A DNA stretch of 64,000 bases, taken from NCBI GenBank assembly GCA_017478515.1, contig JAFVDH010000004.1:172-64171 (forward strand), read 5' to 3'. This DNA comes from a bacterium (GTDB taxonomy: Bacteria > Cyanobacteriota > Vampirovibrionia > Gastranaerophilales > Gastranaerophilaceae). How positions within the stretch are numbered: position 1 is the stretch's first letter; every line of letters starts with the position of its first letter. Below are positions 1 through 64,000 of this stretch, piece after piece. The notes beneath the pieces are model-generated. The model saw nothing but the letters and a program-made list of their open reading frames with translations, searched no databases and was not told the origin of the DNA. The position numbers were made by a program, and so were the translations under genes.

Positions 1-1
1 T

Positions 2-619
2 GATTGTTGGGATAAAATAGATGCTCTTGTTGAGGAGGCCGCCGGATTGCAAAATGAACTGGAAACATATATAACAGAATTAGATGATGTATACGAAGAA
101 GACTATAATCTGTTAAGTAATATTAGAGATTTTAAACAACAAGTTGAAATTTCACAAGAAGAATTAGATGATATAGAGCAATGTGGCGAAAATTGTGTTG
201 CATATTTAACAGGTATGGCTGTAAATATTTCGAATGATAAAACTTTAGAAGATACAGCTGAAAAAATATTTAATTTAACAGAGGAGTCAAGACAAGTTTA
301 CCAAATATTTCTGGAACACAAACATGAGATGGAAGAAACCAGAGATGGAATGGATAAATATTATCATGCAAAAGCTAATTGTACTGCTGCTGAACTTGGA
401 TTAATTCAAGAATTATGGGCTGTGCTTCTTAGTATTTCAAAAGAAGTAAAAGATTTTGTCTATAAAGTTTTTAAATATCATATGGCTTTCAAAGATGTTG
501 CACAAGATTGCCTGCAAGATTTAAAGGCTGATTGGTACGGAATTCAAAAAGCAAAAGAGCATGGATATTGTTCTGATAAAGTAAAAGATGTTTATAAAGA
601 TGTATTTAATAAATATTAA
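2..619 (+). CDS. C-terminal part of a larger protein (frame open to window edge); last ~100 aa resemble a serum amyloid A (SAA)-like domain
   Basis: The frame of the listed 47..619 ORF has no stop back to nt 2, and the listed start is TTG. Motifs DKYYHAKANCTAAE..WAV..ISKE..DLKADWYG parallel vertebrate SAA [33 protein letters not shown] (from memory, not a software alignment). Confidence 0.5.
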   Translation, partial: DCWDKIDALVEEAAGLQNELETYITELDDVYEEDYNLLSNIRDFKQQVEISQEELDDIEQCGENCVAYLTGMAVNISNDKTLEDTAEKIFNLTEESRQVYQIFLEHKHEMEETRDGMDKYYHAKANCTAAELGLIQELWAVLLSISKEVKDFVYKVFKYHMAFKDVAQDCLQDLKADWYGIQKAKEHGYCSDKVKDVYKDVFNKY

Positions 620-621
620 AA

Positions 622-1053
622 TTAAAGGTTTATAGCAGCCAACAATAATGCCAAATAAATATATCCAAAAAATATTAGTGTAACAAGGTTAAATAAAATT
701 ATTAACAAATCTTTCATCTTTCTGTTTTTTGAAAATATTTTAACGAATAAAGTAACAATTTGAGTAATTAAGCAAATAGGAACTACTAAAAGGTAATTTA
801 TTACAGCAAAAATAAAAAAAGCTTCGGATAAGTTTTCAATGTTAAGTTCTATCGCTGTAAAAATTAATAATATCGGTAAAAATATGGATATTATGAGTAT
901 TATCAGCGATAGAATAAAAATTTTATCTGTTTTGTTAAAAAATATCTTCTGCATAGTTCCATCATAATACAAAGAAGAAAAAGCCTTTAAATCTCTATGA
1001 AAAATTTGTAAAATTAATAAGTTGTACGATTTAAGGAGAGATATAAATGGCAA
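622..1053 (-). CDS. Small multi-pass membrane protein, function unknown (true start possibly the internal Met giving 622..954)
   Basis: Hydrophobic ORF with 3-4 predicted TM stretches. The listed start overlaps the divergent gene at 1047, so the internal start MQKIFF is more plausible. Confidence 0.35.
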   Translation of the reverse strand: MPFISLLKSYNLLILQIFHRDLKAFSSLYYDGTMQKIFFNKTDKIFILSLIILIISIFLPILLIFTAIELNIENLSEAFFIFAVINYLLVVPICLITQIVTLFVKIFSKNRKMKDLLIILFNLVTLIFFGYIYLALLLAAINL

Positions 1054-1961
1054 ATTTAAAAGATTTTTTTAACAAAGTTTCAAACAGCAATAGAATATTT
1101 ACTGCAGAAGACATAGGCGAAATGTCAGGAAGTGAATATGAACAAAATGAAAAAGCAATTTATCATCAGTTGCAAAATTTAGGTGTTCCAAGACGTAATC
1201 AACTTAACGGAAATCCTGATGTAATTTATGTCCATTCCTACGTTAAGGAAGACGGAACTCATGTGAAAGCACATTATCGTTCAAAAAATGGTGGGGTAAC
1301 AGGATTTGCAACAAATACAAGTAACTATGATTTAAGTAATAGTTCTAAATCAAAAGAAATAAAACCGGCAGATTTTTCAAACTTAGAAAATTCTAATATT
1401 TTGGCAAAATATAATGCTGAACAAAATAAAAGTCGTCCGGATGCACGTGAATTAATGAATATTGGGTTATCAGGCTTTAAGAATTTGCCTGAACATTTAG
1501 AATTTAGTGTTTTTCAACCGGAATCAGCTGATTACGTTAATGAACAATTAAATATTAAAAACTCAAAAGGCTTAGCAATTCCAAAAAATTGGCATGGAGT
1601 CATATATGATAATAATAGTGGTTTTAGTAATCGTTTATCAAATTCTCCGGAATTGCAAGAACAGGTTATTAAACATTATGATAATAAAACAAAATCATTT
1701 ACATCAAATCAGATATTAATAGACTTTAAACAAGATAAAAATTTAGCTTATTCAATAGGACATGGTACTATTTTAAATCCAAGAGTAGAAAATGGGGAAT
1801 TTAAAGCTATCTTATTTGACAAATATGATTTCCAATGGCTTAACAAAGAAAAATTGTCGGATGATAATACTAGAAATTTAAACAACAATGCATATATATT
1901 ACAAATTTTAAAACAAATTGAAAATTATTATGTTATAATTCCCGTAAGATTTAAATTATAG
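1047..1961 (+). CDS. Hypothetical protein, 304 aa, no signal peptide
   Basis: Long ORF with an AGGAG-like RBS (aaggagag) upstream. No catalytic motif recognised. Confidence 0.5.
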   Translation: MANLKDFFNKVSNSNRIFTAEDIGEMSGSEYEQNEKAIYHQLQNLGVPRRNQLNGNPDVIYVHSYVKEDGTHVKAHYRSKNGGVTGFATNTSNYDLSNSSKSKEIKPADFSNLENSNILAKYNAEQNKSRPDARELMNIGLSGFKNLPEHLEFSVFQPESADYVNEQLNIKNSKGLAIPKNWHGVIYDNNSGFSNRLSNSPELQEQVIKHYDNKTKSFTSNQILIDFKQDKNLAYSIGHGTILNPRVENGEFKAILFDKYDFQWLNKEKLSDDNTRNLNNNAYILQILKQIENYYVIIPVRFKL

Positions 1962-1970
1962 GATTGATAT

Positions 1971-2429
1971 ATGTATAACATTTGTAAAAATGTATTTTGT
2001 TTAGTACTTATACATATTTTAATATTTATTTTATGTACCTCTGCTATGCACATTTTCTCAATAGTTATGTTTTCTGCATTAGGGGATGATATTGCTCCTG
2101 CCATTTATTCTTTATTAAATTGGTTAGTAATTGTACTATTAATGGGACGATTATTCATATTACCAATTGCATACAAAATATTAGAAAATTCTAAAAATTT
2201 TAATTTAATATCAAAATTTATTAAAATTTTAAAAAAATCTCTTTTTTTTAAAATAGTAGTTTTAATTTTATCTTATTATCTACCTTGTTTTAGTGGTATT
2301 CCGTCCGATTATACTGATTTTTACAAAAAATTTATTTTTAGTTTATGTGTAGGTTTTCTTGGGAATTATCTGGTATTATTTGTTTATTGGTTTGTAGAGG
2401 GTAAAATCAAACAATTAAAAGCAAAATAA
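1971..2429 (+). CDS. Small multi-pass membrane protein, function unknown
   Basis: ORF 10 nt downstream of the previous gene. Four hydrophobic segments. Confidence 0.45.
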   Translation: MYNICKNVFCLVLIHILIFILCTSAMHIFSIVMFSALGDDIAPAIYSLLNWLVIVLLMGRLFILPIAYKILENSKNFNLISKFIKILKKSLFFKIVVLILSYYLPCFSGIPSDYTDFYKKFIFSLCVGFLGNYLVLFVYWFVEGKIKQLKAK

Positions 2430-2572
2430 ATACTTTACACAAATACGTATAAAAATATTTTATACCACTCAAATACGGAGTAATTTTTTGTCGATGATTA
2501 AATATAAAGATGTATTTGGGAATTGTTTAATCATGTTTGGTATTGTCGTTAATATTATGCTACAATTCATCT

Positions 2573-3508
2573 ATGAAAAAAATTCTTGTTGTTGCACCTC
2601 AATATGTCGGAGACAGTATTCTTGTTATCCCGTTTTTACGTCAGTTGAGAAAGGCCTATCCTGACAGTTTAATTGATGTCGTTTCTAAAAATGCAGGAAA
2701 ACTTGTTTTAGAGGGTTGTCCATATATTGATAATATCTGTTTAAAAGACGATTTGAAACCAAATTTTTATGAAAAAGCATACATCTTAAAACGTTCGCTT
2801 TCTGCCGCATTACTTGCTAAAAAATTAAAAATAAAAGATACGGTAGGTTTTGGCGGACAATTTAGGGAATTTCTTTTAACAAAAATAGTAAAGTACAAAG
2901 GAACATCAAAACATGAATTGGAACATTTTATGGATGTTTTGCAGGCAGATGATATTGATATAACAGATGAATGCTTGGAATATTGGATAAACGATGCGGA
3001 TGTTGATTTTGTCCAAAAATATTTTACAGAGAATAAAAAGAAAGCTCTTATTGTTACTTCGTCTTCTACTTATGTTAAAAATTGGACTGTTGACGGGTTT
3101 AATGATGTTATAAAGTTTTTAAATGAAAACAACTTTGAATGTTTTATCGTTGGAACTGAAAAAGAAAAAGATTTTAATAATCAGTTTACAGGGGTAAAAA
3201 ATTTATGCGGAGAACTGACTTTTGGTCAAATTTCCGCTCTTATAAGCAAAATGGACTTGGTTTTTGGTATAGATAGCGGATTTTGTCATATGGCATCTGC
3301 TTTTAACAAAAAAACTATTGCACTTTTCGGTTCAACTTCTTTAACTCAGTGGAAATTGTCAGGTCAAAATTCTCATACTCTTTCTTTGAATTTAGCTTGT
3401 TCGCCTTGCAAAAAACCTAAAAAGTGCAAAAATGATTTTAAATGTATGAAAGATTTTTCTTCTCAATTTGTGATAGAATATTTAAAAAATAATGGCTTGG
3501 TTGAATAA
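2573..3508 (+). CDS. Glycosyltransferase family 9 (LPS heptosyltransferase-like)
   Basis: N-terminus KKILVVAPQYVGDSILVIPFLRQLR and C-terminal GxDSGxxHMA are typical GT9. I start at the ATG at 2573 rather than the TTG at 2537. Confidence 0.8.
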   Translation: MKKILVVAPQYVGDSILVIPFLRQLRKAYPDSLIDVVSKNAGKLVLEGCPYIDNICLKDDLKPNFYEKAYILKRSLSAALLAKKLKIKDTVGFGGQFREFLLTKIVKYKGTSKHELEHFMDVLQADDIDITDECLEYWINDADVDFVQKYFTENKKKALIVTSSSTYVKNWTVDGFNDVIKFLNENNFECFIVGTEKEKDFNNQFTGVKNLCGELTFGQISALISKMDLVFGIDSGFCHMASAFNKKTIALFGSTSLTQWKLSGQNSHTLSLNLACSPCKKPKKCKNDFKCMKDFSSQFVIEYLKNNGLVE

Positions 3509-3510
3509 TT

Positions 3511-4209
3511 ATGAAAAAATTTTTCTTAAAAAGTTTGTATAAAAGAATAATAAATATAATCTTTCATCCTTTTTTAGGAATGAATATAAAGCCTATACCG
3601 CTTGTATTAAAGGATACGGACAGATGTTTAATTATTGCTCCTCATCCGGATGATGAAAGCATCGGCTGCGGCGGAATTATGGCTCGTTATCCGAAAAATT
3701 TTAATGTAATTTGTCTTACGCATGGTGACGATGAACGTAAAATCGAATTTGAAAATGCGATGAATTATCTTAATGTTGAACATGAAATTCTAAATCTTAA
3801 AGATAAACATATTTCTGATGGGTATGAAAAATTTTCAAAAATTGATTTTAGCGGTTTTAATTATGTTTTTGTTCCGTATATTTTTGACCAGCATAGTGAC
3901 CATAAGGCTGTGAGTGTTTTGTTAAACAAATATCTGCAAAAAAATAAAATTTCGGATGGGCTTAATATTGTTTTTTATGAAGTTTGGTCTGCAATGAATA
4001 TGCCTAACTATTTTGTTGATATAACTTATGTCGTTGAAAAAAAGAGAGATGCCATAAATTTTCATAAAAGTCAGGTTGATGAAAAAGATTATGCCTCAAA
4101 AATTTTGGGATTAAACATGTACAGAGGAATGCTTACAAATTCAAAGGCAGTCGAATGTTTCACCGTTTTATCCGTTAAAGAATTCAAAAAAGTAATAAAA
4201 GGATTTTAA
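3511..4209 (+). CDS. PIG-L/LmbE family N-acetylglucosaminyl deacetylase
   Basis: Metal-site motifs APHPDDESIGCGG and DQHSDH. Confidence 0.8.
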   Translation: MKKFFLKSLYKRIINIIFHPFLGMNIKPIPLVLKDTDRCLIIAPHPDDESIGCGGIMARYPKNFNVICLTHGDDERKIEFENAMNYLNVEHEILNLKDKHISDGYEKFSKIDFSGFNYVFVPYIFDQHSDHKAVSVLLNKYLQKNKISDGLNIVFYEVWSAMNMPNYFVDITYVVEKKRDAINFHKSQVDEKDYASKILGLNMYRGMLTNSKAVECFTVLSVKEFKKVIKGF

Positions 4210-4217
4210 TTTAATCT

Positions 4218-5153
4218 ATGAATGAAAATAATAACCCTCTCGTGTCCGTTATAATTCCCGTGTATAATCACGAAAACTATGTACAAACGACTATAAAATC
4301 AATAATTAACCAAACTTATAAAAATATTGAACTTATTGTTATTGATGACGGTTCTAAAGATGATTCGTTCAGTAGAATTTTAGAATTGAAACAAGAGTGC
4401 GATAACCGTTTTTCTAATGTTATTATGGAAACAAAAGAAAATGAGGGTACTTGCAGAACCTATAATAAATTGATTTCAAGGGCAAACGGGGAATATATTT
4501 ATTTAATTGCATCGGATGATATTTCAAAGCCTACGGCGATAGAAAAAGAAGTTGAATTTTTGGAAAATAATTCAGATTACGTTCTTGTTGTGGGTAATCA
4601 GGAAAATATAGACAAGGACGGGAAACGAATTTATTTTGATAAAAATGCTCAGATAACATATGACGAAAATTCTGCAGTGTATAAAACTACAGAGTTTTTG
4701 CAGGAAAAAAGAAAAATTAATTTTAAATCATCGGATTTTGGAGAGTATTCTACATTTTTGGCTGTTGGAAATTATCTTCCGAACGGTTATCTTGTAAGAA
4801 AGGCAACTCTTGATTTTGCGGGGAATTTTACTCCTGAAGCACCGCTGGAAGACTACTGGGAAATGATGCAGCTTTCTAAATACGGTAAGTTTAAGTTTTT
4901 AGATGAAATATTGTTTTCGTATCGTCTTCATGGCGAAAATACAGTTACTCAAAATAAAAAAATGAGAATGATGGCAAGAAAAACCCTTAAGTATGAGTTT
5001 GAAATCCTTAAATCACTTAAAAAAACAGGTTTTGAAAACTGTCTGCCAAATGTTCGAAAAACATATTATCTTTATAAATTTTTTGGTAAACTTGCCAAAT
5101 TTTATAAAAAATACGAATTAAAACAAAGATATAACAACTTAAAAGCAATTTAA
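4218..5153 (+). CDS. Glycosyltransferase family 2
   Basis: VSVIIPVYNHENY...IELIVIDDGSKDDS...ASDD motifs. Confidence 0.85.
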   Translation: MNENNNPLVSVIIPVYNHENYVQTTIKSIINQTYKNIELIVIDDGSKDDSFSRILELKQECDNRFSNVIMETKENEGTCRTYNKLISRANGEYIYLIASDDISKPTAIEKEVEFLENNSDYVLVVGNQENIDKDGKRIYFDKNAQITYDENSAVYKTTEFLQEKRKINFKSSDFGEYSTFLAVGNYLPNGYLVRKATLDFAGNFTPEAPLEDYWEMMQLSKYGKFKFLDEILFSYRLHGENTVTQNKKMRMMARKTLKYEFEILKSLKKTGFENCLPNVRKTYYLYKFFGKLAKFYKKYELKQRYNNLKAI

Positions 5154-6236
5154 AATATTATCGACAAAATTTTTCCAAGTATATTTTTTTGAAGTAATAA
5201 AAGCTTTTTCCGCCAATTTATTATAATCATCAGTAAAATATATTTTATACATTGTTTTTAATTGTTTTACAAAATCAAAAAACGAGTTTCTGTTAAAAAT
5301 TAATCCGTTTTCATTATGTTTAATAATTTCCGCAACGCCGGTTGTAGAAGATATTACGCATGGTTTTCCTGCGGACATTGTTTCCAGTGCAACAAGGCCG
5401 AAAGCCTCGTTTTTGCTTGGAAGCACCAAACAATCAAGAGTTTTATAGTATTCAATAATATTATCCAGCGGGTCAATAAATTCTATATTTTTTGAAAGCC
5501 CTGCTAATTTTAGAACCGATTTTACGGCAGAATTATTTTTAAGCGATTTTGAAATGATTTTTGCTCGGAATTTTTTACATCCCAGAAGTTTTAATGCAAA
5601 TAGCCCTAAAATAAATAAATGTCCGCCTTTGTTTATTGAATTGTTTGCAACACAACCGAAAGTAATGTATTCATTTTTTGTGATTTCGGGCATGTGTTCA
5701 TAAATCTGATTACAGCCTAAATGGCAGGCATGTATGTTTTGCGGATTTAGGTTGTAATTTTTTACATAATCATCTTTTACGGACTGAGAAACGGCGAAAT
5801 ATTTGTTTCCTTCCGGTAAATTTTTAAATTGGGAATTTTGTTTTTGTATTTTTTTCTTTCCGAATAATTTTTTAATAATATTTGCAGGAAAACTCTCGTT
5901 ATTGCAGCGATGAATAAAGGATTGCGACTGCAAAATCGGATTATGTTTTAAGTATTCAAGGTTTGTGGTTAAAACTATATCGTAATTTTCCGATTGTAAA
6001 TGTTCTTCCATTTTTTTGTACAAATCAGAGAGATTTTCGTATTTTGTAAAGTTAATTATTTTAACGCCGTCAATATCCGTTTTTGGTGTACCTTTGCAGA
6101 TTATTGTAAGCTCTATATCGGGATTTTTTGCAAGCTCTAAGATAAGGTTTTTGCTAACTACGCTTGCACCTCCGCTTTTTGCCCCTCCTGCAAATATCCA
6201 ATTTAAATCAAATGTTAGTATGGCAGTTTTTTTCAT
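5139..6236 (-). CDS. Glycosyltransferase family 4 (GT1-fold)
   Basis: C-terminal PSKNEAFGLVALETMSAGKPCV (E-x7-E region). Confidence 0.8.
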   Translation of the reverse strand: MKKTAILTFDLNWIFAGGAKSGGASVVSKNLILELAKNPDIELTIICKGTPKTDIDGVKIINFTKYENLSDLYKKMEEHLQSENYDIVLTTNLEYLKHNPILQSQSFIHRCNNESFPANIIKKLFGKKKIQKQNSQFKNLPEGNKYFAVSQSVKDDYVKNYNLNPQNIHACHLGCNQIYEHMPEITKNEYITFGCVANNSINKGGHLFILGLFALKLLGCKKFRAKIISKSLKNNSAVKSVLKLAGLSKNIEFIDPLDNIIEYYKTLDCLVLPSKNEAFGLVALETMSAGKPCVISSTTGVAEIIKHNENGLIFNRNSFFDFVKQLKTMYKIYFTDDYNKLAEKAFITSKKYTWKNFVDNILNCF

Positions 6237-7129
6237 TAATCTTTTAAAAATCCTTCTAACATTTCATAAATTAACTCATTTTTGCCTTTGCAGTCTATCC
6301 ATTCAGAGGCACATTCCGTGTGAAGCCAGGTTCTGTCAAGAAAATATTGTACCATAGCTTCCTGAATTATTTTACCCTCTTGCTCGTTTTCGTTAGCGGG
6401 ACGGTTTTCCCTTATGTTCCAAAGTTCCTCTTTTGCCTCAAAAACTTTGTTTCTGTCATATTTTGAATATAACGGATACCAATTTCCGCTTCCTGTGTCA
6501 GCACCCTCAGCTTTAAAAAGGTTGAAAATTCTGTATCTTCTAAAATTTAGTTTTAAATTTTTCAAATAATCATATTTAAAAAATCCAAATCCTGCCCAAA
6601 GATACCAAATTTTTGCTCTTTCTACTACATATCCGAAAAGATCTGTATTTTTAAGATAATCTTCGACATTAGTTTCTTTTATTGGCAGAATGTCGTGGTC
6701 TAACAGGGCGAAGTTGTTTTGGCGGGTTTTTATTATATTTTTATAAATTCTGTTTAATGCTCTTCCGTGCGAGTCGCTAAATCCGCTTGATTTTTCGGAG
6801 CTTGTGATGTTTATGTATGTGGTATCAAGTCTTTCACAGACAGCTCTTATTGCTTTTGCTTTTTCTTCATTATTGGAGTTATCGCAGATTATTTGAGTGT
6901 ACGAGCCTTTTAAAAATTTTTTGAATAGTTTTATCTGATATTCAACAATTTTAGGGTTGTTGAAAGCCACGGTAATCATATCTATAAAAGTTTTTTCGCT
7001 ATAATTTTGAGCATAATACGGCTTGACTTCTATCTTTAGGCCTGAAAGTCTTTTTGCTTCAGTTCTTTTTTGGCGTCTTAGTTTTGTTTCTGTTCTTTTT
7101 TGTTTTAATTTTTCAAAAAACTTTTTCAT
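6236..7129 (-). CDS. Putative GT-A-like glycosyltransferase with Lys/Arg-rich N-terminus
   Basis: ITVAFNNP...ICDNSNNEE and LLDHDILP (DxD-like). Translationally coupled to the GT4 gene. Weak assignment. Confidence 0.4.
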   Translation of the reverse strand: MKKFFEKLKQKRTETKLRRQKRTEAKRLSGLKIEVKPYYAQNYSEKTFIDMITVAFNNPKIVEYQIKLFKKFLKGSYTQIICDNSNNEEKAKAIRAVCERLDTTYINITSSEKSSGFSDSHGRALNRIYKNIIKTRQNNFALLDHDILPIKETNVEDYLKNTDLFGYVVERAKIWYLWAGFGFFKYDYLKNLKLNFRRYRIFNLFKAEGADTGSGNWYPLYSKYDRNKVFEAKEELWNIRENRPANENEQEGKIIQEAMVQYFLDRTWLHTECASEWIDCKGKNELIYEMLEGFLKD

Positions 7130-7192
7130 AATTATATTTTACAATAAAATAATATTCTTGCACGTAACAGTTTTTTTTGGTACCTTGAATGT

Positions 7193-8134
7193 ATGGATGA
7201 ACAAATATTTTTAGTTGTTAATTTGTCTTGTTTTGGCGATGTTTTATTGACTAATTCTTTATGTCAGAACTTAAAGCTTGTTTATCCTAATTCAAAAGTT
7301 GTCTTTTGCGTTGACAAACCTTTTGAAGAGGCTGCAAAATACCAGAAAGATGTTGATGATGTTATTGTTTTTGATAAAAAAGGGAAAGATAAAGGTTTTA
7401 TAAATCTTTTAAAATACGCATTTAACTGCAAATACAGAAATAAAATTGACGCATCTTTTGTTATTTACGGAAACAGTCGGGGGCTAATATTATCAAAACT
7501 TTTAGGTGCTAAAAGAATTGTTGCGGGAAGTGCTAAAAAGACTTTTCTTATAAACACTCCTCAGCCAAATTATTCAGGTGTTCCTCAAAAGCGTTCAAAC
7601 GAACTTTTGTCAGAGGTAATTACCGGTAAAAAAAGTCTGGATTTGCCCATAAAGTATTTTGTTGATAATGATGAAAATTTCAAATCGGAATTTTATAAAG
7701 AAAATGCTATAACTATTTGCTTTGAGGCAAATAACGAAACTAAAGATATGCCTATTGATACTGCTGTAGAAATAATTCAAAAGCTAAACGAAGACGGCAA
7801 AACAATATACTTTGTCGGTGCAGGAATTTCTGCCTCTGATTATGCAAATCAGTTGAGAATGAATGATTGTAATTTTATTGACCTGTCAAACAAAACAACA
7901 ATCAACGATTTAGCCAAAGTGTTGAAAATGACAAAGGGTTTAATATCAATAGATACGGGGGTTATGCATCTTGCATGTGCTTTGAATGTTCCTGTTTTGA
8001 GCGTATTTTTTAATACATCTATTATGGAAAGATGGGTTCCGTCAAAAGAGTTGTACAAAACAGACGTTGTTTTTGAAAACGTTACTGCGGAAAATATTGT
8101 AAATAAGTTTTATAATCTGGTGAAATATGAATAA
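7193..8134 (+). CDS. Glycosyltransferase family 9 (second heptosyltransferase-like)
   Basis: FLVVNLSCFGDVLLTNSL and SIDTGVMHLACAL motifs. Confidence 0.75.
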   Translation: MDEQIFLVVNLSCFGDVLLTNSLCQNLKLVYPNSKVVFCVDKPFEEAAKYQKDVDDVIVFDKKGKDKGFINLLKYAFNCKYRNKIDASFVIYGNSRGLILSKLLGAKRIVAGSAKKTFLINTPQPNYSGVPQKRSNELLSEVITGKKSLDLPIKYFVDNDENFKSEFYKENAITICFEANNETKDMPIDTAVEIIQKLNEDGKTIYFVGAGISASDYANQLRMNDCNFIDLSNKTTINDLAKVLKMTKGLISIDTGVMHLACALNVPVLSVFFNTSIMERWVPSKELYKTDVVFENVTAENIVNKFYNLVKYE

Positions 8135-9059
8135 GACAGAAATAGAATACATTGTTGTTGCATGCTGCACTTGTCTTAGACCTGAAACGCTCAGAAAGTC
8201 TCTGAAAACATACAAGTCTTTAATAAAACCCGAGCATATCAAAATAGATTTGCTTGTTGTTGATAATGATAAAGAGGCTTCTGCCTATGATGTTGCAAGT
8301 GAATTTGGTGCCGTATATTTTGTTGAAGAAAATCGTGGTATTGCAAATGCAAGAAACAGAGTTTTGAAAGAGGCCGTAAACCTTGGAGCAACTCATATTG
8401 CAATGTTTGATGATGACGGATTACTGGATGAAAACTGGCTTTTAAACCATGTTGAATTTTATAAAAATAATGAAGTTAATGTGGTTTCAGGGCCTCAATA
8501 CGTTCATTTTGACAAGGAATATCCAAAATATATTCAGGAAAATAATATTTTTAAAACAGGTACAACAAAGAAAAACGGCCAAATTTTAAAGAGTTGTGCG
8601 ACAAATAACGTGTTTATGCAATTGGATATCGTGAAAGACCACAAAATTCTCTTTAATTCTGAAAAATATGTTTTTATGGGCGGCGAAGACGGTGATTTCT
8701 TTTCGAGAGTAACTGATGCGGGATTTACTATAAGATTTAATAAAAATTCCATTGTAAAAGAACTTATTGAAGAAAATAGGGCAAATATAAAATGGATTTT
8801 AGACAGATATTATTACAACGGTTATTCCGGAGGGTATTTGAAATTTGGCGATTGCAAAGATAAATTTAAAAAGTTTAAATATCTTTTTAAAACGGCAGTT
8901 GTATTCGGTTTTGACTATGCGATGCTTTTCCCGTCTATGATTTTTGGCAAAAAAGCTTATTATAATATGCTCGGGATGACTTTGAAAACAAAAGGTAAAT
9001 TAGAGGGGGCTTATTTTGCAAAACCTTTGAATTACTACGAGAAAATTAACGGAAAATAG
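8127..9059 (+). CDS. Glycosyltransferase family 2
   Basis: VVACCTCLRPE...LLVVDNDKE...MFDDDG, plus overlap with the upstream gene. Confidence 0.75.
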   Translation: MNKTEIEYIVVACCTCLRPETLRKSLKTYKSLIKPEHIKIDLLVVDNDKEASAYDVASEFGAVYFVEENRGIANARNRVLKEAVNLGATHIAMFDDDGLLDENWLLNHVEFYKNNEVNVVSGPQYVHFDKEYPKYIQENNIFKTGTTKKNGQILKSCATNNVFMQLDIVKDHKILFNSEKYVFMGGEDGDFFSRVTDAGFTIRFNKNSIVKELIEENRANIKWILDRYYYNGYSGGYLKFGDCKDKFKKFKYLFKTAVVFGFDYAMLFPSMIFGKKAYYNMLGMTLKTKGKLEGAYFAKPLNYYEKINGK

Positions 9060-9070
9060 GTTTTAGAAAA

Positions 9071-9799
9071 ATGTCATTTATAAGATTAATAAAAAATAAA
9101 ATCGCAAGACGAAAACGCATAGCAGAAAATTGCTACGATAACATTATTTCGCTCGGGTATAACTGTGAAGTAACTTTTCGATTTTTGAAATATTTCGGAT
9201 TTGAAAATACAAATCTCTTTAATTGGACATATTCTTATTCGGTAAATGATTTAATAAATGCTCTGAATAACTTTGGTGACATATGTTCTGCTGAAATGAA
9301 AAACCCCGACCCTCTTTGGGAATGCGAAAAAACTCATTTAAGATTTCATGGAAAAGCTGATACTCGAATTTTTATGAAAGGCAGAGAAACAGAAGAAATT
9401 TTACAAGCTGATAAAGCAGATTTGCTGGGTAGAGTTGCTCATTTAAAAGAAAAATTTTTGAATATATTAAAGGATGATACTAAAAAACTTTATATCTACA
9501 AAATTAAAAAAGATGATATTGACGAAAATGTAAATGAAAAACTTTTGAAACTGTTAGCTGCTTTGAAAAATCTTGGCGGAAATAATTTTAAACTTTTAAT
9601 TGTCGCAGAAAAAGAAAATGCAAAGTATTTTACTGAAAATGAAAATTATATGGTTAGATTTGTAAAATATTTTGCACCGGATAATTGTCTTGTCCGAAAA
9701 AAATACTTTAACAACGGCTGGGATGATATTTACAACGAATTTTACGTTCAAATTCCAGATAAACAAGAAAATAAAAATAAAAAATACAAGTTTGATTAA
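9071..9799 (+). CDS. DUF1796-like protein (putative papain-like fold), glycan-locus associated
   Basis: N-terminal IISLGYNCEVTFRFLKYFG..NLFNW resembles the DUF1796 signature as I recall it. Confidence 0.45.
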   Translation: MSFIRLIKNKIARRKRIAENCYDNIISLGYNCEVTFRFLKYFGFENTNLFNWTYSYSVNDLINALNNFGDICSAEMKNPDPLWECEKTHLRFHGKADTRIFMKGRETEEILQADKADLLGRVAHLKEKFLNILKDDTKKLYIYKIKKDDIDENVNEKLLKLLAALKNLGGNNFKLLIVAEKENAKYFTENENYMVRFVKYFAPDNCLVRKKYFNNGWDDIYNEFYVQIPDKQENKNKKYKFD

Positions 9800-9841
9800 A
9801 ACAAATTTATGTTAAAATAAACTAAAATAGGTAAAAATACT

Positions 9842-10246
9842 ATGAGTATGAACTATAAAGTAATTAATACAAAATCTTTTGGTGATGAACAGGGAAGACT
9901 GGTATCGTTTGAAAAAGGCGTTAATTGTCCGTTTGAGGTTAAAAGAGCATTTTATATATATGATACAAAAGGCGAAACCTCAAGAGGCTGCCATGCAAAC
10001 AGAAATTCCGAATTTTTATTAATAGCAATAAACGGAAGCTGTAAAATAAAAATTGACGATGGCAAAAGTAAAGAAATTATTGAACTTACAAACCCATACA
10101 CTGCCTTATATTTAGATAAAATGCTATGGAAAGAGATGTATGATTTTTCGCATAATGCAATTTTGCTTGTCCTTGCAAGTACAAATTATGATGAACACGA
10201 ATATATAAGAAATTACGATGATTATTTAAAAGAGGTAAATAATTAA
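9842..10246 (+). CDS. FdtA/QdtA-type dTDP-4-keto-6-deoxyhexose 3,4-ketoisomerase (WxcM-like cupin)
   Basis: [26 protein letters not shown], ~134 aa size, and neighbours. Confidence 0.8.
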
Positions 10247-10247
10247 A

Positions 10248-10691
10248 ATGATACATCAATTAGCAGATGTTCAAAGTGAAAAAATTGGAGAAAATACTAA
10301 TATATGGCAATTCTGTGTTGTTCTTCCTAACGCTGAGATAGGAGAAAATTGTAACATTTGTGCGGGTTGTTTTATAGAAAATGATGTAAAAATAGGAAAT
10401 AATGTAACTATAAAAAATAATGTTCAATTATGGGATGGAATAGAAATTGAAGATAATGTATTTATTGGTGCAAATACTACATTTACAAATGATAAATACC
10501 CTCGCTCAAAAAAATATCCTGATAAATTTCTAAAAACAATAGTAAAAAAAGGTGCAAGTATAGGTGCTAACTCCACAATTTTACCGGGATTAACAATCGG
10601 GGAAAATTCTATGATTGGTGCGGGTAGTGTTGTTACAAAAGATGTTTTACCAAATACTACCGTTGTTGGTAATCCTGCGAGGATAATTTAA
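10248..10691 (+). CDS. FdtC/QdtC-type dTDP-3-amino-3,6-dideoxyhexose N-acetyltransferase (left-handed beta-helix)
   Basis: [36 protein letters not shown] ... VVGNPARII hexapeptide repeats. Confidence 0.8.
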
Positions 10692-10692
10692 A

Positions 10693-11262
10693 ATGTTTTT
10701 AGTAAAATTGTTTATTAAATTAAAAGCATTATTCTTTAGATATTTTGTATCTGAAAACAAACCTGTTTTGGCTAAAAAAGTAAAATTAAAATATCCTGTT
10801 TTGTTTATGGGTAAAGGTAAAATAAAATTGGGCGAAAGAGTTTTGCTCGGATACTTTCCGTCTGCTAAATATTTTGGTACAACGGGTTATGTTGAGGCTC
10901 GTTATGAAAATTCTATTATCGAAATAGGTGAAAGAACAAAGATAAATAATGATTTTTCAATTATTGCAAATAAAACTCAAATCAAAATTGGCAGTGATTG
11001 TGATATCGGGGTTGGATTTAAGTGTGTTGACAGCGATTTTCATGGTATAAATTTTGAAGACCGTCATAATGAAGAAAAAGTTATTAACAAACCTGTATCT
11101 ATTGGTGATAAAACATTTATCGGTGATAATGTTACAATTCTAAAGGGTGTAACTTTGGGCGAAAATTGTGTAGTTGGTGCAGGAAGTGTTGTTACTAAAT
11201 CTTTTGATGCCAATTCTGTTATTGCAGGTAACCCTGCAAAAGTAATTCAACACACACATTAA
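10693..11262 (+). CDS. Hexapeptide-repeat O-acetyltransferase (WbbJ/MAT-like)
   Basis: IGDKTFIGDNVTILKGVTLGENCVVGAGSVV..AGNPAKVI. Confidence 0.7.
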   Translation: MFLVKLFIKLKALFFRYFVSENKPVLAKKVKLKYPVLFMGKGKIKLGERVLLGYFPSAKYFGTTGYVEARYENSIIEIGERTKINNDFSIIANKTQIKIGSDCDIGVGFKCVDSDFHGINFEDRHNEEKVINKPVSIGDKTFIGDNVTILKGVTLGENCVVGAGSVVTKSFDANSVIAGNPAKVIQHTH

Positions 11263-11276
11263 AAAGAGGATAGCAT

Positions 11277-11807
11277 ATGAAAAATAAACTAATACCTATT
11301 CAGGTAATAGAAAGTAAAATTTATATTATAAGAAATATGAAAGTAATGCTTGATTTTGATTTAGCTAAATTATATGAAGTAGAAACTAAAAGGCTCAATG
11401 AAGCTGTAAAAAGAAACATTGAACGTTTCCCGGGAGATTTCATGTTTCAACTTACCAAAGATGAATGGAATAATTTGCGGTCGCAAATTGCGACCGCAAA
11501 TCCGAATGTACAAAAAATACGTTCAATACCGTTTGCTTTTACCGAACATGGAACTTTAATGCTTTCCAATGTTCTCAATTCTAAGAAAGCTATCAATGTA
11601 AGTATTCAAATAATTAGAGTATTTGATAAATTAAAACAATTTGCGATTTCTCAAAATGAATTATCAGGCAGAATTGAAAACCTTGAAAAAGCTTTTATAA
11701 ATTACGCAAAAGGTAATAATGAAAATATAGCAGATATGAAAAATGCAATAAACTATTTACTTGATATAACAAAACCGTCTAAAATAGGATTTAAAACAGA
11801 AAGTTAA
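11277..11807 (+). CDS. ORF6N (KilA-N-like) DNA-binding domain protein
   Basis: IRNMKVMLDFDLAKLYEVETKRLNEAVKRNIERFPGDFMFQLT is the ORF6N signature. Confidence 0.8.
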   Translation: MKNKLIPIQVIESKIYIIRNMKVMLDFDLAKLYEVETKRLNEAVKRNIERFPGDFMFQLTKDEWNNLRSQIATANPNVQKIRSIPFAFTEHGTLMLSNVLNSKKAINVSIQIIRVFDKLKQFAISQNELSGRIENLEKAFINYAKGNNENIADMKNAINYLLDITKPSKIGFKTES

Positions 11808-11833
11808 ATTTTAATTTATTGTATTAGACAAAA

Positions 11834-11899
11834 ATGTTAAATACTAAAGCTGTTGGGAATCCGGCAAAATTGATAAAAACAATGTTAAAGGAATTATGA
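11834..11899 (+). pseudogene. Remnant 3' end of a hexapeptide acetyltransferase
   Basis: 21-codon ORF MLNTKAVGNPAKLIKTMLKEL. The ..VGNPAKLIK.. motif is the typical C-terminus of LbH acetyltransferases, such as the intact one ending at 11262. Confidence 0.4.
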
Positions 11900-11902
11900 T
11901 TT

Positions 11903-12463
11903 ATGAGTAAAATTTTAAAAGATATTATCGGTCTTCCTGTTAAGGCTCTTTCTTATGCTAAAACCAAGTTTGATGTTCCGTTTGTAACTGTTAGCGTTGA
12001 TGGTGGAATTTGCTCGCAAATTTGTTTTTATTCTTTAGGAAAATACTTTTTGGATAAGGCTTATAGGGTTAAGTATGACCGAAGCGGGTTTGAAAAATTC
12101 GGATTGGATATTGATAATAAATTCGCAGGAAATTTTGATTTGTTAAATGTTTTTAAACTTGATAATTTTGAGATGGCTTCAAAAGATGAAATTGATTGGA
12201 TAGAAAAAGAAATTGTTCCGAATTTATCAGATGTTAACTATGAATTAGTAAATTGTAACGGTTCTGATAAGGGGTATCTTGATTTATATTTGATTTCAAA
12301 ATGCTCTTCATTTATAACTTCTTTAGGCTCTCTTGCAAAAACAGGTGCGATGTTATCAGAAAATTTGCTTAACGCTGATATTATTGTCAGCAATCAGGAT
12401 AAAAATTCACATTCGCTTAAGGCTTGTAAAGGTGCTAATATTGTTAAAATAAAAAATAATTAA
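11903..12463 (+). CDS. Short GT11-like (fucosyltransferase-like) protein, possibly truncated
   Basis: [17 protein letters not shown] resembles the GGLGNQMFQYA start, and [20 protein letters not shown] resembles the C-terminal GT11 block. At 186 aa it is shorter than typical family members. Confidence 0.3.
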
Positions 12464-12479
12464 GAGGTTAAGTTCTTCT

Positions 12480-13565
12480 ATGATTAAATTTTTAGATTTA
12501 GAAAAGATAAATAACAGATTTAGAAAAGAATTTGATGAAAAAATAAAAGAAATACTTGATGACGGATGGTATTTGCTTGGTAAAAACGGAGAAATTTTTG
12601 AACAAAATTTTGCCGAATATTGCGGTACAAAGTATTGCGTTGGTGTCGGAAACGGGCTTGATGCTTTGACTTTGATTATTAAAGCTTACGGATTTTCAAA
12701 CGGTGATGAAATAATTGTTCCTGCAAATACTTACATTGCAACGATTTTGGCGATTACATACAACGGCTGCAAGCCTGTTCTCGTTGAACCTGATATAAAT
12801 ACTTACAATATCAATCCTGATTTGATTGAAGAAAAAATAACCGAAAAAACAAAAGCCATTATGCCTGTTCATTTGTACGGTCAATCTGTTGAAATGGAAA
12901 AACTGTGGGCGTTAGCAGAAAAATACAATCTTAAAATTATTGAAGATTCCGCACAAGCCCATGGTGCAATTTATAAAGGGAAAAGAACAGGTAATTTAGG
13001 TGATGCGTCGGGATTTTCTTTCTACCCGGGTAAAAACTTGGGCTGTATTGGTGACGGCGGATGTGTTACAACTAACGATAAAGAACTTGCCGATAAAATC
13101 AGGGCTATAAGAAATTATGGTTCAAATATAAAGTATCACAATATTTATCAAGGTGTAAATTCAAGATTAGACGAAATCCATGCTGCGGTATTGAATGTTA
13201 AATTGCCATATTTGGATAGCGATAATCAACGCAGACGTGAGATTGCAGAATACTATTTAAATAATATTAAAAATGACAAAATTATTACCCGCAAATCTTA
13301 CGCAAATGATGCTAATGTTTGGCATGTTTTCCCTGTAAGAACAGAAAATAGAGATGAATTTCAACAATATTTAAAAGATAATGAAATTCAAACACTCATT
13401 CATTATCCTATTCCTCCACACAAACAGGAATGCTACAAAGAATTGAGCGAATTATCTCTGCCTGTTACGGAAGAAATTCACAGAACTATAATATCTCTTC
13501 CTATTTCTCCTGTTATGGAGGACAATGAAGTAACAAAAGTTGTTGATATAGTTAATAAATACTGA
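12480..13565 (+). CDS. DegT/DnrJ/EryC1 PLP-dependent sugar aminotransferase (FdtB/QdtB-type)
   Basis: Whole-length family look: Gx[22 protein letters not shown] (Lys). Confidence 0.9.
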
Positions 13566-13578
13566 TAGTAAGGACGTT

Positions 13579-15012
13579 ATGTTTTTTAATTCAATACAAT
13601 TTATATTTCTATTTTTGCCGATTACTTTAATCGTTTATTTTGCATTAAATAAATTTCGTTTATTAAAAATTGCTGCAGGATGGCTTGTCGGGGCATCTTT
13701 GTTTTTCTATTCATATTGGAATATCAAGTATCTGCCGTTAATTTTGGCAAGTATTACTTTTAATTATCTTATCGGACAAACTCTTCTTTCGACGGACAGG
13801 CTTAAAATAAATAAAAAAGCCTTAGTTTTATTCGGAATTATTGGTAATGTCGGACTTCTTATTTATTTTAAATACTTTAACTTTCTGATTGAAAATATCA
13901 ATATTATTTTTCATCAGCAGTTTGATTTTATGAAGTTGATGCTTCCTTTAGCAATAAGCTTTTTTACTTTCCAGCAAATTGCATACCTTGTTGATACTTA
14001 TAAGGGTAAAACAAAAGAGTGTGATTTTCTGACTTACGCTTTATTTGTTTGTTTCTTCCCTCATTTGATATCAGGGCCTATAGTAAGATTTGATGAAGAA
14101 GTTCCTCAGTTTTTAAATATAAGAAAACGTGTTGTTAATTGGAAAAACTTATCAAAAGGGTTATTTTTATTTGCAATAGGCTTATTTAAAAAAGTGATTA
14201 TGGCAGATTTGTTCTCAAAGGCTGCTTTGGTCGGGTTTTCTGATGCCCTAAATTTATCTATGCTTGAGGCGTGGATAGTTATATTCAGCTATACATTCCA
14301 AATATTTTTCGATTTTTCGGGCTATACCGATATGGCAAGAGGTATCGGTTTAATGTTTAACATTGATATAGCTCAAAACTTTAACAATCCTTATATCGCA
14401 AAGGATATACAGGAATTTTGGAGAAGATGGCATATGACACTGTCAAGATGGCTGAAAGATTATATCTATATTCCTCTTGGCGGCAACAGACACGGAAATT
14501 TTAATACCTACAAAAATCTGTTCTTAACTTTTTTAATCGGCGGTATCTGGCATGGTGCAAATTTGACATTTATTGTGTGGGGCATTATGCACGGTGTTGG
14601 TTCTGTTATAAACCGTTTTTGGAAAAATCTTAATAAGTCTATACCAAATTGGTTCTGCTGGGCTTTAACTTTTGCTTATGTTAATGTTGCTTGGCTTTAT
14701 TTTGGTGCGAAAAAAGTCGCCGATGCTAATAATATTCTATTAACGGCTGTAAATCCTTTGACTTTTGATATACCTAAAATTTATTTTCCTGCCGTAAAAT
14801 TTAGAGCAACAGGACATAGTTATGATATATTCGGAATTATTCTTATAGCTTTGGCTGTATACTTTATATTCAATGACGGGTTCAGAAAATTTGCGGATAA
14901 TTTTAAACCTCAAGCTAAATATGCGGTTTTTATCGTAGTTTTATTGTTAGTTGTTGTTTATAATCTTGTGAAACCTGATTATTCATCATCATTTATTTAT
15001 TTTAATTTCTAG
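13579..15012 (+). CDS. MBOAT family membrane O-acyltransferase (AlgI/DltB-like)
   Basis: FDFSGYTDMA, FWRRWHMTLSRWL, GGIWHGAN motifs; multi-pass. Confidence 0.85.
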   Translation: MFFNSIQFIFLFLPITLIVYFALNKFRLLKIAAGWLVGASLFFYSYWNIKYLPLILASITFNYLIGQTLLSTDRLKINKKALVLFGIIGNVGLLIYFKYFNFLIENINIIFHQQFDFMKLMLPLAISFFTFQQIAYLVDTYKGKTKECDFLTYALFVCFFPHLISGPIVRFDEEVPQFLNIRKRVVNWKNLSKGLFLFAIGLFKKVIMADLFSKAALVGFSDALNLSMLEAWIVIFSYTFQIFFDFSGYTDMARGIGLMFNIDIAQNFNNPYIAKDIQEFWRRWHMTLSRWLKDYIYIPLGGNRHGNFNTYKNLFLTFLIGGIWHGANLTFIVWGIMHGVGSVINRFWKNLNKSIPNWFCWALTFAYVNVAWLYFGAKKVADANNILLTAVNPLTFDIPKIYFPAVKFRATGHSYDIFGIILIALAVYFIFNDGFRKFADNFKPQAKYAVFIVVLLLVVVYNLVKPDYSSSFIYFNF

Positions 15013-15036
15013 GAGCATAACGGAAGAACACACATT

Positions 15037-16029
15037 ATGAAAGAATACAAAACATTTTTTATAAAAACTTTAATTATATTTTTTGCACTGCTTGTACTAA
15101 TTCCTGCTGTGTTAATAACTGCGGGAGATTTTTTTGCGGGGAAATATGTTTACTCAAAAGCTGCCGCTCATATAAGATATTGGATTGATGCAAAGCAAAA
15201 TAGGGCAGATATTTTAAACAAAAAAGGAAATAAAATAGTCTTTTTATCAGGTTCAAGTTTAATGTACGGGTTTAACTCAAAATACGCATACGAAAAAACA
15301 GGTTTGCCTGTCTTAAATCTGGGCATCCATGCAGCGTTTGGAAGTTATATTTATAATATTGCAAAACACGTTTTAAAAGATGGCGATATTGTTGTTCTTG
15401 CACTTGAATGTCCTTATTATGAAGAAGAGAAAGAGTCTAATATTCAAGGCCCTTTTGCTGAATACATTATTTCTTATGACAATGATTACTACAAAAAATC
15501 TGACTTAAAGAAAAAATTTGGTCTTGCTATGTTTTTGTTTCAACAATATATAATGCATCCGAATATTCCGAAAGAAAAAGTTTTGGTAGATGAAGATTAC
15601 AAAAAACAGGTAAATGATTTTGGGGATTTTGTCGGAAATAATGAGACTACCGAACTTTTTAAATCCCATGCCAAGCCTCAGGTGATTACTGAAAATATTC
15701 CTGAAAAATATGATGAATATCCGCTTTATAATTTTATAAAGTATTGCAGAGAACATGATATTACGGTTTATGCGATTATGCCTGTAATGTATCATTCTAA
15801 AACATTTACGCCAGAAGAAGAAATTGCTTATAAACATATAAGAGATTTTTATAAAAAACAGGGTGTATATTTTATTGGTGATATAAAATCGGGAAGTTTG
15901 TATGATGTAAATTTTTTCCACGATACGAGTGCTCATGCAAATACTAATGGTGCTAAAATCAGAACGGATTGGATAATTGATAATGTTCTGTCAAGACCTG
16001 AAATTTATTCAATTAACAAAAATAAATAG
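15037..16029 (+). CDS. Membrane-anchored SGNH/DltD-like partner of the MBOAT enzyme
   Basis: N-terminal TM segment, FLSGSS (block I-like) and FHDTSAHAN (block V-like). Sits directly downstream of the MBOAT gene. Confidence 0.45.
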   Translation: MKEYKTFFIKTLIIFFALLVLIPAVLITAGDFFAGKYVYSKAAAHIRYWIDAKQNRADILNKKGNKIVFLSGSSLMYGFNSKYAYEKTGLPVLNLGIHAAFGSYIYNIAKHVLKDGDIVVLALECPYYEEEKESNIQGPFAEYIISYDNDYYKKSDLKKKFGLAMFLFQQYIMHPNIPKEKVLVDEDYKKQVNDFGDFVGNNETTELFKSHAKPQVITENIPEKYDEYPLYNFIKYCREHDITVYAIMPVMYHSKTFTPEEEIAYKHIRDFYKKQGVYFIGDIKSGSLYDVNFFHDTSAHANTNGAKIRTDWIIDNVLSRPEIYSINKNK

Positions 16030-16037
16030 GATAAAAC

Positions 16038-16203
16038 ATGAATATCATTAAACTCTTTAAAAATTTAACAGCTCCAAAAAATGGCTGTAAATCAAAAATT
16101 AAGGGCAAAAATAATGTTATTAAATGTTAAAACAACGCAAAGACAACTTTAAAAATTATTTGTACAGTCCGAAAATCCTACAAAATTGTTAAAAGAAATA
16201 TAA
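16038..16203 (+). pseudogene. Decayed acetyltransferase remnant (N-terminal 30 codons and a separate C-terminal ..ENPTKLLKEI piece)
   Basis: Short ORF MNIIKLF..GKNNVIKC*, followed out of context by ..SENPTKLLKEI*. This resembles the GNPAKxIK C-termini seen at 11262 and 11899. Confidence 0.35.
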
Positions 16204-16255
16204 ATTGGGATAGAAAAAGATCCGAACAGTATATGAATTAAAGCTTGTATTGATA

Positions 16256-17032
16256 TCAGCAATCTTGCAAAATTCTGAAATCTTGTTCGTATTCTTCAAA
16301 ACATTCTTCGCAGTCTTTACGTGTTTCTACGGTAATATTTTTTGAAGTATCTATAATGCTGAAAATTCTATCCAAATCCCAGTCACAGTCTTTAAAATGC
16401 AAGTGTCTGTCTGTTATACTGTCCAATTTATTTCCGCTTATATGATAGCAGGTTGGGTTTAATTTTTGAAATTCATTTAAATATTCATACGGGTTTTTGT
16501 TTAATGCATTTGCCGTTGACATACAATGAGATATATCAAGGCAAAATCCGCAATCATGATTATCTTTAACAAATTTTATTTCTTCAACTGTTGCCCCTCT
16601 ATATGTTGGTTTCATTGTTTTTTTAGAAATTAGAGGTTTATTTTCTATAACCATTCTTTTTGGGTTTATTATTTTTAATTGACGAACTGTTTCTTCTATA
16701 TTAAACCCTTTCCCCGGGTGAACTACAACGTATTGAGCGTCTATAATTTCTGTGTATTTGTCAATTTGTTCGTTTAAAATTTTCTTGTTAAATTCTTCTT
16801 GATTTTCATCTGCTAAATTCACATTATATATTGAATGCGGAGCATGAAGCGTAAACGGTACGTTTACTTTTTCTTTAAATTTTTTCCAAGCTTTGGCATA
16901 CTCTAGTGTGTTTGGATTTACGAATAATTCTATATATGTAAACAGTCCTTTTCCTAAAAAATCTTCTACTTCGTTTTCATATTTGCCGAGTTCGTCGGAA
17001 TACATTTTAAATCCCAGTTTTAAGTTTCGCAT
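16256..17032 (-). CDS. Xylose-isomerase-like TIM-barrel protein (sugar phosphate isomerase/epimerase family)
   Basis: Size and H/E/D metal-ligand pattern (LHAPH, VVHPG, IEN, DISH). Confidence 0.6.
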   Translation of the reverse strand: MRNLKLGFKMYSDELGKYENEVEDFLGKGLFTYIELFVNPNTLEYAKAWKKFKEKVNVPFTLHAPHSIYNVNLADENQEEFNKKILNEQIDKYTEIIDAQYVVVHPGKGFNIEETVRQLKIINPKRMVIENKPLISKKTMKPTYRGATVEEIKFVKDNHDCGFCLDISHCMSTANALNKNPYEYLNEFQKLNPTCYHISGNKLDSITDRHLHFKDCDWDLDRIFSIIDTSKNITVETRKDCEECFEEYEQDFRILQDC

Positions 17033-17050
17033 TGCAGCCTCGTTTATTTT

Positions 17051-17854
17051 TTAATTTAATAACATTTTTCCCAAAGTTTTGCACTCATCCATAAGTTCTT
17101 TCTGTGTAAATTTTCTTACGTACGAGTTAATCTTTGTACAATTTAAGATAAATTGTTCGCTTTCAGTTTCTTTTGGTGAGTATTCTATATATTTTTCAGG
17201 CAAAATACTGCATAAAAGTTCTTTTGTTGTTAATGCAAAACCTGCTCCGACATTATATGTTCCGAAAAGGTTAGTTTCTATTATTTTTGTAAGAGTTTCT
17301 TGAAAATAATCTTTTGTAATAAAGTCTTTTTTCGACTCTTTATTAATAGTGCAGGTTATTTTGCCGTTTGTTTTTAATTCTGATTCCAGCCAACCTATGA
17401 ATGTGCTGTAGGAATTTTTGTTTGATGGTTTTCCTATAATATTTCCCGTTCTTAGTATCACAAGTTGATTAGAATTAAGCGTTTCAGATAATTTTTGTTC
17501 AATATTGCACTTGTTTTTTGAATAGAAATCAAATGGTTTTAATTCTGAGTTTTCGCTATATATTTTTAATTCTGAACAACTTCCGTAAACTTTTCTTGAG
17601 GATAAAAATATAAATTTTGTTTTATCATTTTTTATGTATTTTGCAATGTTGTAATCAATCATTTCGTCGTCGGACAGTAGTCTGTTAAAGTGTTCCTGCT
17701 GTATACAGAAGTTTATTATCCAATCATATTCGTTATATTTCTCAAAATTTGTTTCAAATGGGCGTTTTATTTTTTCGACATAGATGCTATCCGAATTTAA
17801 TTTGAAATCGGATGCCAGATAGCTGTTTTGTCCTATTATTAAAACTTTTTTCAT
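17051..17854 (-). CDS. SDR-fold NAD-dependent epimerase/reductase (RmlD-like), degenerate glycine motif
   Basis: MKKVLIIGQNSYLA.. N-terminus, YSKNK (YxxxK) motif, location in the glycan locus. Confidence 0.55.
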   Translation of the reverse strand: MKKVLIIGQNSYLASDFKLNSDSIYVEKIKRPFETNFEKYNEYDWIINFCIQQEHFNRLLSDDEMIDYNIAKYIKNDKTKFIFLSSRKVYGSCSELKIYSENSELKPFDFYSKNKCNIEQKLSETLNSNQLVILRTGNIIGKPSNKNSYSTFIGWLESELKTNGKITCTINKESKKDFITKDYFQETLTKIIETNLFGTYNVGAGFALTTKELLCSILPEKYIEYSPKETESEQFILNCTKINSYVRKFTQKELMDECKTLGKMLLN

Positions 17855-17920
17855 TATATTGTGCCTTTGATAATATCATACCATACAAAATAATATTTTG
17901 GCTTATGATATAATCAATTT

Positions 17921-19288
17921 ATGGGAAAAGTTAAATCAAAATTTGTGTGTCAGCAATGCGGGTATGAAAGTATAAGATATATAGGAAAGTGCCCTAATTG
18001 CAGTGCGTGGGGTTCATTTGTTGAAGAAGTTGAAACGGATATAACTCCAAAAACTGAGCATGCAGAAATTTTCCAAAATGATACAAAACCTGCACTTATA
18101 AAAGATATAGAAGTTAATGACGAATTTAGAACAAGCACAAAGATATCGGAATTTGACAGAGTATTAGGCGGAGGCTTTGTTCAGGGTTCTCTTGTATTGC
18201 TTGCGGGTGACCCGGGAATAGGTAAATCTACTCTTGTGCTTCAAACAAGCGGAAAGCTTTGCGAACAGGGAAAAAGGGTTCTATATGCCTCTGCGGAAGA
18301 AAGTGCCTCTCAGATTAAATCTCGTGCCGAAAGACTGAATATAAAAAATGAGTCTTTGTATGTTTATTCCCAAACAAATATTGAATGTATAAAAGCTCAG
18401 ATAAATGAATTAAGACCTGATTTTTTAATTATAGATAGTGTTCAGGCCGTATTTACGAATACGATAACAAGTTCTGCGGGAAGTATTTCTCAAATAAGAG
18501 AATGCTGTAATATCCTGATGCACCTCGCAAAATGTGAAAATATAACAGTAATCGTGATAGGTCATGTGACTAAAGAGGGTAACATTGCAGGCCCTAAAAT
18601 GCTTGAACATATGGTTGATGTTGTTATTCAATTTGAGGGTGATAAATACAAATCTTACAGAATTTTGCGGGCAATAAAAAATCGTTTCGGAACGACTTCG
18701 GAAGTCGGTTTGTTTGATATGAAAGATACAGGACTTGTAGAAATAACAAATTCGGGGGATATCTTCCTAGATATAAACCATGAAAATTCTACGGGAAGTG
18801 TTGTTATAGTGGCAAATGAGGGAACTCGCCCTATTTTAGTTGAAATACAGGCCCTTGTCGGCTCAACTTCTTATCCTGCACCAAGACGTGTTACAAACGG
18901 AGTGGATACAAATCGTGTTTTACAAATTTTGGCAGTGCTTGAAAAAAGAGTTGGTTTGAATTTTTCTAAGCAGGATGTGTATGTGAATGTTATTGGCGGA
19001 ATAGATATAAAAGAACCCGCTGCCGATTTGGGCGTTGCAGTTGCTATCGTTTCGTGTTTTAAGGATAAACTCGTTGATAACAAAACTGTTATAATTGGAG
19101 AAATAGGTTTGTCGGGTGAAATTCGTTCTGTAAATAATATAGAAAAACGTCTTATTGAGGCTCGAAAACTCGGGTTTAAAACAGCTATTATTCCTAAATT
19201 GAATGATAAAAAATTGTTAGAAAATCTTTCTATTAAATGTATTGAGGCTTCAAAAATAACGGAGGCTTTAAAAGATTGTTGTTTTTAG
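17921..19288 (+). CDS. radA: DNA repair protein RadA/Sms
   Basis: CQQCGYES..CPNC zinc finger, GDPGIGKST Walker A, KNRFG, Lon-like C-terminal domain. Confidence 0.95.
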   Translation: MGKVKSKFVCQQCGYESIRYIGKCPNCSAWGSFVEEVETDITPKTEHAEIFQNDTKPALIKDIEVNDEFRTSTKISEFDRVLGGGFVQGSLVLLAGDPGIGKSTLVLQTSGKLCEQGKRVLYASAEESASQIKSRAERLNIKNESLYVYSQTNIECIKAQINELRPDFLIIDSVQAVFTNTITSSAGSISQIRECCNILMHLAKCENITVIVIGHVTKEGNIAGPKMLEHMVDVVIQFEGDKYKSYRILRAIKNRFGTTSEVGLFDMKDTGLVEITNSGDIFLDINHENSTGSVVIVANEGTRPILVEIQALVGSTSYPAPRRVTNGVDTNRVLQILAVLEKRVGLNFSKQDVYVNVIGGIDIKEPAADLGVAVAIVSCFKDKLVDNKTVIIGEIGLSGEIRSVNNIEKRLIEARKLGFKTAIIPKLNDKKLLENLSIKCIEASKITEALKDCCF

Positions 19289-19312
19289 CTTTTTTTATAA
19301 TATAATTTAGTT

Positions 19313-21139
19313 ATGAAACTGGAACAAACAACAGCCAAAAACTCATACAGATACGGATGGCTGTTAAAAAGAATATTTCCGTATATAAAACCTTATATGG
19401 GCAGAATATTTCTATCGCTTATGGTTGCAATTCCTTTGGGATTACTTGACGGCGTTACGGCATTTGCTCTTAAACCTTATATGGACTATGTTGTAGGTCA
19501 GCAGGATTTAATTGTTAATTGGAAATTTATCCATATTGATTTGAAATACACAATTCTTGCTTTTGTACTTCCTTTTGCGGTCGTAATTTTTGCTGCTATT
19601 CAAGGACTTTTGAGATATTTAAATGAATATCTTACTCAGTGGATAAGTCAAAAAATAACTATCTCCGTAAAATCGGATTTGTTTACAAGAATGGTAAATA
19701 TGGATACAAAATTCTATGATGAAAATTCGTCGGGAATAGTTATTTCAAGATATATGAATGACCCTCAAACTGCTGCATCAAGCCTTGTAGACCAGTTAAC
19801 AACTATGATTACAAGTACGTTTGGTGCTATTGGGTTGATTACGGTTATGCTTTACAGTTCATGGAGATTGGCTATTGTCGGTGTAGCTGTTTTGACAATC
19901 GCTTTTTTACCTGTTGCTTTGATAAGAAATGTTATTAAACGTACTTCTAACCAAAGTGTTGTTATTGGCGGTAATATTACAACTAATATTAACGAAACCT
20001 ATATTGGCAATAAAATAATTTGTTCTTACGGATTGCAGGATAGACAGGACAAAAAGATAAAACAACAATTAAGAGACTCTTTTGATGTCTCAATGTCTTT
20101 ATTAAAACGTGCGGCATGGATGTCGCCGATGATGTATTTAATCGCATCTGTAGGTATTGCAATTGTTTTATGGTACGGTACGGATTTAATTCTAAGAGGT
20201 GTTATGACTGCGGGTGGCTTTGCTTCTTTTGTTACCTCTTTACTATTGCTGTACAAACCTGTTAAAAATTTGGGCAGAACTCTTCAATTCCTGCAAACTG
20301 TTTTTGTAGCACTTTGCCGTGTGTTTGAATTGTTTGATCTTGAACCCGAAGTTCAAAATCTTCCTGATGCCGTTGCTATGAAAGGTATTCAGCAAAGCGT
20401 AAGATTTGAAAATGTTAATTTTGAATATACAGAGGGCGTTCCTGTTTTAAAAAATATTAATTTTGAAATTAATAAAGGTGAAACAGTTGCAATTGTCGGA
20501 AATTCCGGAGGTGGAAAGTCTACTATTGCAAATCTTATTCCGAGATTTTATGATGTTACATCGGGTGCTATAAAAATTGATGGCACAAATATCAAAAACT
20601 TTACTCTGGACTCTCTTCGCCATCATATTGCAATGGTATTTCAGGATAATTTTCTTTTCTCTGCAACGATAAAAGAAAATATAATGCTTGGAAATCCTGA
20701 CGCAAGCGATGAACAATTAAAATCGGCTGTGCAGGCAGCACATTTGGAAGAAATGCTTGCAGAAATGCCTGACGGTATTGATACAGAATTGAGCGAAAGA
20801 GGAGTGACTCTTTCAGGCGGACAAAGACAACGTGTCGCTATCGCAAGAGCTATTATAAAAGATGCTCCTATTATTATTCTCGATGAGGCAACTTCTGCTC
20901 TTGATAATGAATCGGAGGCTATTGTCCAAAAAGCTTTGGATAATTTGATTAAAAATAAAACGGTTTTCTTGATAGCACATCGATTTACAACTATTAAAAA
21001 TGCTAACAGAATTATTGTTATAAATGAGGGTGAAATAGTTGAATCAGGTACTCATGATGAACTAATGAGTATCGATGACGGTCACTATAAACATCTTTAT
21101 GAAATGCAATTTAAGCATCAAGACAAAACAAATGCATAG
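19313..21139 (+). CDS. ABC exporter, fused permease-ATPase (MsbA/lipid A exporter-like)
   Basis: Six-TM N-terminal half, GNSGGGKST, LSGGQRQR, ILDEATSALD. Confidence 0.85.
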   Translation: MKLEQTTAKNSYRYGWLLKRIFPYIKPYMGRIFLSLMVAIPLGLLDGVTAFALKPYMDYVVGQQDLIVNWKFIHIDLKYTILAFVLPFAVVIFAAIQGLLRYLNEYLTQWISQKITISVKSDLFTRMVNMDTKFYDENSSGIVISRYMNDPQTAASSLVDQLTTMITSTFGAIGLITVMLYSSWRLAIVGVAVLTIAFLPVALIRNVIKRTSNQSVVIGGNITTNINETYIGNKIICSYGLQDRQDKKIKQQLRDSFDVSMSLLKRAAWMSPMMYLIASVGIAIVLWYGTDLILRGVMTAGGFASFVTSLLLLYKPVKNLGRTLQFLQTVFVALCRVFELFDLEPEVQNLPDAVAMKGIQQSVRFENVNFEYTEGVPVLKNINFEINKGETVAIVGNSGGGKSTIANLIPRFYDVTSGAIKIDGTNIKNFTLDSLRHHIAMVFQDNFLFSATIKENIMLGNPDASDEQLKSAVQAAHLEEMLAEMPDGIDTELSERGVTLSGGQRQRVAIARAIIKDAPIIILDEATSALDNESEAIVQKALDNLIKNKTVFLIAHRFTTIKNANRIIVINEGEIVESGTHDELMSIDDGHYKHLYEMQFKHQDKTNA

Positions 21140-21214
21140 CGGTAAATTAATAAAAGCAAAAATTTACTTAAAAATGCAGTAGTCAGTAAAAAATAAAAAA
21201 GAAGGTAAAATAAA

Positions 21215-23215
21215 ATGAGCAAATATTTATTGGAAGTCGGCGTAGAAGAATTACCATATGTGATAATTCCTACATTTATAAGTCAGTTAGAAACAAGTTT
21301 TGAAAAACTCTTATCAACATCAAATATAAAATATGAAAACATAAATGTTATGGCAACTCCGAGAAGATTGGCTGTAATAATCGACGGTCTTGCCGAAAAA
21401 CAAAGCGATGAAGAAAAAGTTTTGAGAGGCCCTATAAAAAATGTTGCCTACGATGAAAACGGAAATTTGACAAAAGCAGGCGAAGGGTTTTTAAAGAAAA
21501 ACGGTCTTGAGTCAAAAGATGCATTTTTACAAGATAATTATCTACATGCTAAAGTTTTGATAAAAGGAAAATCCGCAGAAGAAGTTTTGAAAGAAAATGT
21601 TTCAAATCTTATTCTAAAACTTCAAGGTTCACACTTTATGCGTTGGGCTGACCATAGCGAAAAATTCTCAAGACCTATAAGATGGATTGTTTCTATTCTT
21701 GATAACAAACCTGTTGATGTTCAAATTATTGATGTTAAATCTTCAAATGTTACAAGAGGTCATAGATTTTCAGAACAAAATGTTGTTATAAACCACCCTG
21801 ATGAGTATGTTGAAAAGTTAAAAAATGCCCATGTTTACGTAAATCAAAATGAAAGAAAAGATTTAATTGTAAAATTGGCAAATGAAGAGGCTGAAAAAAT
21901 TGGTGCGGAAGTCTATTATACAGATGATTTGTTGGAAGAAGTTACATACCTTTGTGAATATCCAAAAGCTGTAGTATGTTACTTTGACGAAAAATATCTT
22001 GAACTTCCCGAAGAAGTGCCTATCACCGTAATGGCCCACCATCAAAGATATTTTGCCCTAAAAAAAGACGGCAGATTAACAAACCAATTTATAACGATAA
22101 CAAACTTTATCGGAGATGATTTTGAAAATATAAAAGCAGGAAATCTTCGTGTTGTAAGAGCAAGATTAGATGACGGTGTATTTTTCTTTAAAGAAGATTT
22201 GAAAAAACCTCTTGAAGCTTATGTGGACGGATTAAAAGGCATGACGTTCCAAAAAGGTTTGGGCACTGTTTATGATAAAACTCAAAGATTGGTAAAATTA
22301 TCAGAAAAAATTGCAAAAGAATTAAATGCCGATGTGGAAAAAGCAAAAAGATGTGCCCTATTATGTAAAGCAGATTTGGTGACAAGTTTGGTGTACGAAT
22401 TTACCGAACTTCAGGGCTATATCGGTGCTGATTATGCAAAGCATGCTAACGAAGATGAAGAGGTTTGTATCGGTATAAAGGAACACTATTTTCCTATAAA
22501 TGCTGATAGTGAACTTGCAAAAACAAAAACAGGTCAGGTTGTTGGTATAGCAGATAAATTGGATACTGTTTGTGCTGTATTCGCTGCCGGTAAAAAACCT
22601 ACAGGTTCATCTGACCCTCTTGGGGTAAGACGTGCGGCTTTGGGTATTATTAAAACAGTTATCGCTAATGATTTAAAACTAAATCTTGAAAATTTGATAG
22701 TCGATACAATTAAAGCTTTGCCTGTTCAAAGCGATTGTGCACAAGACGTTTATGAATTCTTTAATCAACGTTTGGCAATATATTTGGCAGATAATTACAA
22801 AAAAGATGCTATTGAAGCATGCCTTTGTGTAAAAAATCCTTTAAAAGATTTGACAGACTTTATGAATAGATTAAAAGCCGTATCTGAGCTTGATTCTAAA
22901 TCAGTTCTGGAAAGTGCAAACAGAGTTATAAGAATATTGAAAACTAACGTTGACGCTGATGTAAATAAAGATTTGTTTAAGGATGAGTCTGAAAGCATGC
23001 TTTATGAGCAAATCGGCAAAATTCAGTCAGGAAATATTTCGGATTATCAAAAATATATGTCTGAAATTACTGATTTGACACCGTATATAGAAAAATTCTT
23101 TGAAAATGTTCTTGTAATGGATAACGATGAAAAAGTTAAAAATAACAGATTGGCAATGCTTACTAAATTGAAAAATTTATATGAAAACATTGCTGACTTT
23201 AGTAAATTGCAATAA
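21215..23215 (+). CDS. glyS: Glycine--tRNA ligase beta subunit
   Basis: MSKYLLEVGVEELP N-terminus, ATPRRLAV, and length of 666 aa. No glyQ upstream in this window. Confidence 0.95.
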   Translation: MSKYLLEVGVEELPYVIIPTFISQLETSFEKLLSTSNIKYENINVMATPRRLAVIIDGLAEKQSDEEKVLRGPIKNVAYDENGNLTKAGEGFLKKNGLESKDAFLQDNYLHAKVLIKGKSAEEVLKENVSNLILKLQGSHFMRWADHSEKFSRPIRWIVSILDNKPVDVQIIDVKSSNVTRGHRFSEQNVVINHPDEYVEKLKNAHVYVNQNERKDLIVKLANEEAEKIGAEVYYTDDLLEEVTYLCEYPKAVVCYFDEKYLELPEEVPITVMAHHQRYFALKKDGRLTNQFITITNFIGDDFENIKAGNLRVVRARLDDGVFFFKEDLKKPLEAYVDGLKGMTFQKGLGTVYDKTQRLVKLSEKIAKELNADVEKAKRCALLCKADLVTSLVYEFTELQGYIGADYAKHANEDEEVCIGIKEHYFPINADSELAKTKTGQVVGIADKLDTVCAVFAAGKKPTGSSDPLGVRRAALGIIKTVIANDLKLNLENLIVDTIKALPVQSDCAQDVYEFFNQRLAIYLADNYKKDAIEACLCVKNPLKDLTDFMNRLKAVSELDSKSVLESANRVIRILKTNVDADVNKDLFKDESESMLYEQIGKIQSGNISDYQKYMSEITDLTPYIEKFFENVLVMDNDEKVKNNRLAMLTKLKNLYENIADFSKLQ

Positions 23216-23234
23216 ATTTGAAAAATGAAAAACC

Positions 23235-23263
23235 TTGAAAATACTGCGTTTGTGGTGTATAAT
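23235..23263 (+). promoter_or_regulatory. Sigma-70-type promoter TTGAAA-N17-TATAAT with TG extension
   Basis: TTGAAA 23235-23240, 17-nt spacer, TATAAT 23258-23263. About 110 nt upstream of the 23376 ORF. Confidence 0.6.
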
Positions 23264-23375
23264 GTTAACAATTGTAAACAAAATTCCAAAAAGAGTAAAT
23301 TATTTTTTTCAGGACGCTTTAACATAACATAAGAAACAAAACAAAGGTTAGTAAATTAATATAAAGGTAGGAAAA

Positions 23376-23672
23376 ATGAACAATAGAAAATTTAAAATCC
23401 AAGAACAAAAACAAACAAACGTAAGATCACAATTCTTAAATTATGTTCAAGGACAAAATAAAACAAGTGAAGAATATATAGGAATGATAACCTCAGATGC
23501 GGGTTATAGACAAGAATCTGGCATAACTAAGCTTGAAGCGATGGTCAGAGCACAATTAAAACGTGAAATTCCCAATGTTGAAAAATCAGCTTCTTATGAA
23601 TTTCTAGTTGATGCAGTAATGCAAAATTATATGAAAAAACAACTTCAAGCAACAGATGGCGAAATAGCTTAA
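23376..23672 (+). CDS. Hypothetical 98-aa protein
   Basis: ORF with a GGTAGGA RBS, a strong promoter upstream and terminator hairpins downstream. Confidence 0.5.
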   Translation: MNNRKFKIQEQKQTNVRSQFLNYVQGQNKTSEEYIGMITSDAGYRQESGITKLEAMVRAQLKREIPNVEKSASYEFLVDAVMQNYMKKQLQATDGEIA

Positions 23673-23755
23673 GACTGAAGGAAGGTAAAAAGCAAGAATC
23701 GTCACCACGATTGGTAGGGGGTCTTTTAAATTCAAAAAAGACTTAAACAAAATCA

Positions 23756-23800
23756 AAAAGAATGGTTTTTATATGGAAGATATGAAGACCATTTTTTTTT
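23756..23800 (+). terminator. Rho-independent terminator
   Basis: aatggt...accatt stem followed by T9. A second small hairpin lies at 23721-23742. Confidence 0.6.
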
Positions 23801-23953
23801 GATAAATATCATGTTAAAAAAAGTTGTTATAATTTTAGTTATAATAAGAAAATAATTGTTTTTGATATTGTTTTATATTTTTGTTTGAATTTAAAAATTT
23901 TTTTAAAATATGTGATATTTATAAAAGATAAAATTTTAAAGAAAGGATAGGTC

Positions 23954-24196
23954 ATGACAACAATAGTAGGATTAAAAATAAATAACAAGCAAGAAAATGC
24001 ATTAAAAGTCCAACAAATACTTACAGAAAATGGATGTAAAATAAAAACCAGAATAGGTTTAAATGTTGTAGAAAATAATGAATGCTCACCATCAGGATTG
24101 ATTTTGCTGGAAATAGTTGATGAGAAAGAGGCTGAGAAAATAGTTGAAATGTTGAGCAAACTTAACGAAATTGAAATACAACAGATGAAATTTTAA
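23954..24196 (+). CDS. TM1266-like small ACT/NikR-C-like protein (putative iron-only hydrogenase system regulator family)
   Basis: 80 aa. The pattern I.GL.I..R....KV..IL...GC.I..R.GL........GLILLE..GD resembles the TIGR03959/TM1266 family as I recall it. Confidence 0.5.
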   Translation: MTTIVGLKINNKQENALKVQQILTENGCKIKTRIGLNVVENNECSPSGLILLEIVDEKEAEKIVEMLSKLNEIEIQQMKF

Positions 24197-24204
24197 AATA
24201 AGTA

Positions 24205-24233
24205 TTGCAAAAAAATATATCTTCTTATATAAT
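24205..24233 (+). promoter_or_regulatory. Near-consensus sigma-70 promoter TTGCAA-N17-TATAAT
   Basis: TTGCAA 24205-24210, 17-nt spacer, TATAAT 24228-24233. The only downstream gene on this strand before a terminator is tRNA-Asp. Confidence 0.65.
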
Positions 24234-24361
24234 AAATTTGTAGGCAGGACGGGATGCTCCCAAAAGGAGAAAAAGCCCTCTTGCCGAAACCAATTGAGTC
24301 GGTAAAACCGAAAGTATAAAATGTTTATCGGTGAATTATTGGTAGAATTTAATAATAAAGT

Positions 24362-24379
24362 GGAATTGTAGCTCAGTTT
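24362..24379 (+). repeat. Direct partial copy of the tRNA-Asp 5' end (17/18 nt)
   Basis: ggaattgtagctcagttt vs gggattgtagctcagttt at 24463-24480. Confidence 0.8.
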
Positions 24380-24425
24380 CCCAGCAAATCTTTAACAAAA
24401 TTAAAGTTTGCGAAAGTTAGATTTT

Positions 24426-24439
24426 CTAACCAAACTGAG
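24426..24439 (-). repeat. Inverted perfect 14-nt copy of the tRNA-Asp D-arm segment
   Basis: ctaaccaaactgag is the reverse complement of ctcagtttggttag at 24473-24486. Confidence 0.8.
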
Positions 24440-24462
24440 TAGATAAAATTAAATAGTAATAT

Positions 24463-24540
24463 GGGATTGTAGCTCAGTTTGGTTAGAGTGTCTGCCTGTC
24501 ACGCAGAAGGTCGCGAGTTCGAGCCTCGTCAGTCCCGCCA
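24463..24540 (+). tRNA. tRNA-Asp (GTC), CCA encoded
   Basis: Cloverleaf read by eye: acceptor gggattg/cagtccc, anticodon loop cctGTCac, T-loop gttcgag, 3' gcca. Confidence 0.9.
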
Positions 24541-24550
24541 TTTACAAAAA

Positions 24551-24577
24551 AAGCCCGTTAGTCGGGCTTATTTATTA
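24551..24577 (+). terminator. Rho-independent terminator after tRNA-Asp
   Basis: aagcccg-ttagt-cgggctt followed by a T-rich run. Confidence 0.7.
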
Positions 24578-24585
24578 GGAGAAAA

Positions 24586-25332
24586 ATGTATAATAATCGC
24601 ATTAAAGATAATGATGAATATAAAGCTAAAATTGACAGCTATCGTCCGTTAGATAAAGATATCATTAAGCAAATTCAAGAATATTACAGAATTGGTTTAA
24701 CATATTCTTCTAATGCGTTAGAGGGTAATACCCTTGATTTAGCAGAAACAAAAGTTGTATTGGAAGATGGTTTAACCATTAACGGTAAACCTATGAAAGA
24801 CCATCTTGAAACACTTGGACATTCTGATGCGTTTTATGAACTTTTAAATCTTGCAAAAGCGGATATAATTACAGAAGATAATATTAAATATATACATAAA
24901 CTTTTTTATAAACGTATTGACGAAGAAAATGCAGGTCAATATAGAAAAAAGAATATCATTGTTACTGGTTCTGATATTGAATTTCCAAAGCCTGAATTTT
25001 TGAAAGATAAAATGGCAGAGTTTACTCAAAGTATTCCCAATATGAAAGCAAATTTTCATCCTATTGAATTTTCGGCAATGTTACACGCAAGGTTTGTAAA
25101 TATTCACCCTTTTATTGATGGTAACGGCAGAGTTGCACGTTTATTGATGAATTTAGCCCTACTACAAGCAGGATATAATATAACAATTATCCCACCTGTT
25201 GTAAGAGCAGATTATATAAGATCAATTCAGGAAACCAATCATGACAAATTTACACCATTTATTAATTTTATTTCAGAAATGGTATTAGAATCTCAAAAAG
25301 AATATTTGAGGATTATTGAGAGATTGAAATAA
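24586..25332 (+). CDS. Fic family protein (AMPylase-type), class II with N-terminal inhibitory helix
   Basis: HPFIDGNGRVARLLMN active-site motif. SNALEG matches the (S/T)xxxE(G/N) inhibitory motif N-terminal of the core. Confidence 0.9.
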   Translation: MYNNRIKDNDEYKAKIDSYRPLDKDIIKQIQEYYRIGLTYSSNALEGNTLDLAETKVVLEDGLTINGKPMKDHLETLGHSDAFYELLNLAKADIITEDNIKYIHKLFYKRIDEENAGQYRKKNIIVTGSDIEFPKPEFLKDKMAEFTQSIPNMKANFHPIEFSAMLHARFVNIHPFIDGNGRVARLLMNLALLQAGYNITIIPPVVRADYIRSIQETNHDKFTPFINFISEMVLESQKEYLRIIERLK

Positions 25333-25885
25333 CATTTACGCTACCATATCAAGTGAAGATGTGAGATAGCATATTTTTCGAACAGTAGGGGTATCGTTTA
25401 GATGTTCGTAATATTTTTTTTTAAGTTCGAACCTTGCAATGTCAACCCTGCCATTTATAAAAAATTGTGGAATAAAGAGGTGAAAACTCGTCGTAGGTTG
25501 TTTAAACCTGCCAAAGTTCGAGCGGGGAGAGAGCAGAGTGCGAAGTGCTTTTGTGATAAGAATGAAATTCTTTGAAGCAAAACAAAAACATGTAGACACA
25601 TTTAATGCTAGCAACCCAGGACAGCATTGCCAATCCAGCTATTTGAAAACGTATGATTAAAAAGTTATCTTTTTTTTTGTTTAAAATATAAAATCAAGTG
25701 ATGTAAACATTCTTTGTTGTTAGTTTTTCCCTGTTATTTTTCGTGGTACTCCTGTTTTTGAACTGAAATCCCATAACTGAACAAAATAAAAAAGTAGGTT
25801 TTAGGGTTTTAATGAATTTTTATGCAGATTTATTTATTATTTTTATTTAATCTGTTTTTATTTGTAAACTTTATACTAAAATTCA

Positions 25886-25913
25886 TTGACTTGCAGTTCA
25901 ATTTTTGTAAAAT
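25886..25913 (+). promoter_or_regulatory. Sigma-70-type promoter TTGACT-N16-TAAAAT upstream of the TetR gene
   Basis: TTGACT 25886-25891, TAAAAT 25908-25913, then AGGAG at 25921. Confidence 0.55.
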
Positions 25914-25932
25914 AGTTATAAGGAGTTTAGTT

Positions 25933-26535
25933 ATGACTAAAAGAAAAGAGCAGGCTCTAAAAACTCGTCAAAAAATTTTAGATGCTGCTTACGACTTGTT
26001 GTCAAAAAATGAATTTGATAATTTAAATATTGACGATATTACCAACGCTTGCGGAGTTGCAAAAGGTACTTTTTATACGTATTTTAATCATAAAGAGGAT
26101 GTTGTTTTTGAGATTTGTCGTCCGTTTTTTGCTCAGATTGAAAACCGCATGCAAAAGATGAAAAACAAAAATATTATTGAGCGTCTTTGCTATTATTTTG
26201 ACGAGTTTATGAAAGAAGTTCAAAGATATGGTGTGAACATAACCAGAGCATGGTTTAAGGGGGTTATTGACCCTAATAAAGCTCCGGAAAATTATGATTC
26301 TAAGAAATGGCAATATGATGTTAACATGCTTCAAAATATTTTAAATACGGCTGTTCATAACAGAGAATTACGGGAAGACACTCCTGTTGAATTATTGACA
26401 CATCTTATTATTACCCAATTATATGGGATGATGACTGTATGGTGCATGTCTGATTGTGAATTTGACCCTAAATTTTGGACTAAAACTTTTTCGCAAATTC
26501 AATTAAATGCAATTTTAAAAAATTATTTAGTGTAA
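25933..26535 (+). CDS. TetR/AcrR family transcriptional regulator
   Basis: ILDAAYDLL..NIDDITNACGVAKGTFYTYF HTH. Start moved to the ATG at 25933, which has an AGGAG RBS. The upstream 37 codons are AT-rich junk. Confidence 0.85.
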   Translation: MTKRKEQALKTRQKILDAAYDLLSKNEFDNLNIDDITNACGVAKGTFYTYFNHKEDVVFEICRPFFAQIENRMQKMKNKNIIERLCYYFDEFMKEVQRYGVNITRAWFKGVIDPNKAPENYDSKKWQYDVNMLQNILNTAVHNRELREDTPVELLTHLIITQLYGMMTVWCMSDCEFDPKFWTKTFSQIQLNAILKNYLV

Positions 26536-26548
26536 AGGAGAATAAAAA

Positions 26549-28390
26549 ATGAAAAAGAAAATATTTTGTTCGTTTATTATGGCAGTTAGTATCGGTTGTG
26601 GGTGTGCATTTGCTAATCCTGATTATTTAAATTCGGATTATCAGTTAAAAGTTTTGCAGAAAGTTAATTCTCCAAAGGATTTGAAAAAGTTAAATAAATC
26701 TCAGTTGGATTTACTTGCCGATGATTTGAGATACGGAATTATAAACAGAGCAAACACTTTAGGCGGACATTTAGGGCCTGATTTAGGTTTTGTTGAACCT
26801 ACAATTGCCTTGCATTATGTGTTTAATTCACCAAAAGATAAAATTGTTTTTGATGTTTCTCACCAGATTTATCCTCACAAAATGTTGACAGGCCGTAAAA
26901 GCGGTTTTTTAAATCCTATTAATACAAAAATTTCGGGCTATTCAAATCAGGATGAAAGTGAGCATGATTATTTTAAAGTAGGTCATACTTCCACATCTTT
27001 GGCTCTTGCATCAGGTATGGCAAAGGCCAGAGATTTAAAGGGTGAAAAATATAATGTTGTCGCTGTTATCGGTGATGGTTCTTTATCAGGTGGAGAGGCT
27101 CTTGAGGGATTAAGCAATGCCGCTGTTTTGGATAGTAATTTTATTATTATTGTAAACGATAATGAAATGGCTATTGCTGAAAATCATGGCGGTCTTTATA
27201 CCGCTTTGAAAACATTAAGAGAAACTAACGGACATGCTGAAAATAATATGTTTAAGGCAATGGGTTTTGAATATTATTATCTTGAAAACGGCAATAGTAC
27301 TCAGGATTTGATTAAACTGTTTTCTAAAGTTAAAGATACGAAAAAGCCTACGGTTCTTCATATTCATACCTTAAAGGGTAAAGGTTATACTCCTGCAGAA
27401 GAAAACAAAGAAGTTTTCCACTATAGAGTTCCCGGTTTTATGAATGCCAAGTGTGCAACTGTTCCTGAAAATTACAATACTATAACTGCTAAATATTTAG
27501 TAGAAAAACAAAAGAAAGATAAGAAAATTCTTGCGGTAACCCCTGCTGTTCCGATGGCGTTAGGTTTAAGTGCTGATTTAAGAGAAAAACTTGGAAAAAA
27601 TTATGTTGATGTAGGTATAGCAGAGCAATTTGCAGTTGGTTTTGTGTCGGGGGCTGCACAGAATGGTGCTAAACCTGTATTGGGAATTATGAGTTCATTT
27701 GTTCAAAGAGCTTACGACCAGTTGTCTCAGGATTTGGCACTAAATAACAATCCTGCTGTGGTACTTGTTTTCAGCGGCGGAATTACAGGGGCTGATATGA
27801 CCCACTTAAGTGTTTTTGATATTCCTTTAATTAGTAATATTCCTAACATAGTCTACCTTGCTCCTGCTTCAAAAGAAGAATATATTGCAATGCTTGATTG
27901 GGCTGTTGAACAAAAAGACCATCCTGTAGCTATAAGAGTTCCTATGGGAAAAGTCGTTTATAGCGGTAAAAAAGATAAAACCAATTATTCAAAAATTAAT
28001 AAGTTTAAAGTAGAAGAAAATGGGTCAGACATTGCAATTATTGCTGTTGGAGACTTTTTGAAATTAGGTAAAAATGTCAAAAAAGAAATCCATGATAAAT
28101 TAGGCATCAATGCTACGTTGATTAACCCTATATACTTAACAGGTATTGATGAAAAACTTTTGAATGATTTGAAACAAAACCATAATATTGTCATTACCCT
28201 TGAAAGCGGTGTACTGGACGGTGGTTTTGGAGAAAAAATTACAAGATTTTACGGAAGTTCTGATATGAAAGTTTTAAACTACGGTGCTAAAAAAGAATTT
28301 ACTGACAGAGTTCCTTTAGCTGAACTTTATGCAAAGTATCATTTAACTCCAGAGCTTATCTTAAAAGATATACAGGATATTAATAAATAA
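26549..28390 (+). CDS. DXS-like thiamine-diphosphate enzyme (1-deoxy-D-xylulose-5-phosphate synthase/transketolase family paralogue) with a signal/lipoprotein-like N-terminus
   Basis: SPKDLKKL..LDLLADDLR..GGHLGPDLGFVEPTIALHYVF..DVSHQIYPHKMLTGR, GDGSLSGG and the transketolase C-terminal half. N-terminus is MKKKIFCSFIMAVSIGCGCAFA. Confidence 0.75.
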   Translation: MKKKIFCSFIMAVSIGCGCAFANPDYLNSDYQLKVLQKVNSPKDLKKLNKSQLDLLADDLRYGIINRANTLGGHLGPDLGFVEPTIALHYVFNSPKDKIVFDVSHQIYPHKMLTGRKSGFLNPINTKISGYSNQDESEHDYFKVGHTSTSLALASGMAKARDLKGEKYNVVAVIGDGSLSGGEALEGLSNAAVLDSNFIIIVNDNEMAIAENHGGLYTALKTLRETNGHAENNMFKAMGFEYYYLENGNSTQDLIKLFSKVKDTKKPTVLHIHTLKGKGYTPAEENKEVFHYRVPGFMNAKCATVPENYNTITAKYLVEKQKKDKKILAVTPAVPMALGLSADLREKLGKNYVDVGIAEQFAVGFVSGAAQNGAKPVLGIMSSFVQRAYDQLSQDLALNNNPAVVLVFSGGITGADMTHLSVFDIPLISNIPNIVYLAPASKEEYIAMLDWAVEQKDHPVAIRVPMGKVVYSGKKDKTNYSKINKFKVEENGSDIAIIAVGDFLKLGKNVKKEIHDKLGINATLINPIYLTGIDEKLLNDLKQNHNIVITLESGVLDGGFGEKITRFYGSSDMKVLNYGAKKEFTDRVPLAELYAKYHLTPELILKDIQDINK

Positions 28391-28418
28391 AGTGTTATTT
28401 AATAAGAAAACTAAGTAA

Positions 28419-29411
<993 letters not shown>

Positions 29412-29412
29412 T

Positions 29413-30453
29413 ATGAAAAATGTATTTTTATTAATAATTTTAGTCAGTTTATTATTTATAACGGGGAATAAAACAATGGCAAAAGAAAATTTGGCACAAA
29501 AAGCCTTAACCCAAAAACAGCAAAATATAGTTATGATATCGTCGTATACTGCTGCGGGTGATTTGAGTAATTTGGAAAAATCGATTAAAAAAGGTCTCGA
29601 TGAGGGATTAACAGTTAATGAAGTTAAGGAAATTCTTGTTCAAATGTACGCATATTGCGGTTTTCCAAGAAGTCTTAACGGTCTTTCAACTCTTTTGAAA
29701 GTTACAAAGTCAGGTAAATATAAAGAGGGTGCAGCAGGTAAAGCTTTATCAAAAGATGTTGATAAAAATGAGATTGGAACAAAGGTTCAAACTGAGCTTG
29801 CAGGTCTGCCGGTTAAGGGTGAACTTTTTGAATTTGCTCCTGCGATAGATGATTATTTAAAAGAGCATTTATTTGGTGATATTTTTGCAAGGGGTGTTCT
29901 TACAAATCAAGAAAGAGAAATTGCAACGATAGCAGCATTATCTTCTATAGATGGTGTAGAACCTCAACTTAAGGCTCATATATCAATCGGTAAAAACACC
30001 GGTTTGACCGATAAACAAATAAGCGGAATTTTGATTTTGACATCTCGTCCAAAAACGGAAGTATTCGGATTAGGAGAGCCTAATGTTAATTATGCAAAAT
30101 ATTTTAAAGGGAATTCTTATTTGAACTTGCTTACCAAAGAGCAGGTCGTGACAGCGAATGTAACTTTTGAACCAAAATGCAGAAATAATTGGCACATTCA
30201 CCATGGAGTAAACGGCAAAGGCGGACAAATTCTTCTGGTAACCGGCGGTAACGGTTATTATCAGGAATGGGGCAAGGAAGCACAGGCTCTTAAAAAAGGT
30301 GATATTGTAAATATTCCTCCTGAGGTAAAGCATTGGCATGGTGCATCAAAAGACAGCTGGTTTTCTCATGTTGCGATAGAAGTTCCGAGTGACGGCGGTT
30401 CGACAGAATGGCTTGAGGAAGTTAGTGACGAAGAATATGACAAATTAAAATAA
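29413..30453 (+). CDS. Carboxymuconolactone decarboxylase (AhpD-like) domains fused to a cupin domain, with N-terminal signal/anchor
   Basis: MYAYCGFPRSLNG and REIATIAAL..QLKAHI CMD motifs. C-terminal cupin NWHIHH..HWHGA. Hydrophobic N-terminus. Confidence 0.7.
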   Translation: MKNVFLLIILVSLLFITGNKTMAKENLAQKALTQKQQNIVMISSYTAAGDLSNLEKSIKKGLDEGLTVNEVKEILVQMYAYCGFPRSLNGLSTLLKVTKSGKYKEGAAGKALSKDVDKNEIGTKVQTELAGLPVKGELFEFAPAIDDYLKEHLFGDIFARGVLTNQEREIATIAALSSIDGVEPQLKAHISIGKNTGLTDKQISGILILTSRPKTEVFGLGEPNVNYAKYFKGNSYLNLLTKEQVVTANVTFEPKCRNNWHIHHGVNGKGGQILLVTGGNGYYQEWGKEAQALKKGDIVNIPPEVKHWHGASKDSWFSHVAIEVPSDGGSTEWLEEVSDEEYDKLK

Positions 30454-30466
30454 AAGGATATTTACA

Positions 30467-30781
30467 ATGAAAAAATGTAAAATAACAGTATTAAAAAGAA
30501 ACTTTGATGAAGAACTCGCTAAAGAATATGGGGTTGATGGGCTTACGCCTTGTCCTATGCTCAAGGAGGGACAGGTATTCTACGCTGATTGGGAATGCCC
30601 GCAAGGGTTTTGTAATGAGGCTTGGAAAGCTATTTATCAATACGTTTTTACACTTGCTCATGGCGGTGCTGTTAATGAACTTTTTTATTACGGTGATTGG
30701 ATTAAAAAACCGGGTGTTGCAATTTGTTCGTGTAATGACGGTTTAAGACCTGTTATATTTAAAATCGAGGCAGAAAATTAA
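30467..30781 (+). CDS. TIGR04076 family small Cys-rich protein
   Basis: KITVLKRNF..PCPMLKEGQVF..CPQGFCNEAW..CSCNDGLRPVIFKIE matches my recollection of this family. Confidence 0.65.
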   Translation: MKKCKITVLKRNFDEELAKEYGVDGLTPCPMLKEGQVFYADWECPQGFCNEAWKAIYQYVFTLAHGGAVNELFYYGDWIKKPGVAICSCNDGLRPVIFKIEAEN

Positions 30782-30795
30782 TTAAAGGAGTTATT

Positions 30796-31338
30796 ATGAG
30801 TAAAAAAGTTTTAATTATATCGTCTTCACCCAGAAAAGGCGGTAATTCAGATGTTTTGTGCGATGAATTTTTGAAAGGAGCAGTTGATGCAGGTCATAAT
30901 GCTGAAAAAATATTTTTGAAAGATAAAAAACTAAACTTCTGTACAGGATGCGGTTTTTGTCAAACAAATGATTATACAAAATGCTCACAGCCCGATGACG
31001 GGAATGATTTAATGGACAAATTGGAACAGGCTGATGTGGTAGTATTTTCGACCCCAATATATTTTTATGCAATTGCGGGGCAAATGAAAACTTTTATTGA
31101 TAGAATTTGCTCTCGTTATACTCATATTCAAAATAAAGAATTCTACTATATTATGACGGCTGCTGACAATTCTCAAAGTACTATTCAATTTGCATTGGGT
31201 GAGTTTAAGGGGTTAATGGCTTGTTTGGAAAATCCTGTTGAAAAAGGTTACTTATTTGCGGGAGGTGTTTGGAAAAAAGGCGAAATTAACGAAACTCCTT
31301 ATTTACAACAGGCATATGAATTGGGTAAAAATGTTTAA
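30796..31338 (+). CDS. Flavodoxin-like NADPH-dependent FMN reductase / iron-sulfur flavoprotein family
   Basis: VLIISSSPRKGGNSD, CTGCGFC, FSTPIYFYAIAGQMKTFIDR. Confidence 0.75.
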   Translation: MSKKVLIISSSPRKGGNSDVLCDEFLKGAVDAGHNAEKIFLKDKKLNFCTGCGFCQTNDYTKCSQPDDGNDLMDKLEQADVVVFSTPIYFYAIAGQMKTFIDRICSRYTHIQNKEFYYIMTAADNSQSTIQFALGEFKGLMACLENPVEKGYLFAGGVWKKGEINETPYLQQAYELGKNV

Positions 31339-31401
31339 GTATAAATTACAAATATAACTGCAAAAAAGTAAGCTACTACTGAATTTAGAGGTGTTTTTTT
31401 T

Positions 31402-32253
31402 ATGAAAAAAATAAAATTAAATAACGGAACTGAAATTCCTGCAATAGGTTTTGGAGTTTTTTTAATACCGGATGACGGAACTTGCGAAAAAGCTGTTAGC
31501 GATGCACTTGATGTCGGATATAGATTTATTGATACGGCTGCCGCATATATGAATGAATCAGGTGTCGGCAAGGCTATATCTAAAAGCGGACTTAACAGAG
31601 ATGAAATTTATGTTACATCAAAATTGTGGCTTCAGGATTACGGTTACGACGCTGCAAAAAAAGGTATTGAAACTTCACTTAAAAATCTTAATTTAGATTA
31701 TATTGATTTATATCTTCTTCATCAACCATACTTTGACACGGCCGGTGCATGGAAAGCTTTGGAAGAAGCCGTTCTTGACGGAAAAATTCGCTCTATCGGT
31801 TTGAGCAATCATACGGTAGGGTTTTTGGATAAACTTATTCAGCAAATGAAAATTTTGCCCGTTGTAAATCAAATGGAGTGTAATCCTTTGTTCCAACAAA
31901 AAGACCTGAGAAAATACCTATCTAAATATGATATAAAACTGCAGGCATGGTATCCGTTGGGACACGGAAATAAAGAACTCTTTGAAAATCCTGTTTTAAA
32001 TAATATTGCCTCAAAATATTCTAAAACCGTATCTCAAATTATTTTGAGATGGCATATAGAAGAGGGTATTATTCCTATCCCGAAATCAACCTCGATGGCT
32101 CATATAAAAGAAAACTTTGATATATTTGATTTTTCTCTTGATAAGGATGACATGACAAAAATCCGTTCTATTGATACGGGCAAAGGTTCTCATAATCCTG
32201 ATGATTTATCCTTTGGAGAAACGCTGCTTAAGGCTTATAAAATTCATGATTAA
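31402..32253 (+). CDS. Aldo/keto reductase (DkgA/2,5-diketo-D-gluconate reductase-like)
   Basis: IPAIGFGVF, IDTAAAYMNE, LYLLHQP, IGLSN, IPKS. Confidence 0.9.
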   Translation: MKKIKLNNGTEIPAIGFGVFLIPDDGTCEKAVSDALDVGYRFIDTAAAYMNESGVGKAISKSGLNRDEIYVTSKLWLQDYGYDAAKKGIETSLKNLNLDYIDLYLLHQPYFDTAGAWKALEEAVLDGKIRSIGLSNHTVGFLDKLIQQMKILPVVNQMECNPLFQQKDLRKYLSKYDIKLQAWYPLGHGNKELFENPVLNNIASKYSKTVSQIILRWHIEEGIIPIPKSTSMAHIKENFDIFDFSLDKDDMTKIRSIDTGKGSHNPDDLSFGETLLKAYKIHD

Positions 32254-32264
32254 TTATATAAGTT

Positions 32265-33152
32265 TTAAAAGTTCCAAATAAATCGTTGGATTTTTCTGAA
32301 TAAAGAAACTTTAGTATTATTATCTTTTTTCTTTACGGATATGATGTTATATTTATCCGGTTGTGTTGTTCGGTGATACTTTTTGTCAGTTAATCCGAAC
32401 AGCATAACGTAAGACGCTTTATAGTTATCAGGAATTTCAAGATATTCGGAAAATTCCGGAAATAATTTTAAACAAGCTTCCGCAAGTCCGCACCATAGTG
32501 TTGCAACACCCATGCTTTGGGCATAAAGTTCAAAATAACTTAATGCAATAACAGGGTCAATATCTTTACAAGGTGCATCAAGCGGTGTTGAAACTACTAC
32601 CATATGCGGTGCGTTTCTGAATATTACGTCTTCTCCTGCAAGTATTGCTTTTATATATCTTGAAAATTTCTGCTTAATCCCTTTAAAAGGAGTTTTGTTT
32701 AAAAGGTTTACCAATTTTGTATTAACCTTGTTTCTGAAATCATCCATAACTTCCATATCATCAATAAACGAAAAATAAAGACGATGGTTGTTAACTCCTG
32801 TAGGAGCCCAATTTATCATATCTTTTAACTTGTTCATTCTTTCTTCGTCAAGGTTTTCTTGTCTGTATTTTCTGTAACTTCTTCTTGATTTTATTAGTCT
32901 TAATAACTCTTCAGAATTGTATTCGGGGTTAACGGCATCGGAATTTTCTGGGTTTTTGCCCCATAATGTTAACGCACCTGTCGGACATATTGTCATGCAA
33001 TGCTGACATTTTATACATCGTTCTTCTCCGCCTTTTCTGAAAACAGGGATATTTTCTTCTTTACTCATTTTTATACAGTGTGTAATGCAGTCATTCACGC
33101 ATTGAGCACAGTTTACGCATTTTTCTTTATCTATTATTAAATTTTCGTTCAT
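32265..33152 (-). CDS. Nitroreductase family protein with N-terminal 2x[4Fe-4S] ferredoxin domain
   Basis: CVNCAQCVNDC and CIKCQHCMTICP clusters followed by a nitroreductase fold (RRSYRKY). Confidence 0.8.
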   Translation of the reverse strand: MNENLIIDKEKCVNCAQCVNDCITHCIKMSKEENIPVFRKGGEERCIKCQHCMTICPTGALTLWGKNPENSDAVNPEYNSEELLRLIKSRRSYRKYRQENLDEERMNKLKDMINWAPTGVNNHRLYFSFIDDMEVMDDFRNKVNTKLVNLLNKTPFKGIKQKFSRYIKAILAGEDVIFRNAPHMVVVSTPLDAPCKDIDPVIALSYFELYAQSMGVATLWCGLAEACLKLFPEFSEYLEIPDNYKASYVMLFGLTDKKYHRTTQPDKYNIISVKKKDNNTKVSLFRKIQRFIWNF

Positions 33153-33340
33153 TTGAATATTCTCCTTTTTATTATTTTATCACAATCTGTTGTTATATTT
33201 TTTGTAATCATTTTTAATCAACAGCTGCTATCTATTAAATAATTACAATATTTTTAAACCAAAATGAATATATTACCAAAATATAAAAGGTTTTATTTTT
33301 GTAAGTAAAATTTAGAACATATTGTCAAAAAAGAAATGTA

Positions 33341-33571
33341 TTAAGAAATATTGCAAATCTGAAGAATGCTGCCAATACGGAGTTGTGGCGATTTGAAACA
33401 AAAATGTTAACTTTTGTAAATATGAATTTTAAAATGGCTGAAACTCAAGTATAATGCCCTATATGATATGATATGATATGATGGGATGGGGATACTAAAG
33501 TCTTTTGACCATGTTGCCGACATGAAAAGTGTTAGGACAAAGCAATATAGGAAAGTCAAAGGAATAAAACA
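33341..33571 (+). repeat. Upstream cassette copy 1 (homologous to 52794..53016)
   Basis: By-eye alignment. About 90% identity from acttttgtaaatatg (33409) to the ATG, with one 10-bp indel near the RBS. Weaker similarity for ~70 bp further upstream. Confidence 0.85.
33496..33523 (+). promoter_or_regulatory. FliA/sigma-28-like promoter TAAAGTCT-N12-GCCGACAT
   Basis: Compare the consensus TAAAGTTT-N11-GCCGATAA. Lies 48 nt upstream of the ATG at 33572 and is conserved in the second cassette. Confidence 0.45.
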
Positions 33572-34174
33572 ATGGGTATTTCAGCAAATCAGGCAAGATT
33601 AATGACGTTAACAGCAAGACAACATGATTTAGAGTTAAGAGCTCAACAGATTTCTGCAAAAAAAATGGTTCTATCTCTGCAATCTCAACAATTTGCTACT
33701 GCTTATTCCGCTTCATTAAACGAATATAGTCTTATGAAAAATGGCTCTTCTACTGTAGAATATGTAACTGAGACTGAATCTGTGGTAACAGGTTATGAAT
33801 ATGATGGTGTGACTTATTCTGATATAATGGATATTCCTTATAAAACTGTGGTTACCGGTAAAGATGATGATGGTAATGAAATAACTGAAGAGCAGCCAAG
33901 AACTGCTGATGATGAAGGTGTTACAGTTTTGACAGAGGATATTCCTACAGAATATGCTACTCGTAATTATACTGATGAAGAAACGTCAAGTTTCTTGAGT
34001 ATTACTAAGGGCAATTATGATAGTGCAATGACTGCTCTATCGACTCAAGAAAAAATTATGGATATGGAATTAACTCAAATTAATACTGAGCATCAGGCTG
34101 TTAAAACCGAATATGATTCTCTAAAATCATTGATAGGTGATAATGTTGATAAATCATTTAATATTTTCGGATAA
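33572..34174 (+). CDS. Hypothetical 200-aa protein: helical Gln/Leu-rich termini around an acidic Thr/Glu/Asp-rich centre; no signal peptide
   Basis: ORF directly after the cassette, with RBS aaaggaa. Confidence 0.6.
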   Translation: MGISANQARLMTLTARQHDLELRAQQISAKKMVLSLQSQQFATAYSASLNEYSLMKNGSSTVEYVTETESVVTGYEYDGVTYSDIMDIPYKTVVTGKDDDGNEITEEQPRTADDEGVTVLTEDIPTEYATRNYTDEETSSFLSITKGNYDSAMTALSTQEKIMDMELTQINTEHQAVKTEYDSLKSLIGDNVDKSFNIFG

Positions 34175-34305
34175 TTAGTATGATTTATTCCTATTATTAA
34201 AAAAATTGTTTAAAATATTTGAATAAATATATAAAAATAGTGTATTTTTCGTTGTGGTTTTGTGATTTATGAATATTAGAATTTTTATGCTAAAATTTTA
34301 ATATT

Positions 34306-35940
34306 ATGATAACAACAGAAAATTTGACGGTACGTTTTGGTACTGAGGCTTTATTTGAAAATGTAAATATAAAATTTGCAGAGGGTAATTGTTACGGGCT
34401 TATTGGTGCAAATGGTGCCGGTAAATCTACTTTATTAAAGGTTCTTTCAGGCGAGCTTGAGCCTACAAGCGGTGAAGTTCATATAAAAAAGGGCCAAAGA
34501 ATTGCTGTTTTAAAGCAAAATCATTTTGAATTTGATGAATTTACTCCGATAGATACCGTTATAATGGGACATAAACATCTTTACGAAGTTATGAAAGAAA
34601 AAGATGCTCTTTATGCAAAACCTGATTTTAATGATGAAGACGGATTAAGAGTTGCTGAATTGGAAACTGAGTTTGCGGAAATGGACGGTTGGCAGGCTGA
34701 ATCTGATGCGGCTTCGCTTTTGAATGATTTGGGTATTTCTCAAGATTTACACTACTCTTTGATGAAAGATTTGTCAGGTAGTGAAAAGGTTAGAGTTCTT
34801 TTAGCTCAGGCTTTATTCGGCACTCCTGATATTCTGCTTTTGGACGAACCTACAAACCACCTTGATTTGAATACAATTACCTGGTTGGAAGATTTTTTGA
34901 TTGATTTTCCGAATACTGTTATTGTTGTTTCTCACGACAGAAAATTTTTAGACAGAGTTTGTACATATATTGCGGATATCGATTTTAGAAATATTCAACT
35001 TTATACAGGAAATTATTCATTCTGGACGCAGGCTAGTGCTTTAATCAGAAAACAAAAAGAAGAACGTAATAAAAAGATTGAAGAAAAAGCAGAAGAATTC
35101 AGAAAATTTATCGCAAGATTTAGTGCAAATGCATCTAAGGCAAAACAGGCAACTTCAAGAAAAAATATGCTTGAAAAACTTACGCTGGAAGACATTAAAC
35201 CGTCAACAAGAAAGTATCCGAGCATTAATTTTAAATATTCTAAAATGCCCGGTAAAGATGTTTTGTCTGTAAAGGGTTTGAAGAAAAGTTTAAATGACGA
35301 ACTTTTAATTAAGGCTTTGTCATTTGATGTTGTTCAGGGTGAAAAAATTGCGTTTATTTCAAAAAATCAATTGGCGGTAAGTGCGTTGTTTGATATTTTG
35401 GAGGGTAAACTTGAACCTGATGACGGAAGTTTTAACTGGGGCGTTACTGCAACTCACTCTTATTGTCCGAAAGATAATAATGAATTTTTTACAGAAAATA
35501 AAAACCTTATACAATGGCTTGCACAGTATTCTCAAGAACAACATATAAGCTTTTTAAGAGGATATCTCGGTAGAATGCTGTTTTCCGGCGAAGATGCGGA
35601 AAAATCTGTTACTGTGCTTTCAGGCGGCGAAAAAGTAAGATGTATGTTTGCTAAGACTATGATTGAAGAATCTAATGTTCTTATCTTTGATGAACCTACA
35701 AATCATTTGGATTTAGAAGCAATTACATCTTTGAATAATGCTCTGATTGATTATACGGGAACGGTTTTGTTTACATCTCAGGACTACCAGTTTATAAATA
35801 CCGTTGCTGATAGAATTATTGAAATAACTCCAAACGGATATTTGAATTATCAGACAAAATACGAAGATTATCTTTCAAATCCTGAAATTCAAAAGAAAAG
35901 AGAACAGTTGTACAATATGCAGATAAAGTCTAAAAAATAA
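34306..35940 (+). CDS. ABC-F family ATPase (YbiT/EttA-like) with a degenerate second Walker A
   Basis: NBD1 has GANGAGKST/LSGSEKVR/LLLDEPTNHLD. NBD2 has FISKNQLAVSAL in place of the P-loop, but LSGGEKVR/LIFDEPTNHLD are intact. Confidence 0.9.
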   Translation: MITTENLTVRFGTEALFENVNIKFAEGNCYGLIGANGAGKSTLLKVLSGELEPTSGEVHIKKGQRIAVLKQNHFEFDEFTPIDTVIMGHKHLYEVMKEKDALYAKPDFNDEDGLRVAELETEFAEMDGWQAESDAASLLNDLGISQDLHYSLMKDLSGSEKVRVLLAQALFGTPDILLLDEPTNHLDLNTITWLEDFLIDFPNTVIVVSHDRKFLDRVCTYIADIDFRNIQLYTGNYSFWTQASALIRKQKEERNKKIEEKAEEFRKFIARFSANASKAKQATSRKNMLEKLTLEDIKPSTRKYPSINFKYSKMPGKDVLSVKGLKKSLNDELLIKALSFDVVQGEKIAFISKNQLAVSALFDILEGKLEPDDGSFNWGVTATHSYCPKDNNEFFTENKNLIQWLAQYSQEQHISFLRGYLGRMLFSGEDAEKSVTVLSGGEKVRCMFAKTMIEESNVLIFDEPTNHLDLEAITSLNNALIDYTGTVLFTSQDYQFINTVADRIIEITPNGYLNYQTKYEDYLSNPEIQKKREQLYNMQIKSKK

Positions 35941-35942
35941 AA

Positions 35943-36137
35943 TTAGATATTAGTACTTTCGCAAAGTTGTTTTGCAATATCACTTATTTCTGCAATATCT
36001 TCAATAAGATTTTCATCACCTAACGAATTAGCGATAGGGGCAAGAGTTTGTGCTTTTGCAGATATTTGCATTGCAGTCTTTAATGCATTTATTTTTTTGT
36101 CAAACATTTCTGTAGCTAAGATATCATCAACTTTCAT
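35943..36137 (-). CDS. Hypothetical 64-aa acidic protein
   Basis: ORF with an aaagg RBS. No motif recognised. Confidence 0.35.
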   Translation of the reverse strand: MKVDDILATEMFDKKINALKTAMQISAKAQTLAPIANSLGDENLIEDIAEISDIAKQLCESTNI

Positions 36138-36250
36138 AATTTTTGCCTGCCTTTAAAACTTCGATTGTTTTTCACTTTATAATTGTGTTTAAATAGTTGG
36201 AAATTTTGTTATATGTTTTTTATTCCATAAATTAGAAATTCTATAACAAT

Positions 36251-36715
36251 TTATTTTGTTTTGTTAAGCCGCTCACTTCTTAAATCACATGTATGTTTGA
36301 ATTTATTCCATTTGTAGTTGTATTTTTCACAATTTTCTTTGTTAATTTTAAAGGTAATATTATCTTTTGTTTCGGCATCAAGACCTTGTGCACAAATGCC
36401 AGTTTTATAGCAGATTTTAATATCATTTATTTTCTTTATTTCGGGCAGGCAGCTAAAAATTATAAATACTATAAAACATGATATTACTGTTATAATTTTT
36501 TGACGCAGCGGTAAGTTTTTGAAAAATAAAACTGTAAATATTGTAAAAACTAAGATTATTGAAATTATTATGTATAAGACAATTTGAAAATCAAAATGTT
36601 TTAATATATGTTGGGCAATAAAACAGGTTACAAATAATTTAGAAAGAATAAAGAAGCTTACTAATGCACAAAGTAGTGTATATAAGATTATTGTACAAAA
36701 TTTTAAATGTTTCAT
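36251..36715 (-). CDS. Membrane protein with Cys-containing extracytoplasmic tail, function unknown
   Basis: Three to four TM segments. Immediately downstream of ogt on the same strand. Confidence 0.5.
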   Translation of the reverse strand: MKHLKFCTIILYTLLCALVSFFILSKLFVTCFIAQHILKHFDFQIVLYIIISIILVFTIFTVLFFKNLPLRQKIITVISCFIVFIIFSCLPEIKKINDIKICYKTGICAQGLDAETKDNITFKINKENCEKYNYKWNKFKHTCDLRSERLNKTK

Positions 36716-36717
36716 TT

Positions 36718-37152
36718 TTATTTTTCCAAATTAAGTAAATATTCTTTTTTATCAATACCAAAGGCATACCCTGTTAAAGAATTTGATTTTGACAGAATTC
36801 TATGGCATGGAATAACGATTGCCAAAGGATTTTTATTACAAGCCTGTCCCACTGCTCTTTGGGCATTTTTACAACCTATTGCTTCGGCAATTTCTTTGTA
36901 AGTTTTCGTTTGTCCGTAAGGTATTTTTGTAAGCTCTCTCCATACCTTTTGCCGAAACTCTGTTCCTTTTGGCTTAATTTTAAGGTCAAAATTTTTTCTT
37001 TTCCCTTTGAAATATTCGTCAAATTGTTTTGTTACATTACTGTTGTCTGAACTGCTGATTTTTTTATCAGTAAAAATAATCGAAATTATATTGTTATTTT
37101 CTGAAGTTATTTCAATAGTTCCAATTGGTGAATTATAGTAAAATTTTTTCAT
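36718..37152 (-). CDS. ogt: Methylated-DNA--protein-cysteine methyltransferase
   Basis: IPYGQTKTYKEIA and VIPCHRI active site. Confidence 0.9.
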   Translation of the reverse strand: MKKFYYNSPIGTIEITSENNNIISIIFTDKKISSSDNSNVTKQFDEYFKGKRKNFDLKIKPKGTEFRQKVWRELTKIPYGQTKTYKEIAEAIGCKNAQRAVGQACNKNPLAIVIPCHRILSKSNSLTGYAFGIDKKEYLLNLEK

Positions 37153-37254
37153 AGCAAATATTATAACATGAGAATATTTTATAAAATATAAAAAATAAAT
37201 AAAAATACTTGATTTAAAAAAGGGTTTATGATAACGTAGGGATATAGACGGTGA

Positions 37255-37331
37255 GGGCTATTAGCTCAGGTGGCTAGAGCGCACCCCTGATAAGGGTGAG
37301 GTCCCTGGTTCGAGTCCAGGATGGCCCACCA
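37255..37331 (+). tRNA. tRNA-Ile (GAT), CCA encoded
   Basis: gggctat.. acceptor, anticodon loop cctGATaa, T-arm ctggttcgagtccag, 3' cacca. Confidence 0.9.
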
Positions 37332-37338
37332 TTTATAA

Positions 37339-37361
37339 AGAGGTCTTAGGGCCTCTTTTTT
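37339..37361 (+). terminator. Rho-independent terminator after tRNA-Ile
   Basis: agaggtc-ttag-ggcctct followed by T5-6. Confidence 0.7.
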
Positions 37362-37428
37362 ATTGTATTTTAAGTGAATGTTTCTTTTCAGTATATATCG
37401 GCAAAATTTGTTATAAGGATTAAAATAT

Positions 37429-38625
37429 ATGAAAAGTCTGAAATCTCTAAGATTGCATATCGGAATATTTGGCAGAACAAATACAGGTAAGTCATCATTG
37501 CTTAACGGTATAACTGCACAAAATGTTTCGATAGTTTCTGAGCAAAAAGGTACGACGACGGATGTTGTCGAAAAATCTATGGAATTATTTCCGATAGGGC
37601 CTGTGAATTTTTTAGACACGGCAGGTCTTGATGACGAAACTGTTTTGGGCGAAAAACGTCTTGAAAAAACCTTATCAGTTATAAACAGATGTGATGCAGC
37701 TGTTATTGTTATTGATTTTAACGGTTTGGATAGGGAAGAGAAATTTTTGATTGACAAATTTAACGAATTCTCTATTCCGTATTTTGTTGTTATAAATAAA
37801 TCTGATGAAAATAAAATTTCTGAACGAAAATTGGAGGATATAAAATCTTATACCGAAAATATTATGGAAACTTCTGCCATTGAAGACAGTTTGTTAATAG
37901 AAAAATTTAATACATGTTTATTAAAAATTTTGCCCGATGATTTTGTGAATTCTCCCAAAATTTTGTCGGATTTGGTAAACCCGAAAGATGTAGTAATTCT
38001 TGTAACACCAATAGACAAGGAAGCTCCAAAAGGCAGATTGATACTTCCGCAGGTGCAAACTTTAAGAGAGTGTCTTGATGAATTTTGTATTACGGTTGTT
38101 GTAAAGGAAACTGAATTAAAAGATGCTATAGAAAATTTGAAAGTGAAGCCGAAACTTGTTATAACTGATTCTCAAGCCTTTAAGACTGTTGATGAAATTG
38201 TGCCGAAAGATATTCCGCTTACATCTTTTTCAATACTTTTTGCAAGACTAAAAGGCGATTTAAAAGCCTTTGTTGAGGGTGTTGGGGCTATTCGTGATTT
38301 GAACGAAAATGATAAGGTTTTAATTCTTGAAAGCTGTACTCATCATAATATAGAAGATGATATTGCAAGAGTTAAAATTCCTAAATTGCTGCAAAATAAA
38401 TTGGGGTTTAATCTGAATTTTGAATATTTTACAGGTCATAATTTCCCTGAAATTGACGGATATAAATTGATAATTCATTGCGGGGCATGTATGACGAACC
38501 GCAGAGAAATATTATCAAGAATTTTAATCGCAAATAAAAAAGGTATACCGATAACAAATTACGGATTGGTAATTTCGTATTGCGTAGGGATATTGAACAG
38601 AGCAACAGAGGTTTTTAATATCTAA
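37429..38625 (+). CDS. hydF: [FeFe]-hydrogenase H-cluster maturation GTPase HydF
   Basis: GRTNTGKSS (G1), DTAG (G3), NKSD (G4), and the C-terminal CTHH...HCGAC cluster-binding motif. Confidence 0.85.
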   Translation: MKSLKSLRLHIGIFGRTNTGKSSLLNGITAQNVSIVSEQKGTTTDVVEKSMELFPIGPVNFLDTAGLDDETVLGEKRLEKTLSVINRCDAAVIVIDFNGLDREEKFLIDKFNEFSIPYFVVINKSDENKISERKLEDIKSYTENIMETSAIEDSLLIEKFNTCLLKILPDDFVNSPKILSDLVNPKDVVILVTPIDKEAPKGRLILPQVQTLRECLDEFCITVVVKETELKDAIENLKVKPKLVITDSQAFKTVDEIVPKDIPLTSFSILFARLKGDLKAFVEGVGAIRDLNENDKVLILESCTHHNIEDDIARVKIPKLLQNKLGFNLNFEYFTGHNFPEIDGYKLIIHCGACMTNRREILSRILIANKKGIPITNYGLVISYCVGILNRATEVFNI

Positions 38626-38996
38626 TCTTTTTTATCAATATTTAAATATCTGTGAACAGTTTCGACAAAACCCTTAATTCCGCTTTTATCCTTTAAACTC
38701 ATGTTTGAATAATAATGAGCATAGTTTTCAAGAATATTTGACGGCAAATCTTCGCCTTTTGCAAGCGTATTTGCGATAAATTCAAGGTAATCATCCTGTT
38801 CATCCCTGTACAGCAAGTCTCGGTGTCGCAAATCTTCGTCTGCCTCCCTGTGAACAAGGGCATGGTATGCTGCTTGAATTGATTTATCTTTATGGTTTTC
38901 CGGAAAATGTAAAATTGCCTCTCGGGCACAAATTTTATCGGTCAAAACTTTGATAATTAATCGGCTTACGAATGCTCTGTCTTCTTGATTGGTCAT
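38622..38996 (-). CDS. Hypothetical 124-aa protein (His/Asp-rich)
   Basis: ORF convergent with hydF (4-nt overlap). No family recognised. Confidence 0.5.
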   Translation of the reverse strand: MTNQEDRAFVSRLIIKVLTDKICAREAILHFPENHKDKSIQAAYHALVHREADEDLRHRDLLYRDEQDDYLEFIANTLAKGEDLPSNILENYAHYYSNMSLKDKSGIKGFVETVHRYLNIDKKD

Positions 38997-39042
38997 TTTC
39001 TTTTCCTGCTAAGTTTTAATAAATCGGCTTATAGTTTGCTAT

Positions 39043-39495
39043 TTAGACTTTCCCTGTTGAACCAAAGCCGTCCTCGCCTCTTTGTGTGTTAGAAAGTTCG
39101 GTTACAACTTCTATTTGTGCCTTTTCATATTTTGAAATAACTATTTGTGCTATTCGTTCGTCCGGCATGATTGTGTATTCTTCATTTGAGAGATTTACAA
39201 CAGGTACGCAAACCTCTCCCCTATAATCTTCATCAATTGTTCCGACGCAATTTATAAGTGTTATTCCGTGTTTAATTGACAAACCTGAACGAGGTCTTAC
39301 TTGGGCTTCGTAACCTTTTTCAAGCTCAATTTTTATCCCGGTCGGGATAAGGGTTCTTTCTAATGGTTTTAGAACAACTGGTTCAGCAATTGCCGCACAC
39401 AAATCCATTCCCGCCGCACCATCGGTTTTGTATTCGGGGAGGACTTTGTTGTGAGCCAGTCGCTGAATTTTTAATATAGTTTTTTTATTGTTCAT
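39043..39495 (-). CDS. dut: dUTP diphosphatase (trimeric dUTPase)
   Basis: AGMDL, RPRSG, GTIDEDYRGE, RGEDGFGSTG motifs. Confidence 0.95.
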   Translation of the reverse strand: MNNKKTILKIQRLAHNKVLPEYKTDGAAGMDLCAAIAEPVVLKPLERTLIPTGIKIELEKGYEAQVRPRSGLSIKHGITLINCVGTIDEDYRGEVCVPVVNLSNEEYTIMPDERIAQIVISKYEKAQIEVVTELSNTQRGEDGFGSTGKV

Positions 39496-39521
39496 AAAAT
39501 TATAATTGATTTAATTTCTAA

Positions 39522-39731
39522 TTACTCAATGCCTTTGTACAACTCGTTTATATCAATACCTAAAACTTTTGCAATCAGATAAAGATTTATTGCATTGGGG
39601 ATTTGCTTGCCCTTTTCAATTAAATATATTGAATTTTGAGTCATACCAATTAACTCAGCCAACTTTTCCTGAGTCAATTCTTTTCGGCTTCTTTCTGCTT
39701 TGATATTTAATCCCAATGCTCTCGTATTCAT
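39522..39731 (-). CDS. XRE-family helix-turn-helix regulator (69 aa)
   Basis: LTQEKLAELIGMTQNSIYLIEKGKQ HTH. Confidence 0.85.
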   Translation of the reverse strand: MNTRALGLNIKAERSRKELTQEKLAELIGMTQNSIYLIEKGKQIPNAINLYLIAKVLGIDINELYKGIE

Positions 39732-39829
39732 AATTTAATTATCACTTATTGACACCCAATATTCAACATTGTAAAATTAGATAAAATCTAACTAAAATTA
39801 GTAAAAAACAAAGAAAGGTTTAATAAATA

Positions 39830-40159
39830 ATGAATACGCATACAAATTTATCAAGCAAAGAATGTTTAGCGGGCGAGCCTGTTGAAGAAACAGTTTCGAA
39901 TTTGTCAGATGAAATTCATTCTGCCGGCTCGCCCGCAGATGAAAATATTATCGATTTATCCGACAACTTAAGTATTCAGCTTTATGATATTAAATGCCTT
40001 GTGATTTGCTTTAAAAATTTATTTAAAGCTGTATTAGAAAGTGGTGAAAATTTAGATTACATTGAGCCGATAATAAACATTATTGAGGATAAAATTAAAC
40101 AACTGGACATTGATTACGATAAAATCGAAAACTATATTTATAACTCGCAATTAATTTAA
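39830..40159 (+). CDS. Hypothetical acidic 109-aa protein; the 5' third carries a GC-rich inverted repeat
   Basis: ORF divergent from the XRE gene. Coding status of the first ~40 codons is uncertain. Confidence 0.4.
   Translation: MNTHTNLSSKECLAGEPVEETVSNLSDEIHSAGSPADENIIDLSDNLSIQLYDIKCLVICFKNLFKAVLESGENLDYIEPIINIIEDKIKQLDIDYDKIENYIYNSQLI
39869..39936. repeat. Perfect 11-bp GC-rich inverted repeat (gcgggcgagcc / ggctcgcccgc) enclosing two small hairpins
   Basis: Arms at 39869-39879 and 39926-39936. Inner stems are ctgtt/aacag and gaattt/aaattc. Confidence 0.8.
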
Positions 40160-40171
40160 ATTTTACTAAAG

Positions 40172-40474
40172 CTAAAATAAGTTTATTTCAACTAAATCCT
40201 TAACAATCAATTTATAAAAATCTTTATCAATTGAAAAGTAGTCCGTAAAATTGGTAATATACGGCAATTTTGACTCGTCAAATCGCTCTTTTAATTCAAC
40301 AAACACCGCTAAAGGCATTTTTCTTTCACCTTTTATCAATATATCCAAATCAGATGTTTGTTCAAAGTTTCCCTTAACTCTTGAACCGTAATAATAAAAA
40401 GAATATTTATCTGAAAAATCTTTCAAGATAGCTTTTATTATTTGTTCTTCTTCTTTTGTTACACCTTTTATCAT
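40172..40474 (-). CDS. MNT-type nucleotidyltransferase (type VII TA antitoxin-like)
   Basis: YYYGSRVKGNFEQTSDLDILI = GSx10-11(D/E)xD motif. Confidence 0.85.
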   Translation of the reverse strand: MIKGVTKEEEQIIKAILKDFSDKYSFYYYGSRVKGNFEQTSDLDILIKGERKMPLAVFVELKERFDESKLPYITNFTDYFSIDKDFYKLIVKDLVEINLF

Positions 40475-40890
40475 TATGAATTCAAAGCCTTTGATAAATT
40501 ATTATAAAATTCTTCTGCATCGACAAGAAATTTTTCGGCAATACTCAGTATTTCACTTGCTTTCTCTTGGTTATATTCATGGCTTGTATTGTTTCTGTTA
40601 TTGTAATAATTTTTCCAGGAGTCCCATGATGTTATAAGGCCGTAACCCTCCATATATCGGAATATATTGTTCATTGTCAACTCTTTATCAGTTTTTCCAT
40701 ATTGCAGTTTAAGGTATCTTTTCATAACTTTCCAAGATGTCTCAACTGTATATTCAAATCGCTTAATACATGAATCGGAAATGTATTCTTTTATCTTTTC
40801 ATCATAATTTTTTTTATAATCTGAAAGACATTCTTTTAATGACTCTATACATTTGTTTAAGTTTGAAAGATTTAAATCGTCTTTATTCAT
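40474..40890 (-). CDS. HEPN-domain protein, HI0074 family (toxin-like partner of MNT)
   Basis: KRFEYTVETSWKVMKRYL and RNNTSHEY (R-x4-H). One-nt overlap with the MNT gene. Confidence 0.85.
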   Translation of the reverse strand: MNKDDLNLSNLNKCIESLKECLSDYKKNYDEKIKEYISDSCIKRFEYTVETSWKVMKRYLKLQYGKTDKELTMNNIFRYMEGYGLITSWDSWKNYYNNRNNTSHEYNQEKASEILSIAEKFLVDAEEFYNNLSKALNS

Positions 40891-40963
40891 AAAATCCTCA
40901 AGATAGTATATTTTTAAGATAATACGCCATTTTATATCCGATTTATATTAAAACTATAATCGA

Positions 40964-43576
40964 TTATTTTTTTAGCTCGGTTTCGATTTTGGATAATACT
41001 TCATCAACAGCCTCAAGATTTTTCACCGCACCTTGAGCGAATTGCGGACGACCTCCGCCTTTTCCGTCTGTTGCTGCTGCTATTTCTTTTACGATATTTC
41101 CTGCATTTATACCTTTTTGAACAAAATTATCAGATACTTTTACAAATATCGATGTGCCTGCAACTACTGCAATAATTGAATTACCAAGCTTGTTTGCAAG
41201 CATTTCAACACCCTCTTTTAATGCATTTGACTCAAGCTGCTCCATTTTTTGCACAAATAGCTTTCCATCAGTGATATCAACCGCTTTTGGTGCAAATTCT
41301 TTAAATTTATCTTTTGCCTGTGCCGATTTTACTGTAGAAAGTTCTTTTTGAAGTTCTTTATTTTCTTCCATTATTTTGTCAACACGGGTTTCAACTTCGT
41401 TAAATTGAGCCTTAAATTTTGATGCTAATTTGTCGATGGCGTCTGCTTTTTGGGTCAAATATTTTAATGCTGCCTTTGCAACTACAACTTCTATTCTTCT
41501 TGTACCTGCTGCGATTGCAGATTCCGAAATTATTTTTGCAAGTCTCAATTGCCCTGTATGAGAGGCATGGCATCCTGCACAGAATTCTCTTGATATTACG
41601 TCATCATTTTTTTCGCAATTGTTAGCACCTATTGATACAACTCTGACTTCATCTTCGTATTTTTCGCCGAATAAAGCCATTGCTCCTGTTGCACGGGCTT
41701 CGTCAATATTCATAACTTTTGTATTTACGTCCAAATCTTCAGAAATCCATTCGTTAATTAAATCTTCGGTTTTTTGAATTTCTTTGTCCGTCATTGCTCT
41801 GTCGAACGTAAAGTCAAATCTCATTCTGTCTTCTTCAACCTGAGAACCGGCCTGATGAACATCACCCGATAAAACATGTTGTAATGCTGATTGCAATAAG
41901 TGAGCAGATGTGTGATGAACTTTTATTTGACCTCTTCTTTCTTTGTCAACTGACGCATGAACTGTTGAACCAATTTCAATTTCGCCGTTTACAAGTTCAC
42001 ATCTGTGTACAAAAAGTTTATTAACTTTAAAAGTCGTGAGCACATTTAATTTTACACTATCGCTTTCAATAACGCCGGAATCTCCTACTTGTCCGCCGCA
42101 TTCTGCGTAGAACGGTGTTTTTTCAAGAACTACATCGACATAATTTTCTCCGTCTAACGTTTCAAGGATTTTTGTATCACATTCTAAATCAGTGTATCCG
42201 ATAAAATCTGTTGCTCCGACTTTTTCTTCAACTTTCGCATACTTTATATCTCCTGTTACGGAAATCTTTTGAGTTGCAGCTTTTGCTCTGTCTTTTTGTT
42301 CTTTCATTGCTTTTTTAAAGCCTTGTTCATCAACATTTAAGCCGTTTTCTTCTGCAATTTCCTTTGTTAATTCAAACGGAAATCCGTAAGTATCATATAA
42401 TTTGAACGCATTTTCTCCGTCAATATCTTTTTTATTGTCGATAAATTCATTTAATAACTTGTAACCTCTATCAAGAGTTTTGTTAAATCGTTCTTCTTCC
42501 TTTAGAATTGTATCCATGATTTTTTGTCTGTTCTTTCTCAAATCAGGATAAGCATCTCCGTAATTTTCAAGGACAACATCTACCAGTTTGTGTAAGAATG
42601 GTAATTCCATGCCCAAAATTTTTCCGTGTCTCAAAGCACGTCTTAAAATCATTCTTAAGACATAACTTCTGCCCTCGTTACCCGGAATAACGCCATCATT
42701 GATTAGGAATGTTACACAGCGGGCGTGGTCTGTTATTATTCTTAAAGAAATATCTGTTTTTTCTGATTTTTTATAAGGAACTCCGCTCATTTCAACGACT
42801 TTGTCTAAAATCGGACGAAGTAAATCTGTTTCAAACGTAGATGTTACGCCTTGACAAACCATTGTTATACGCTCTAAACCCATACCTGTATCAACATTTT
42901 TTGACTCTAAAGGCGATTGATTGCCCTCTTCATCTTGATATAATTCAGTAAATACAAGGTTCCAAATTTCAACCCATCTGTCGCATTCGCAAGTATCAAT
43001 ACCGCAATCATCAGAACATTTGAATTGTTCGCCTAAATCGTAATGGATTTCAGAGCATGGCCCGCAAGAACCCGAAGCCCCCGGAGGTCCCCAGAAATTA
43101 TCTTTTTTCCCTTTACGTTTAATTCGTTCGGCTGGAACACCTGCTTCTCTCCAAATTTCGTATGCTTCATCATCTGTTTCAAAAATAGTAATCCAAAGTC
43201 TGTCTTTATCTAATTTTAAAACATTGGTAACAAAATCCCAAGCCCATGGAATAATTTCTTTTTTGTAGTAATCACCAAAAGAGAAATTTCCAAGCATTTC
43301 AAAGAAAGTATGATGACGAGGAGTACGTCCTACGTTTTCTATGTCCGAATCCTTTCCGCCTGCACGGGCACATTTTTGGCATGATGTAGCACGAGCAGGG
43401 TCATACGGTGATTTAACAATTCCTAAAAATATAGGCAAAAATTGCAGCATTCCTGCTGTTGTTAAAAGTACTGTCGGATTATCCGGAACAAGGGATGAGC
43501 TTTCTACAACTGTGTGTTGGTGCTTATCTTTAAAAAAGTCTAAATATAATTGTCTGATTTCATTACCTTTTAGCAT
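40964..43576 (-). CDS. alaS: Alanine--tRNA ligase
   Basis: 870 aa. FTNAGM-like TTAGML, HHTFFEMLGNFSFGDYFK-like block, editing-domain HTSAHLL, C-terminal DHHA1. Confidence 0.97.
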   Translation of the reverse strand: MLKGNEIRQLYLDFFKDKHQHTVVESSSLVPDNPTVLLTTAGMLQFLPIFLGIVKSPYDPARATSCQKCARAGGKDSDIENVGRTPRHHTFFEMLGNFSFGDYYKKEIIPWAWDFVTNVLKLDKDRLWITIFETDDEAYEIWREAGVPAERIKRKGKKDNFWGPPGASGSCGPCSEIHYDLGEQFKCSDDCGIDTCECDRWVEIWNLVFTELYQDEEGNQSPLESKNVDTGMGLERITMVCQGVTSTFETDLLRPILDKVVEMSGVPYKKSEKTDISLRIITDHARCVTFLINDGVIPGNEGRSYVLRMILRRALRHGKILGMELPFLHKLVDVVLENYGDAYPDLRKNRQKIMDTILKEEERFNKTLDRGYKLLNEFIDNKKDIDGENAFKLYDTYGFPFELTKEIAEENGLNVDEQGFKKAMKEQKDRAKAATQKISVTGDIKYAKVEEKVGATDFIGYTDLECDTKILETLDGENYVDVVLEKTPFYAECGGQVGDSGVIESDSVKLNVLTTFKVNKLFVHRCELVNGEIEIGSTVHASVDKERRGQIKVHHTSAHLLQSALQHVLSGDVHQAGSQVEEDRMRFDFTFDRAMTDKEIQKTEDLINEWISEDLDVNTKVMNIDEARATGAMALFGEKYEDEVRVVSIGANNCEKNDDVISREFCAGCHASHTGQLRLAKIISESAIAAGTRRIEVVVAKAALKYLTQKADAIDKLASKFKAQFNEVETRVDKIMEENKELQKELSTVKSAQAKDKFKEFAPKAVDITDGKLFVQKMEQLESNALKEGVEMLANKLGNSIIAVVAGTSIFVKVSDNFVQKGINAGNIVKEIAAATDGKGGGRPQFAQGAVKNLEAVDEVLSKIETELKK

Positions 43577-43714
43577 ACTAAATTCCTCATAAAATATTAT
43601 ATAAAAATTATAACTTAAAAATTTTAGTGTTGCATGGAAAAATTTTGTGTGTTAATATAATTATACGAGTGGAGGTATAAATCTTCGTTCTCGTTTATAG
43701 TTAATATTTTATAG

Positions 43715-43788
<74 letters not shown>

Positions 43789-43836
43789 AATTTAAATGGA
43801 CTGGATTAACCAGTCCATTTAAATTTTTATTTTTTT
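43789..43836 (+). terminator. Rho-independent terminator (17-bp perfect stem) after tRNA-Arg
   Basis: aaatttaaatggactgg-attaa-ccagtccatttaaattt followed by a T-run. Confidence 0.8.
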
Positions 43837-44049
43837 GTAATCAATAAGAACACCTATTAGTGTTCTATCGGCAGGTGATATTTTTGGATGTACTTTGTTA
43901 ATTTGAACATGACTTGAGAAGTGTGTGTAAAATTTTCACACACACTTCAAATATTATGTGTTTCAAGCATTCTTCTTATCGAAGACAGTTATTATTCGAC
44001 TAATTATCTTAATAAATTACGGCATAATGTTTATGCCATAATGTTGTTT

Positions 44050-44568
44050 TTATTCTTTTTCTTCCAGTTTTTGTGTTGTTTTATCAATGGTTTTATTGGC
44101 GGAATTTTCTACTTTTTGAGCTGCATTTTTTATTGTTTCGGCAGTTTTTTTCTTTGTTTTTAAGTAGTTTTTTTGAACTTTTCTGCCTGTTTCTTTTGCT
44201 TTCTCTCTCGATTGGATTGCGGCGTCTTTTGTGTTTTCGTAGGCATTAACAGTTGAATCTTTTACTTTAATACTTGTGTCTTTAGTCTTTTGGTAAGCAT
44301 TTGAAGCTGCATCTATTGTGTCTTCGTAGATATTTACAGTTGCATCTTTTACTTTTGCACCTGTTTCTTTTGTCTTATTGACAGCCTTAGTTGTGCTGCT
44401 TTTTATGTTTTTTCCTGTCTCTTTTGTTTTGGTCGTGATATTTTCTATTGTTTGTTCTGTTTTTGTTTTATATTCGTATTCATCATTGTAATAGAGTTCT
44501 TGTCCTGCAATTGATTTTAAGTTTCCTAAAAATAGGCATGCAATAATTATAAATACTTGTTTTTTCAT
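44050..44568 (-). CDS. Secreted Lys/Thr-rich tandem-repeat protein (LEA/YtxH-like composition)
   Basis: Signal peptide MKKQVFIIIACLFLGNLKSIAG, then repeats of the type TKETGxKVKDATVNxYE. Confidence 0.6.
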   Translation of the reverse strand: MKKQVFIIIACLFLGNLKSIAGQELYYNDEYEYKTKTEQTIENITTKTKETGKNIKSSTTKAVNKTKETGAKVKDATVNIYEDTIDAASNAYQKTKDTSIKVKDSTVNAYENTKDAAIQSREKAKETGRKVQKNYLKTKKKTAETIKNAAQKVENSANKTIDKTTQKLEEKE

Positions 44569-44584
44569 TTTTAACCTTTTAATA

Positions 44585-45346
44585 TTATTCTCTGCTGTTA
44601 ATCAAATCTTTAATAACTTCCCCTGCTATGATAAGTCCCATGACTGACGGGCAGAATGCGTTGCTTCCGGGAATTTGGTGTTTTACAGTGCATTTTCTTA
44701 CTGTTCCGGGCGGGCAAATACAATTTTTTTTACAGCTTACTTCGCAGTTATCATCCGGCTTTATCGGAGGTTCTTTTGAATAAACTACTTTTACTCCGCT
44801 TATTTTTCGCTTTTTTAATTCTTGTCTAATTACTCTTGCAAGCGGGCATACGGAAGTTTTTGAGATATCAGAAACTTCAAATTTTGATGCATCCATTTTG
44901 TTTCCTGCTCCCATGGCACATATTATCGGGATATTATTTTTTTTCGTTTCTTCTATTAATGATATTTTCCCTACTACGGTGTCTATTGCATCTATTACGT
45001 AGTCGTATTTTGTAAAATCAAATTCATTTTTTGTATCAGGCGTATAGAATGTTTTATACTTATTAATTTTTACATTCGGATTAATATCTTTTATACGTTC
45101 TTCTGCTATATCAACTTTGAATTTCCCTACTGTTGAACGGGTTGCATAAAGCTGTCTGTTTAAATTTGTAAGACAAATTTTATCATCGTCTATCAAATCT
45201 ATTGCTCCGATACCGCTTCTTACAAGTGCTTCCACTACGTATCCGCCTACTCCTCCGATACCGAAAACTGCTACTGTTGATTTTTGTAATTTCTCTAGAG
45301 CTTCTTTTCCTATTAGTAATTCTGTTCTTGAAAATTGATTTAGCAT
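44585..45346 (-). CDS. tcdA: tRNA threonylcarbamoyladenosine dehydratase (ThiF/HesA family, TcdA-like)
   Basis: FGIGGVGGYVVEAL Rossmann motif, DFDxxxxxNLNRQ-like DDDKICLTNLNRQ, Cys-rich C-terminus. Confidence 0.8.
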   Translation of the reverse strand: MLNQFSRTELLIGKEALEKLQKSTVAVFGIGGVGGYVVEALVRSGIGAIDLIDDDKICLTNLNRQLYATRSTVGKFKVDIAEERIKDINPNVKINKYKTFYTPDTKNEFDFTKYDYVIDAIDTVVGKISLIEETKKNNIPIICAMGAGNKMDASKFEVSDISKTSVCPLARVIRQELKKRKISGVKVVYSKEPPIKPDDNCEVSCKKNCICPPGTVRKCTVKHQIPGSNAFCPSVMGLIIAGEVIKDLINSRE

Positions 45347-45464
45347 ATTGTAATTTTATAATAAAAATACTTATTTATAAAAAGGTTTTATAATTCTTAT
45401 TCCTTAGTATTGCAAAAATTTTATATATTAATTATTATTTAAAACAAATTAAAAGGAGTGAAGT

Positions 45465-45914
45465 ATGTTTGATATTGAATTGCAGGGTTTGGATAAAGAC
45501 GGAAATGAAAAAACATATAAGTTGGCTGATTTTAAAGGCGAAAGAGTTCTTTTATATTTTTATCCGAAAGATAACACATCAGGCTGTACTCAAGAGGCAT
45601 GCGATTTTAGAGATAATATCAACAGGCTTACAAATTATACGGTAGTTATCGGTGTCAGCCCTGACAGCATAAAAAGCCATAAGTCGTTTAAAGAAAAGCA
45701 AAATCTGAATTTTATACTTCTTTCTGACCCTGAACATAAATTGGCTGAAAAATTAAATGTTTGGGTTGAAAAATCTATGTATGGCAGAAAATATATGGGT
45801 ATTGATCGTTCTACTTTTGTTTTGGATAAGGATTTGAGTATTGAAAAAGAGTGGCGAAAAGTTAAAGTAAAAGGGCATGTTGATGAAGTTATTGATTATA
45901 TTTTAAATAACTAG
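45465..45914 (+). CDS. bcp: Peroxiredoxin, Bcp type
   Basis: FYPKDNTSGCTQEAC (peroxidatic Cys plus a resolving Cys 5 residues later). Confidence 0.9.
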   Translation: MFDIELQGLDKDGNEKTYKLADFKGERVLLYFYPKDNTSGCTQEACDFRDNINRLTNYTVVIGVSPDSIKSHKSFKEKQNLNFILLSDPEHKLAEKLNVWVEKSMYGRKYMGIDRSTFVLDKDLSIEKEWRKVKVKGHVDEVIDYILNN

Positions 45915-45929
45915 AATTTTAAAAATATT

Positions 45930-45975
45930 AAAAAGCAGGGCGGTTACTCATTTATGAGTAACCGCCCTGCTTTTT
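45930..45975. terminator. Bidirectional terminator: 22-bp perfect palindrome between convergent bcp and recombinase genes
   Basis: aaaaagcagggcggttactcat tt atgagtaaccgccctgcttttt, with A/T runs on both sides. Confidence 0.8.
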
Positions 45976-45977
45976 AC

Positions 45978-46784
45978 TTACCAATTAACGATGCTATCTA
46001 TTATTTTTCGTTGTTCTGTACTTGTTTTTCTTAAATATATTCTTGTCGTTTCTATGCTTTCATGTCCCATTAAATCTGCCAGAAACGCTATGTCGTTACA
46101 TCTGTCTAAAAAACTTTTTGCAAATCTATGTCTGAATGAATGAGGATACACTACTGCGGGGTCAATTCCATACTTTCTAGCTAATTTCTTTAATAATCCG
46201 GCTATTCCTCGTGTTGTTATTTGCTTTCCATATTTATTCAAAAATATAAAACCGCTTACTTGTTCTGTATTTACAAACCAATCCAGGGCTTCATCCTGAA
46301 GCTTTTTCGGTATATATATCCTTCGCAGCTTCCCGCCTTTGGAGTACAAATCTAAGTGACCGATTTTTATGTGTTCAACTTTTATTTGAACTAATTCGCT
46401 TACTCTCGCTCCTGTTGCGGCTAAAAACCTTATAACAAAATAACAAAACATTTCTTTATCTTTTTTTAAGCATGTTTTGAAATATGTATAATCTGCTTCG
46501 CTTATTACATTTTCCAAAAATGTCTTTTGCTGTATTCTTACAAACGGTAGTTTTAAGTCTGACCTTCCGATACTCTCTAAATAAACATTCATCGCCCTCA
46601 GCCGTAAGTTTACTGTTTTGGGTTTAAAATTCTCAATGAGCCAAATCTTGTAGGACCGAAGATTTTTTTTGTTTACCTCATGAAATTGTACCTGGTACTG
46701 TTTTAGGGAAAAAACGTAGGACCGAATGGTGTTTGAGGCTAAGTTGGCCTCTTTCTGTTTCTTTTCAAATTCTTTGATGTTCAT
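45978..46784 (-). CDS. Tyrosine site-specific recombinase (phage-integrase family), short 268-aa form
   Basis: ATGARVSEL (Arg), HSFRHRFA (HxxR), GHESIETTRIY (His/Tyr). Confidence 0.85.
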   Translation of the reverse strand: MNIKEFEKKQKEANLASNTIRSYVFSLKQYQVQFHEVNKKNLRSYKIWLIENFKPKTVNLRLRAMNVYLESIGRSDLKLPFVRIQQKTFLENVISEADYTYFKTCLKKDKEMFCYFVIRFLAATGARVSELVQIKVEHIKIGHLDLYSKGGKLRRIYIPKKLQDEALDWFVNTEQVSGFIFLNKYGKQITTRGIAGLLKKLARKYGIDPAVVYPHSFRHRFAKSFLDRCNDIAFLADLMGHESIETTRIYLRKTSTEQRKIIDSIVNW

Positions 46785-46927
46785 GGCATCTGCCTCCTTT
46801 CGCTAATATAATAAACAATTTTTTTGCAGCGAAATTCAATGTTTTTTCTGTATTACATATTTCTCTCAAAGTATTTTGAAAAGTTTGTTTTAGTCCTATA
46901 TTTATGCTTAAAAATTTTAATAAAAAA

Positions 46928-49243
46928 TTACAAATTCATTGAGATTGTTAGTATATTTTTTCCGTCCTTGTAGTCGTAATCAACTTTATCCATGGATTGT
47001 TTTACCATATATATTCCAAGTCCTCCGATTTGGCGGTCTTCTGTTGATAATGTTATATCAGGGTCTTCCTGATTTAGCGGATTGAATTGTTTACCTTTGT
47101 CATAAAATGCTATACTGATGTCTTTTTCCGTCTGGGTAATAGAAACTTCTATCGCTTTTGTCTCATCTTGTTCATAGCCGTATTTTACTATGTTTGTAAA
47201 AATTTCTTCTGTGCAAATAAGCATTCTTGTAAGTTTTGTCCCCTCAAAGCCTAATTTATTACAAATGTTTTCAACTCTGCTTGTTAATTCGGGCAATGCT
47301 GATATTACAGACGGCAGTTCAAAGTTGTAATATCCTTTGTATTCCAGTGTTAGCATCGTTATGTCATCAGGCAATCCGTGTTCTGCTGATTTTGAATATT
47401 CTTTTATTTCATTGTTTACGTCATCTAAAAGTTCGTTAATGTTTGATGCATTATATTTATCTAAGCACATTTTGATACCTTCTTCTCCAAATAAATTTCC
47501 GAATTCGTCAATTACGTCTGTAAGTCCGTCCGTGTATAAGAATAATTTATCGTTTGGCATAAGTGTCATTTCTTCCGATTTGAATTTTGTGTCAGGCATT
47601 CCTCCTAAAACAAAATTTTGATTACAGGTTATTTTTTCATAATTTCCGTTTTTTCTTTTTATAAATGGCGGATTATGACCTGCACTCAGGTATTTTAATG
47701 TTCCTGTAGAAAGTTCAAGTGTACAGAAAAATGCCGTTACAAAAAGACCTTGTTCATTATTCTGGCAAAGTTCCTTATTAACCTGTTCAAACAGTTGTTC
47801 TAAGGTTATTTCTGTTTTTGCGATATTCTTTATTACGGCTTTTGCTTTCATCATAAATAGTGCCGCAGGAATACCTTTCCCTGATACGTCTGCTATCAAA
47901 AATGCAAGCGTATCGTCGTTTAAAAAGAAGAAATCGTAAAAATCTCCGCCTACTTCTCTGGCTGTTTCCATTGTTGCGTATATATCAAATTCTTTATGCT
48001 GCGGAAACGCAGGAAATCTGTTCGGCATTGCTGTTTTTTGAATTTCTTTTGCGATTTTTAGTTCAAATTCTGCTTGTTTTTTTTCTTTTATGTAACCGTC
48101 TAAAGTTTCGATGTATTGTTTAATTTCTTCGGATGTGTTGTTTAATGTATTTGCAAGTAGTGCAAATTCTTCGGGCTTTTCTATGTTTACTACCGAATCA
48201 AGGTTTCCTCGTCCGATTTCTTCTGCTGTTTTTACCAGCATTTTTATCGGTTTGTTTATATTTTTTGTTAAAAATAAGTAAATAAGTATGCATACACCTA
48301 TATAAAATGTTATTAATGCAAATATTAAAAATGCTACTTCAAATCCTAAAAATTTGAACATTTCTTTTTTAGGTACGAAAATTGTTACTTCCATACCGTT
48401 TTCTTCGCTTAGGATAAATGTTATATACTTTTTGTTGTTATAGGTTATTTCTTCCCCTGATTGCAAATCTGTTCTAAACATTGGGATGTTATTCAAAGAT
48501 TTGCCCGTAAGTTTTTTATTTTCGCTGTAATAGAAAATAAAATCGTTTTTTTCGTTTGAAAAAATTACTATGCTATGTTTTGGTAATTTAAAATTCTTAA
48601 GTTTTTGAATAAAGTTGGCTACTTTCCAGTCTACATGAACAATTCCAACCAATGAAGAATCATTATCATAAATTCCTCTTCCACAGGCGAGCATTAAGTC
48701 TTGTGAAAAATTCACAGGTTCGTTTTTTGCTACCACGCATGACATTGTTCCGGCTTCAGCGTTCAATATCTTATCTCTTAATTCTCTATACCATATTCGT
48801 TCAAGATAATTATATTTCAGCTCTTTTAGGTCTTCAATATCATAGATTCTGTTTATGTCAAAATATGCCGCAAGTTCTTTTGTGTTCGGGTAAACTTCGT
48901 ATGGCTCATACCATATTCCGCCTGTGTTAACTTCGTCGGTGTTAATGATTGATTTACTGTTTTTAAAAACATCTTCTACGAGGTTGTTTAATTTAGAAAT
49001 AGGGCCGTTATAGATATAATAAAGCTTTCCCCGTTCTGATAATTCCGTTGCAACAAGTTTTAGGCAGATTAATGCCCGGTGCATGTCTGTATCTATGTCT
49101 TCCAGTCTGAATTTTAGTTCTTCTATCTGATTTTTTTTGCCTGTTTCGTACGCAATATTAATTAATCCTATTGTTACTGTTGAGAGTACAACCAGAAAGA
49201 TTAATGTGATACAAATGATTTTGGATTTTATTGTTCTAAGCAT
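46928..49243 (-). CDS. Sensor partner-switching enzyme: TM-Cache-like-TM-HAMP-PP2C (SpoIIE/RsbU) phosphatase fused to a C-terminal RsbW/SpoIIAB-type HATPase kinase domain
   Basis: HAMP (KPIKMLVKTAEEIGRGNLD). PP2C motifs GGDFYDFF, ADVSGKG, TDGLTD, DDITML. C-terminus EEIFTNIVKYGY...IGGLGIYMVK. Confidence 0.85.
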   Translation of the reverse strand: MLRTIKSKIICITLIFLVVLSTVTIGLINIAYETGKKNQIEELKFRLEDIDTDMHRALICLKLVATELSERGKLYYIYNGPISKLNNLVEDVFKNSKSIINTDEVNTGGIWYEPYEVYPNTKELAAYFDINRIYDIEDLKELKYNYLERIWYRELRDKILNAEAGTMSCVVAKNEPVNFSQDLMLACGRGIYDNDSSLVGIVHVDWKVANFIQKLKNFKLPKHSIVIFSNEKNDFIFYYSENKKLTGKSLNNIPMFRTDLQSGEEITYNNKKYITFILSEENGMEVTIFVPKKEMFKFLGFEVAFLIFALITFYIGVCILIYLFLTKNINKPIKMLVKTAEEIGRGNLDSVVNIEKPEEFALLANTLNNTSEEIKQYIETLDGYIKEKKQAEFELKIAKEIQKTAMPNRFPAFPQHKEFDIYATMETAREVGGDFYDFFFLNDDTLAFLIADVSGKGIPAALFMMKAKAVIKNIAKTEITLEQLFEQVNKELCQNNEQGLFVTAFFCTLELSTGTLKYLSAGHNPPFIKRKNGNYEKITCNQNFVLGGMPDTKFKSEEMTLMPNDKLFLYTDGLTDVIDEFGNLFGEEGIKMCLDKYNASNINELLDDVNNEIKEYSKSAEHGLPDDITMLTLEYKGYYNFELPSVISALPELTSRVENICNKLGFEGTKLTRMLICTEEIFTNIVKYGYEQDETKAIEVSITQTEKDISIAFYDKGKQFNPLNQEDPDITLSTEDRQIGGLGIYMVKQSMDKVDYDYKDGKNILTISMNL

Positions 49244-49538
49244 TTTCTATTGTCAAAATTTTGCTGAAACCTGTCATATTAAATACGTCCATAACGGATT
49301 CATTTGCATTTATTATTTTCATAACTCCTTGAGACAGCATTCTTTTTTGAAGTTCTAATATGGCTCTCAACCCTAAACTTGAGATGTATTCAACATTTTC
49401 AAAATTGAGAATTAAATCTGTTATATTATCTAACGTGTCGTTGACTTGTTCTCCAAATTCCATCGCTGTATTGGTGTCAATTCTTCCGTCTACGTTAATA
49501 ACTACTGTTGAACCGTATTTTTTTGAAGTTATATTCAT
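49236..49538 (-). CDS. STAS-domain anti-sigma-factor antagonist (SpoIIAA/RsbV-like)
   Basis: VEYISSLGLRAIL contains the phosphorylatable Ser context. Start set at MNITSKK (49538). Overlaps the downstream phosphatase-kinase gene by 8 nt. Confidence 0.8.
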   Translation of the reverse strand: MNITSKKYGSTVVINVDGRIDTNTAMEFGEQVNDTLDNITDLILNFENVEYISSLGLRAILELQKRMLSQGVMKIINANESVMDVFNMTGFSKILTIENA

Positions 49539-49660
49539 CAAGTTTCTCCAAGGTTTATTTTTCTTAAGTATAGCACGTAAATTAAATTGAAACAACTTGT
49601 TTAAACTTGCGTATTTATTTTTATTGTATAATCAAAATGTAAATATTAGGAGGAGTTAAA

Positions 49661-50170
49661 ATGATTAATGAAAAATTAGAAAAGGCTTTTAATGATCAGA
49701 TTAATAAAGAATTGTATTCGGCGTATCTTTATTTGACAATGAAAGCTAAGTTTGCAGAAATGAATTTAAACGGTTTTGTAAATTGGTTTGATGTTCAAGT
49801 GAAAGAAGAACAAGCTCATGGAATGGGTATGTATGATTATGTTATTGAAAGAGGCGGAAAAATAGAATTGTCGGCTATTGATAAACCTGAATTAAAGGGT
49901 TCAACACCGTTAGAAATTTTTGAACAGGTATTGGAACATGAAGAATATGTAACCTCAAGAATAAATGCGTTAATGGATGTAGCAGAAGAAACAAAAGACA
50001 GAGCAGCTTTATCATTTTTAGATTGGTACTTAAAAGAACAAGTAGAAGAAGAATCAAACGTAGGCGGTGTATTAGCTACTTTAAAATTAATAGGTGATGA
50101 TAAAAAAGCTCTATTAATATTGGATAAAGACCTTGCTGCAAGAGTTTTTAATCCTCCTGTAATCGGTTAA
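49661..50170 (+). CDS. Non-haem ferritin
   Basis: ELYSAYLYL, EEQAHGM, LEHEEYVT ferroxidase-site residues. GGAGG RBS. Confidence 0.9.
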   Translation: MINEKLEKAFNDQINKELYSAYLYLTMKAKFAEMNLNGFVNWFDVQVKEEQAHGMGMYDYVIERGGKIELSAIDKPELKGSTPLEIFEQVLEHEEYVTSRINALMDVAEETKDRAALSFLDWYLKEQVEEESNVGGVLATLKLIGDDKKALLILDKDLAARVFNPPVIG

Positions 50171-50195
50171 AATCAAAAATAAATATAAATAAAAT

Positions 50196-50231
50196 GGATG
50201 ACTAAAAACTAAAACGGTCATCCTTTTTTTT
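50196..50231 (+). terminator. Rho-independent terminator after the ferritin gene
   Basis: ggatgac...gtcatcc followed by T8. Confidence 0.7.
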
Positions 50232-50253
50232 AGCTCTCTATTAATAAAATTCG

Positions 50254-51732
50254 TTATTGATACATAACGTTCAAAAATTCATTGCTAACAGCATCTCTGT
50301 ACCATTTTGCATGGTCTGATGTGTTAAAAATATTGTTATAGTGGCTTGCAACATCGCCGTATGTAGATTTGTTTTCGCCGTATTCCATTAATTCGTGGGT
50401 ATTTTTAGCATATGGAGATGTTGGGAAAATGTCGTGCATCTGCATATAAGACGGCAATCTCCAACCTGCGTCACGATGTCCGTTAAACGCATTTTTAATT
50501 CTTGTTAATCTTTGCTCCAAAGACATTTGGCAATTATCATTATCGTCAGAAATTACAGGCCCTGCTGCGTATTCATCATTCCATGATTGTTTGTCATATT
50601 CATGAAGAATATTGTTAAAGTCGTCGGCTCTTCCCCAGTCGTTGCCTGCTGATAAACCCATTTCTCTGTTTCTTGGGTGCATATCGCATTTTTCGCCTAC
50701 AAGAGCTATGTCATTTCTTCCTGTTTTACTTTTTATTTGTTGAGTAATGTACTGCATTTGTTTGAAATTAGGAACTTCTCCAACTCCGCAGTAATAATGC
50801 ATTTCATGGTTTCCAACGTGCTTTGCACTGTCAAAGAATATTGCGTCAAATCCTAAGTCAACTGCCCAACAGCATGCATCTATAAATGCTTTTTCATGCT
50901 TGTACCAGTTAAAAGGTTCTCCTTTAACGGTCATTTGGCCTGCTGATAGAGGCATTCTGATACCTGTTTTTAATCCTCTTAAGTGAGCCATGTCATTAAA
51001 TGCTTTTACTTGTTCATCGTCACCCATTCTTTGTCCGTCACGGCAAAGCTTATCTGAAGTTAGATTTTTCGAAATTCCTGAATGCAAATCTACAGTATAT
51101 AGTGAAGAACGGCCTGTCTTTCCGTCATTTTCTCTGTTCATTGCAGGATATAATTGTGATAAAACTACGCAATTAGCAAAGCTTTTAGGTGATGGCGGGA
51201 TTGCAGGTAGTAATTTCATTACATTTAATAACCCCTCGCTTTTTTTGTCGCCTTCTGTTAATGCAACGGTTCTCGGGTTAATTTCTATATAATTTGCACG
51301 TCTTCCCCATTTGTCACCATAGTTTGGAGTTTGTATATTATTCGGAATTTCCGGATAATGGTCATTTTTCTTTGTTAATGTGCATATTGACTGAATGGCA
51401 TCCATTGGCGAGCGTTTCAAAAGATTTTCCGGGTTTTCGTTAACCCATTTTTTCCATCCTGTATTACCGCCTTTATATAATGTTTTGTATGTTTCCTGGT
51501 CTTCGTAAACATCATTGTTGCCTTTTAGTATCCAAAACAGTTTCTTGGCAGGGTTTTTATCTCCGTAGTATCCTTTAAAGTTTACTAATTGTTTGTTGTA
51601 ATTTGCAGAAAGTTCCAATGCTGATGCCGAAGTAGGTTTAACTGCTTTTGGTGCAATAGGATTTGAAGTCTTTTTGCTTATTACCGGCATTATGTTTGGC
51701 ATATACAAACTTTGGATTGCAGAAACTTTCAT
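50254..51732 (-). CDS. 492-aa protein with a divergent alpha-amylase-superfamily (GH13-like) core; N-terminus MKVSAIQS, no signal peptide
   Basis: GFDAIFFDSAKHV resembles GH13 region II (GFRxDxxKH). AHLRGLKTGIRMPLS resembles region I context. IALVGEKCD may be region III. The ORF itself is solid; the function call is weak. Confidence 0.45.
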   Translation of the reverse strand: MKVSAIQSLYMPNIMPVISKKTSNPIAPKAVKPTSASALELSANYNKQLVNFKGYYGDKNPAKKLFWILKGNNDVYEDQETYKTLYKGGNTGWKKWVNENPENLLKRSPMDAIQSICTLTKKNDHYPEIPNNIQTPNYGDKWGRRANYIEINPRTVALTEGDKKSEGLLNVMKLLPAIPPSPKSFANCVVLSQLYPAMNRENDGKTGRSSLYTVDLHSGISKNLTSDKLCRDGQRMGDDEQVKAFNDMAHLRGLKTGIRMPLSAGQMTVKGEPFNWYKHEKAFIDACCWAVDLGFDAIFFDSAKHVGNHEMHYYCGVGEVPNFKQMQYITQQIKSKTGRNDIALVGEKCDMHPRNREMGLSAGNDWGRADDFNNILHEYDKQSWNDEYAAGPVISDDNDNCQMSLEQRLTRIKNAFNGHRDAGWRLPSYMQMHDIFPTSPYAKNTHELMEYGENKSTYGDVASHYNNIFNTSDHAKWYRDAVSNEFLNVMYQ

Positions 51733-51769
51733 ACTTGGTTTAATGTCCCTAAAAATTTATATTGCCATG

Positions 51770-51796
51770 TTTTAGGCGTTTTTTTACAATACTTTA
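51770..51796 (-). promoter_or_regulatory. Weak sigma-28-like match TAAAGTAT-N11-GCCTAAAA upstream of the GH13-like gene
   Basis: -10 element matches 6/8. The downstream leader shares ggcaatataaa with cassette copy 2. Confidence 0.25.
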
Positions 51797-51930
51797 CAGT
51801 TGCTTTTACTCTTTGAAAAAAGCTTTTTTATTTCTTATTTACAACTGATGTGTTTAATATATTGTAAATACAATACTCTGAGAAATCAGGGAAGAGTGGA
51901 AACCTAAAGCCAGCCTTGCTTTGATAACAA

Positions 51931-52695
51931 TTGCTTATGCTGGCAAAATTTGTTGACGTGTTAAATACATCTATTGCAAATGTTGCTCTTAAATATATGG
52001 CAGGAAGTTTCTCTATTTCTGATGATGAAAGTCTTTGGATAGTAACAATTTTTTTTATATCATGCATCGTATTACTTCCTGAAACAAAGTGGTGTTGTAA
52101 AGTTTTTGGCAGAAAGAGGTTCTTTTTATTCTGTTTATATTTCTAAATTGGAACTTACCAGTTTAAGTTCATTTCTTTTGCTTTGGGTTGTTTTGTGTTT
52201 TTAAATTTAAATTTGATGTTTGCGTTTGGAAATGTTATAATTCCTAATTTGATTGTTTGATTGTTCTTTTTGTTATGACTATGATAATTATTCCTACGAT
52301 TACGATTATTTTTTTTTGATTTATCCAATCAAGAAATGGCAAATGCGTCTACTTTACAGAATCTTATTAAAAATGTAGGATGTGCCATCGGAACTTTGTC
52401 TGTATGTGTATTTGTATCTCGATATTCTAAGGTATACCAATCATATCTTGTCGATAAACTCTCTTTGTTAAATGATGCTTTTGTCGGAAAATTTACTGCA
52501 TTAGCAATGAATTTCGCTAAAAACGGAGCTGATTTTATATCTGCTCAAAATATGTCAGGTGCGATGCTTTATAACCAACTTATACAACAGTCGGCTCTTT
52601 GTGCATTTATGCATACTTATATGATTTATGCAATTATTATGCTGATTATTTCTGCTATGGTTTTGATATTAAAAAAAGTTAGGTATGATAATTAA
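51931..52695 (+). pseudogene. Decayed EmrB/QacA-type MFS efflux transporter (N-terminal ~70 aa and C-terminal ~120 aa survive; central TMs lost or scrambled)
   Basis: FVDVLNTSIANVALKYMAGSFSISDDESLWIVT..FGRKRFF matches the EmrB N-terminus. 52336..52695 matches the last TMs. The region between has stops in every frame. Confidence 0.7.
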
Positions 52696-52793
52696 AAAGT
52701 AAACATAATTGTGCATTGACAATGGAAATATTACTTAATACTAAAGAGCGTGTTAATGTTGTCCTGACTTCCAATTCTAAAACAGGAATTTTG

Positions 52794-53016
52794 TTAAGAA
52801 ATGTTACAAACTTGAAAACTGTTGTAAATACTGTAGCACAGCGATTTCTAATAAAATTGTAAACTTTTGTAAATATGGATTTTAAAATGGCTGAAACTCA
52901 GTTATAATCACCTATATGATATGATATGATATGATGGGATGGGGAGTACTAAAGCTTTTTGACCATATTGCCGACATGAAAAGTGTTAGGAATAAGGCAA
53001 TATAAAGGAGAAAACA
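52794..53016 (+). repeat. Upstream cassette copy 2 (homologous to 33341..33571)
   Basis: See copy 1. TATAAT at 52903-52908, pentamer tract at 52915-52944. Confidence 0.85.
52950..52977 (+). promoter_or_regulatory. FliA/sigma-28-like promoter TAAAGCTT-N12-GCCGACAT
   Basis: Same geometry as 33496..33523. Lies 39 nt upstream of the ATG at 53017. Confidence 0.45.
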
Positions 53017-54162
53017 ATGACTTTAGTATCAAAAATGATGAATGTTCGTGAAAATGTGGTTTTAGGTAGTCTTAATTTAAAAAACACTCCAATAAATAAT
53101 CAACCAGCTACTACAAATACATCCGAAACACCTCAATCAAAAGATGATGTTGATTTAGTAGTTATAACAGGAAAAGACGATAATATAGAAGGAGCTTTAG
53201 GAAATTTATTATCAAATAATGATTCTCTTATAGACAGAATTGCATCAAAATTGAATGGGCTTTTTGGAGCTGAAAAAGCTGAAAAACAAGATCGTGGTAC
53301 AGAAGCTGTTAGAGATTATCAAGTCTTAACCGATGAACAACTTGCAGCAGAAATGGAAGAATTACTTAAAAAGAAAGCTGACATAAAACAACAAATTGCT
53401 GAATGTAAAGCAGATACTAGTATTCCATATTCAAGGAACCTAAAAGCAATTGATTTAGAAAAACAATTGAACCAAATAGAAACAGAGATAAAAGCGTGTG
53501 AAGAAGAAATGAATAGAAGAAGCAACTCTTCAAACTCTTCATCTCCGTCAGGTCTACAAAACCTTTCTAATTCTTCGGAGTTAGTAGTTGAAACAGGACA
53601 TTGGAAAAATCTTAGTGTATCTGAGCTTATTCAAGAATATAAAGAACAAGTCCAAGCTAAGCTAAAAGACTTACAAAGACAACTTGATGAAGCTAAAACT
53701 GCCAAAAGTGAAGCGGAAAGTAATGGATTATCAACAAAGTTAACAATGATTATTAATGCTAAGATAGCTGTATTAACTGCAAAAATAAATAGTTATAGTG
53801 GTATAATTCAACAATATAACAGTGAATTAGAAAGAAGAGGTTCGAATATACGTATTCAAGACGATGGAAGTATAATGGGAACACTTGAAAACAGTAATAA
53901 GCCTGAATTGAATAATGATATGAAAAATTTAAGTCCTCTATGTTCTATGTCTACAGATGAGCTTAAATCAAAACATGAAGAATTAGTTAAAAAGCAAGAA
54001 GAATTGGAAAAACAACTTGATGCTGCTAAATCTAAAATTAGTAATAATGCAAAAGAAAATGTACTTAATCATTTTGAAATACATAATTTAACAAAGCAAT
54101 TAGAACATATAAAAACTGAAATAAAAGAAATAGAAGATGAACTTGCAAGAAGAGACTCTTAA
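53017..54162 (+). CDS. 381-aa coiled-coil protein with three ~70-80-aa internal repeats, FlxA-like in composition; no signal peptide
   Basis: Repeats start near YQVLTDEQL, WKNLSVSEL and LCSMSTDEL. Each ends in ..E(M/L)xRR(S/G/D)S. AAGGAG RBS. Confidence 0.6.
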   Translation: MTLVSKMMNVRENVVLGSLNLKNTPINNQPATTNTSETPQSKDDVDLVVITGKDDNIEGALGNLLSNNDSLIDRIASKLNGLFGAEKAEKQDRGTEAVRDYQVLTDEQLAAEMEELLKKKADIKQQIAECKADTSIPYSRNLKAIDLEKQLNQIETEIKACEEEMNRRSNSSNSSSPSGLQNLSNSSELVVETGHWKNLSVSELIQEYKEQVQAKLKDLQRQLDEAKTAKSEAESNGLSTKLTMIINAKIAVLTAKINSYSGIIQQYNSELERRGSNIRIQDDGSIMGTLENSNKPELNNDMKNLSPLCSMSTDELKSKHEELVKKQEELEKQLDAAKSKISNNAKENVLNHFEIHNLTKQLEHIKTEIKEIEDELARRDS

Positions 54163-54238
54163 TCATAAGAACCAGACGGACTATCATTGATAGAACAGGC
54201 TTTATATACTTAAAAAGTATGCTTTACAAAATAACTTA

Positions 54239-54290
54239 ACGGGTATCTTATTAAAAAGAGGATGACTTTTTTGTCACCCTCTTTACCCGT
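54239..54290. terminator. Compound hairpin between convergent genes (possible bidirectional terminator)
   Basis: Outer acgggta/tacccgt stem and inner gaggatgac-tttttt-gtcaccctc stem (one mismatch). Flanking T-runs are modest. Confidence 0.45.
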
Positions 54291-54320
54291 ACCAAATTTA
54301 AGCTGTTTTGTACCCGTTTT

Positions 54321-54656
54321 TTAAAATTCTACATAGCTTAAACCCAGTGTTAGCAATGAAATAACCAATGCTCCGAAAAATGCACTCCAAAAACCGCTTA
54401 CTGTAAAGCCAGGTACAAGATATGCCACAAACATAAGCAGCAAAGCATTAATTATTAGTGCAAAAATTCCTAACGTAAAAATATTAACCGGCAAAGTAAT
54501 TAAGTTTAATAATGGTTTTAATACTGTGTTAATCAAGGCTATTACCGCTGCTGTAAGCATCGCAATCGGTATACTTGAAACAGTTATTCCCGGTATAATC
54601 CATGCCGTAAATAAAACTATTACCGTTAGAACAATAAATTGGAATAATAAATACAT
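54321..54656 (-). CDS. DUF360 / phage holin family IV-type 4-TM membrane protein
   Basis: IIPGITVSS..LINTVLKPLL..LTLPV..LGIFALIINALLL..VPGFTVSGFW pattern. Confidence 0.75.
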   Translation of the reverse strand: MYLLFQFIVLTVIVLFTAWIIPGITVSSIPIAMLTAAVIALINTVLKPLLNLITLPVNIFTLGIFALIINALLLMFVAYLVPGFTVSGFWSAFFGALVISLLTLGLSYVEF

Positions 54657-54775
54657 GACAAAACTCCTTTTTTAAGACTTTTTTATTATATGGAATTTTT
54701 ATTTTCAGAACATTAGATAAATTGATAATTTTTTATTAAACCTTTTATTTATTTTTATGTTATACTAACGGAGTT

Positions 54776-55711
54776 ATGTTACATGAAATTTTAACTAATC
54801 AGGCAATATTAGCTCCTCAGATAGAGTACTTAGTGTTTTTGCAAAACTTAAGAACTCCTGAGTTGGATGTGGTATTTTTAAACATAACAAAATTGGCAGA
54901 GTCTATTGTGCCGTACATATTTGTTAGTTTATGCTATTGGCTTATCGATAAGAAATCAGGATTTATATTATTTACAGCTTTACAGCTTGGAATGATGACA
55001 AAAGATTTATTGAAAGAACTTGCCTTTGTAAAAAGACCTTGGATTTTATCAGATAAAGTAGAACCTGTAAAGGCTGCTGTTGCACATGCCCCCGGATATT
55101 CTTTCCCAAGCGGGCACACCGTAAGAGGTATTACTGCTATTTCCGGCATTTCTATTGCAACATGGAAAAATAAATTTTTAAGTTTGTTTTTTATTTTACT
55201 AGGTTTTGCTGTTTTGTTTTCAAGAAATTATTTAGGGGTTCATACTCCGCAAGATGTTATTATAGGTTGTTTGTTTTCTATAATATATATATTTACTGTA
55301 AGCAAATTTATTAATTGGATTGATAAAAAAGAAAAAGGTTATTTGATTTTTGGCGGAGCTGTTTTGGTGCTCGCAGTTTTGGTTGTGTCTTGTATTTTGT
55401 CAGGAATAATAAAAGAAGAGATTATGTCATATTATAGTGAATTGACTTTATTGGCCGGTGTATGCTTGGGTTATTATGTTGATAAAAAATATATAAAGTA
55501 TGAAGTTCCTAAAACTCAATGGTATATCAAATTTATTGTTGCTATAATCGGGATTATTTGCATGTATACCTTAACTCATGCTATTTACTTTGCTGTATCA
55601 GGAACTTTTTTTGATTTATATAAACGAGTTATTTTATACTTTTTCTTAAGTATATTTTCTACAATAATTTATCCTATAGTTATTAAAATGTGTATTAAAA
55701 ATCGTGTGTAA
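54776..55711 (+). CDS. PAP2-family membrane phosphatase
   Basis: KELAFVKRPW, SFPSGHT, SRNYLGVHTPQD (all three acid-phosphatase motifs). Confidence 0.8.
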   Translation: MLHEILTNQAILAPQIEYLVFLQNLRTPELDVVFLNITKLAESIVPYIFVSLCYWLIDKKSGFILFTALQLGMMTKDLLKELAFVKRPWILSDKVEPVKAAVAHAPGYSFPSGHTVRGITAISGISIATWKNKFLSLFFILLGFAVLFSRNYLGVHTPQDVIIGCLFSIIYIFTVSKFINWIDKKEKGYLIFGGAVLVLAVLVVSCILSGIIKEEIMSYYSELTLLAGVCLGYYVDKKYIKYEVPKTQWYIKFIVAIIGIICMYTLTHAIYFAVSGTFFDLYKRVILYFFLSIFSTIIYPIVIKMCIKNRV

Positions 55712-55809
55712 ATGTAAATATTTTGTAAAATTTACACTTGATTTGGCAATTATTTTTTTTACAGGGCTTAAAATAAACATATGAAGACATGTGTAGGAAG
55801 GTAAGATTA

Positions 55810-57504
55810 ATGAAAGTAAACTCAATTCAATCAGTAATGCCGTTTTTAGGGGCAAAAGAAGTTAAAAAAGAAAACAAAATATCTCAAAATACAACTCAAA
55901 CTTCGCCTCAACAATTAGCAAAAATGCCTAGTGCTGAGACATTTCAGGCTATGAACGGAATTAAACCCAGAACAAAAAACAGACCAACTCCTATTGTTCA
56001 CTCAAACTATGACGCCGCAAAAGCTATAGCTGATGCTGGAGTTATGCTTTCAAAAGAAGATTTTAAAAACGTTAAAAATGTTTTGAGCAGAGGCGATGAA
56101 CAAACAAGTAACGTTATGATGCAATTAAGCTTGATTAAAAGCGGAGATATAGAACCATCAACAGTTAGCCACTACTGGGAAACAGGCAAAATGAACGATA
56201 ATCTTGCAAAAGATTTAGACATGGTTTATGAGGCTCGTAAAGCAGGTAAAAACCCTGCAGATGTTTATGTTCCTACAGTAAAATCTCAAAAGGAAGGTAA
56301 CGCAAAAACAAAAATCGGCGATGTTTTTAAAGTTGCGGATGAAGATAAAATCTATGTGAAAACATCTAAAAAAGACTCAAAACAATTAGACATGGATAAA
56401 GACATGTTCGTAAAATTGTTCCCGCCTGCAAAAAGATTTACAACTCAACAACAAAGCATAGGTGATTGCTACCTTGTATCAACTTTAAATACCGTAATGC
56501 AAAATCCTAAAGCAAGAGTTGCACTATATGATGCTTTTCATCAAAACGGAAAAGACGTAACTGTTAAATTCCAAAACGGTTACGGCGAATACAAATATGA
56601 AAATGCGGAAGTTCCTAAAGATAGAGTTCAAAAATATTCTCTAAAAGGTTCAACAGGTATCAGAATTTTGGAAGATGCTTACGGCTTGGATTCTGTAAAT
56701 AAGGCTGATGTTAAATTCAGAGAAATTATGGGTCAAAAAATTGAGGCTAAAAAGGCTGAAGTTGCTAATTCAACCGGCGAACAAAAAGTTAAGGCTCAAA
56801 AATCATTAGAAGGTCATGAAAAAAGATTAAATGATTATATTGAAGCCAAAAAAGACCCATCAAGAACAATTGTAGTATGCCGTGATGATAATTATTACAA
56901 TATTTACTACGAAGAAGACGAAAACGGTCTAAAATTTGCAGACTTAAAAAATGACCCTGATAATAAATCAGATAAATTCCATAGTGCGGCAGATTTTTAT
57001 AGAGGTGCTTTAGGCGGTTATAACTTTGAAGTACTTGAAAGAATGGGCTTTGGCGGATTTAGACAATACAACTTAGACCTTGAAGAAAAAACAGTAACAC
57101 CTATGTTGAAGAAAGATAACTTTAATGAAGATTTCATCATGACAGGCGGAACAAGAGCAGGCGGAAGCAGAGTTGAAAATCCTGTGGCAAAATCAGCAGG
57201 TATTTACGGTTTCCATGCTTACACTCTTGAACCTCACAAAGATGAAAAAGGTGAATTGAAAATGAGATGTACAAATCCTTGGAATACATCTTATGATGCA
57301 GATATTTCTTACAAAGACTTCTTGAAATATTATGATTCTGTATCGATTATTGATGTTAATTCATATGGCAAAAAATTACCGCTTGAAAAACAACCGTATA
57401 AATATGATAAAGACGGTGCAGTAGTTGGTGATAATAAAAATGACGGAGAAGTAATCTGGTTTAAAAACGGTGGAAGAAAACCTGTTTTACCTCATAAAAA
57501 GTAA
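55810..57504 (+). CDS. Calpain-type (peptidase C2-like) cysteine protease, 564 aa, N-terminus MKVNSIQS, no signal peptide
   Basis: QQQSIGDCYLVSTLN (Cys), GFHAYTL (His), MRCTNPWN (Asn) in calpain order. Start moved to the ATG at 55810, which has a GGAAGG RBS. Confidence 0.7.
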   Translation: MKVNSIQSVMPFLGAKEVKKENKISQNTTQTSPQQLAKMPSAETFQAMNGIKPRTKNRPTPIVHSNYDAAKAIADAGVMLSKEDFKNVKNVLSRGDEQTSNVMMQLSLIKSGDIEPSTVSHYWETGKMNDNLAKDLDMVYEARKAGKNPADVYVPTVKSQKEGNAKTKIGDVFKVADEDKIYVKTSKKDSKQLDMDKDMFVKLFPPAKRFTTQQQSIGDCYLVSTLNTVMQNPKARVALYDAFHQNGKDVTVKFQNGYGEYKYENAEVPKDRVQKYSLKGSTGIRILEDAYGLDSVNKADVKFREIMGQKIEAKKAEVANSTGEQKVKAQKSLEGHEKRLNDYIEAKKDPSRTIVVCRDDNYYNIYYEEDENGLKFADLKNDPDNKSDKFHSAADFYRGALGGYNFEVLERMGFGGFRQYNLDLEEKTVTPMLKKDNFNEDFIMTGGTRAGGSRVENPVAKSAGIYGFHAYTLEPHKDEKGELKMRCTNPWNTSYDADISYKDFLKYYDSVSIIDVNSYGKKLPLEKQPYKYDKDGAVVGDNKNDGEVIWFKNGGRKPVLPHKK

Positions 57505-57529
57505 ATTTTAAAATACCAAATTTAACAAC

Positions 57530-57565
57530 AAAGACAACGCATTTTTGTAAAAATGCGTTGTCTTT
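57530..57565. terminator. Bidirectional terminator hairpin
   Basis: aaagacaacgcattttt-gt-aaaaatgcgttgtcttt, a 17-bp perfect stem between convergent genes. Confidence 0.7.
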
Positions 57566-57594
57566 GTTTAATTTAATTTAAAGACTAATTATTG

Positions 57595-57756
57595 TTATCC
57601 GATAAAGCCTCCGCCTGCGTTAGAAAGGCCTTTAGTTTTCTTTTCTTCAATTTCAGGCTTTTTATCAGTTTCTACCTTTGGATTAATAGGTGCTTTATCT
57701 TCTTCTTTTTTTATTTGAGGTTTTACCTGTGGAAGATTGCCGCTAATGCTACTCAT
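57595..57756 (-). CDS. Unlisted 53-codon ORF: MSSISGNLPQVKPQIKKEEDKAPINPKVETDKKPEIEEKKTKGLSNAGGGFIG
   Basis: Strong RBS (gaaaggag, 7 nt before the ATG), a sigma-28-like promoter upstream and a terminator downstream. Below the ORF-track length cut-off. The overlapping + strand ORF 57592..57831 starts with TTG and is low-complexity. Confidence 0.45.
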   Translation of the reverse strand: MSSISGNLPQVKPQIKKEEDKAPINPKVETDKKPEIEEKKTKGLSNAGGGFIG

Positions 57757-57810
57757 AACATACTCCTTTCTTTTTTACATTTAAATATTCTTTTTATGAT
57801 ATTAAATGTA

Positions 57811-57838
57811 TTAACGGCAAAAATCTTTTAAATCTTTA
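57811..57838 (-). promoter_or_regulatory. FliA/sigma-28-like promoter TAAAGATT-N12-GCCGTTAA
   Basis: Reverse complement of 57811-57838. Same -35/-10 spacing as the two cassette promoters. 54-nt leader to the 53-codon ORF. Confidence 0.35.

Positions 57839-64000: not shown

Follow-up and report, generated by a model that had tools for sequence, protein, structure and literature searches.

Cyanobacterial promoters that are controlled by RpaB, an OmpR-family response regulator, are recognized by the RpaB binding site HLR1, that is, by two 8-nt direct repeats of (G/T)TTACA(T/A)(T/A) that are 2 nt apart (PMC6525291, PMC13421787). In Synechocystis promoters that are activated by RpaB, HLR1 is found at about −51 (range −66 to −45; PMC6525291, PMC13421787); promoters in which HLR1 lies over the start, from −38 to +23, are repressed by RpaB (PMC6525291). 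The genes rpaA, rpaB, and nblS have been reported in all orders of the Melainabacteria (PMC4040986, PMC5877343), so the RpaB/NblS two-component system is retained in these relatives although they have no photosynthesis. The HLR1 sites of Synechocystis are found on either strand. Flagella are reported in only some Gastranaerophilales, with some members having no complete flagella.

Several other systems share one or another feature with the sequences described here. The promoters read by the flagellar sigma factor FliA/SigD (sigma-28) have the consensus TAAA-N15-GCCGATAA, with a textbook spacing of N11 between the longer boxes. In the trp leaders of Bacillus, TRAP binds 9–11 (G/U)AG triplets with spacers of 2–3 nt, and the accessibility of the SD is altered; leaders of the hag type that are bound by CsrA have at least two GGA sites, as a rule within hairpin loops, and one of these overlaps the SD. 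At lambda PR', where the polymerase makes a sigma-dependent promoter-proximal pause, the Q binding element occupies the promoter spacer at the position just upstream of the −10, and the Correia elements of Neisseria are intergenic repeats that bear promoters.

The window (the whole stretch of 64,000 nucleotides that was analyzed) contains two copies of an upstream sequence, one in front of gene A and the other in front of gene B (Table 1). Our best explanation for the whole, with a probability of roughly 0.6, is that these are members of a lineage-wide RpaB-type cassette, that the window genes have a FliA promoter in addition, and that copy B is an old duplicate. According to this explanation, the common part of the cassette (about −60 to +45) would be a sigma-70-type promoter with a consensus −10 and with HLR1 upstream, at the position from which cyanobacterial RpaB activates; the RpaB ortholog of the clade would drive this promoter, and the transcript would begin at or beside the (UAUGA)n/G tract. 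The common part would be followed by a gene-specific output segment, which for the window genes is a putative FliA (sigma-28) promoter 46 bp downstream. Genes A and B would then have tandem promoters, one RpaB-type and one flagellar-type, and so two regulatory inputs.

Table 1. Positions of the cassette elements and of the genes that follow them in the window; starts are predictions.
Feature	Position	Strand	Remark
Copy A, distal upstream region with degenerate HLR1-like half-sites	33341..33402	+	67.6% identity to 52794–52861
Copy A, proximal HLR1-like box TTTACAAA-AG-TTAACATT	33403..33420	-	1 mismatch to KTTACAWW-N2-KTTACAWW
Copy A, sigma-70-type core promoter: TTTAAA, 16-nt conserved spacer (..GGCTGAAACTCAAG), TATAAT at 33450–33455	33428..33455	+	
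Copy A, predicted start	near 33461–33463		inferred from TATAAT
Copy A, (TATGA)x4 pentamer tract	33462..33481	+	
Copy A, G-rich tract TGGGATGGGGA, continuing the 5-nt period	33482..33492	+	
Copy A, sigma-28 (FliA)-type promoter TAAAGTCT-N12-GCCGACAT	33496..33523	+	consensus match
Copy A, proximal leader, SD AAAGGAA at about 33558–33564	33524..33571	+	
Gene A, 200-aa helical-hairpin protein	33572..34174	+	
Copy B, distal region with more HLR1-like repeats	52794..52855	+	
Copy B, proximal HLR1 box TTTACAAA-AG-TTTACAAT	52856..52873	-	0 mismatches
Copy B, core promoter TTTAAA-16-TATAAT, TATAAT at 52903–52908	52881..52908	+	
Copy B, predicted start	near 52914–52916		inferred from TATAAT
Copy B, (TATGA)x4	52915..52934	+	
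Copy B, G-rich tract TGGGATGGGGA	52935..52945	+	
Copy B, sigma-28-type promoter TAAAGCTT-N12-GCCGACAT	52950..52977	+	consensus match
Copy B, proximal leader, SD AAAGGAG at 53005–53011	52978..53016	+	
Gene B, 381-aa coiled-coil orphan, this species only	53017..54162	+	

The initial annotation of this DNA described a copied regulatory module, not a gene duplication, at 33409–33571 and 52862–53016, and both copies are present at these positions. Their alignment has 142 identical bases in 165 columns (92.8% of the ungapped columns, 86% of all columns), in agreement with the ~90% identity that had been estimated by eye; in the core (33405–33541 vs 52858–52995), 126 of 138 positions are identical. 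The weaker similarity that had been seen further upstream is also borne out, with 46 of 68 bases identical and no gaps between 33341–33408 and 52794–52861; the chance level, from random 68-mers of the window, is 46.8 ± 4.7%. The similarity stops at the start codons, as described (48% of columns in the following 100 nt), and the proteins encoded by genes A and B are unrelated (best BLASTP E = 0.10 over 8 residues); these are the features of a copied module. The listed order of the elements was correct, but the 10-bp indel by the RBS is actually one of 9 bp, with a separate 1-bp indel 3' of the G tract. Neither the 31-nt pentamer/G tract nor the 42-nt sigma-28 block turned up in any of 100 shuffles; the window has exactly two occurrences of each. 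An nhmmer search with a profile built from the family found no third full copy in the 64 kb.

The cassette is much more widespread than this pair. Homologs of gene A on other metagenome contigs (L002 and L001) have the same upstream sequence, and in more distant homologs (L003, L007, and L005) a perfect sigma-28 promoter and the upstream boxes are all that remains. Scanning one genome per GTDB species with the pattern TATAATNNNCTATATGATATGATAT identified at least 116 matching stretches, nearly all of them in representatives labeled Gastranaerophilales, Melainabacteria, or Cyanobacteria; the few that are labeled Muribaculaceae or methanogens have the same GC content as the others (27–37%) and are probably mislabeled or mis-binned. 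The best assemblies have at least 9 (in one MAG), 5, 5, 4, and 4 copies, these counts being lower bounds, and a further 71 non-redundant copies were collected from metagenomes. In 104 of the 121 copies that were read, the TATAAT is located 95–160 nt upstream of an ORF that has an SD and is on the same strand. When 111 of the downstream ORFs were compared, they fell into 79 BLAST clusters, 61 of them singletons; in a Pfam scan of 105 of the ORFs, about 85% had no domain, the exceptions being EF-hand (7), LysM (5), type IV pilin N-methylation motif (4), DnaK (1), and LemA (1). The tight co-regulation of two genes that had been proposed is, therefore, too narrow: a clade-wide family that precedes at least 79 unrelated clusters of downstream proteins implies membership in a larger regulon, not the co-regulation of one pair.

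All of these sequences share a module of four parts in a fixed order, that is, the HLR1 direct repeat, a conserved spacer, TATAAT, and (TATGA)n that runs into a G-rich tract, and, with the first T of TATAAT as the reference, conservation extends from about −46 to about +45. The consensus 5' of the tract is AATTGTAACgAAATGTAAAtaTGAATTTaAAAAaGGCTgAAACCCAGT-TATAAT-GCC-CTA. The 14-nt spacer directly 5' of the −10, GGCTsAAAyCCAGT, is nearly invariant, with C at −12 in 95% of the copies and AAA at −9 to −7 in 97–100%. Because the pattern used for the genome scan itself contained TATAAT, the analysis was repeated on a second sample, the 71 metagenome copies, which were chosen by the pentamers and the G tract only; the hexamer at the expected place is TATAAT in 41 of these, TATACT in 10, CATAAT in 4, and shifted by one base in 13. 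The number of pentamers ranges from 2 to 11, with n = 4 in 79 of 121 genome copies (65%) and in 57 of the 71 metagenome copies, a sample in which only n ≥ 4 could be detected. The tract ends as TGTGG-TGGGG-CGGGG in the family and as TGGGA-TGGGG in the window, and the T at position 1 and the G at position 4 of the pentamer are kept across about seven units.

Several candidate explanations of parts of the cassette were discarded. The G runs cannot supply the four tracts with loops that a G-quadruplex needs; the sequence does not fit a sigma-54 site or an NtcA/CRP-type site; and neither the peptide of a small upstream ORF (MNFKMAETQV) nor those of mini-ORFs within the pentamer tract are conserved between copies. 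A search of Rfam with the window and 18 loci gave no match at the gathering score, the sole match with E ≤ 10 being a chance lncRNA, and our literature searches for the repeat sequence and for RNA motifs or promoters in Melainabacteria found nothing relevant; the view that this composition is undescribed thus stands.

The most upstream part of the module had been annotated as a ‘TTGTAAA-containing region’. The region is present, but it is not anonymous: its opposite strand reads as an HLR1/RpaB box. The family consensus is AATTGTAACgAAATGTAAA, and its opposite strand, TTTACATT-TC-GTTACAAT, satisfies all 16 of the specified HLR1 positions. Among 117 genome copies, 68 match KTTACAWW-N2-KTTACAWW without a mismatch, 20 with one, and 25 with two (two or fewer in 113/117), and a perfect match is found in 0.09% of random 50-mers from the same loci; among the 71 metagenome copies the corresponding numbers are 25, 19, and 17 (two or fewer in 61/71). 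The left end of the box is fixed at −47/−46 from TATAAT, and its center, reckoned from the TATAAT hexamer with a predicted start 7 nt past the −10, is at about −50.5. In every copy, the box is on the strand opposite to the gene. Further similarity to HLR1 is located in the distal region, which for copy A is also kept in L002; in copy B, a distal HLR1-like repeat (52793–52810) has two mismatches, and 52808–52830 is a direct repeat of the region of the proximal box.

A regulator that may bind these boxes is encoded by the same clade. With 355 bits against NF045944, the NCBIfam equivalog model for RpaB (cut-off 330), L030:4236-5021 is an RpaB ortholog, and its 120 best-matching database clusters of proteins, which come from gut and other metagenomes, share 86–96% identity with it. 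It is the only RpaB ortholog in the roughly 1.45 Mb of sampled sequence, and no RpaB gene was seen in the 64-kb window. A second OmpR-family regulator of the clade, L113, scores 211 bits against the RpaB model, which is below the cut-off. We found no report of the targets of RpaB/NblS in Melainabacteria in the literature.

The likeness to HLR1 might be coincidental, with the TGTAAC/TGTAAA repeats being used by another transcription factor or as an UP-like A/T element. The boxes are A/T-rich in a genome with 32% GC, they are inverted relative to the gene throughout, the match was noticed post hoc, and L113 shows that the clade has another OmpR-family regulator. However, the consensus meets all 16 positions at a single fixed place that equals the known activation distance, and it does so in the sister group of the organisms in which HLR1 was defined, a lineage with a highly conserved RpaB; we regard coincidence as unlikely. 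Even if RpaB does bind the box, HLR1 leaves the conserved spacer, the −10, the pentamers, and the G tract unexplained, which implies at least one further factor.

Downstream of the G tract the copies differ, and they can be divided according to their output segments. In class 1, a sigma-28 consensus follows the G tract; depending on how the copies were counted and on the regular expression, 19–22 of the 121 copies from genomes (about 20%) belong here, as do 4 of the 71 from metagenomes. Both window copies are in this class, and the sigma-28-like −35/−10 that had been annotated in them is indeed a very good match. The spacing in the window, N12 (TAAA-N16), is one base over the textbook consensus. 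Distant homologs of gene A have TAAAGTTT-N12-GCCGATAA, and a flagellin gene of the clade, which is without the cassette, has TAAAGTTT-N11-GTCGTTAA upstream; the latter supports the motif as the local FliA promoter. A fliA gene was found neither in the window nor among the sampled loci (approximately 1.45 Mb), and the sigma factor in L064 is RpoD-like. The dependence of genes A and B on FliA is predicted from the promoter motif.

The short leader that follows the sigma-28 segment had been called GGA-rich. The leaders contain three (copy A) and two (copy B) GGA, the SD included, but as a feature of the family the description fails: the class has 2.66 GGA per 100 nt and the controls have 2.10, which is no enrichment. 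The csrA gene was not found in the sampled DNA.

Two further observations concern the output segments. A second TATAAT, a few bases 5' of a GTG start, marks a third class, which is small and is found in front of type IV pilin genes. A sequence resembling ATGT(A/T)AGG follows a −10-like element in all classes, which makes a proximal promoter in class 2 possible.

The two genes in the window differ in their relatives. Gene A belongs to a family with more than 120 metagenome proteins with total lengths of 113–348 aa, in which N- and C-terminal segments of about 50 residues are nearly invariant and the middle is hypervariable. No family or match was found for it in Pfam, NCBIfam, or the PDB sequences; AlphaFold predicts (pLDDT 81) a long hairpin of helices that carries a beta insert at its tip, a generic fold for which Foldseek returned no match with E < 1e-3. 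The relatives of gene B among 5.8 billion proteins are confined to one 99%-identical cluster. The core of copy B is 0.90 identical to the gene-A cassette of L002 and 0.91 identical to copy A, and its distal region is 0.78 identical to that of L002 and 0.67 identical to that of copy A; the last 38 nt of copy B are its own. Because copy A is no nearer to copy B than is the cassette that precedes gene A in another species (L002), copy B appears to be an old gene-A-type duplicate, not a recent one; an old duplication would have placed a gene-A-type cassette in front of a species-specific orphan gene. The strain contigs that span the gene-B tract, a small sample, have an identical cassette with n = 4; two contigs break inside the cassette.

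Class 2, the majority, has GCAAT, about 18 variable bases, TTTATAnAnATGTAGG, GAAAGGAG, and then ATG. In the 85 copies without sigma-28, pairing between the SD region and the 28 nt that follow the G tract in the same leader is specific, with an energy of −8.24 kcal/mol; with permuted partners, the value is −6.18 ± 0.22 kcal/mol, and 0 of 2000 permutations were as low. Reversed-sequence controls give −6.8 and −7.0, so the pairing signal is partly compositional, but the true orientation is better than both (p = 8e-4 and 2.5e-3). The probability that the SD is unpaired is 0.34 in class 2 vs 0.49 in control genes (p = 4e-6), and it rises to 0.68 when the last 45 nt are folded alone. The region that pairs with the SD must be transcribed, which supports a start upstream of it. 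In class 1, the corresponding pairing is not specific (−6.56 vs −6.03 ± 0.43; 212 of 2000 permutations as low), the accessibility of the SD is normal (0.56), and the two window leaders fold no better than their shuffles (z = −1.3 and −1.8). A structure that sequesters the SD is thus moderately supported for class 2 and is not seen in the class to which the window copies belong.

These results bear on what the pentamer/G tract may do. The tract could act mainly as RNA, in which (UAUGA)n and the G-rich pentamers would form a single-stranded platform with a 5-nt period; an oligomeric RNA-binding protein, with a logic like that of TRAP, or a ribosome on standby might use it, and translation would be controlled via the SD hairpin. 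The specific pairing of the SD region in class 2 and its reduced accessibility count in favor of such a platform, as does the retention of T1 and G4 through the units. In addition, n changes in steps of 5 nt while the module is kept, which suits a repeated binding unit better than a fixed spacer in DNA. Against this, the class represented in the window shows no specific pairing of this kind and has a normally accessible SD, the pairing signal elsewhere is in part compositional, and no candidate binding protein was identified. RNAalifold found no consensus structure in a MAFFT alignment of 53 leaders, because the register of the helix shifts; the pentamer/G tract shows no covariation, and there is no specific pairing of the G tract with the anti-SD or the SD or of the pentamers with the middle region. 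A role as an RNA platform is tentative and, on balance, unlikely.

Alternatively, the tract could act as DNA, with (TATGA)n as an array of extended −10-like elements (TGnTATGAT) that, together with GGG(A), would hold the sigma-70 polymerase in a promoter-proximal pause like that at lambda PR'; the pause could then serve to load an ops-like NusG paralog or a factor that binds the conserved spacer. TATGAT agrees with TATAAT in 5/6 positions and TGn precedes each unit, GGGA follows the last unit in both window copies, and a promoter scan lists CTGAAA-18-TATGAT as a promoter-like site; the nearly invariant 14-nt spacer lies directly 5' of the −10, in the position that the Q binding element has in lambda. 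However, no terminator-like hairpin is located downstream, the target genes are short and apparently monocistronic, and in most copies the last unit is followed by GTGG rather than GGGA, so we consider a pausing array doubtful.

We consider it very improbable that the tract turns expression on and off by slipped-strand changes, as a contingency repeat would: its units are perfect tandem repeats, and n varies from 2 to 11 between loci, but n = 4 dominates in both samples (the second of which could detect only n ≥ 4), the strain contigs that cross the gene-B tract have the same n as the window, and a tract of 20 bp is short for frequent slippage. With low confidence, we rank an RNA platform before a DNA pausing array, and the latter before slipped-strand variation.

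We dismiss almost entirely the explanation that a mobile repeat, either a MITE-like element or one terminus of an insertion element, brings these promoters along by chance. The cassette is multi-copy, assemblies break within it (contigs L126 and L127 begin inside), and copy B shows that it can duplicate onto a new gene; however, the window copies have no terminal inverted repeats in common and have unrelated flanks, the copies examined face an ORF at a fixed distance, that is, they are in a promoter context, the 3' part mostly pairs with the SD of its own gene, and a scan of 2.9 million viral contigs found a single match, an ordinary family member.

The RpaB-type cassette with gene-specific output segments is, thus, the explanation that we prefer. 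HLR1/RpaB promoters and FliA promoters are already known kinds. What appears to be unreported is their occurrence in Melainabacteria, the fixed composite with its conserved spacer and 5-nt-periodic leader, and the reuse of this composite in front of dozens of unrelated orphan genes. The HLR1 match suggests targets for RpaB, a light-response regulator, in the non-photosynthetic relatives of cyanobacteria; a conserved HLR1 at the activation distance in front of a recognizable set of genes makes the question of these targets directly testable. If the assignment is correct, the code by which RpaB recognizes DNA would be older than the split between photosynthetic and non-photosynthetic cyanobacteria, and the ancestral or repurposed targets of RpaB would be mostly orphans, with some pilin, EF-hand, or LysM proteins. 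In practice, the cassette can also serve as a marker by which co-regulated orphan genes are found in the Gastranaerophilales of gut and rumen. Its pentamer/G tract is strongly conserved. One speculative proposal, which we consider improbable as a whole, is that the cassette defines the RpaB regulon of non-photosynthetic Melainabacteria and that, as an additional layer of control not yet described, an oligomeric RNA-binding regulator reads the 5-nt-periodic (UAUGA)n/G-rich 5' tract and gates the translation of fast-evolving surface, secreted, and motility-associated proteins.

In comparison with known systems, the cassette is most like the RpaB promoters of cyanobacteria (psaAB, hliB, and others): it has the 18-bp KTTACAWW-N2-KTTACAWW direct repeat, the center of the repeat is about 50 nt upstream of the (here predicted) start, as in the RpaB-activated promoters, and an RpaB ortholog is found in the same lineage. 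Unlike in those systems, the host carries out no photosynthesis, and the cassette precedes genes for orphan, pilin, EF-hand, and LysM proteins in place of photosynthesis genes; the orientation of the box is inverted throughout; and the box is located inside a cassette of about 110 bp in which the spacer, the −10, and the first roughly 40 transcribed bases are also conserved.

The second promoter resembles the late flagellar promoters of FliA/SigD, as TAAAGTCT...GCCGACAT is found in both copies and the motif recurs upstream of the gene-A homologs and the clade flagellin, but it has one extra base in its spacer, precedes genes that are not known to be flagellar, and sits within a larger cassette behind another promoter. 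Like the TRAP-bound trp leaders, the cassette has a 5' periodic repeat (here of 5 nt) and, in most members of the family, an SD-sequestering hairpin; the unit, however, is UAUGA/UGGGG, there are about seven units, and there is no terminator. The −10-like hexamers that are followed by GGG in the initial transcribed region, and the conserved sequence of the promoter spacer, recall lambda PR', but the cassette is chromosomal and multi-copy and has no terminator to read through. Finally, like the Correia elements of Neisseria, it is a multi-copy intergenic sequence that gives promoters to unrelated genes; unlike them, it has no inverted repeats, its orientation and its distance from the start codon are strict, and its 3' parts are specific to the genes that they precede.

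The cassette consists of an HLR1-like box, a conserved spacer, a TATAAT −10, a pentamer tract and a G tract; its promoter part can survive without the pentamer tract, as is evident from degenerate cassettes on two contigs, L100 and L013, in which the pentamers are reduced to one, mutated, or absent (Table). Within the window, two further HLR1-like sites match the pattern KTTACAWW-N2-KTTACAWW with one mismatch each. After the first, TTTACAATACTTTACAGT, the minus strand continues with GCCTAAAAC...TATAAAT, which is similar to the spacer and −10 of the cassette; however, the pentamer tract is missing, and the box-to-hexamer distance is 8 bp shorter. The ORF downstream of this site encodes a 492-aa protein for which no family was found. 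The second site, TTTACAATTGTTAACATT, has the inverted orientation of the cassette box and lies ~106 nt before a 98-aa ORF.

Table. Coordinates of features in the window and on cassette-bearing loci.
Feature	Location	Strand	Downstream or associated gene
Degenerate cassette	L100:2925-2990
Degenerate cassette	L100:4176-4262
Degenerate cassette	L013:6783-6835
HLR1-like site	window 51783-51800	+	ORF 50254-51732 (minus)
HLR1-like site	window 23261-23278	-	ORF 23376-23672
Sigma-28-like site	window 57812-57838	-	ORF 57595-57756 (-)
ORF upstream of cassette B	window 52336-52695
146-aa gene	L030:3252-3689		locus 3124-5021
RpaB ortholog gene	L030:4236-5021	-	locus 3124-5021
dnaK locus	L075:4989-7085		dnaK

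In a pilin subclass of cassettes (L016, L057, L062, L079, L081 and L111), the G tract is followed by TGTACA-17-TATAAT and, 6 nt on, by GTG AAG ATT TTG AAA AAT AGA GCC TTT ACA CTT, which is how a type IV prepilin begins. No SD precedes this GTG, an arrangement that suggests a second promoter giving rise to a leaderless mRNA. Among the ORFs downstream of cassettes, dnaK (L075) is the only clear housekeeping gene; it begins 254 nt downstream of its cassette, farther than usual, which points to either an extended leader or a small ORF that has escaped recognition. On L030, a gene for an ortholog of RpaB, the cyanobacterial regulator that binds HLR1, is located ~0.5 kb past a 146-aa gene predicted to be cassette-controlled, with a tRNA between them.

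The 119-aa ORF directly upstream of cassette B matches EmrB-type MFS transporters over their last ~100 residues only and is probably a gene remnant. Two public metagenome contigs with gene B (L126 and L127) have position 1 within the cassette; apparently, the repeat breaks assemblies. Twelve contigs with typical cassettes (L010, L025, L026, L027, L034, L046, L060, L066, L068, L082, L085 and L091) carry the MAG labels Methanomethylophilaceae, Methanobacteriaceae or Muribaculaceae; their GC content (27-37%) is that of Gastranaerophilales loci, and they are probably mislabelled or mis-binned.

A sigma-28-like site, TAAAGATT...GCCGTTA, with one mismatch to a loose pattern, was also observed upstream of a 53-aa ORF rich in lysine and glutamate. 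Distant members of the gene-A family retain a perfect match to the sigma-28 promoter. In gene A (33572-34174) and its metagenome homologs (P0001-P0120; 113-348 aa), the terminal helices are nearly invariant and the insert is hypervariable. No known relative of the gene-A protein was found; the layout of the family is flagellin-like, although the protein itself is modelled as a simple helical hairpin.

Follow-up and report, generated by a model that had tools for sequence, protein, structure and literature searches.

Three short motifs in the stretch of DNA analysed here (the window: 64,000 nt, 31% GC) raise the question of whether sigma-28-type promoters can stand before genes that belong neither to the flagellum nor to chemotaxis, and of what such genes might be. 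The original prediction placed FliA/sigma-28-type promoters at TAAAGTCT-N12-GCCGACAT (33496-33523, plus strand), TAAAGCTT-N12-GCCGACAT (52950-52977, plus strand) and TAAAGATT-N12-GCCGTTAA (57811-57838, minus strand), each shortly before an ORF with a good ribosome-binding site. These sequences are exact, and so is the arrangement downstream: 48, 39 and 54 nt separate the -10 element from the ATG at sites 1, 2 and 3, respectively, and all ORFs have an AGGA/GGAG Shine-Dalgarno sequence. Our reading as a whole, in which we have good confidence, is that these are sigma-28-family promoters of a gut/rumen Melainabacterium (Gastranaerophilales-like), that their main target is a superfamily of predicted helical hairpin proteins, and that some of them are spread by a portable regulatory module (Table 1).

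Table 1. Positions of candidate promoters, genes and regulatory elements in the window.
Feature	Position	Strand	Details
Site 1, candidate sigma-28-type promoter	33495..33523	+	-35 CTAAAGTCT 33495-33503; -10 GCCGACAT 33516-33523; 12-nt spacer; weight matrix 23.6 bits
Site 2, candidate sigma-28-type promoter	52949..52977	+	-35 CTAAAGCTT; -10 GCCGACAT 52970-52977; GTTAGG box 52985-52990; weight matrix 23.7 bits
Site 3, candidate sigma-28-like promoter	57811..57839	-	CTAAAGATT-N12-GCCGTTAA; weight matrix 22.3 bits
Strain-specific insertion: module copy 1 and 200-aa gene	33238..34251	+	absent from L151
Regulatory module copy 1, ~230 nt	33340..33571	+	distal part 33340-33387 moderately conserved; core block 33388-33542 nearly identical in five copies
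Sigma-70-like TTTAAA-16-TATAAT, possible upstream tandem promoter	33428..33455	+	consensus scan, 10/12 positions; kept in all block copies
(ATATG)4 pentanucleotide tract	33461..33480	+	just 5' of the -35; five units in L085, four in the other copies
GTTAGG box	33531..33536	+	exactly 8 nt past GCCGACA; first of three GGA motifs; predicted transcription start and leader 5' end
200-aa hairpin superfamily member	33572..34174	+	invariant N- and C-terminal helices, variable middle
Strain-specific insertion: 119-aa ORF, module copy 2 and 381-aa gene	51800..54317	+	absent from L151
Regulatory module copy 2, core block	52841..52996	+	includes sigma-70-like site 52881-52908
381-aa coiled-coil repeat protein, nearly species-specific	53017..54162	+	5.8-billion-protein index finds only itself
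Bidirectional terminator hairpin, 19-bp stem	57527..57568	.	closes both the site-3 unit and the 571-aa gene that converges on it
53-aa ORF behind site 3	57595..57756	-	strong Shine-Dalgarno; two protein clusters match (100% and 89% identity); no Pfam match

The class III consensus of Escherichia coli FliA is TAAAGTTT-N11-GCCGATAA, and that of Bacillus subtilis SigD is TAAA-N15-GCCGATAT. All three -35 elements of the window resemble TAAAGTTT, and the -10 element shared by sites 1 and 2 resembles GCCGATAA and keeps the CGA core; this -10 variant also occurs at loci L011, L013 and L054. The spacer is 12 nt at each window site and 11 nt at loci L009 and L151. The geometry of the three sites had been described as identical, which is correct for the spacer but not for the independence that three separate sites would imply: sites 1 and 2 are copies of one block, and because both lie inside this duplicated block their shared geometry counts as one event.

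Using the pattern of the original prediction, which was picked after the sites had been seen, the window contains three matches where 0.01 are expected. We also scored the window with an independent weight matrix, trained on 16 sites that all come from other genomes. Sites 1-3 are its three best matches; the runner-up at 12-nt spacing reaches 13.1 bits, and with the spacer freed to 10-14 nt the best matches after the three sites score 17.2 and 15.5 bits. Markov simulations yielded 0.01 chance matches of at least 22 bits per 64 kb, against the three observed. Nothing else in the window is comparable to sites 1-3, contrary to the mention of two comparable matches lacking a gene, and a weak fourth site (51770-51796, minus strand) was rejected at less than 12 bits. 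That chance alone produced these matches in DNA so rich in AT, a caveat of the original prediction itself, might be argued from the frequency of TAAA at 31% GC, from the single event behind sites 1 and 2 and from the deviating -10 element of site 3, but the excess over simulation and the retention of the motif in other genomes make this extremely unlikely and effectively clear sites 1 and 2 of it.

Retention of the motif was assessed with 25 genes of the family to which the site-1 gene belongs, drawn from seven other genome bins, of which six bear the label Melainabacteria, Cyanobacteria or uncultured bacterium and the seventh that of Methanobacteriaceae. The motif YTAAAGTTT-N11/12-GCCGATAW precedes 23 of these genes, at 70-150 nt before the ATG and in flanking DNA that is otherwise unrelated, and in most cases GTWAGG stands behind it at a fixed distance; the GTTAGG box is in the same register in 15/16 family sites located by protein homology. 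The two exceptions are L020, which has no site, and L021, whose -35 element is degenerate. In the same organism, a gene that is probably a paralogue is preceded by a site of perfect consensus (30.6 bits). Locus L030 is 100% identical to the window and is for that reason uninformative. We then consider a metagenome scan for the promoter-plus-leader signature, in which the GTWAGG box was demanded and which gave at least 120 matches: among the matches listed, 39 are of low GC, with 20 standing before superfamily genes and nine before a second recurrent family of ~140 aa. Contigs of 0.41-0.47 GC, many of which carry a human-gut label, have the same signature, with N12, before canonical flagellin genes and before FlgM genes confirmed by Pfam, which marks it as a genuine promoter format of sigma-28.

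The gene behind site 1 had been regarded as an orphan and the three sites as a mini-regulon. Neither term suits it, since the gene is a member of a superfamily that comprises at least 3,200 clusters and is represented by several paralogues per genome. In a profile search, proteins of 79-956 aa gave matches that run from residue 1 to the C-terminus, and alignments display conserved termini and a hypervariable centre, as in flagellins. The AlphaFold2 model of the 200-aa protein has two helices (residues 3-56 and 135-199) with pLDDT >95, and the fold predicted for the superfamily is a long two-helix hairpin with a core of ~120 aa, near-invariant termini and a tip insert of 0 to >800 aa. Searches with several branches of the superfamily and with the proteins behind sites 1-3 yielded no meaningful relatives in Pfam, NCBIfam or PDB sequences, and Foldseek returned no match at E<=0.001 for two AlphaFold2 models, the best matches being generic alpha-hairpins (V-ATPase stalk, prefoldin, PspA/Vipp1, Lamassu, Lap and YscO). 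An identity as flagellin was considered and rejected: Flagellin_N and Flagellin_C are absent by Pfam in all size classes, hhalign gives a probability of 0.5%, and by structure the flagellin core comes no higher than rank 37 in Foldseek (E=2.5). A separate idea, that the MK[IV]N N-termini shared by neighbouring proteins are an export signal, is weakened because a CobA/BtuR enzyme has the same N-terminus.

Sites 1 and 2 form part of a larger regulatory unit. The core blocks around them are ~90% identical to each other, and copies at least 93% identical are found in L045, L070 and L085, each before a different gene; in L153 the module lies before a family gene that sits elsewhere in the chromosome, with similarity starting near window position 33340. 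In addition to the features of Table 1 the module holds a conserved element adjoining the -35. Comparison with L151, an otherwise collinear relative with 82-89% nucleotide identity to the window, identified both cassettes as strain-specific insertions. The module has been copied before unrelated genes, and cassettes have been gained, lost or relocated between close relatives. Conservation of the block runs ~100 nt past the needs of a promoter, which argues that the module does more than bind a sigma-28 factor. A promoter role for the sigma-70-like element is conjectural, because matches of this kind are no commoner than in shuffled sequence. The block was also considered as a MITE-like miniature mobile element and this was rejected: no inverted-repeat arms are reported, and the five copies and that of L153 all lie directly 5' of a gene and co-oriented with it.

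These properties might suggest that the block of 150-230 nt is mainly something else, namely a sigma-70 promoter whose 5' UTR is structured or bound by protein, a small RNA or a mobile repeat, and that the sigma-28-like boxes of sites 1 and 2 are incidental to it. Five copies at least 93% identical over ~150 nt, when a promoter needs ~30 nt, would fit such a view, as would the conserved TTTAAA-16-TATAAT and the association with insertions and relocations. However, family genes that are free of the block (the 300-aa, 400-570-aa and 123-aa classes) share upstream only the sigma-28 motif, often with GTWAGG; an Rfam scan of the window found three tRNAs only and none of its families at the block; the leaders are predicted to be unstructured; and terminal inverted repeats are not reported for the block. 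We therefore regard this alternative as quite unlikely, and retain the reading of sites 1 and 2 as sigma-28-type promoters within a portable module.

The gene behind site 2 is of a different kind. A distant homologue of its 381-aa product exists in L126 (32% identity over 274 aa, E=1e-11), where the gene is preceded by a sigma-28 site of its own whose spacer differs. The product had been called FlxA-like, a label that did not survive a Pfam search: there is no match to FlxA-like (PF14282) or to any other Pfam family at E<=0.01, and NCBIfam gives a weak coiled-coil match only. The GH13-like label of the 492-aa gene at 50254-51732 likewise finds no backing in Pfam or NCBIfam models of alpha-amylases. 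Exact-match look-ups of the 381-aa protein, of the 571-aa protein and of protein P0009 returned no record.

Site 3 departs from the pattern in several respects. Its -10 element reads CCGTTA instead of CCGATA and is without the CGA core, a T occupying the position that is A in all 16 training sites and in every other strong match, and it lacks a GTTAGG box. Its counterpart in L151 has an 11-nt spacer, a -10 element ACCGTTAT with the first base changed and a leader ~90 nt longer. Site 3 alone may hence be no functional sigma-28 promoter, being decayed or weak or read by another factor, which we consider possible without favouring it. On the other side, it ranks third among all matches in the 64 kb, its core forms an island of conservation that is better preserved than the rest of the diverged intergenic region in L151/L152, and promoter, Shine-Dalgarno sequence, ORF and terminator make up a tidy unit. 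With the 23/25 homologues, the site of the site-2 homologue and the flagellin/FlgM signature, this island upholds the core of the original prediction, i.e., sigma-28 (FliA/SigD)-type promoters before uncharacterised non-flagellar genes.

Which factor would read these promoters, and is it tied to motility? Several observations weigh against our reading. No flagellar or chemotaxis genes are present within the 64-kb window, and none of the loci examined shows linkage of a family gene to flagellar genes. Probes for fliA, flgM, flagellin and csrA were applied to ~1.4 Mb of DNA (~20 kb around each family gene) and found none of the four in low-GC DNA; all matches lie in contigs of higher GC, save a flagellin in L109 (GC 0.36), whose source is probably no Melainabacterium. 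The one sigma factor gene nearby, next to one paralogue, turned out to be RpoD-like and not FliA. The searchable literature contained no report of sigma-28 promoters in Melainabacteria and none pairing Melainabacteria with fliA, and the terms fliA, flgM and csrA are absent from the supplements of two genome papers. Flagellar gene sets of Melainabacteria are related to those of Firmicutes and Spirochaetes, and among the Gastranaerophilales they are complete in ~25% and partial in the rest (PMC3787301; PMC4040986; bioRxiv 10.64898/2026.04.24.720558).

A variant of our main explanation is that the sigma-28-family factor is no longer tied to flagella and serves a surface/secreted, developmental or host-associated programme. 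It would agree with the fact that most Gastranaerophilales are without complete flagella, yet keep flhB, fliI and flgG (PMC4040986), with the lack of linkage between family and flagellar genes, and with the finding that among the low-GC matches listed no flagellin or FlgM gene is attributable to Melainabacteria. However, the scan demanded GTWAGG and the statement holds for the matches listed, so that flagellar promoters of Melainabacteria could easily be missed, and flagellated Melainabacteria with canonical flagellins exist. We hold this variant to be doubtful, though possible; a sigma-28-family factor as such is what we continue to assume.

Compared with FliA/SigD promoters, the sites described here have the same -35 and -10 octamers with the CGA core in the -10, are found 40-150 nt before monocistronic genes, and share their 12-nt format with the flagellin and FlgM genes of gut contigs. 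They differ in the spacer (usually 12 and not 11 nt), in targets that are not flagellar or chemotaxis genes, in the additional GTWAGG box, whose distance is fixed, and, for certain classes, in a CCATG-N5-CATGG palindrome adjoining the -35. Sigma-28-family factors in non-flagellar programmes have precedents in Streptomyces WhiG and in Chlamydia sigma-28 with its target hctB, where a FliA-type sigma factor and a similar consensus likewise drive non-motility genes; those programmes are developmental and their regulons small, whereas there is no sign of development here. The leaders recall a further system, since in B. subtilis, Campylobacter and spirochaetes CsrA-FliW controls the flagellin mRNA leader. 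The leaders of the family are short and contain two or three GGA motifs, one of which overlaps the Shine-Dalgarno sequence; they are predicted to be largely unstructured, and in the long-leader class a hairpin with AGGGG in its loop is predicted. Unlike in those systems, csrA and fliW were not found in the low-GC DNA available, and the loci matched by a CsrA probe all have 0.45-0.47 GC. That a CsrA-like protein acts on the GGA-rich leader is offered only as a lead.

The hairpin proteins resemble flagellin (FliC/Hag) in their packed and conserved terminal helices, hypervariable centre, paralogues, sigma-28 promoter and GGA-rich leader. They are unlike it in having neither Flagellin_N nor Flagellin_C and a predicted two-helix core in place of the four-helix D0/D1 architecture, and Melainabacteria already own canonical flagellins. 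A parallel in regulation may be Campylobacter jejuni, whose Feds, FspA and FlaC proteins are sigma-28-dependent and co-expressed with flagella, some being secreted by the flagellar type III apparatus; FspA varies between strains, and FlaC keeps flagellin-like termini without the middle (PMC9856085). In both cases small proteins unneeded for motility would be under sigma-28 control in a gut bacterium. The likeness is one of regulation and implies no sequence kinship, and the family described here differs in its size, in having several copies per genome and in the extreme conservation of its termini.

We propose that a sigma-28-family (FliA/SigD/WhiG-type) alternative sigma factor reads all three sites. 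It would contact the -35 YTAAAGTTT and the -10 GCCGATAW, 11-12 nt apart, and transcription would start ~7-8 nt downstream, at the GTWAGG box. The output would be a set of short monocistronic mRNAs, with the dispersed, multi-copy hairpin superfamily (near-invariant termini, hypervariable tips) as the main target class and the coiled-coil repeat protein of site 2 and the 53-aa peptide of site 3 as minor targets. Sites 1 and 2 ride on the 150-230 nt module with its sigma-70-like promoter, variable (ATATG)n tract and the element adjoining the -35. The hairpin proteins may be subunits that are exported or displayed at the surface and regulated together with the flagellar type III apparatus or its remains. 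Going further, the superfamily might be an unrecognised sigma-28-controlled class of exported or self-assembling proteins, with the terminal helices serving for export and as assembly core, the tips exposed and the genes spreading as portable cassettes of promoter and gene, a suggestion which we make tentatively and think somewhat unlikely. Export would perhaps use the flagellar type III apparatus, kept by most Gastranaerophilales even without a full flagellum, the tips would diversify under pressure from hosts, phages or competitors, and the (ATATG)n tract by the -35 may allow on/off switching.

Sigma-28 promoters are textbook features, and in this case they are a signpost to unknown biology of widespread and poorly understood gut symbionts. 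They point to a very large unannotated superfamily whose pattern of conservation resembles that of filament or secretion-substrate subunits, and to at least two further unknown families. The 150-230 nt module provides an example of regulon growth by the copying of a promoter cassette before new genes. The finding also bears on why most Gastranaerophilales retain a partial flagellar export machinery without a flagellum, for which the hairpin proteins would be a possible cargo.

The three sigma-28-type promoter candidates of the original prediction are present in the window (GC ~31%) exactly at the positions and with the sequences claimed, and each is followed by an ORF with a ribosome-binding site (AGGA/GGAG), the distance from the -10 element to the ORF being 48, 39 and 54 nt for sites 1, 2 and 3, respectively. 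The pattern as first proposed has three matches against 0.01 expected; since it had been picked post hoc, we built an independent weight matrix, trained on sites outside the window and restricted to the -35 and -10 blocks. The three sites scored 23.7, 23.6 and 22.3 bits and were the top three of the window, the next-best matches reaching 13.1 bits at the same spacing and 17.2 and 15.5 bits with spacers of 10-14 nt; first-order Markov simulations gave 0.01 chance matches of >=22 bits per window. For sites 1 and 2 chance matching is excluded; as a general explanation it is exceedingly improbable. A weak fourth site, proposed on the minus strand, stayed below 12 bits and was rejected. The geometry had been described as identical: the 12-nt spacer indeed occurs at all three sites, but at sites 1 and 2 the geometry goes back to one event, being inherited, not convergent, because both sit in a duplicated block (~90% identical, with a 1-nt indel; weaker similarity reaches upstream to ~33340) followed by unrelated ORFs of 200 and 381 aa.

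Coordinates of promoter candidates and other features in the window and in related loci
Feature	Position (strand)	Remarks
Site 1	33496-33523(+)	TAAAGTCT-N12-GCCGACAT
Site 2	52950-52977(+)	TAAAGCTT-N12-GCCGACAT
Site 3	57811-57838(-)	TAAAGATT-N12-GCCGTTAA
Rejected fourth site	51770-51796(-)	
Duplicated block	33388-33542 and 52841-52996	contains sites 1 and 2
Sigma-70-like element		inside module; TTTAAA-16-TATAAT, consensus-like
(ATATG)n tract	33461-33480 and 52914-52933; also L085	directly upstream of -35; 4 units in window copies, 5 in L085
ATGATGGGATGGGGA	33475-33494	palindrome-like
Extra segment relative to L151	33238-34251	module and 200-aa gene
Extra segment relative to L151	51800-54317	119-aa ORF, module and 381-aa gene
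Segment inverted relative to L151	45471-62765	17 kb
Tyrosine recombinase gene	45978-46784	Phage_integrase
Segment absent from L151 locus	37.4-45.4 kb	includes tRNA-Arg at 43715
Hydrolase-like cluster	50254-51732(-), 55789-57504(+), 57933-58841(-), 61018-62679(-)	unannotated, resembling secreted hydrolases
Partner-switching pair	46928-49595(-)	
Direct repeat at tRNA-Asp	24343-24379 and 24444-24480	GGAATTGTAGCTCAGTTT
Family gene in L020	L020 9452-10177	without sigma-28 site
Strong site	L154 612-640(-)	
Strong sites	L010 69-97 and 241-269(-)	tandem
Strong sites	L011 27-55 and 195-223(-)	tandem
Site ahead of another 53-aa ORF	L003 3377-3405(-), L006 3319-3347(-)	site of 25 bits; ORF product MNMLRKIELPTTNIDNSVEFILRGAKKRRS...
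Neighbours of 123-aa paralogue P0113	L026/L027 7907-9013, 14699-16093, 831-1472	PilT-like ATPase, PilB/MshE-like ATPase, pilin-like N_methyl protein, histidine kinase/response regulator pair

The 200-aa protein behind site 1 has homologues in MAGs of gut and rumen that carry the labels Candidatus Melainabacteria, Cyanobacteria bacterium UBA791 or UBA6984, and uncultured bacterium RUG, with 3-5 paralogues per genome; two bins were labelled Methanobacteriaceae and Muribaculaceae, probably wrongly. We collected the upstream regions of every full-length homologue from other genomes (n=16), and YTAAAGTTT - 12 nt - GCCGATA(A/T) was found in 16/16 (GTCGATA or ACCGATT in a few of them), at 71-83 nt or 143-151 nt from the ATG, the flanks being otherwise unrelated between size classes. 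With more distant paralogues of 116-572 aa and three separately checked loci included, 23 of the 25 genome-derived family genes had a strong site, among them one with an 11-nt spacer (L009); L021 retained the -10 element alone, and the family gene of L020, from the bin labelled Muribaculaceae, is an exception, with GTTAGGAGG right at its ribosome-binding site and a tRNA gene adjoining. A 123-aa paralogue, found in the sample series that also yielded the window-identical loci, has a site that matches the consensus perfectly (30.6 bits). That the duplicated block is something other than a promoter module is very unlikely; this reading is weakened because the family genes without the block have only the sigma-28 motif in common. 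Strong sigma-28-type sites (22-31 bits) were also seen in L154, ~120 nt upstream of a co-oriented NAD kinase gene, and at the locus edge in L010 and L011, the downstream genes lying outside the locus; they may have housekeeping targets or stand ahead of an unannotated small gene. The conserved 53-aa ORF behind a site in L003 and L006 is unrelated to the 53-aa ORF of the window.

A metagenome scan with the composite signature TAAAGNTT-N12-KCCGAYA-N8-GTWAGG yielded at least 120 loci. Among the matches listed, those on contigs of 0.41-0.47 GC (many labelled human gut) preceded canonical flagellin genes, identified by tblastn with probes from both FliC termini, and also 92-aa proteins, one of which was tested and matched Pfam FlgM (6e-19). 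Flagellin and FlgM are two classic sigma-28/SigD targets, and because the signature precedes their genes, it is, judged from this sequence context, a genuine sigma-28 promoter format, including the 12-nt spacer. Low-GC contigs (0.27-0.38 GC) accounted for 39 of the matches listed. Of these, 20 preceded branches of the superfamily of the 200-aa protein, here called the hairpin superfamily, nine preceded members of a second family that recurs, of ~135-145 aa (MALNVSYVQQYYQGID...AIKFLKTKAAE), and three preceded MTTMNSFSGLAKL... proteins, whose genes follow a near-copy of the site-2 block. One match stood ahead of a homologue of the 381-aa protein and one ahead of an unrelated ORF of 104 aa, and five were followed by no ORF or by a contig end. 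The second family, which stands behind the promoter-plus-leader signature in L044, L046, L048, L052, L063, L069, L078, L084 and L104, has no Pfam match and no copy within the window. With the motif upstream of all 16 homologues and the format ahead of flagellin and FlgM genes, the sigma-28-type reading was upheld, and it is likely that promoters of the sigma-28 family would drive a dispersed regulon in which the hairpin superfamily predominates.

GT(T/A)AGG follows GCCGATA after exactly 8 nt in 15/16 homology-derived sites and would lie at about the expected start of a sigma-28 transcript. GGA occurs two or three times per leader, once at the Shine-Dalgarno sequence. Short leaders are predicted to fold weakly, and long ones to form a covarying hairpin with AGGGG in the loop. 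Such GGA-rich leaders look similar to CsrA-controlled flagellin leaders; csrA was not found in the low-GC DNA examined. In the 116-186-aa classes (L014-L018, L002-L007; ~25 nt upstream of -35) a palindrome, AAACCATG-N5-CATGGAGTTT, abuts the -35, and ATGATGGGATGGGGA in the window resembles a diverged version of this palindrome; TGTAAC-N4-TGTAAC takes its place in the 300-aa class. Both would probably be sites for additional regulators.

Five copies of the core block, two of them in the window, a further two sharing one rumen contig and the last on another contig, are >=93% identical and differ in their flanks and downstream genes. Two extra segments set the window apart from L151, a collinear relative of 82-89% nucleotide identity, and on a different contig of the L151 metagenome sample the site-1 module stands with a family gene at another chromosomal position, where similarity begins abruptly ~230 nt upstream of the ATG. 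Because of these extra segments and the relocated module, promoter-plus-gene cassettes have evidently been gained, lost or moved, with the module put before unrelated genes. The (ATATG)n tract could act as a slipped-strand switch altering the phasing of the promoter relative to upstream elements. The window also carries a segment inverted relative to L151, with the tyrosine recombinase gene at one border, and a further stretch without counterpart within the 20-kb L151 locus.

The 381-aa coiled-coil repeat protein behind site 2, formerly labelled FlxA-like, has neither a FlxA-like nor any other Pfam match, and in a word-indexed search of 5.8 billion proteins it matched only itself. A homologue in the low-GC locus L126 (32% identity over 274 aa, E=1e-11) has its own putative sigma-28 site with a different spacer, which lends independent support to site 2. 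NCBI protein IJ818_00635 matches the 53-aa ORF at site 3 with 100% identity, and the ORF has one diverged relative (89% identity, L151/L152). The L151/L152 intergenic region at this site shows 70% identity with large indels, its best-conserved island being CTAAAGATTT.AAA.AT.TTT.CCGTTA; the counterpart of the site has an 11-nt spacer and ACCGTTAT as -10. A bidirectional terminator (19-bp stem) ends the site-3 unit. Two features speak against site 3: T replaces an A of the -10 that is invariant in all other sites, and the GTTAGG box is lacking. Site 3 is a probable sigma-28-type promoter.

The 200-aa protein has >120 close relatives, and an exhaustive profile search gave 3,212 representative clusters at E<=1e-3 (1,713 at E<=1e-10). 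Among the best 150 of the 3,212, the shortest has 79 aa and the longest 956; in full-length members the match starts at residue 1, and where the C-terminal profile block is matched, the match ends at the C-terminus or a few residues from it. In alignments, near-invariant segments of ~50 aa each, N-terminal MG[ILV][AS]ANQARLMTLTARQHDLELRAQQIS... and C-terminal ...EKLLDMELTQINTEH.AVKTEYDS.KSLI.DNV.KSFN.FG, are separated by a hypervariable insert. AlphaFold2 predicts an antiparallel two-helix hairpin (helices 3-56 and 135-199, pLDDT >95, in the window protein; 2-52 and 62-122 in a 123-aa minimal member). No Pfam, NCBIfam or PDB-sequence relatives were found for any size class tested, and Foldseek returned generic hairpins only, none at E<=0.001. 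The layout resembles that of flagellin, but the family itself is not flagellin (profile-profile comparison negative, 0.5% probability); flagellated Melainabacteria carry canonical flagellins (PMC3787301). Family genes are dispersed and monocistronic among housekeeping genes, one paralogue lying near type IV pilus ATPase genes, and none adjoined flagellar genes among the loci examined. The linkage of P0113 to type IV pili may be coincidental.

The four hydrolase-like cluster genes of the window have no sigma-28 sites. Two of the proteins show calpain-like Cys motifs, IGDCYLVS (weak Peptidase_C2 match) and AGDCWLLAEMNS, and a 553-aa one has a HELGH zinc-protease motif, its homologues adjoining hairpin-family genes in L019, L024 and L025. 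The partner-switching pair, a HAMP-SpoIIE(PP2C)-HATPase_c_2 fusion (RsbW-like kinase domain) and a STAS anti-sigma antagonist, could regulate an alternative sigma factor. The 5' end of tRNA-Asp lies within the direct repeat. The second copy alone is called as a tRNA; the first may be what is left of a tRNA, or a tRNA that escaped detection.

Among the examined low-GC loci attributable to Melainabacteria no fliA, flgM, flagellin or csrA was seen, a sigma gene near one paralogue is RpoD-like, and no flagellar genes lie within the 64-kb window. About 25% of the Gastranaerophilales have complete flagellar sets, and the remainder retain flhB, fliI and flgG, which may serve secretion (bioRxiv 10.64898/2026.04.24.720558; PMC4040986); the literature searched held no mention of fliA in Melainabacteria. 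A sigma-28-family factor that has been repurposed, rather than one still coupled to flagella, is possible if somewhat unlikely, with precedents in WhiG and Chlamydia sigma-28. In function, the Fed, FspA and FlaC proteins of C. jejuni, which depend on sigma-28 (PMC9856085), come closest to the regulon under sigma-28-type promoters. A rather doubtful proposal is that the hairpin proteins serve a flagellar type III apparatus, or its remnant, as cargo or as filament subunits. The promoter itself is ordinary and of a well-known type; novelty lies in the lineage, in how large and anonymous the main target family is, and in the portable regulatory module. The promoter points reliably to a large protein family still unexplored, and it opens a testable idea on the partial flagellar systems in gut Melainabacteria.

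Follow-up and report, generated by a model that had tools for sequence, protein, structure and literature searches.

The analysed window is a stretch of 64,000 nucleotides of contig JAFVDH010000004.1 (positions 172 to 64,171, forward strand) of the assembly GCA_017478515.1. It belongs to a member of the Gastranaerophilaceae whose genome is 81% complete, fragmented, and has a GC content of 32%. Bacteria of the order Gastranaerophilales are widespread in the guts of humans and animals, and what is known of them comes from genomes and not from experiments in the laboratory. The window encodes a GH13-like protein, a calpain-like (Peptidase_C2) protease, a small calpain-like protein, and an HExxH protein, with the following features (positions of the window):

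50254-51570, minus strand: catalytic body of the GH13-like protein (GH13-type predicted fold)
51571-51732, minus strand: whole leader of the GH13-like protein, residues 1-54, i.e., tag, hypervariable polar spacer, and VNFKG (AF2 model and short paralogues)
51571-51585, minus strand: second half of this tag, VNFKG, residues 50-54 (F52 and G54 do not vary among 46 aligned orthologues)
51709-51732, minus strand: first half of this tag, MKVSAIQS (direct translation of ATGAAAGTTTCTGCAATCCAAAGT)
51739-51766, minus strand: two-box promoter GGCAAT-N16-ATTAAA of the GH13-like gene, with about 7 nt between its end and the ATG
55744-55773, plus strand: two-box promoter of the calpain-like gene, TGGCAAT-N16-CTTAAAA (motif match)
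55810-57504, plus strand: calpain-like (Peptidase_C2) protease, 564 aa (match to Pfam PF00648 at E = 1.3e-5, which passes the curated cut-off)
55810-55833, plus strand: first half of the tag of the calpain-like protease, MKVNSIQS (direct translation)
55837-55851, plus strand: second half of this tag in compact form, MPFLG, residues 10-14 (orthologue alignment)
58806-58841, minus strand: compact leader of the small calpain-like protein, MNELNISFAQNI, containing ISFAQ (translation)
62650-62679, minus strand: degenerate tag of the HExxH protein, MQICNIGLKI (paralogue comparison)

The original prediction that the GH13-like and calpain-like proteins share an N-terminal tag was correct in that their starts, MKVSAIQS and MKVNSIQS, both read from the DNA, are identical in 6/8 positions, and in that the remainder of the two proteins is unrelated, one having a GH13-type fold (AF2 and Foldseek) and the other a Peptidase_C2 domain (Pfam). 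The GH13-like protein gave no match in a Pfam search or in a sequence search of the PDB; its likeness to GH13 came from the fold search, in which the top 50 Foldseek matches in the PDB are all GH13 enzymes (branching enzymes, pullulanases, and amylases). The AF2 model has a mean pLDDT of 85 overall and of about 90 in the body, and its fold begins at around residue 60. Residues 1-53 are predicted to be disordered (pLDDT <50), with a lone 5-residue helix call at 38-42 that also falls below 50; microcompartment encapsulation peptides have a terminal amphipathic helix of about 18 residues and go together with shell genes in the genome. Short paralogues, found in the same genome (C34:21831-23108) and in the genomes G207, G249, G192, and G085, start at approximately the equivalent of residue 60, without the leader. 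Among the orthologues, the tag and the F-x-G motif are kept and the spacer is hypervariable: the first half is conserved as M-[KE]-[IV]-[NS]-x-x-[NQS] across 74 distinct N-termini, M1 being the sole invariant column ahead of Y45.

The start of the calpain-like protease is, judging from its sequence context, the ATG at 55810 and not the upstream ATG at 55789, because it is preceded by an AGGAAGG ribosome-binding site and near-full-length homologues (about 520-595 aa) begin with M[KQ]V at this point. We have found 61 homologues of this protein. Its orthologues also keep the tag (MKVNSIQS, MQVKAISQ, MQVNPISE, or MKVNNIQA) and the F-x-G motif, reading TPFTG, VSFKG, VFTG, MFKG, or AFSG at the MPFLG site, while the spacer is hypervariable. 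The MP dipeptide that had been proposed to follow the octamer in both proteins turned out not to be common to them, since in the calpain family it is a piece of Φ-P/S-F-x-G (MPFLG, TPFTG, VSFKG) and in the GH13-like orthologues it is not conserved. The description of the spacer as Ser/Thr/Pro/Lys-rich was accurate: it is polar (Ser/Thr/Pro/Asn/Lys-rich), and there is no Sec-type hydrophobic core.

The HExxH protein (MQICNIGL) and the small calpain-like protein (MNELNISFAQ), also predicted to have polar non-Sec starts, fit the same leader, but in degenerate or compact forms. The six other HExxH paralogues of the genome all have clearer tags (MAISAINS, MKINTITR, MQIGNINI, MNIQPITFLNFKS, MNIKSIVNINN, and MVVISSLNNIYKPVF). 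The small calpain-like protein, with Φ-S-F-x at residues 6-9, is the weakest member of the tagged set, and no clear two-box promoter was found before its gene.

A two-part leader at the start of unrelated proteins

The octamer forms the opening half of a disordered, acid-poor leader made of two parts. The GH13-like and calpain-like proteins resemble each other in their first eight residues because both bear the same two-part tag. The first half follows the pattern M-[KQN]-[IV]-[NST]-x-[IV]-[NQS], almost every tag having V/I at position 3, A/S at 5, and I/V at 6, and the second half, located 5-55 residues after the first, follows Φ-[SN]-F-[KTS]-[GA]. The Phe of the second half lies at residues 9-62, and within 8-20 residues of the start in the calpain family, in GH77, and in many proteins of the complete genome G207. 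The tag is thus a degenerate pattern and not a fixed octamer, exact MK[VI]xxIQS starts numbering only 3 genome-wide. At least 22 unrelated proteins of the source genome carry the leader, including three alpha-glucan enzymes, M3, M29, calpain and HExxH peptidases, DHH phosphoesterases, and HNH nucleases. Across the order, the leader is found on dozens of unrelated proteins. We have found no published description of this leader, which appears, from the sequences compared, to be specific to the order Gastranaerophilales. The original prediction had caught one half of this signal, but not Φ-[SN]-F-x-[GA], the dedicated promoter, or the pairs of long and short paralogues.

The evidence for the tag rests on its context and not on the 6/8 match. 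The 1499 ORFs yield 175 pairs of N-terminal octamers with 6/8 identity, mostly MKK..LL signal peptides, and column shuffles would give about 46; raw octamer identity is not significant alone and was dropped as a statistic. A nine-residue HMM of the tag was also dropped as too noisy, and a PSSM was used instead, with internal Met positions as the control. The proteome-wide check of enrichment that had been recommended was run in two genomes and gave the same answer in both: a PSSM score of at least 8 was reached by 17/1555 gene starts and 5/6781 internal Met in the source genome, and by 22/2009 starts and 5/9694 internal Met in G207. When a regular expression for the tag plus FxG was used in G207, 24/2009 starts and 3/8889 internal Met were matched, and the enrichment at the gene starts of this genome amounts to 20-35 times. 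The strict motif [ILVMPAF][SNT]F[KTS]G occurs within the first 70 aa of 14 proteins of the source genome, against 2.1 expected.

The composition of the leaders is also distinctive. In residues 2-30, P, N, Q, S, and T are enriched and L, D, and E are depleted, Arg being depleted as well, and the mean number of D+E in residues 2-15 is 0.23 per leader vs 1.34 in the proteome. The maximal hydropathy of a 12-residue window in the first 45 aa does not exceed 1.26 in 22/22 leaders, and 25% of the proteome exceeds 2.0. The Pfam domains of the tagged proteins begin only past the leader, and in some of them transmembrane segments lie downstream of it; many of the tagged proteins of G207 are small, some with a transmembrane helix after the leader. 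In the GH13-like, DHH, and DUF2023 families, a long paralogue with the tag and a short one without it occur in the same genomes. The central point of the original prediction, i.e., that a common and separable N-terminal module is placed on unrelated catalytic domains, is supported.

For GH77, the debranching enzyme, M3, and M29, the tagged copy is the only one found in the 81%-complete source genome, and it would be odd if all of these enzymes left the cell.

Two-box promoter and flagellar-type export gates

The two-box motif observed upstream of the GH13-like and calpain-like genes precedes at least 11 tagged genes in the source genome, and it is also present before orthologues in other genera. 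In G207, the related motif TAGCAAA-N13-18-[GT]TTTA is associated with the leader with an odds ratio of 23 (p = 4e-17). We read the tagged genes as a regulon under a dedicated two-box promoter. Canonical sigma-28 promoters were also considered, and they mark different genes (MG[IL]SAxQAR proteins and coiled-coil orphans), HExxH566 being the only one among the tagged enzymes.

The search for a secretion apparatus, likewise recommended in the original prediction, yielded a flagellar-type type III gate as the sole candidate. FlhA is encoded in 251/251 Gastranaerophilales genomes and falls into two score classes. Flagellin is encoded in 93/251 genomes and absent in 158/251, where a rod-only set is still present; the source genome encodes both sets, A and B. 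The rod-only set B, universal in the order, comprises FliEFGH-FlhA, FliNOPQR, FlhB, FliI, and FlgB/C/G-like proteins, and its FlhA is 70-86% identical across the order. The source genome also encodes a soluble FlhA-C-like protein (C67:12983-14458), and a DUF2023 protein is encoded beside fliI-B. A B-type gate FlhA is also found in most other families of the class (42-69% identical), and within the class it is missing only from the families f12 and f17. G207 has the B set only, with no hook, junction, cap, FliS, flagellin, or P ring, and tagged orthologues of the GH13-like protein occur in genomes of this kind. That most Gastranaerophilales keep only part of the flagellar gene set has been noted since 2013-2014 (PMC4040986), and secretion by such partial sets has been postulated in a preprint (10.64898/2026.04.24.720558).

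The positions of the genes do not tie the tag to this gate. In the complete genome G207, the tagged genes are essentially unclustered with the type III loci, and a regular expression for the two-box promoter found none at the type III operons of this genome. About 6/22 tagged genes lie within 10 kb of type III loci in the source genome, a weak signal in a fragmented assembly. The outgroup G258 has a B-type FlhA (61% identical) but 0 true tag matches in 400 kb, where about 4 would be expected. The bona fide axial proteins of the source genome show a weak shift in tag score (Mann-Whitney p = 0.04), with flagellin (MAITINTN) at the 95th percentile and FlgK (MSINSALT) at the 89th, and hook and rod proteins unremarkable. 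The ITFTG of FliD resembles the second half of the tag, but we take it to be part of the ordinary FliD N-terminal (S/T)GL motif; the FliD of an outgroup reads MTFSG. The link between tag and gate is circumstantial, coming from analogy and co-presence.

Possible readers of the leader and alternative explanations

The leader is very probably a modular sorting or targeting leader of some kind, and we lean slightly towards an export signal. Being N-terminal, modular, and present on unrelated proteins, it resembles the Sec, Tat, lipoprotein, prepilin, and double-glycine leaders, but it belongs to none of these classes. A Sec or lipoprotein signal, which has a basic n-region and then an h-region of 7-15 hydrophobic residues (with a lipobox Cys in lipoproteins), was rejected because 22/22 leaders have no h-region and no Cys near the start, and a Tat signal because no RR followed by an h-region is found in the 22 leaders. 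In type IV prepilins, a short basic leader with a G|F/M cleavage site precedes about 20 hydrophobic residues with Glu at +5, so that the order would be G-F, and here it is F-x-G, with no hydrophobic stretch after it.

In type III signals, the N-terminus is disordered, with much Ser/Thr/Asn/Pro and few Leu or acidic residues, and the leader shows both this disorder and this residue bias. The early-substrate signal of Salmonella FlgD is composed of 2-SIAV-5 and a gate recognition motif (GRM), 36-FLTLL-40 (Bryant et al., 2022, PMC8983047), and signals of this type have small non-polar residues within positions 3-7 and F-x-x-x-Φ at least 19-30 residues downstream (PMC8983047). Like FlgD (MSIAVNMN), the leaders (MKISAIQS, MAISAINS) have small non-polar residues at positions 3-6 and, as read from sequence, a polar disordered linker, a second short Phe motif, no hydrophobic core, and no cleavage. 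Unlike FlgD, their second half is Φ-[SN]-F-x-[GA] instead of F-x-x-x-Φ and thus does not match the GRM, the spacing of 5-55 residues is often below the 19-30 needed in Salmonella, and the cargo consists of enzymes and small membrane proteins instead of axial subunits. The leader sequence is also far more conserved than usual type III signals. A precedent for the cargo is non-flagellated Lysobacter, where a protease and a glucanase are exported via the flagellar T3SS (PMC7688988). By analogy, the two systems would share a filament-less machine with a flagellar-type gate as the proposed secretion system, N-terminal information, and protease/glucanase-like cargo; however, the leader has a sequence motif and a dedicated promoter, none being described for Lysobacter, and the Gastranaerophilales have an additional rod-only gate set that has diverged and either accompanies the flagellum or stands in its place. 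The combination of unrelated genes, a two-box promoter, and a biased N-terminus is also reminiscent of the Hrp-box regulon of Pseudomonas syringae, in which unrelated effectors have a two-box promoter and a compositionally biased N-terminal signal. This system is an injectisome under the sigma factor HrpL, and its N-terminal signal is compositional with no sequence motif, whereas the leader is a sequence motif.

We infer that the tagged proteins may leave the cytoplasm via a non-Sec route, for which a flagellar-type type III export gate would be the best candidate reader. If the leader works as in Salmonella FlgD, the gate would be triggered by the small non-polar residues at positions 3-6, and docking of the substrate would fall to the Phe motif. 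The likeliest machine would be the rod-only, filament-less B set kept in every genome of the order; this set has no P ring, and therefore the route across the outer membrane is not evident. We regard reading by a flagellar-type T3SS, taken by itself, as possible but doubtful. For the reading as a whole, i.e., an order-specific two-part leader defining a regulon and a non-Sec sorting out of the cytoplasm, with the type III gate as the best candidate reader, we consider the chances to be about even.

The strongest alternative, although rather unlikely, is that the leader acts inside the cell, either as a degron (e.g., N-terminal ClpXP-type, Met-basic-Φ...) or as a docking peptide that gathers co-regulated catabolic enzymes and small membrane proteins at a common protease, scaffold, or site. 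This would agree with the cytoplasmic type of the tagged enzymes (MalQ/GH77, glycogen debranching enzyme, PepF-like M3, M29 aminopeptidase, and NrnA-like DHH), several of them being the only copy found in the source genome, with the many small tagged proteins of G207, some of them with a transmembrane helix, with the absence of genomic linkage to a secretion machine, and with the presence of the gate without the tag in the outgroup G258. However, the coexistence of tagged and untagged paralogues suits two locations better than two half-lives, a degron needs neither a second conserved motif nor a spacer of 30-50 residues, and translocation signals are typically as poor in acidic residues and Leu as this leader; in addition, no candidate scaffold or adaptor was identified.

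It is also conceivable, but unlikely, that the leader does serve export or sorting but is recognised by an undescribed machine confined to the Gastranaerophilales instead of the flagellar-type gate. The tag appears to be order-specific and the B-type gate is older, occurring without the tag in G258, and the mismatch with the GRM, the broken spacing rule, and the lack of clustering with type III loci point in the same direction. Against this, no other candidate machine was found, C39-peptidase ABC exporters being absent from the source genome and from most tagged relatives, and we know of no described non-Sec system other than type III that uses an uncleaved, non-hydrophobic signal at the extreme N-terminus.

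A by-product of composition or translation initiation, in which A/T-only codons (AAA, ATT, AAT) would follow the ATG in a genome of 32% GC, is very improbable. The order-wide consensus MKINxxN is indeed made of A/T-rich codons, 6/8 octamer matches are common in the proteome, and some tagged genes seem to be almost leaderless, so that their early codons could matter for initiation. However, only about 1% of gene starts are tagged, and highly expressed genes are not, except for one chance match in ribosomal protein L2. Codons for Val, Ser, Ala, and Gln are used as well, and the choice of codons is free, since Ile is encoded by ATA/ATT/ATC, Asn at codon 7 by AAT (9) or AAC (8), and Ser by both codon families (TCN 32 vs AGY 19). 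Synonymous codons vary freely, and therefore selection acts on the peptide and not on the RNA. The tag occurs whether a gene has a long Shine-Dalgarno leader or a very short one, and composition explains neither the F-x-G motif nor the pairs of paralogues nor the coupling to the promoter.

Finally, a double-glycine-type leader cut after F-x-G and exported by a peptidase-C39 ABC transporter is extremely improbable: such leaders are common in cyanobacteria (bacteriocin-like peptides) and this one does have a small residue, G or A, at its end, ahead of the mature domain, but it has no LSxxELxxIxGG, its position -2 is K, T, or S, not G, A, or S, and the proposal was rejected because the C39/PCAT exporters are absent, Peptidase_C39 (PF03412) being missing from the source genome and from 15/21 relatives, among them the 99%-complete G110, G161, G039, and G008 and the 98%-complete G200, all with tagged proteins.

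Going beyond the preferred reading of export through a type III gate, the rod-only second machine could have evolved independently into a system for effector delivery that recognises its cargo by the leader, serving some 20-100 substrates per genome under one promoter class, such as cytoplasm-type digestive enzymes for glycogen, peptides, and nucleic acids, small Inc-like membrane proteins, and possibly a translocon-like pair (C55:6230 and C55:5177). We consider this quite improbable; if true, the 'cyanobacteria' of the human gut would use other cells as food or manipulate them, which their relative Vampirovibrio also does, though by other means. If the type III link is true, it would mean a type III signal of unusual sequence conservation and a secretion machine with a rod only, and if it is false, some unknown sorting pathway remains to be found. 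The leader and its promoter provide the first list of candidate substrates that is concrete and can be computed, amounting to about 1-4% of each proteome, with enzymes that degrade glycans, peptides, and nucleic acids among them. The leader also accounts for unexplained N-terminal extensions on many 'cytoplasmic-looking' hydrolases and fixes their start codons.

A two-part leader on unrelated proteins

The window lies in contig C30 of a genome assembly of 1.67 Mb (32% GC, 81% complete), and the homologues are annotated as Candidatus Gastranaerophilales. Two genes of the window were predicted to share an N-terminal octamer (6/8) on otherwise unrelated proteins, and both parts of this claim were borne out, the likeness being much extended:

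Start 51732, minus strand: GH13-like protein, ATGAAAGTTTCTGCAATCCAAAGT, translated as MKVSAIQS
Start 55810, plus strand: calpain-like protease, translated as MKVNSIQS

The start at 55810 is favoured over the in-frame ATG at 55789 because it follows a ribosome-binding site (AGGAAGG) and near-full-length homologues start there. The GH13-like protein had no match in a Pfam search, but its AF2 model is confident (mean pLDDT 85), and its best 50 structural neighbours in the PDB are all GH13 enzymes; the calpain-like protease matches Peptidase_C2 (Pfam). Taken alone, an octamer match of 6/8 carries little weight, since 175 such pairs occur in the proteome where ~46 are expected, the majority being signal-peptide starts.

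Exact MK[VI]xxIQS starts are found on three proteins of the host genome, the third being a DHH/DHHA1 phosphoesterase with an N-terminal extension of 88 residues. With a PSSM built from the tags (cut-off ≥8) and internal Met positions as control, the tag proved enriched genome-wide, as the original prediction had anticipated (17/1555 gene starts vs 5/6781 internal Met). The tagged set includes sugar enzymes (the GH13-like protein, a GH77 and a glycogen debranching enzyme), peptidases (M3, M29, calpain-like proteins and seven HExxH paralogues), three DHH proteins, six HNH-like proteins, a DUF2023 protein and several orphans. In 17 of 22 tagged proteins the octamer-type half is followed, after 5-55 residues, by a second half, Φ-[SN]-F-[KTS]-[GA], whose strict form was seen in residues 1-70 of 14 proteins, where 2.1 would be expected. 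Enrichment was replicated in G207, a complete genome of another genus (2.24 Mb, without flagellin), both for the tag PSSM at ≥8 (22/2009 starts vs 5/9694 internal Met) and for tag and FxG combined (24/2009 vs 3/8889); many of its tagged proteins are small, and some carry a transmembrane helix after the leader.

Two stretches are preserved among 74 distinct N-termini of GH13-like orthologues, M-[KE]-[IV]-[NS]-x-x-[NQS] and the block YNkA-x-[IV]-[NS]-F-K-G-Y-Y-G-D; the intervening 30-40 residues are hypervariable. No variation is seen at M1, Y45, F52, G54, Y55 and G57. Members of the calpain family have the two halves side by side (e.g., MQVNPISEVSFKG, MKVNNIQAFVFTG). Synonymous codons within the tag vary freely, with Ser drawn from both codon families, and therefore selection acts on the peptide. 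The GH13-like family occurs in two lengths, 480-500 aa with the leader and 435-445 aa starting at the fold start, which co-occur within the same genomes, and DHH and DUF2023 proteins are likewise split. Residues 1-53 of the GH13-like protein have pLDDT <50 (AF2). Leaders are rich in P, N, Q, S and T and poor in L, D and E, and none of 22 has a hydrophobic core, compared with 25% of the proteome. We consider it very probable that this is a modular sorting leader, for which a literature search found no published description.

Some tagged proteins, and one further orphan, have peculiarities of their own. The tagged GH77 (C49:18405, 801 aa) bears a long low-complexity C-terminal tail with one hydrophobic helix (TVLFAAVGIAAIYKAGKAII), unusual for MalQ. 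Two tagged orphans in tandem, both on the minus strand (C55:5177, 810 aa, and C55:6230, 339 aa), have several hydrophobic segments each without a signal peptide, the longer one seemingly helix-rich, an arrangement reminiscent of type III translocator pairs. A 160-aa orphan (window 62875-63357, minus strand; promoter-like box at 63416-63446) starts with MYPNLNVN, and two more host proteins start with MYYNLNMN and MWYNLGMN; such starts may be another common N-terminal pattern.

Promoters of the tagged genes

In the host genome, a two-box promoter, [AT]GGCAA[AT], ~16 nt and (G)ATTTAA, precedes the GH13-like and calpain-like genes and at least nine further tagged genes, and it is also found upstream of GH13-like orthologues in other genera. 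Its G207 counterpart, TAGCAAA-N13-18-[GT]TTTA, lies upstream of 39 genes, 21 of them with the leader (odds ratio 23, p = 4e-17). Canonical sigma-28 promoters precede a different gene set (orphans). The relevant sites of the window are:

51739-51766, minus strand: promoter of the GH13-like gene, its -10-like box ending ~7 nt from the ATG
52950-52977, plus strand: canonical sigma-28 consensus TAAAGCTTTTTGACCATATTGCCGACAT, 40 nt upstream of the coiled-coil gene at 53017
33572-34174, plus strand: member of the MG[IL]SA[GN]QAR(L/Y) family, with a sigma-28-type promoter at 33496-33523

The GH77 and debranching enzyme genes also have a -10-like box ~7 nt before the ATG and, because of this distance, the three mRNAs may have little or no leader; in other tagged genes the mRNA leader is 40 nt long and contains a ribosome-binding region of the GTGTAGG(T/A)AA type. 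The site at 52950-52977 belongs to a regulon other than that of the tagged enzymes.

The MG[IL]SA[GN]QAR(L/Y) paralogues form a large family (also C21:6949-8499, C19, C29, C47, C50 and C63) without a Pfam match, having a conserved N-terminus, a variable middle and a conserved C-terminus (...FN[IL]FG), a build like that of an axial or filament subunit. Their promoters are canonical TAAAG-N-GCCGA(T/C)A, one copy adjoins the flhA of set B (see below), and the family occurs in flagellin-less G207 too.

Candidate secretion machinery

That the leader is an export signal, as originally predicted, is plausible, and we lean slightly towards this reading. Sec, Tat, lipoprotein and prepilin signals are ruled out by the leader sequence, and C39-peptidase exporters were found neither in the host genome nor in most tagged relatives. 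Flagellar-type export-gate genes are present in the host genome as two complete sets:

Set A: C16:10309-15496, fliPQR-flhBA; C57:10936-17917, flgBC-fliEFGHI
Set B: C21:299-6372, fliEFGH-flhA; C34:37164-41261, fliNOPQ-x-R; FlgB/C/G-like rods on C58 and C66

All 251 genomes sampled from the order have FlhA, whose scores fall into two classes. FlhA-B (from set B) shares 70-86% identity across the order but only 37-41% with FlhA-A. Flagellin was detected in 93/251 genomes, and its genera coincide with those having type A FlhA. G207 has gate genes of set B only, with FlhB and FliI, and no hook, junction, cap, FliS, flagellin or P ring was found among its flagellar genes; tagged proteins are present in this and other flagellin-less genomes. 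Set B is universal in the order, and in flagellin-less genomes it is rod-only, lacking hook, filament, cap and P ring.

Recognition of the leader by a flagellar-type machine is a tentative proposal that we regard as less likely than not. Partial flagellar gene sets of Gastranaerophilales are known, secretion by them having only been postulated (10.64898/2026.04.24.720558, PMC4040986), and Lysobacter exports hydrolases through a filament-less flagellar T3SS (PMC7688988). The leader layout parallels the Salmonella FlgD export signal (2-SIAV-5 + 36-FLTLL-40); however, its second half differs from the FlgD-type motif F-x-x-x-Φ, and the spacing often violates the 19-30-residue rule (PMC8983047). 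Also against this proposal, axial proteins of the host genome score only weakly for the tag, tagged genes of G207 neither cluster near the gate loci nor share the two-box promoter with them, and the outgroup genome G258 has FlhA-B at 61% identity, yet no recognisable tag in 400 kb. Moreover, several tagged housekeeping-type enzymes are the sole copy found in the host genome (81% complete).

Other genes were observed beside these sets or related to them. A soluble ~490-aa protein (C67:12983-14458) shows similarity to FlhA limited to the latter's cytoplasmic domain (26-34% identity, FlhA-B residues 318-688) and could be a cytoplasmic substrate receptor; it is present in the Gastranaerophilales genomes among the matches listed. 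The G207 gene for this soluble protein is immediately followed downstream by a tagged GH77 gene, which has the two-box promoter. A DUF2023 gene of G207 without the tag (491514-491813) lies directly 3' of set B fliI, where fliJ usually sits; the leader is present on the longer DUF2023 paralogue of G207 and on the host copy (C32:12153). Finally, a gene for a 125-aa protein with a Sec signal peptide (C34:40099-40476) lies between fliQ and fliR of set B and is conserved in G207.

Follow-up and report, generated by a model that had tools for sequence, protein, structure and literature searches.

The 30-nt pentamer tract that occurs twice in the window (the whole stretch of DNA analysed, 64 kb) very probably represents the first bases, about +1 to +30 of the predicted transcript, to be transcribed from a separate sigma-70-type promoter, hereafter P1, and not an accessory of the sigma-28-like promoter that follows it (rough probability 0.85). 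The window comes from a gut or rumen Melainabacteria genome. We regard it as equally well founded that P1 and the tract make up a cassette found throughout this lineage of gut and rumen Melainabacteria, ~90-135 nt before many different orphan genes, and that the tract is a maintained pentamer microsatellite evolving by slippage, in which RTAKG units grade into G-rich units.

Two copies of the cassette and the architecture of P1

An exact match search located TATGATATGATATGATATGATGGGATGGGG (30 nt) twice in the window, at 33462-33491 and 52915-52944, both on the + strand, and none of 100 shuffled sequences contained a match. At the same places TRF reported 4.4 copies of ATATG with 100% identity (33461-33482 and 52914-52935), which are the only perfect period-5 arrays with at least four copies in the 64 kb. 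An earlier reading made from the letters of the sequence (the sequence-only reading) had described two identical tracts of period 5 with a sigma-28-like -35 just 3' of each, and both observations were confirmed. The pattern TAAAG-N15-GCCGACAT, hereafter P2, has two matches in the window, against 0.08 expected by chance, and each lies 5-6 nt 3' of a tract. A sigma-28 (FliA/SigD) promoter has a TAAA -35, a spacer of ~15-16 nt and the -10 GCCGATAA; P2, with GCCGACAT as its -10, agrees with this layout and is a predicted sigma-28 promoter. The two tracts belong to the two copies of a ~200-nt cassette (copy A, 33337-33540; copy B, 52790-52995), one tract in each, and the ORFs downstream of these copies are unrelated to each other. 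The elements of the two copies are as follows.

33337-33402, + strand: copy A, distal conserved upstream region, which aligns with 52790-52855 and with locus L002
33403-33420, + strand: copy A, HLR1-like box AATGTTAAcTTTTGTAAA with one mismatch; on the opposite strand it reads as two direct repeats of 8 nt, 2 nt apart
33428-33455, + strand: copy A, predicted promoter P1, TTTAAA-16 nt-TATAAT; promoter scan score 10/12
33456-33460, + strand: copy A, GC-rich discriminator GCCCT; such a lead of 4-6 nt, with a pyrimidine and then a purine, is found in all cassettes
33461-33491, + strand: copy A, period-5 array, four ATATG and two ATGGG units; predicted +1 to ~+30 of P1
33496-33523, + strand: copy A, sigma-28-like promoter P2, TAAAG-N15-GCCGACAT, from a pattern match
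33500-33510, + strand: copy A, pyrimidine stretch GTCTTTTGACC within the P2 spacer, complementary to the Shine-Dalgarno (SD) region at 33555-33563
33572-34174, + strand: copy A, gene of a 200-aa protein whose N and C helices are conserved and whose insert is variable
52856-52873, + strand: copy B, HLR1-like box ATTGTAAAcTTTTGTAAA, no mismatches to WWTGTAAM-NN-WWTGTAAM
52881-52908, + strand: copy B, predicted promoter P1, TTTAAA-16 nt-TATAAT, from the promoter scan
52909-52913, + strand: copy B, discriminator CACCT, from the comparison of cassette sequences
52914-52944, + strand: copy B, period-5 array, four ATATG and two ATGGG units, from TRF and the exact match
52950-52977, + strand: copy B, sigma-28-like promoter P2, TAAAG-N15-GCCGACAT, from a pattern match
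53017-54162, + strand: copy B, gene (ORF) for a 381-aa coiled-coil-like protein

The cores of copies A and B differ at 11 of 139 aligned columns. The identity of the tracts amid a divergence of ~10% had been put forward as an argument against a neutral microsatellite, and this argument proved weak when taken alone. The probability that a given 30-column block misses all 11 differences is 0.06, and that of an identical run of at least 35 columns anywhere in the cassette core is 0.41; the identity of the two window tracts is therefore in itself no proof of selection.

P1 combines an HLR1-like box with a weak -35 (TTTAAA), which is separated by 16 nt from a perfect TATAAT, and a GC-rich discriminator comes next; its TTTAAA-N16-TATAAT module is conserved in 35 cassettes. 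The box lies at about -59 to -42 of P1, centred near -50, and consists of two 8-nt direct repeats separated by 2 nt. Using WWTGTAAM-NN-WWTGTAAM at a fixed offset and with up to two mismatches, we found it in 26 of the 30 distinct modules. Read in reverse complement, this motif corresponds to the HLR1 motif of cyanobacteria, (G/T)TTACA(T/A)(T/A) taken twice. HLR1 is defined by two such repeats with a 2-nt spacing, is bound by RpaB, and is activating when centred near -51 (PMC6525291). The boxes at 33403-33420 and 52856-52873 match it on the opposite strand with one and no mismatches, respectively, as candidate sites, and their location at the activating position of RpaB supports P1 as a genuine regulated promoter. 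As far as can be read from the DNA, a weak -35 combined with a putative activator box in class I position is a coherent promoter design. The likeness to HLR1/RpaB promoters, in repeat layout and in the centre at ~-50, concerns the box upstream of P1 and not the tract. A direct repeat of the response-regulator type, as the sequence-only reading had proposed, is found in the cassette in the form of the HLR1-like box, but it is not the tract, from which it lies 40 bp upstream. Unlike the HLR1/RpaB promoters, the cassette carries a pentamer array and its host is non-photosynthetic; we know of no HLR1 promoter with a pentamer array.

Association of the array with P1 and variation of its units

A metagenome collection was scanned with TTTAAAATGNCTNAAACNNANNTATAAT, a pattern that represents the P1 module only and contains no base of the tract. 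The scan returned 29 loci, and in 28 of them a period-5 array starts 4-6 nt after TATAAT; in the sole exception, L048, the rest of the P1 module is missing. An nhmmer profile of the 60-nt module recovered one additional strong copy, in L031, and an array stands behind that copy too. Moreover, when a regular expression for at least three RTAKG units was applied to 445 kb of related DNA, all 30 arrays found were directly behind P1 or a P1 variant. Overall, each of the 35 strong P1 copies, which come from many species, has the array. The module-only scan and the position of all 30 arrays behind P1 thus indicate that the tract is part of the upstream module. No gene for a complementary (TCATA)n antisense RNA was found in the 445 kb, where every array lies sense-oriented behind P1.

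The distances within the cassettes follow the same pattern. The start of the array is fixed at 4-6 nt from TATAAT, whereas its end lies 3-26 nt from the next element, the sigma-28 -35 included. The 5' base of the array is a purine that follows a pyrimidine, 5-8 nt past the -10, and a purine start at this distance is the normal geometry of a sigma-70 start site. Among the readings proposed earlier, the fallback fits best, namely that a transcript started at the upstream TATAAT would have the tract as its 5' end.

A sigma-28 promoter is present in only about one third of the P1 cassettes, some 20 cassettes having none, and the array stands behind every strong P1 module whether or not a sigma-28 promoter is there; this distribution does not support the tract as an accessory of the sigma-28 promoter. 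A canonical TAAAGTTT-N12-GCCGATAA lies upstream of ~17 distinct loci of the 200-aa protein family, and the TATGA repeat is absent from these ~17 sigma-28 promoters, none of which has the TATAAT module. Within this family the tract was found in two loci only, L001 and L002, both with the TTTAAA-N16-TATAAT module; in L001 the sigma-28 promoter is degenerate, but TATAAT and the tract are retained. The expectation that the tract would recur in orthologous promoters therefore failed at these ~17 orthologous or paralogous sigma-28 promoters. It should be noted that the TAAA-N16-GCCGAYA that follows the window tracts resembles FliA/SigD promoters and is canonical in the orthologous loci; the difference from FliA/SigD promoters with UP or activator sites is that the tract does not accompany the sigma-28 promoter. 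Full flagellar gene sets occur in some Gastranaerophilales (PMC4040986), which makes a sigma-28 regulon plausible.

We then compared the arrays themselves. Read as RTAKG, most cassettes have ATATG units, L032, L036, L041 and L046 have GTATG, L044 and L059 have a mixture of GTATG and ATATG, and L043 and L049 have ATAGG; in the TATGA register they read TATGA, TATGG or TAGGA. The pure part of the array measures 10-42 nt, i.e., 2 to 8.4 units, and its 3' side grades into G-rich units (ATGTG, GTGGG, GCGGG, ATGGG), which in the window are the TGGGA-TGGGG of the tract. For example, L037 has the TGGGATGGGGAGTAC tail and the sigma-28 promoter of copy B but n=5, and L047 has n=2, the tails of both being TGGGATGGG(G/A)A as in the window. 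Whole-unit differences also separate the ortholog pairs L045 vs L050/L056, L051 vs L044, and L033 vs L038. Among contigs of the same species (L060, L062 and L063, from at least two further samples) n=4 is constant; in such contigs the cassette is either 100% identical or the contig ends there, L063 and L064 breaking at the cassette. Changes by whole units, as in phase variation, are thus seen between homologous cassettes (n=2-8), with none in the three same-species contigs. The unchanged repeat number reported earlier for the two window copies holds within the species; elsewhere the number ranges from 2 to 8 and the unit sequence changes as well.

Two other origins of these sequences were considered. 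The P1 pattern had zero matches in viral contigs, and a pattern that includes the tract matched a single contig, L061, which carries a variant cassette; a phage origin was rejected on these grounds. Similarly, a sigma-54 reading of TGGCTGAAAC was discarded by eye, for there is no -12 TTGC element.

Possible functions of the array

If the tract is indeed the initially transcribed segment of P1, it could act on the polymerase that has just started there, through sigma-70 recapture and pausing. We propose this mechanism tentatively and rank it first among the candidates, as possible and short of probable. Each unit would recreate a -10-like hexamer, TA[T/G]G[A/G]T, on the non-template strand, and a sigma-70 still present on the early elongation complex might be recaptured repeatedly by the tandem hexamers. 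The outcome would be a promoter-proximal pause or a slow escape, with place and duration set by the number of units, and the paused enzyme, at ~+15 to +35, would cover the sigma-28 -35, so that the two promoters would be coupled.

In the predicted P1 transcript, TATGAT occurs at +2, +7, +12 and +17. The -10 positions T-12, A-11 and T-7 are kept in all three unit types, and the variation falls on hexamer positions 3 and 5, which are weakly recognised positions of the -10. Sigma-dependent pausing requires a -10-like element in the early transcribed region (PMC9191641), and the predicted leader offers such hexamers on the non-template strand. The last T of each hexamer is that of the next unit. 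The cassette resembles lambda PR' in having a -10-like hexamer within the first ~25 transcribed bases, behind a consensus -10 (PMC9191641). The promoter spacer is also unusually conserved, and in PR' the spacer is the binding place of Q. It differs from PR' in carrying 2-8 overlapping hexamers at 5-nt steps and not one, and in how far the TNYG motif is offset. The cassette has no known Q-like factor; pausing is here a prediction, and we do not claim membership of this system.

Several observations speak against pausing. TANNNT arises by chance in roughly half of AT-rich pentamer repeats, by our own estimate. A single -10-like element would suffice, which leaves 2-8 tandem units unexplained, as are the invariant G at unit position 4 and the G-rich tail. 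The TNYG motif lies 10 or 15 nt from the hexamer starts, compared to 13 nt in lambda PR' (PMC9191641). Finally, the 10-nt length quanta of one class of cassettes (the GCAAT class, described below) point to DNA geometry, and the pairing of the G-run with the 16S tail, equal to that of the true SD, points to a role at the RNA level.

Such a role might consist in a 5' leader platform on P1 mRNAs, formed by the AU-rich tail (AUAUG)n and by the G-run as a Shine-Dalgarno mimic, an explanation that we regard as rather doubtful. The platform could serve for 30S/S1 standby docking, for a 5' protection like that of STAB-SD, or for a periodic RNA-binding protein. It would make up for the pyrimidine stretch, which partly sequesters the SD, and the shorter sigma-28 transcripts would have none of these parts. 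The pairing energies are consistent with this proposal. In 27 leaders, the G-run pairs with the 16S 3' tail at a mean of -7.0 kcal/mol, like the true SD (-6.9), compared to -2.9 for the mid-leader; the SD-like G-run of copy A reaches -6.9 kcal/mol. Pairing of the SD region with the pyrimidine stretch that follows the G-run is stronger than in shuffled sequences (mean z -1.4), with z<-3 in 7 of the 27 leaders. Copy A is among these: its GTCTTTTGACC, which is carried by P1 transcripts only, pairs with the SD region at -10.8 kcal/mol (RNAduplex; z=-3.05 against shuffles). The SD is mostly paired in P1 leaders (mean unpaired probability 0.34) and, in the sigma-28 class, its predicted unpaired probability is 0.43 in P1 transcripts vs 0.58 in P2 transcripts. 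The tract itself is free of pairing with the rest of the leader. A precedent is provided by hmw1A of H. influenzae, where a 5'-UTR repeat works with a G-rich region (PMC12721329).

However, a generic AU-rich tail needs no pure and exactly periodic units, and the 10-nt length quanta are left unexplained by an RNA platform. Sequestration of the SD is weak or absent in about one third of the loci, including copy B, whose leader shows no pairing with the SD (z=+0.64). The tract is merely ~45% unpaired because of an AU self-hairpin, and there is neither an Rfam match nor a conserved structure. TRAP and CsrA do not fit as the periodic RNA-binding protein, since TAGGA units contain no AUG and TATGA units contain neither GGA nor NAG.

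Other RNA-level readings were examined and rejected. An anti-SD role of the tract was discarded, since it is the pyrimidine stretch 3' of the G-run, and not the tract, that pairs with the SD. A conserved RNA structure was rejected, as the tract forms a weak AU self-hairpin only and has no Rfam match; against Rfam 15, three tRNAs alone reached the gathering score in the window, and nothing appeared at E<=1 in either cassette. The ORFs that begin at AUGs of the tract end between -89 and +44 relative to the main start codon and encode no conserved peptide, and TAGGA units have no AUG at all, which disposes of a coding or upstream-ORF function. CsrA/TRAP-type sites were rejected on the lack of GGA and NAG triplets in TATGA units. 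TRAP sites are made of (G/U)AG triplets with 2-3 nt spacers, 9-11 units in all, in 5' leaders. The resemblance lies in the 5-nt period within a 5' leader and in the rare (UAGGA)n, which can be read as UAG plus a 2-nt spacer. The window tracts have 4-6 units and no in-register NAG, where a TRAP site has at least nine triplets 2-3 nt apart; across cassettes, the TATGA and TATGG units contain no NAG and the units number 2-8 as opposed to the 9-11 of TRAP.

The array could alternatively act at the level of DNA, as a spacer that determines how far, and in which helical phase, the next control block lies from the P1/HLR1 module. A change of one unit (5 bp, half a turn) would then tune or switch the gene in the manner of a contingency locus. 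We consider this unlikely, although one class of cassettes speaks for it. The cassettes were divided into those in which the G-run is followed by a sigma-28 promoter and those in which it is followed by a related block, GCAAT(T/C)TTT...TTTTTACATG, the GCAAT class. Measured from the end of TATAAT to GCAAT, the cassettes of the GCAAT class give 30, 31, 40, 40, 40, 41, 41, 41, 45, 50, 51-52 (seven cassettes), 60 and 61 nt. Of 13 independent groups, 12 fall at 0-2 modulo 10 (p=0.0017), which suggests DNA helical geometry. The same total of 51-52 is kept despite a different mix of AT-rich and G-rich units (e.g., L031a and L031b both measure 51, with ATATG vs AGGTG). Moreover, the TTTTTACATG part of the block equals a forward HLR1 half-site: a forward TTACA at +63 to +82 is found only in this class with its quantised lengths, and it faces the upstream TGTAA sites at -41 and -51. 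The whole-unit differences between ortholog pairs and the richness of the units in flexible TA and TG steps are in line with a spacer or switch, for which the vlhA (GAA)n promoters and the hmw repeats are precedents.

On the other hand, no preferred phase is seen in the sigma-28 class, to which both window cassettes belong: both parities occur, and 7 of 11 are in phase (not significant). There is also no known partner protein. With 4-5 units, the arrays are short for slippage at a high rate, and n=4 is constant in the three same-species contigs, which come from at least two further samples. Besides, a spacer needs neither pure repeats nor a start exactly at +1.

It is improbable that the array is a neutral microsatellite that arose once in an ancestral initially transcribed region and has been copied with the cassette ever since, functionless. 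Unit number and unit type do drift among loci, the identity of the two window copies is statistically unremarkable, and weak P1-like promoters of other lineages (L019, L021-L024) would, to judge from their sequences, work with no array. Yet the array is present in all 35 strong P1 copies, although the 5'-UTRs downstream of it can no longer be aligned across species. The arrays are near-pure and keep a constant start point after a change of unit (TATGA, TATGG, TAGGA), and total length is constrained in the GCAAT class. The 35/35 association, the purity and the constancy of the start after unit turnover make neutrality unlikely.

The weakest explanation is that of the sequence-only reading, in which the tract forms repeats for a winged-helix regulator or an UP-like element and activates the adjacent sigma-28-type promoter: its location at ~-39 to -68 of the predicted sigma-28 start and its 10-bp sub-periodicity would suit such a role, but the absence from ~17 sigma-28 promoters of the same gene family that have no P1, the ~20 cassettes with a tract and no sigma-28 promoter, the distance to the -35 that varies (3-26 nt) where that to TATAAT is fixed, and the differences in unit sequence and number among cassettes of one regulon make it highly improbable. 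In place of the A/T-rich block that accompanies a promoter at ~-40 to -60 as an UP element, the G-rich GGGATGGGGA adjoins the -35. Nor does the tract resemble an OmpR/PhoB-type site, in which direct repeats of conserved sequence recur every 10-11 bp at a fixed position relative to the regulated promoter, as its units vary in sequence and number (2-8) and its position is tied to P1 and not to the sigma-28 promoter.

Comparison with known repeats and the genes behind the cassettes

Repeats in promoters and 5'-UTRs are already known, as illustrated by the hmw1A and vlhA genes. In H. influenzae, the 5'-UTR of hmw1A/hmw2A includes a transcribed (ATCTTTC)n repeat accompanied by a G-rich region, and repeat number modulates expression (PMC12721329). 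The cassette shares with it a simple repeat beside a G-rich region in what is here a predicted 5'-UTR. In hmw, however, the repeat and the G-rich arm form an RNase III hairpin and the copies number at least 11 (PMC12721329), whereas the repeat of the cassette cannot pair with the G-run, has 2-8 copies and starts at the predicted +1. In Mycoplasma gallisepticum, the (GAA)n of vlhA precedes the start site by ~40 nt, and activity is confined to n=12 (PMC6258824). Both systems are multigene sets in which a repeat of varying number sits between conserved promoter flanks (PMC6258824), and they differ in that the repeat of the cassette is downstream of the -10 and that several lengths coexist. Our literature search brought up no promoter class whose +1 always coincides with the start of a pentanucleotide array, and a microsatellite that is always at the predicted +1 of a promoter class is unusual.

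The most far-reaching reading, which we think quite unlikely as a whole, is that of a regulon of lineage-specific orphan genes under one promoter design, with the start-region pentanucleotide microsatellite as a programmable element. The number of units would govern sigma-70 pausing and/or the helical phase of an RpaB-like regulator site relative to a second promoter or regulator half-site, and slippage would retune or switch each gene individually. Were this so, the regulon would probably include surface, filament or flagellar-export proteins, one of them with a flagellin-like topology and a hypervariable insert. It would amount to a contingency or tuning system at the scale of a regulon, which has not been described for any bacterial promoter class.

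The cassette is useful beyond this reading. Melainabacteria are the non-photosynthetic sister group of cyanobacteria and are almost entirely uncultured, and to our knowledge nothing is known of their gene control. The analysis defines a cassette that can be searched for, with a box shared with cyanobacteria, a core promoter, a start-anchored repeat, an alternative-sigma promoter and a leader. It provides a handle on promoter-proximal pausing, leader function or repeat-based tuning beyond model organisms, and would mark more than 20 uncharacterised protein families as one co-regulated group.

The cassettes precede >20 different small proteins, none of them in Pfam or NCBIfam, whose start codons lie 87-137 nt from the -10. 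Neither of the two window proteins, of 200 and 381 aa, belongs to a Pfam or NCBIfam family. The 381-aa protein has a sole database relative, a protein 99% identical and from the same species. Homologues of the 200-aa protein come from metagenomes and MAGs only, and their loci are labelled Melainabacteria, 'Cyanobacteria bacterium UBA...', or rumen/gut MAGs. In this family, the N and C termini are near-invariant and the middle is hypervariable. A Foldseek search with the AlphaFold2 model of the 200-aa protein (pLDDT 75.7) returned generic coiled coils only; in the model, the N- and C-terminal parts form a long helical hairpin that carries a beta-rich insert at its tip.

A cassette class with a GCAAT block

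In a second class of cassettes, the P1 promoter and the pentamer tract are followed by GCAAT(T/C)TTT-N(about 15)-TTTTTACATG, which replaces the sigma-28 promoter. Its members are L031, L033–L036, L038–L041, L043, L046, L049, L052, L053, L055, L058 and L061. The GCAAT block can be aligned with the sigma-28 block (GCAAT with TAAAG, CCTTTCGAC with TCTTTTGAC, and TTTTTACATG with GCCGACATG), and its TTTACAT is a forward half-site of HLR1, the cyanobacterial RpaB-bound motif. In these cassettes, the spacer from TATAAT to GCAAT is quantised in 10-nt steps (30/31, 40/41, 50–52 and 60/61; p=0.0017), the single cassette off these steps having a spacer of 45. Sigma-28-class cassettes show both parities of spacer length. 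The GCAAT block may serve as the promoter of another sigma factor, as a regulator site, or at the level of RNA only.

More than 20 different small proteins are encoded behind the cassette (L031–L059 ORFs), none of which belongs to a Pfam family. The N terminus MNIT..A.PSF.AK.KKN is common to the downstream proteins of L033, L034, L038 and L039, and MIYP to those of L031 and L040. It is our impression, and only that, that many of these downstream proteins start like flagellar-export substrates.

The family of the 200-aa protein and its sigma-28 promoters

The gene downstream of cassette A belongs to a family represented by loci L003–L029 (alignment A2):
Window 33572–34174, + strand: gene for the 200-aa protein

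Members range from 113 to 348 aa; their N terminus (MGISANQARLMTLTARQHDLELRAQQIS) and C terminus (...TEYDSVKSLIxDNVDKSFNVFG) are near-invariant, and the middle is hypervariable. No relative was found in Pfam, NCBIfam or PDB. In the AF2 model of the window protein, a helical hairpin carries a beta-rich insert at its tip, a predicted topology that is flagellin-like. Several paralogues occur per genome, each preceded by a canonical sigma-28 promoter, and the family may represent a novel protein that forms filaments or is exported.

Downstream of the sigma-28 promoters (window 33524–33571 and 52978–53016; L006–L024), each leader carries two or three GGA/AGGGTA motifs, one of which overlaps the Shine-Dalgarno sequence (e.g., GTTAGGACAAAGCAATATAGGAAAGTCAAAGGAA); such leaders presumably resemble CsrA-regulated flagellin leaders. 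Tract-free family loci (L006–L011, L019 and L021–L024) possess a conserved (G)AAACCATGATGAACATGGAGTTT element immediately 5' of the sigma-28 −35, ~30 nt upstream of TAAAG. It contains the palindrome CCATG-N5-CATGG and holds the same place relative to the promoter as the tract does in the window. This element may correspond to the tract in function or be ancestral to it (ATGATG...ATGG).

Cassette flanks, assembly breaks and a viral-classed contig

Three further features were recorded:
Window 33337–33402 and 52790–52855: cassette homology 5' of the HLR1-like box, ~65 nt
Window 52336–52695: 119-aa ORF just upstream of cassette B
L061 9940–10030: variant cassette on IMG/VR contig IMGVR_UViG_3300032167_007567, classed as viral

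The ~65-nt flank contains further half-sites, TTAAGAAAT(A/G)TT(G/A)CAAA and TGTAAATAC-like, and resembles an incomplete tandem copy of the regulator-box region. The similarity of the 119-aa ORF to DHA2/EmrB-type MFS transporters is confined to their C-terminal ~100 residues and falls far short of the family cut-off (E=3.7e-8); the ORF may be what is left of a truncated gene.

Two independent same-species assemblies (L063 and L064, position 1 of each) break exactly at TATAAT or within the tract. Because the cassette is duplicated, short-read assemblies become fragmented at it, and copy numbers in MAGs are therefore probably underestimated. The L061 cassette consists of TTTGCAAGGGCTAAAATCGAGTTATAAT, ATATG x4.4 and GTGGTGGGGTGGGGCAAT; its presence on a viral-classed contig could reflect a prophage, a misclassification, or a host promoter type used by a phage.
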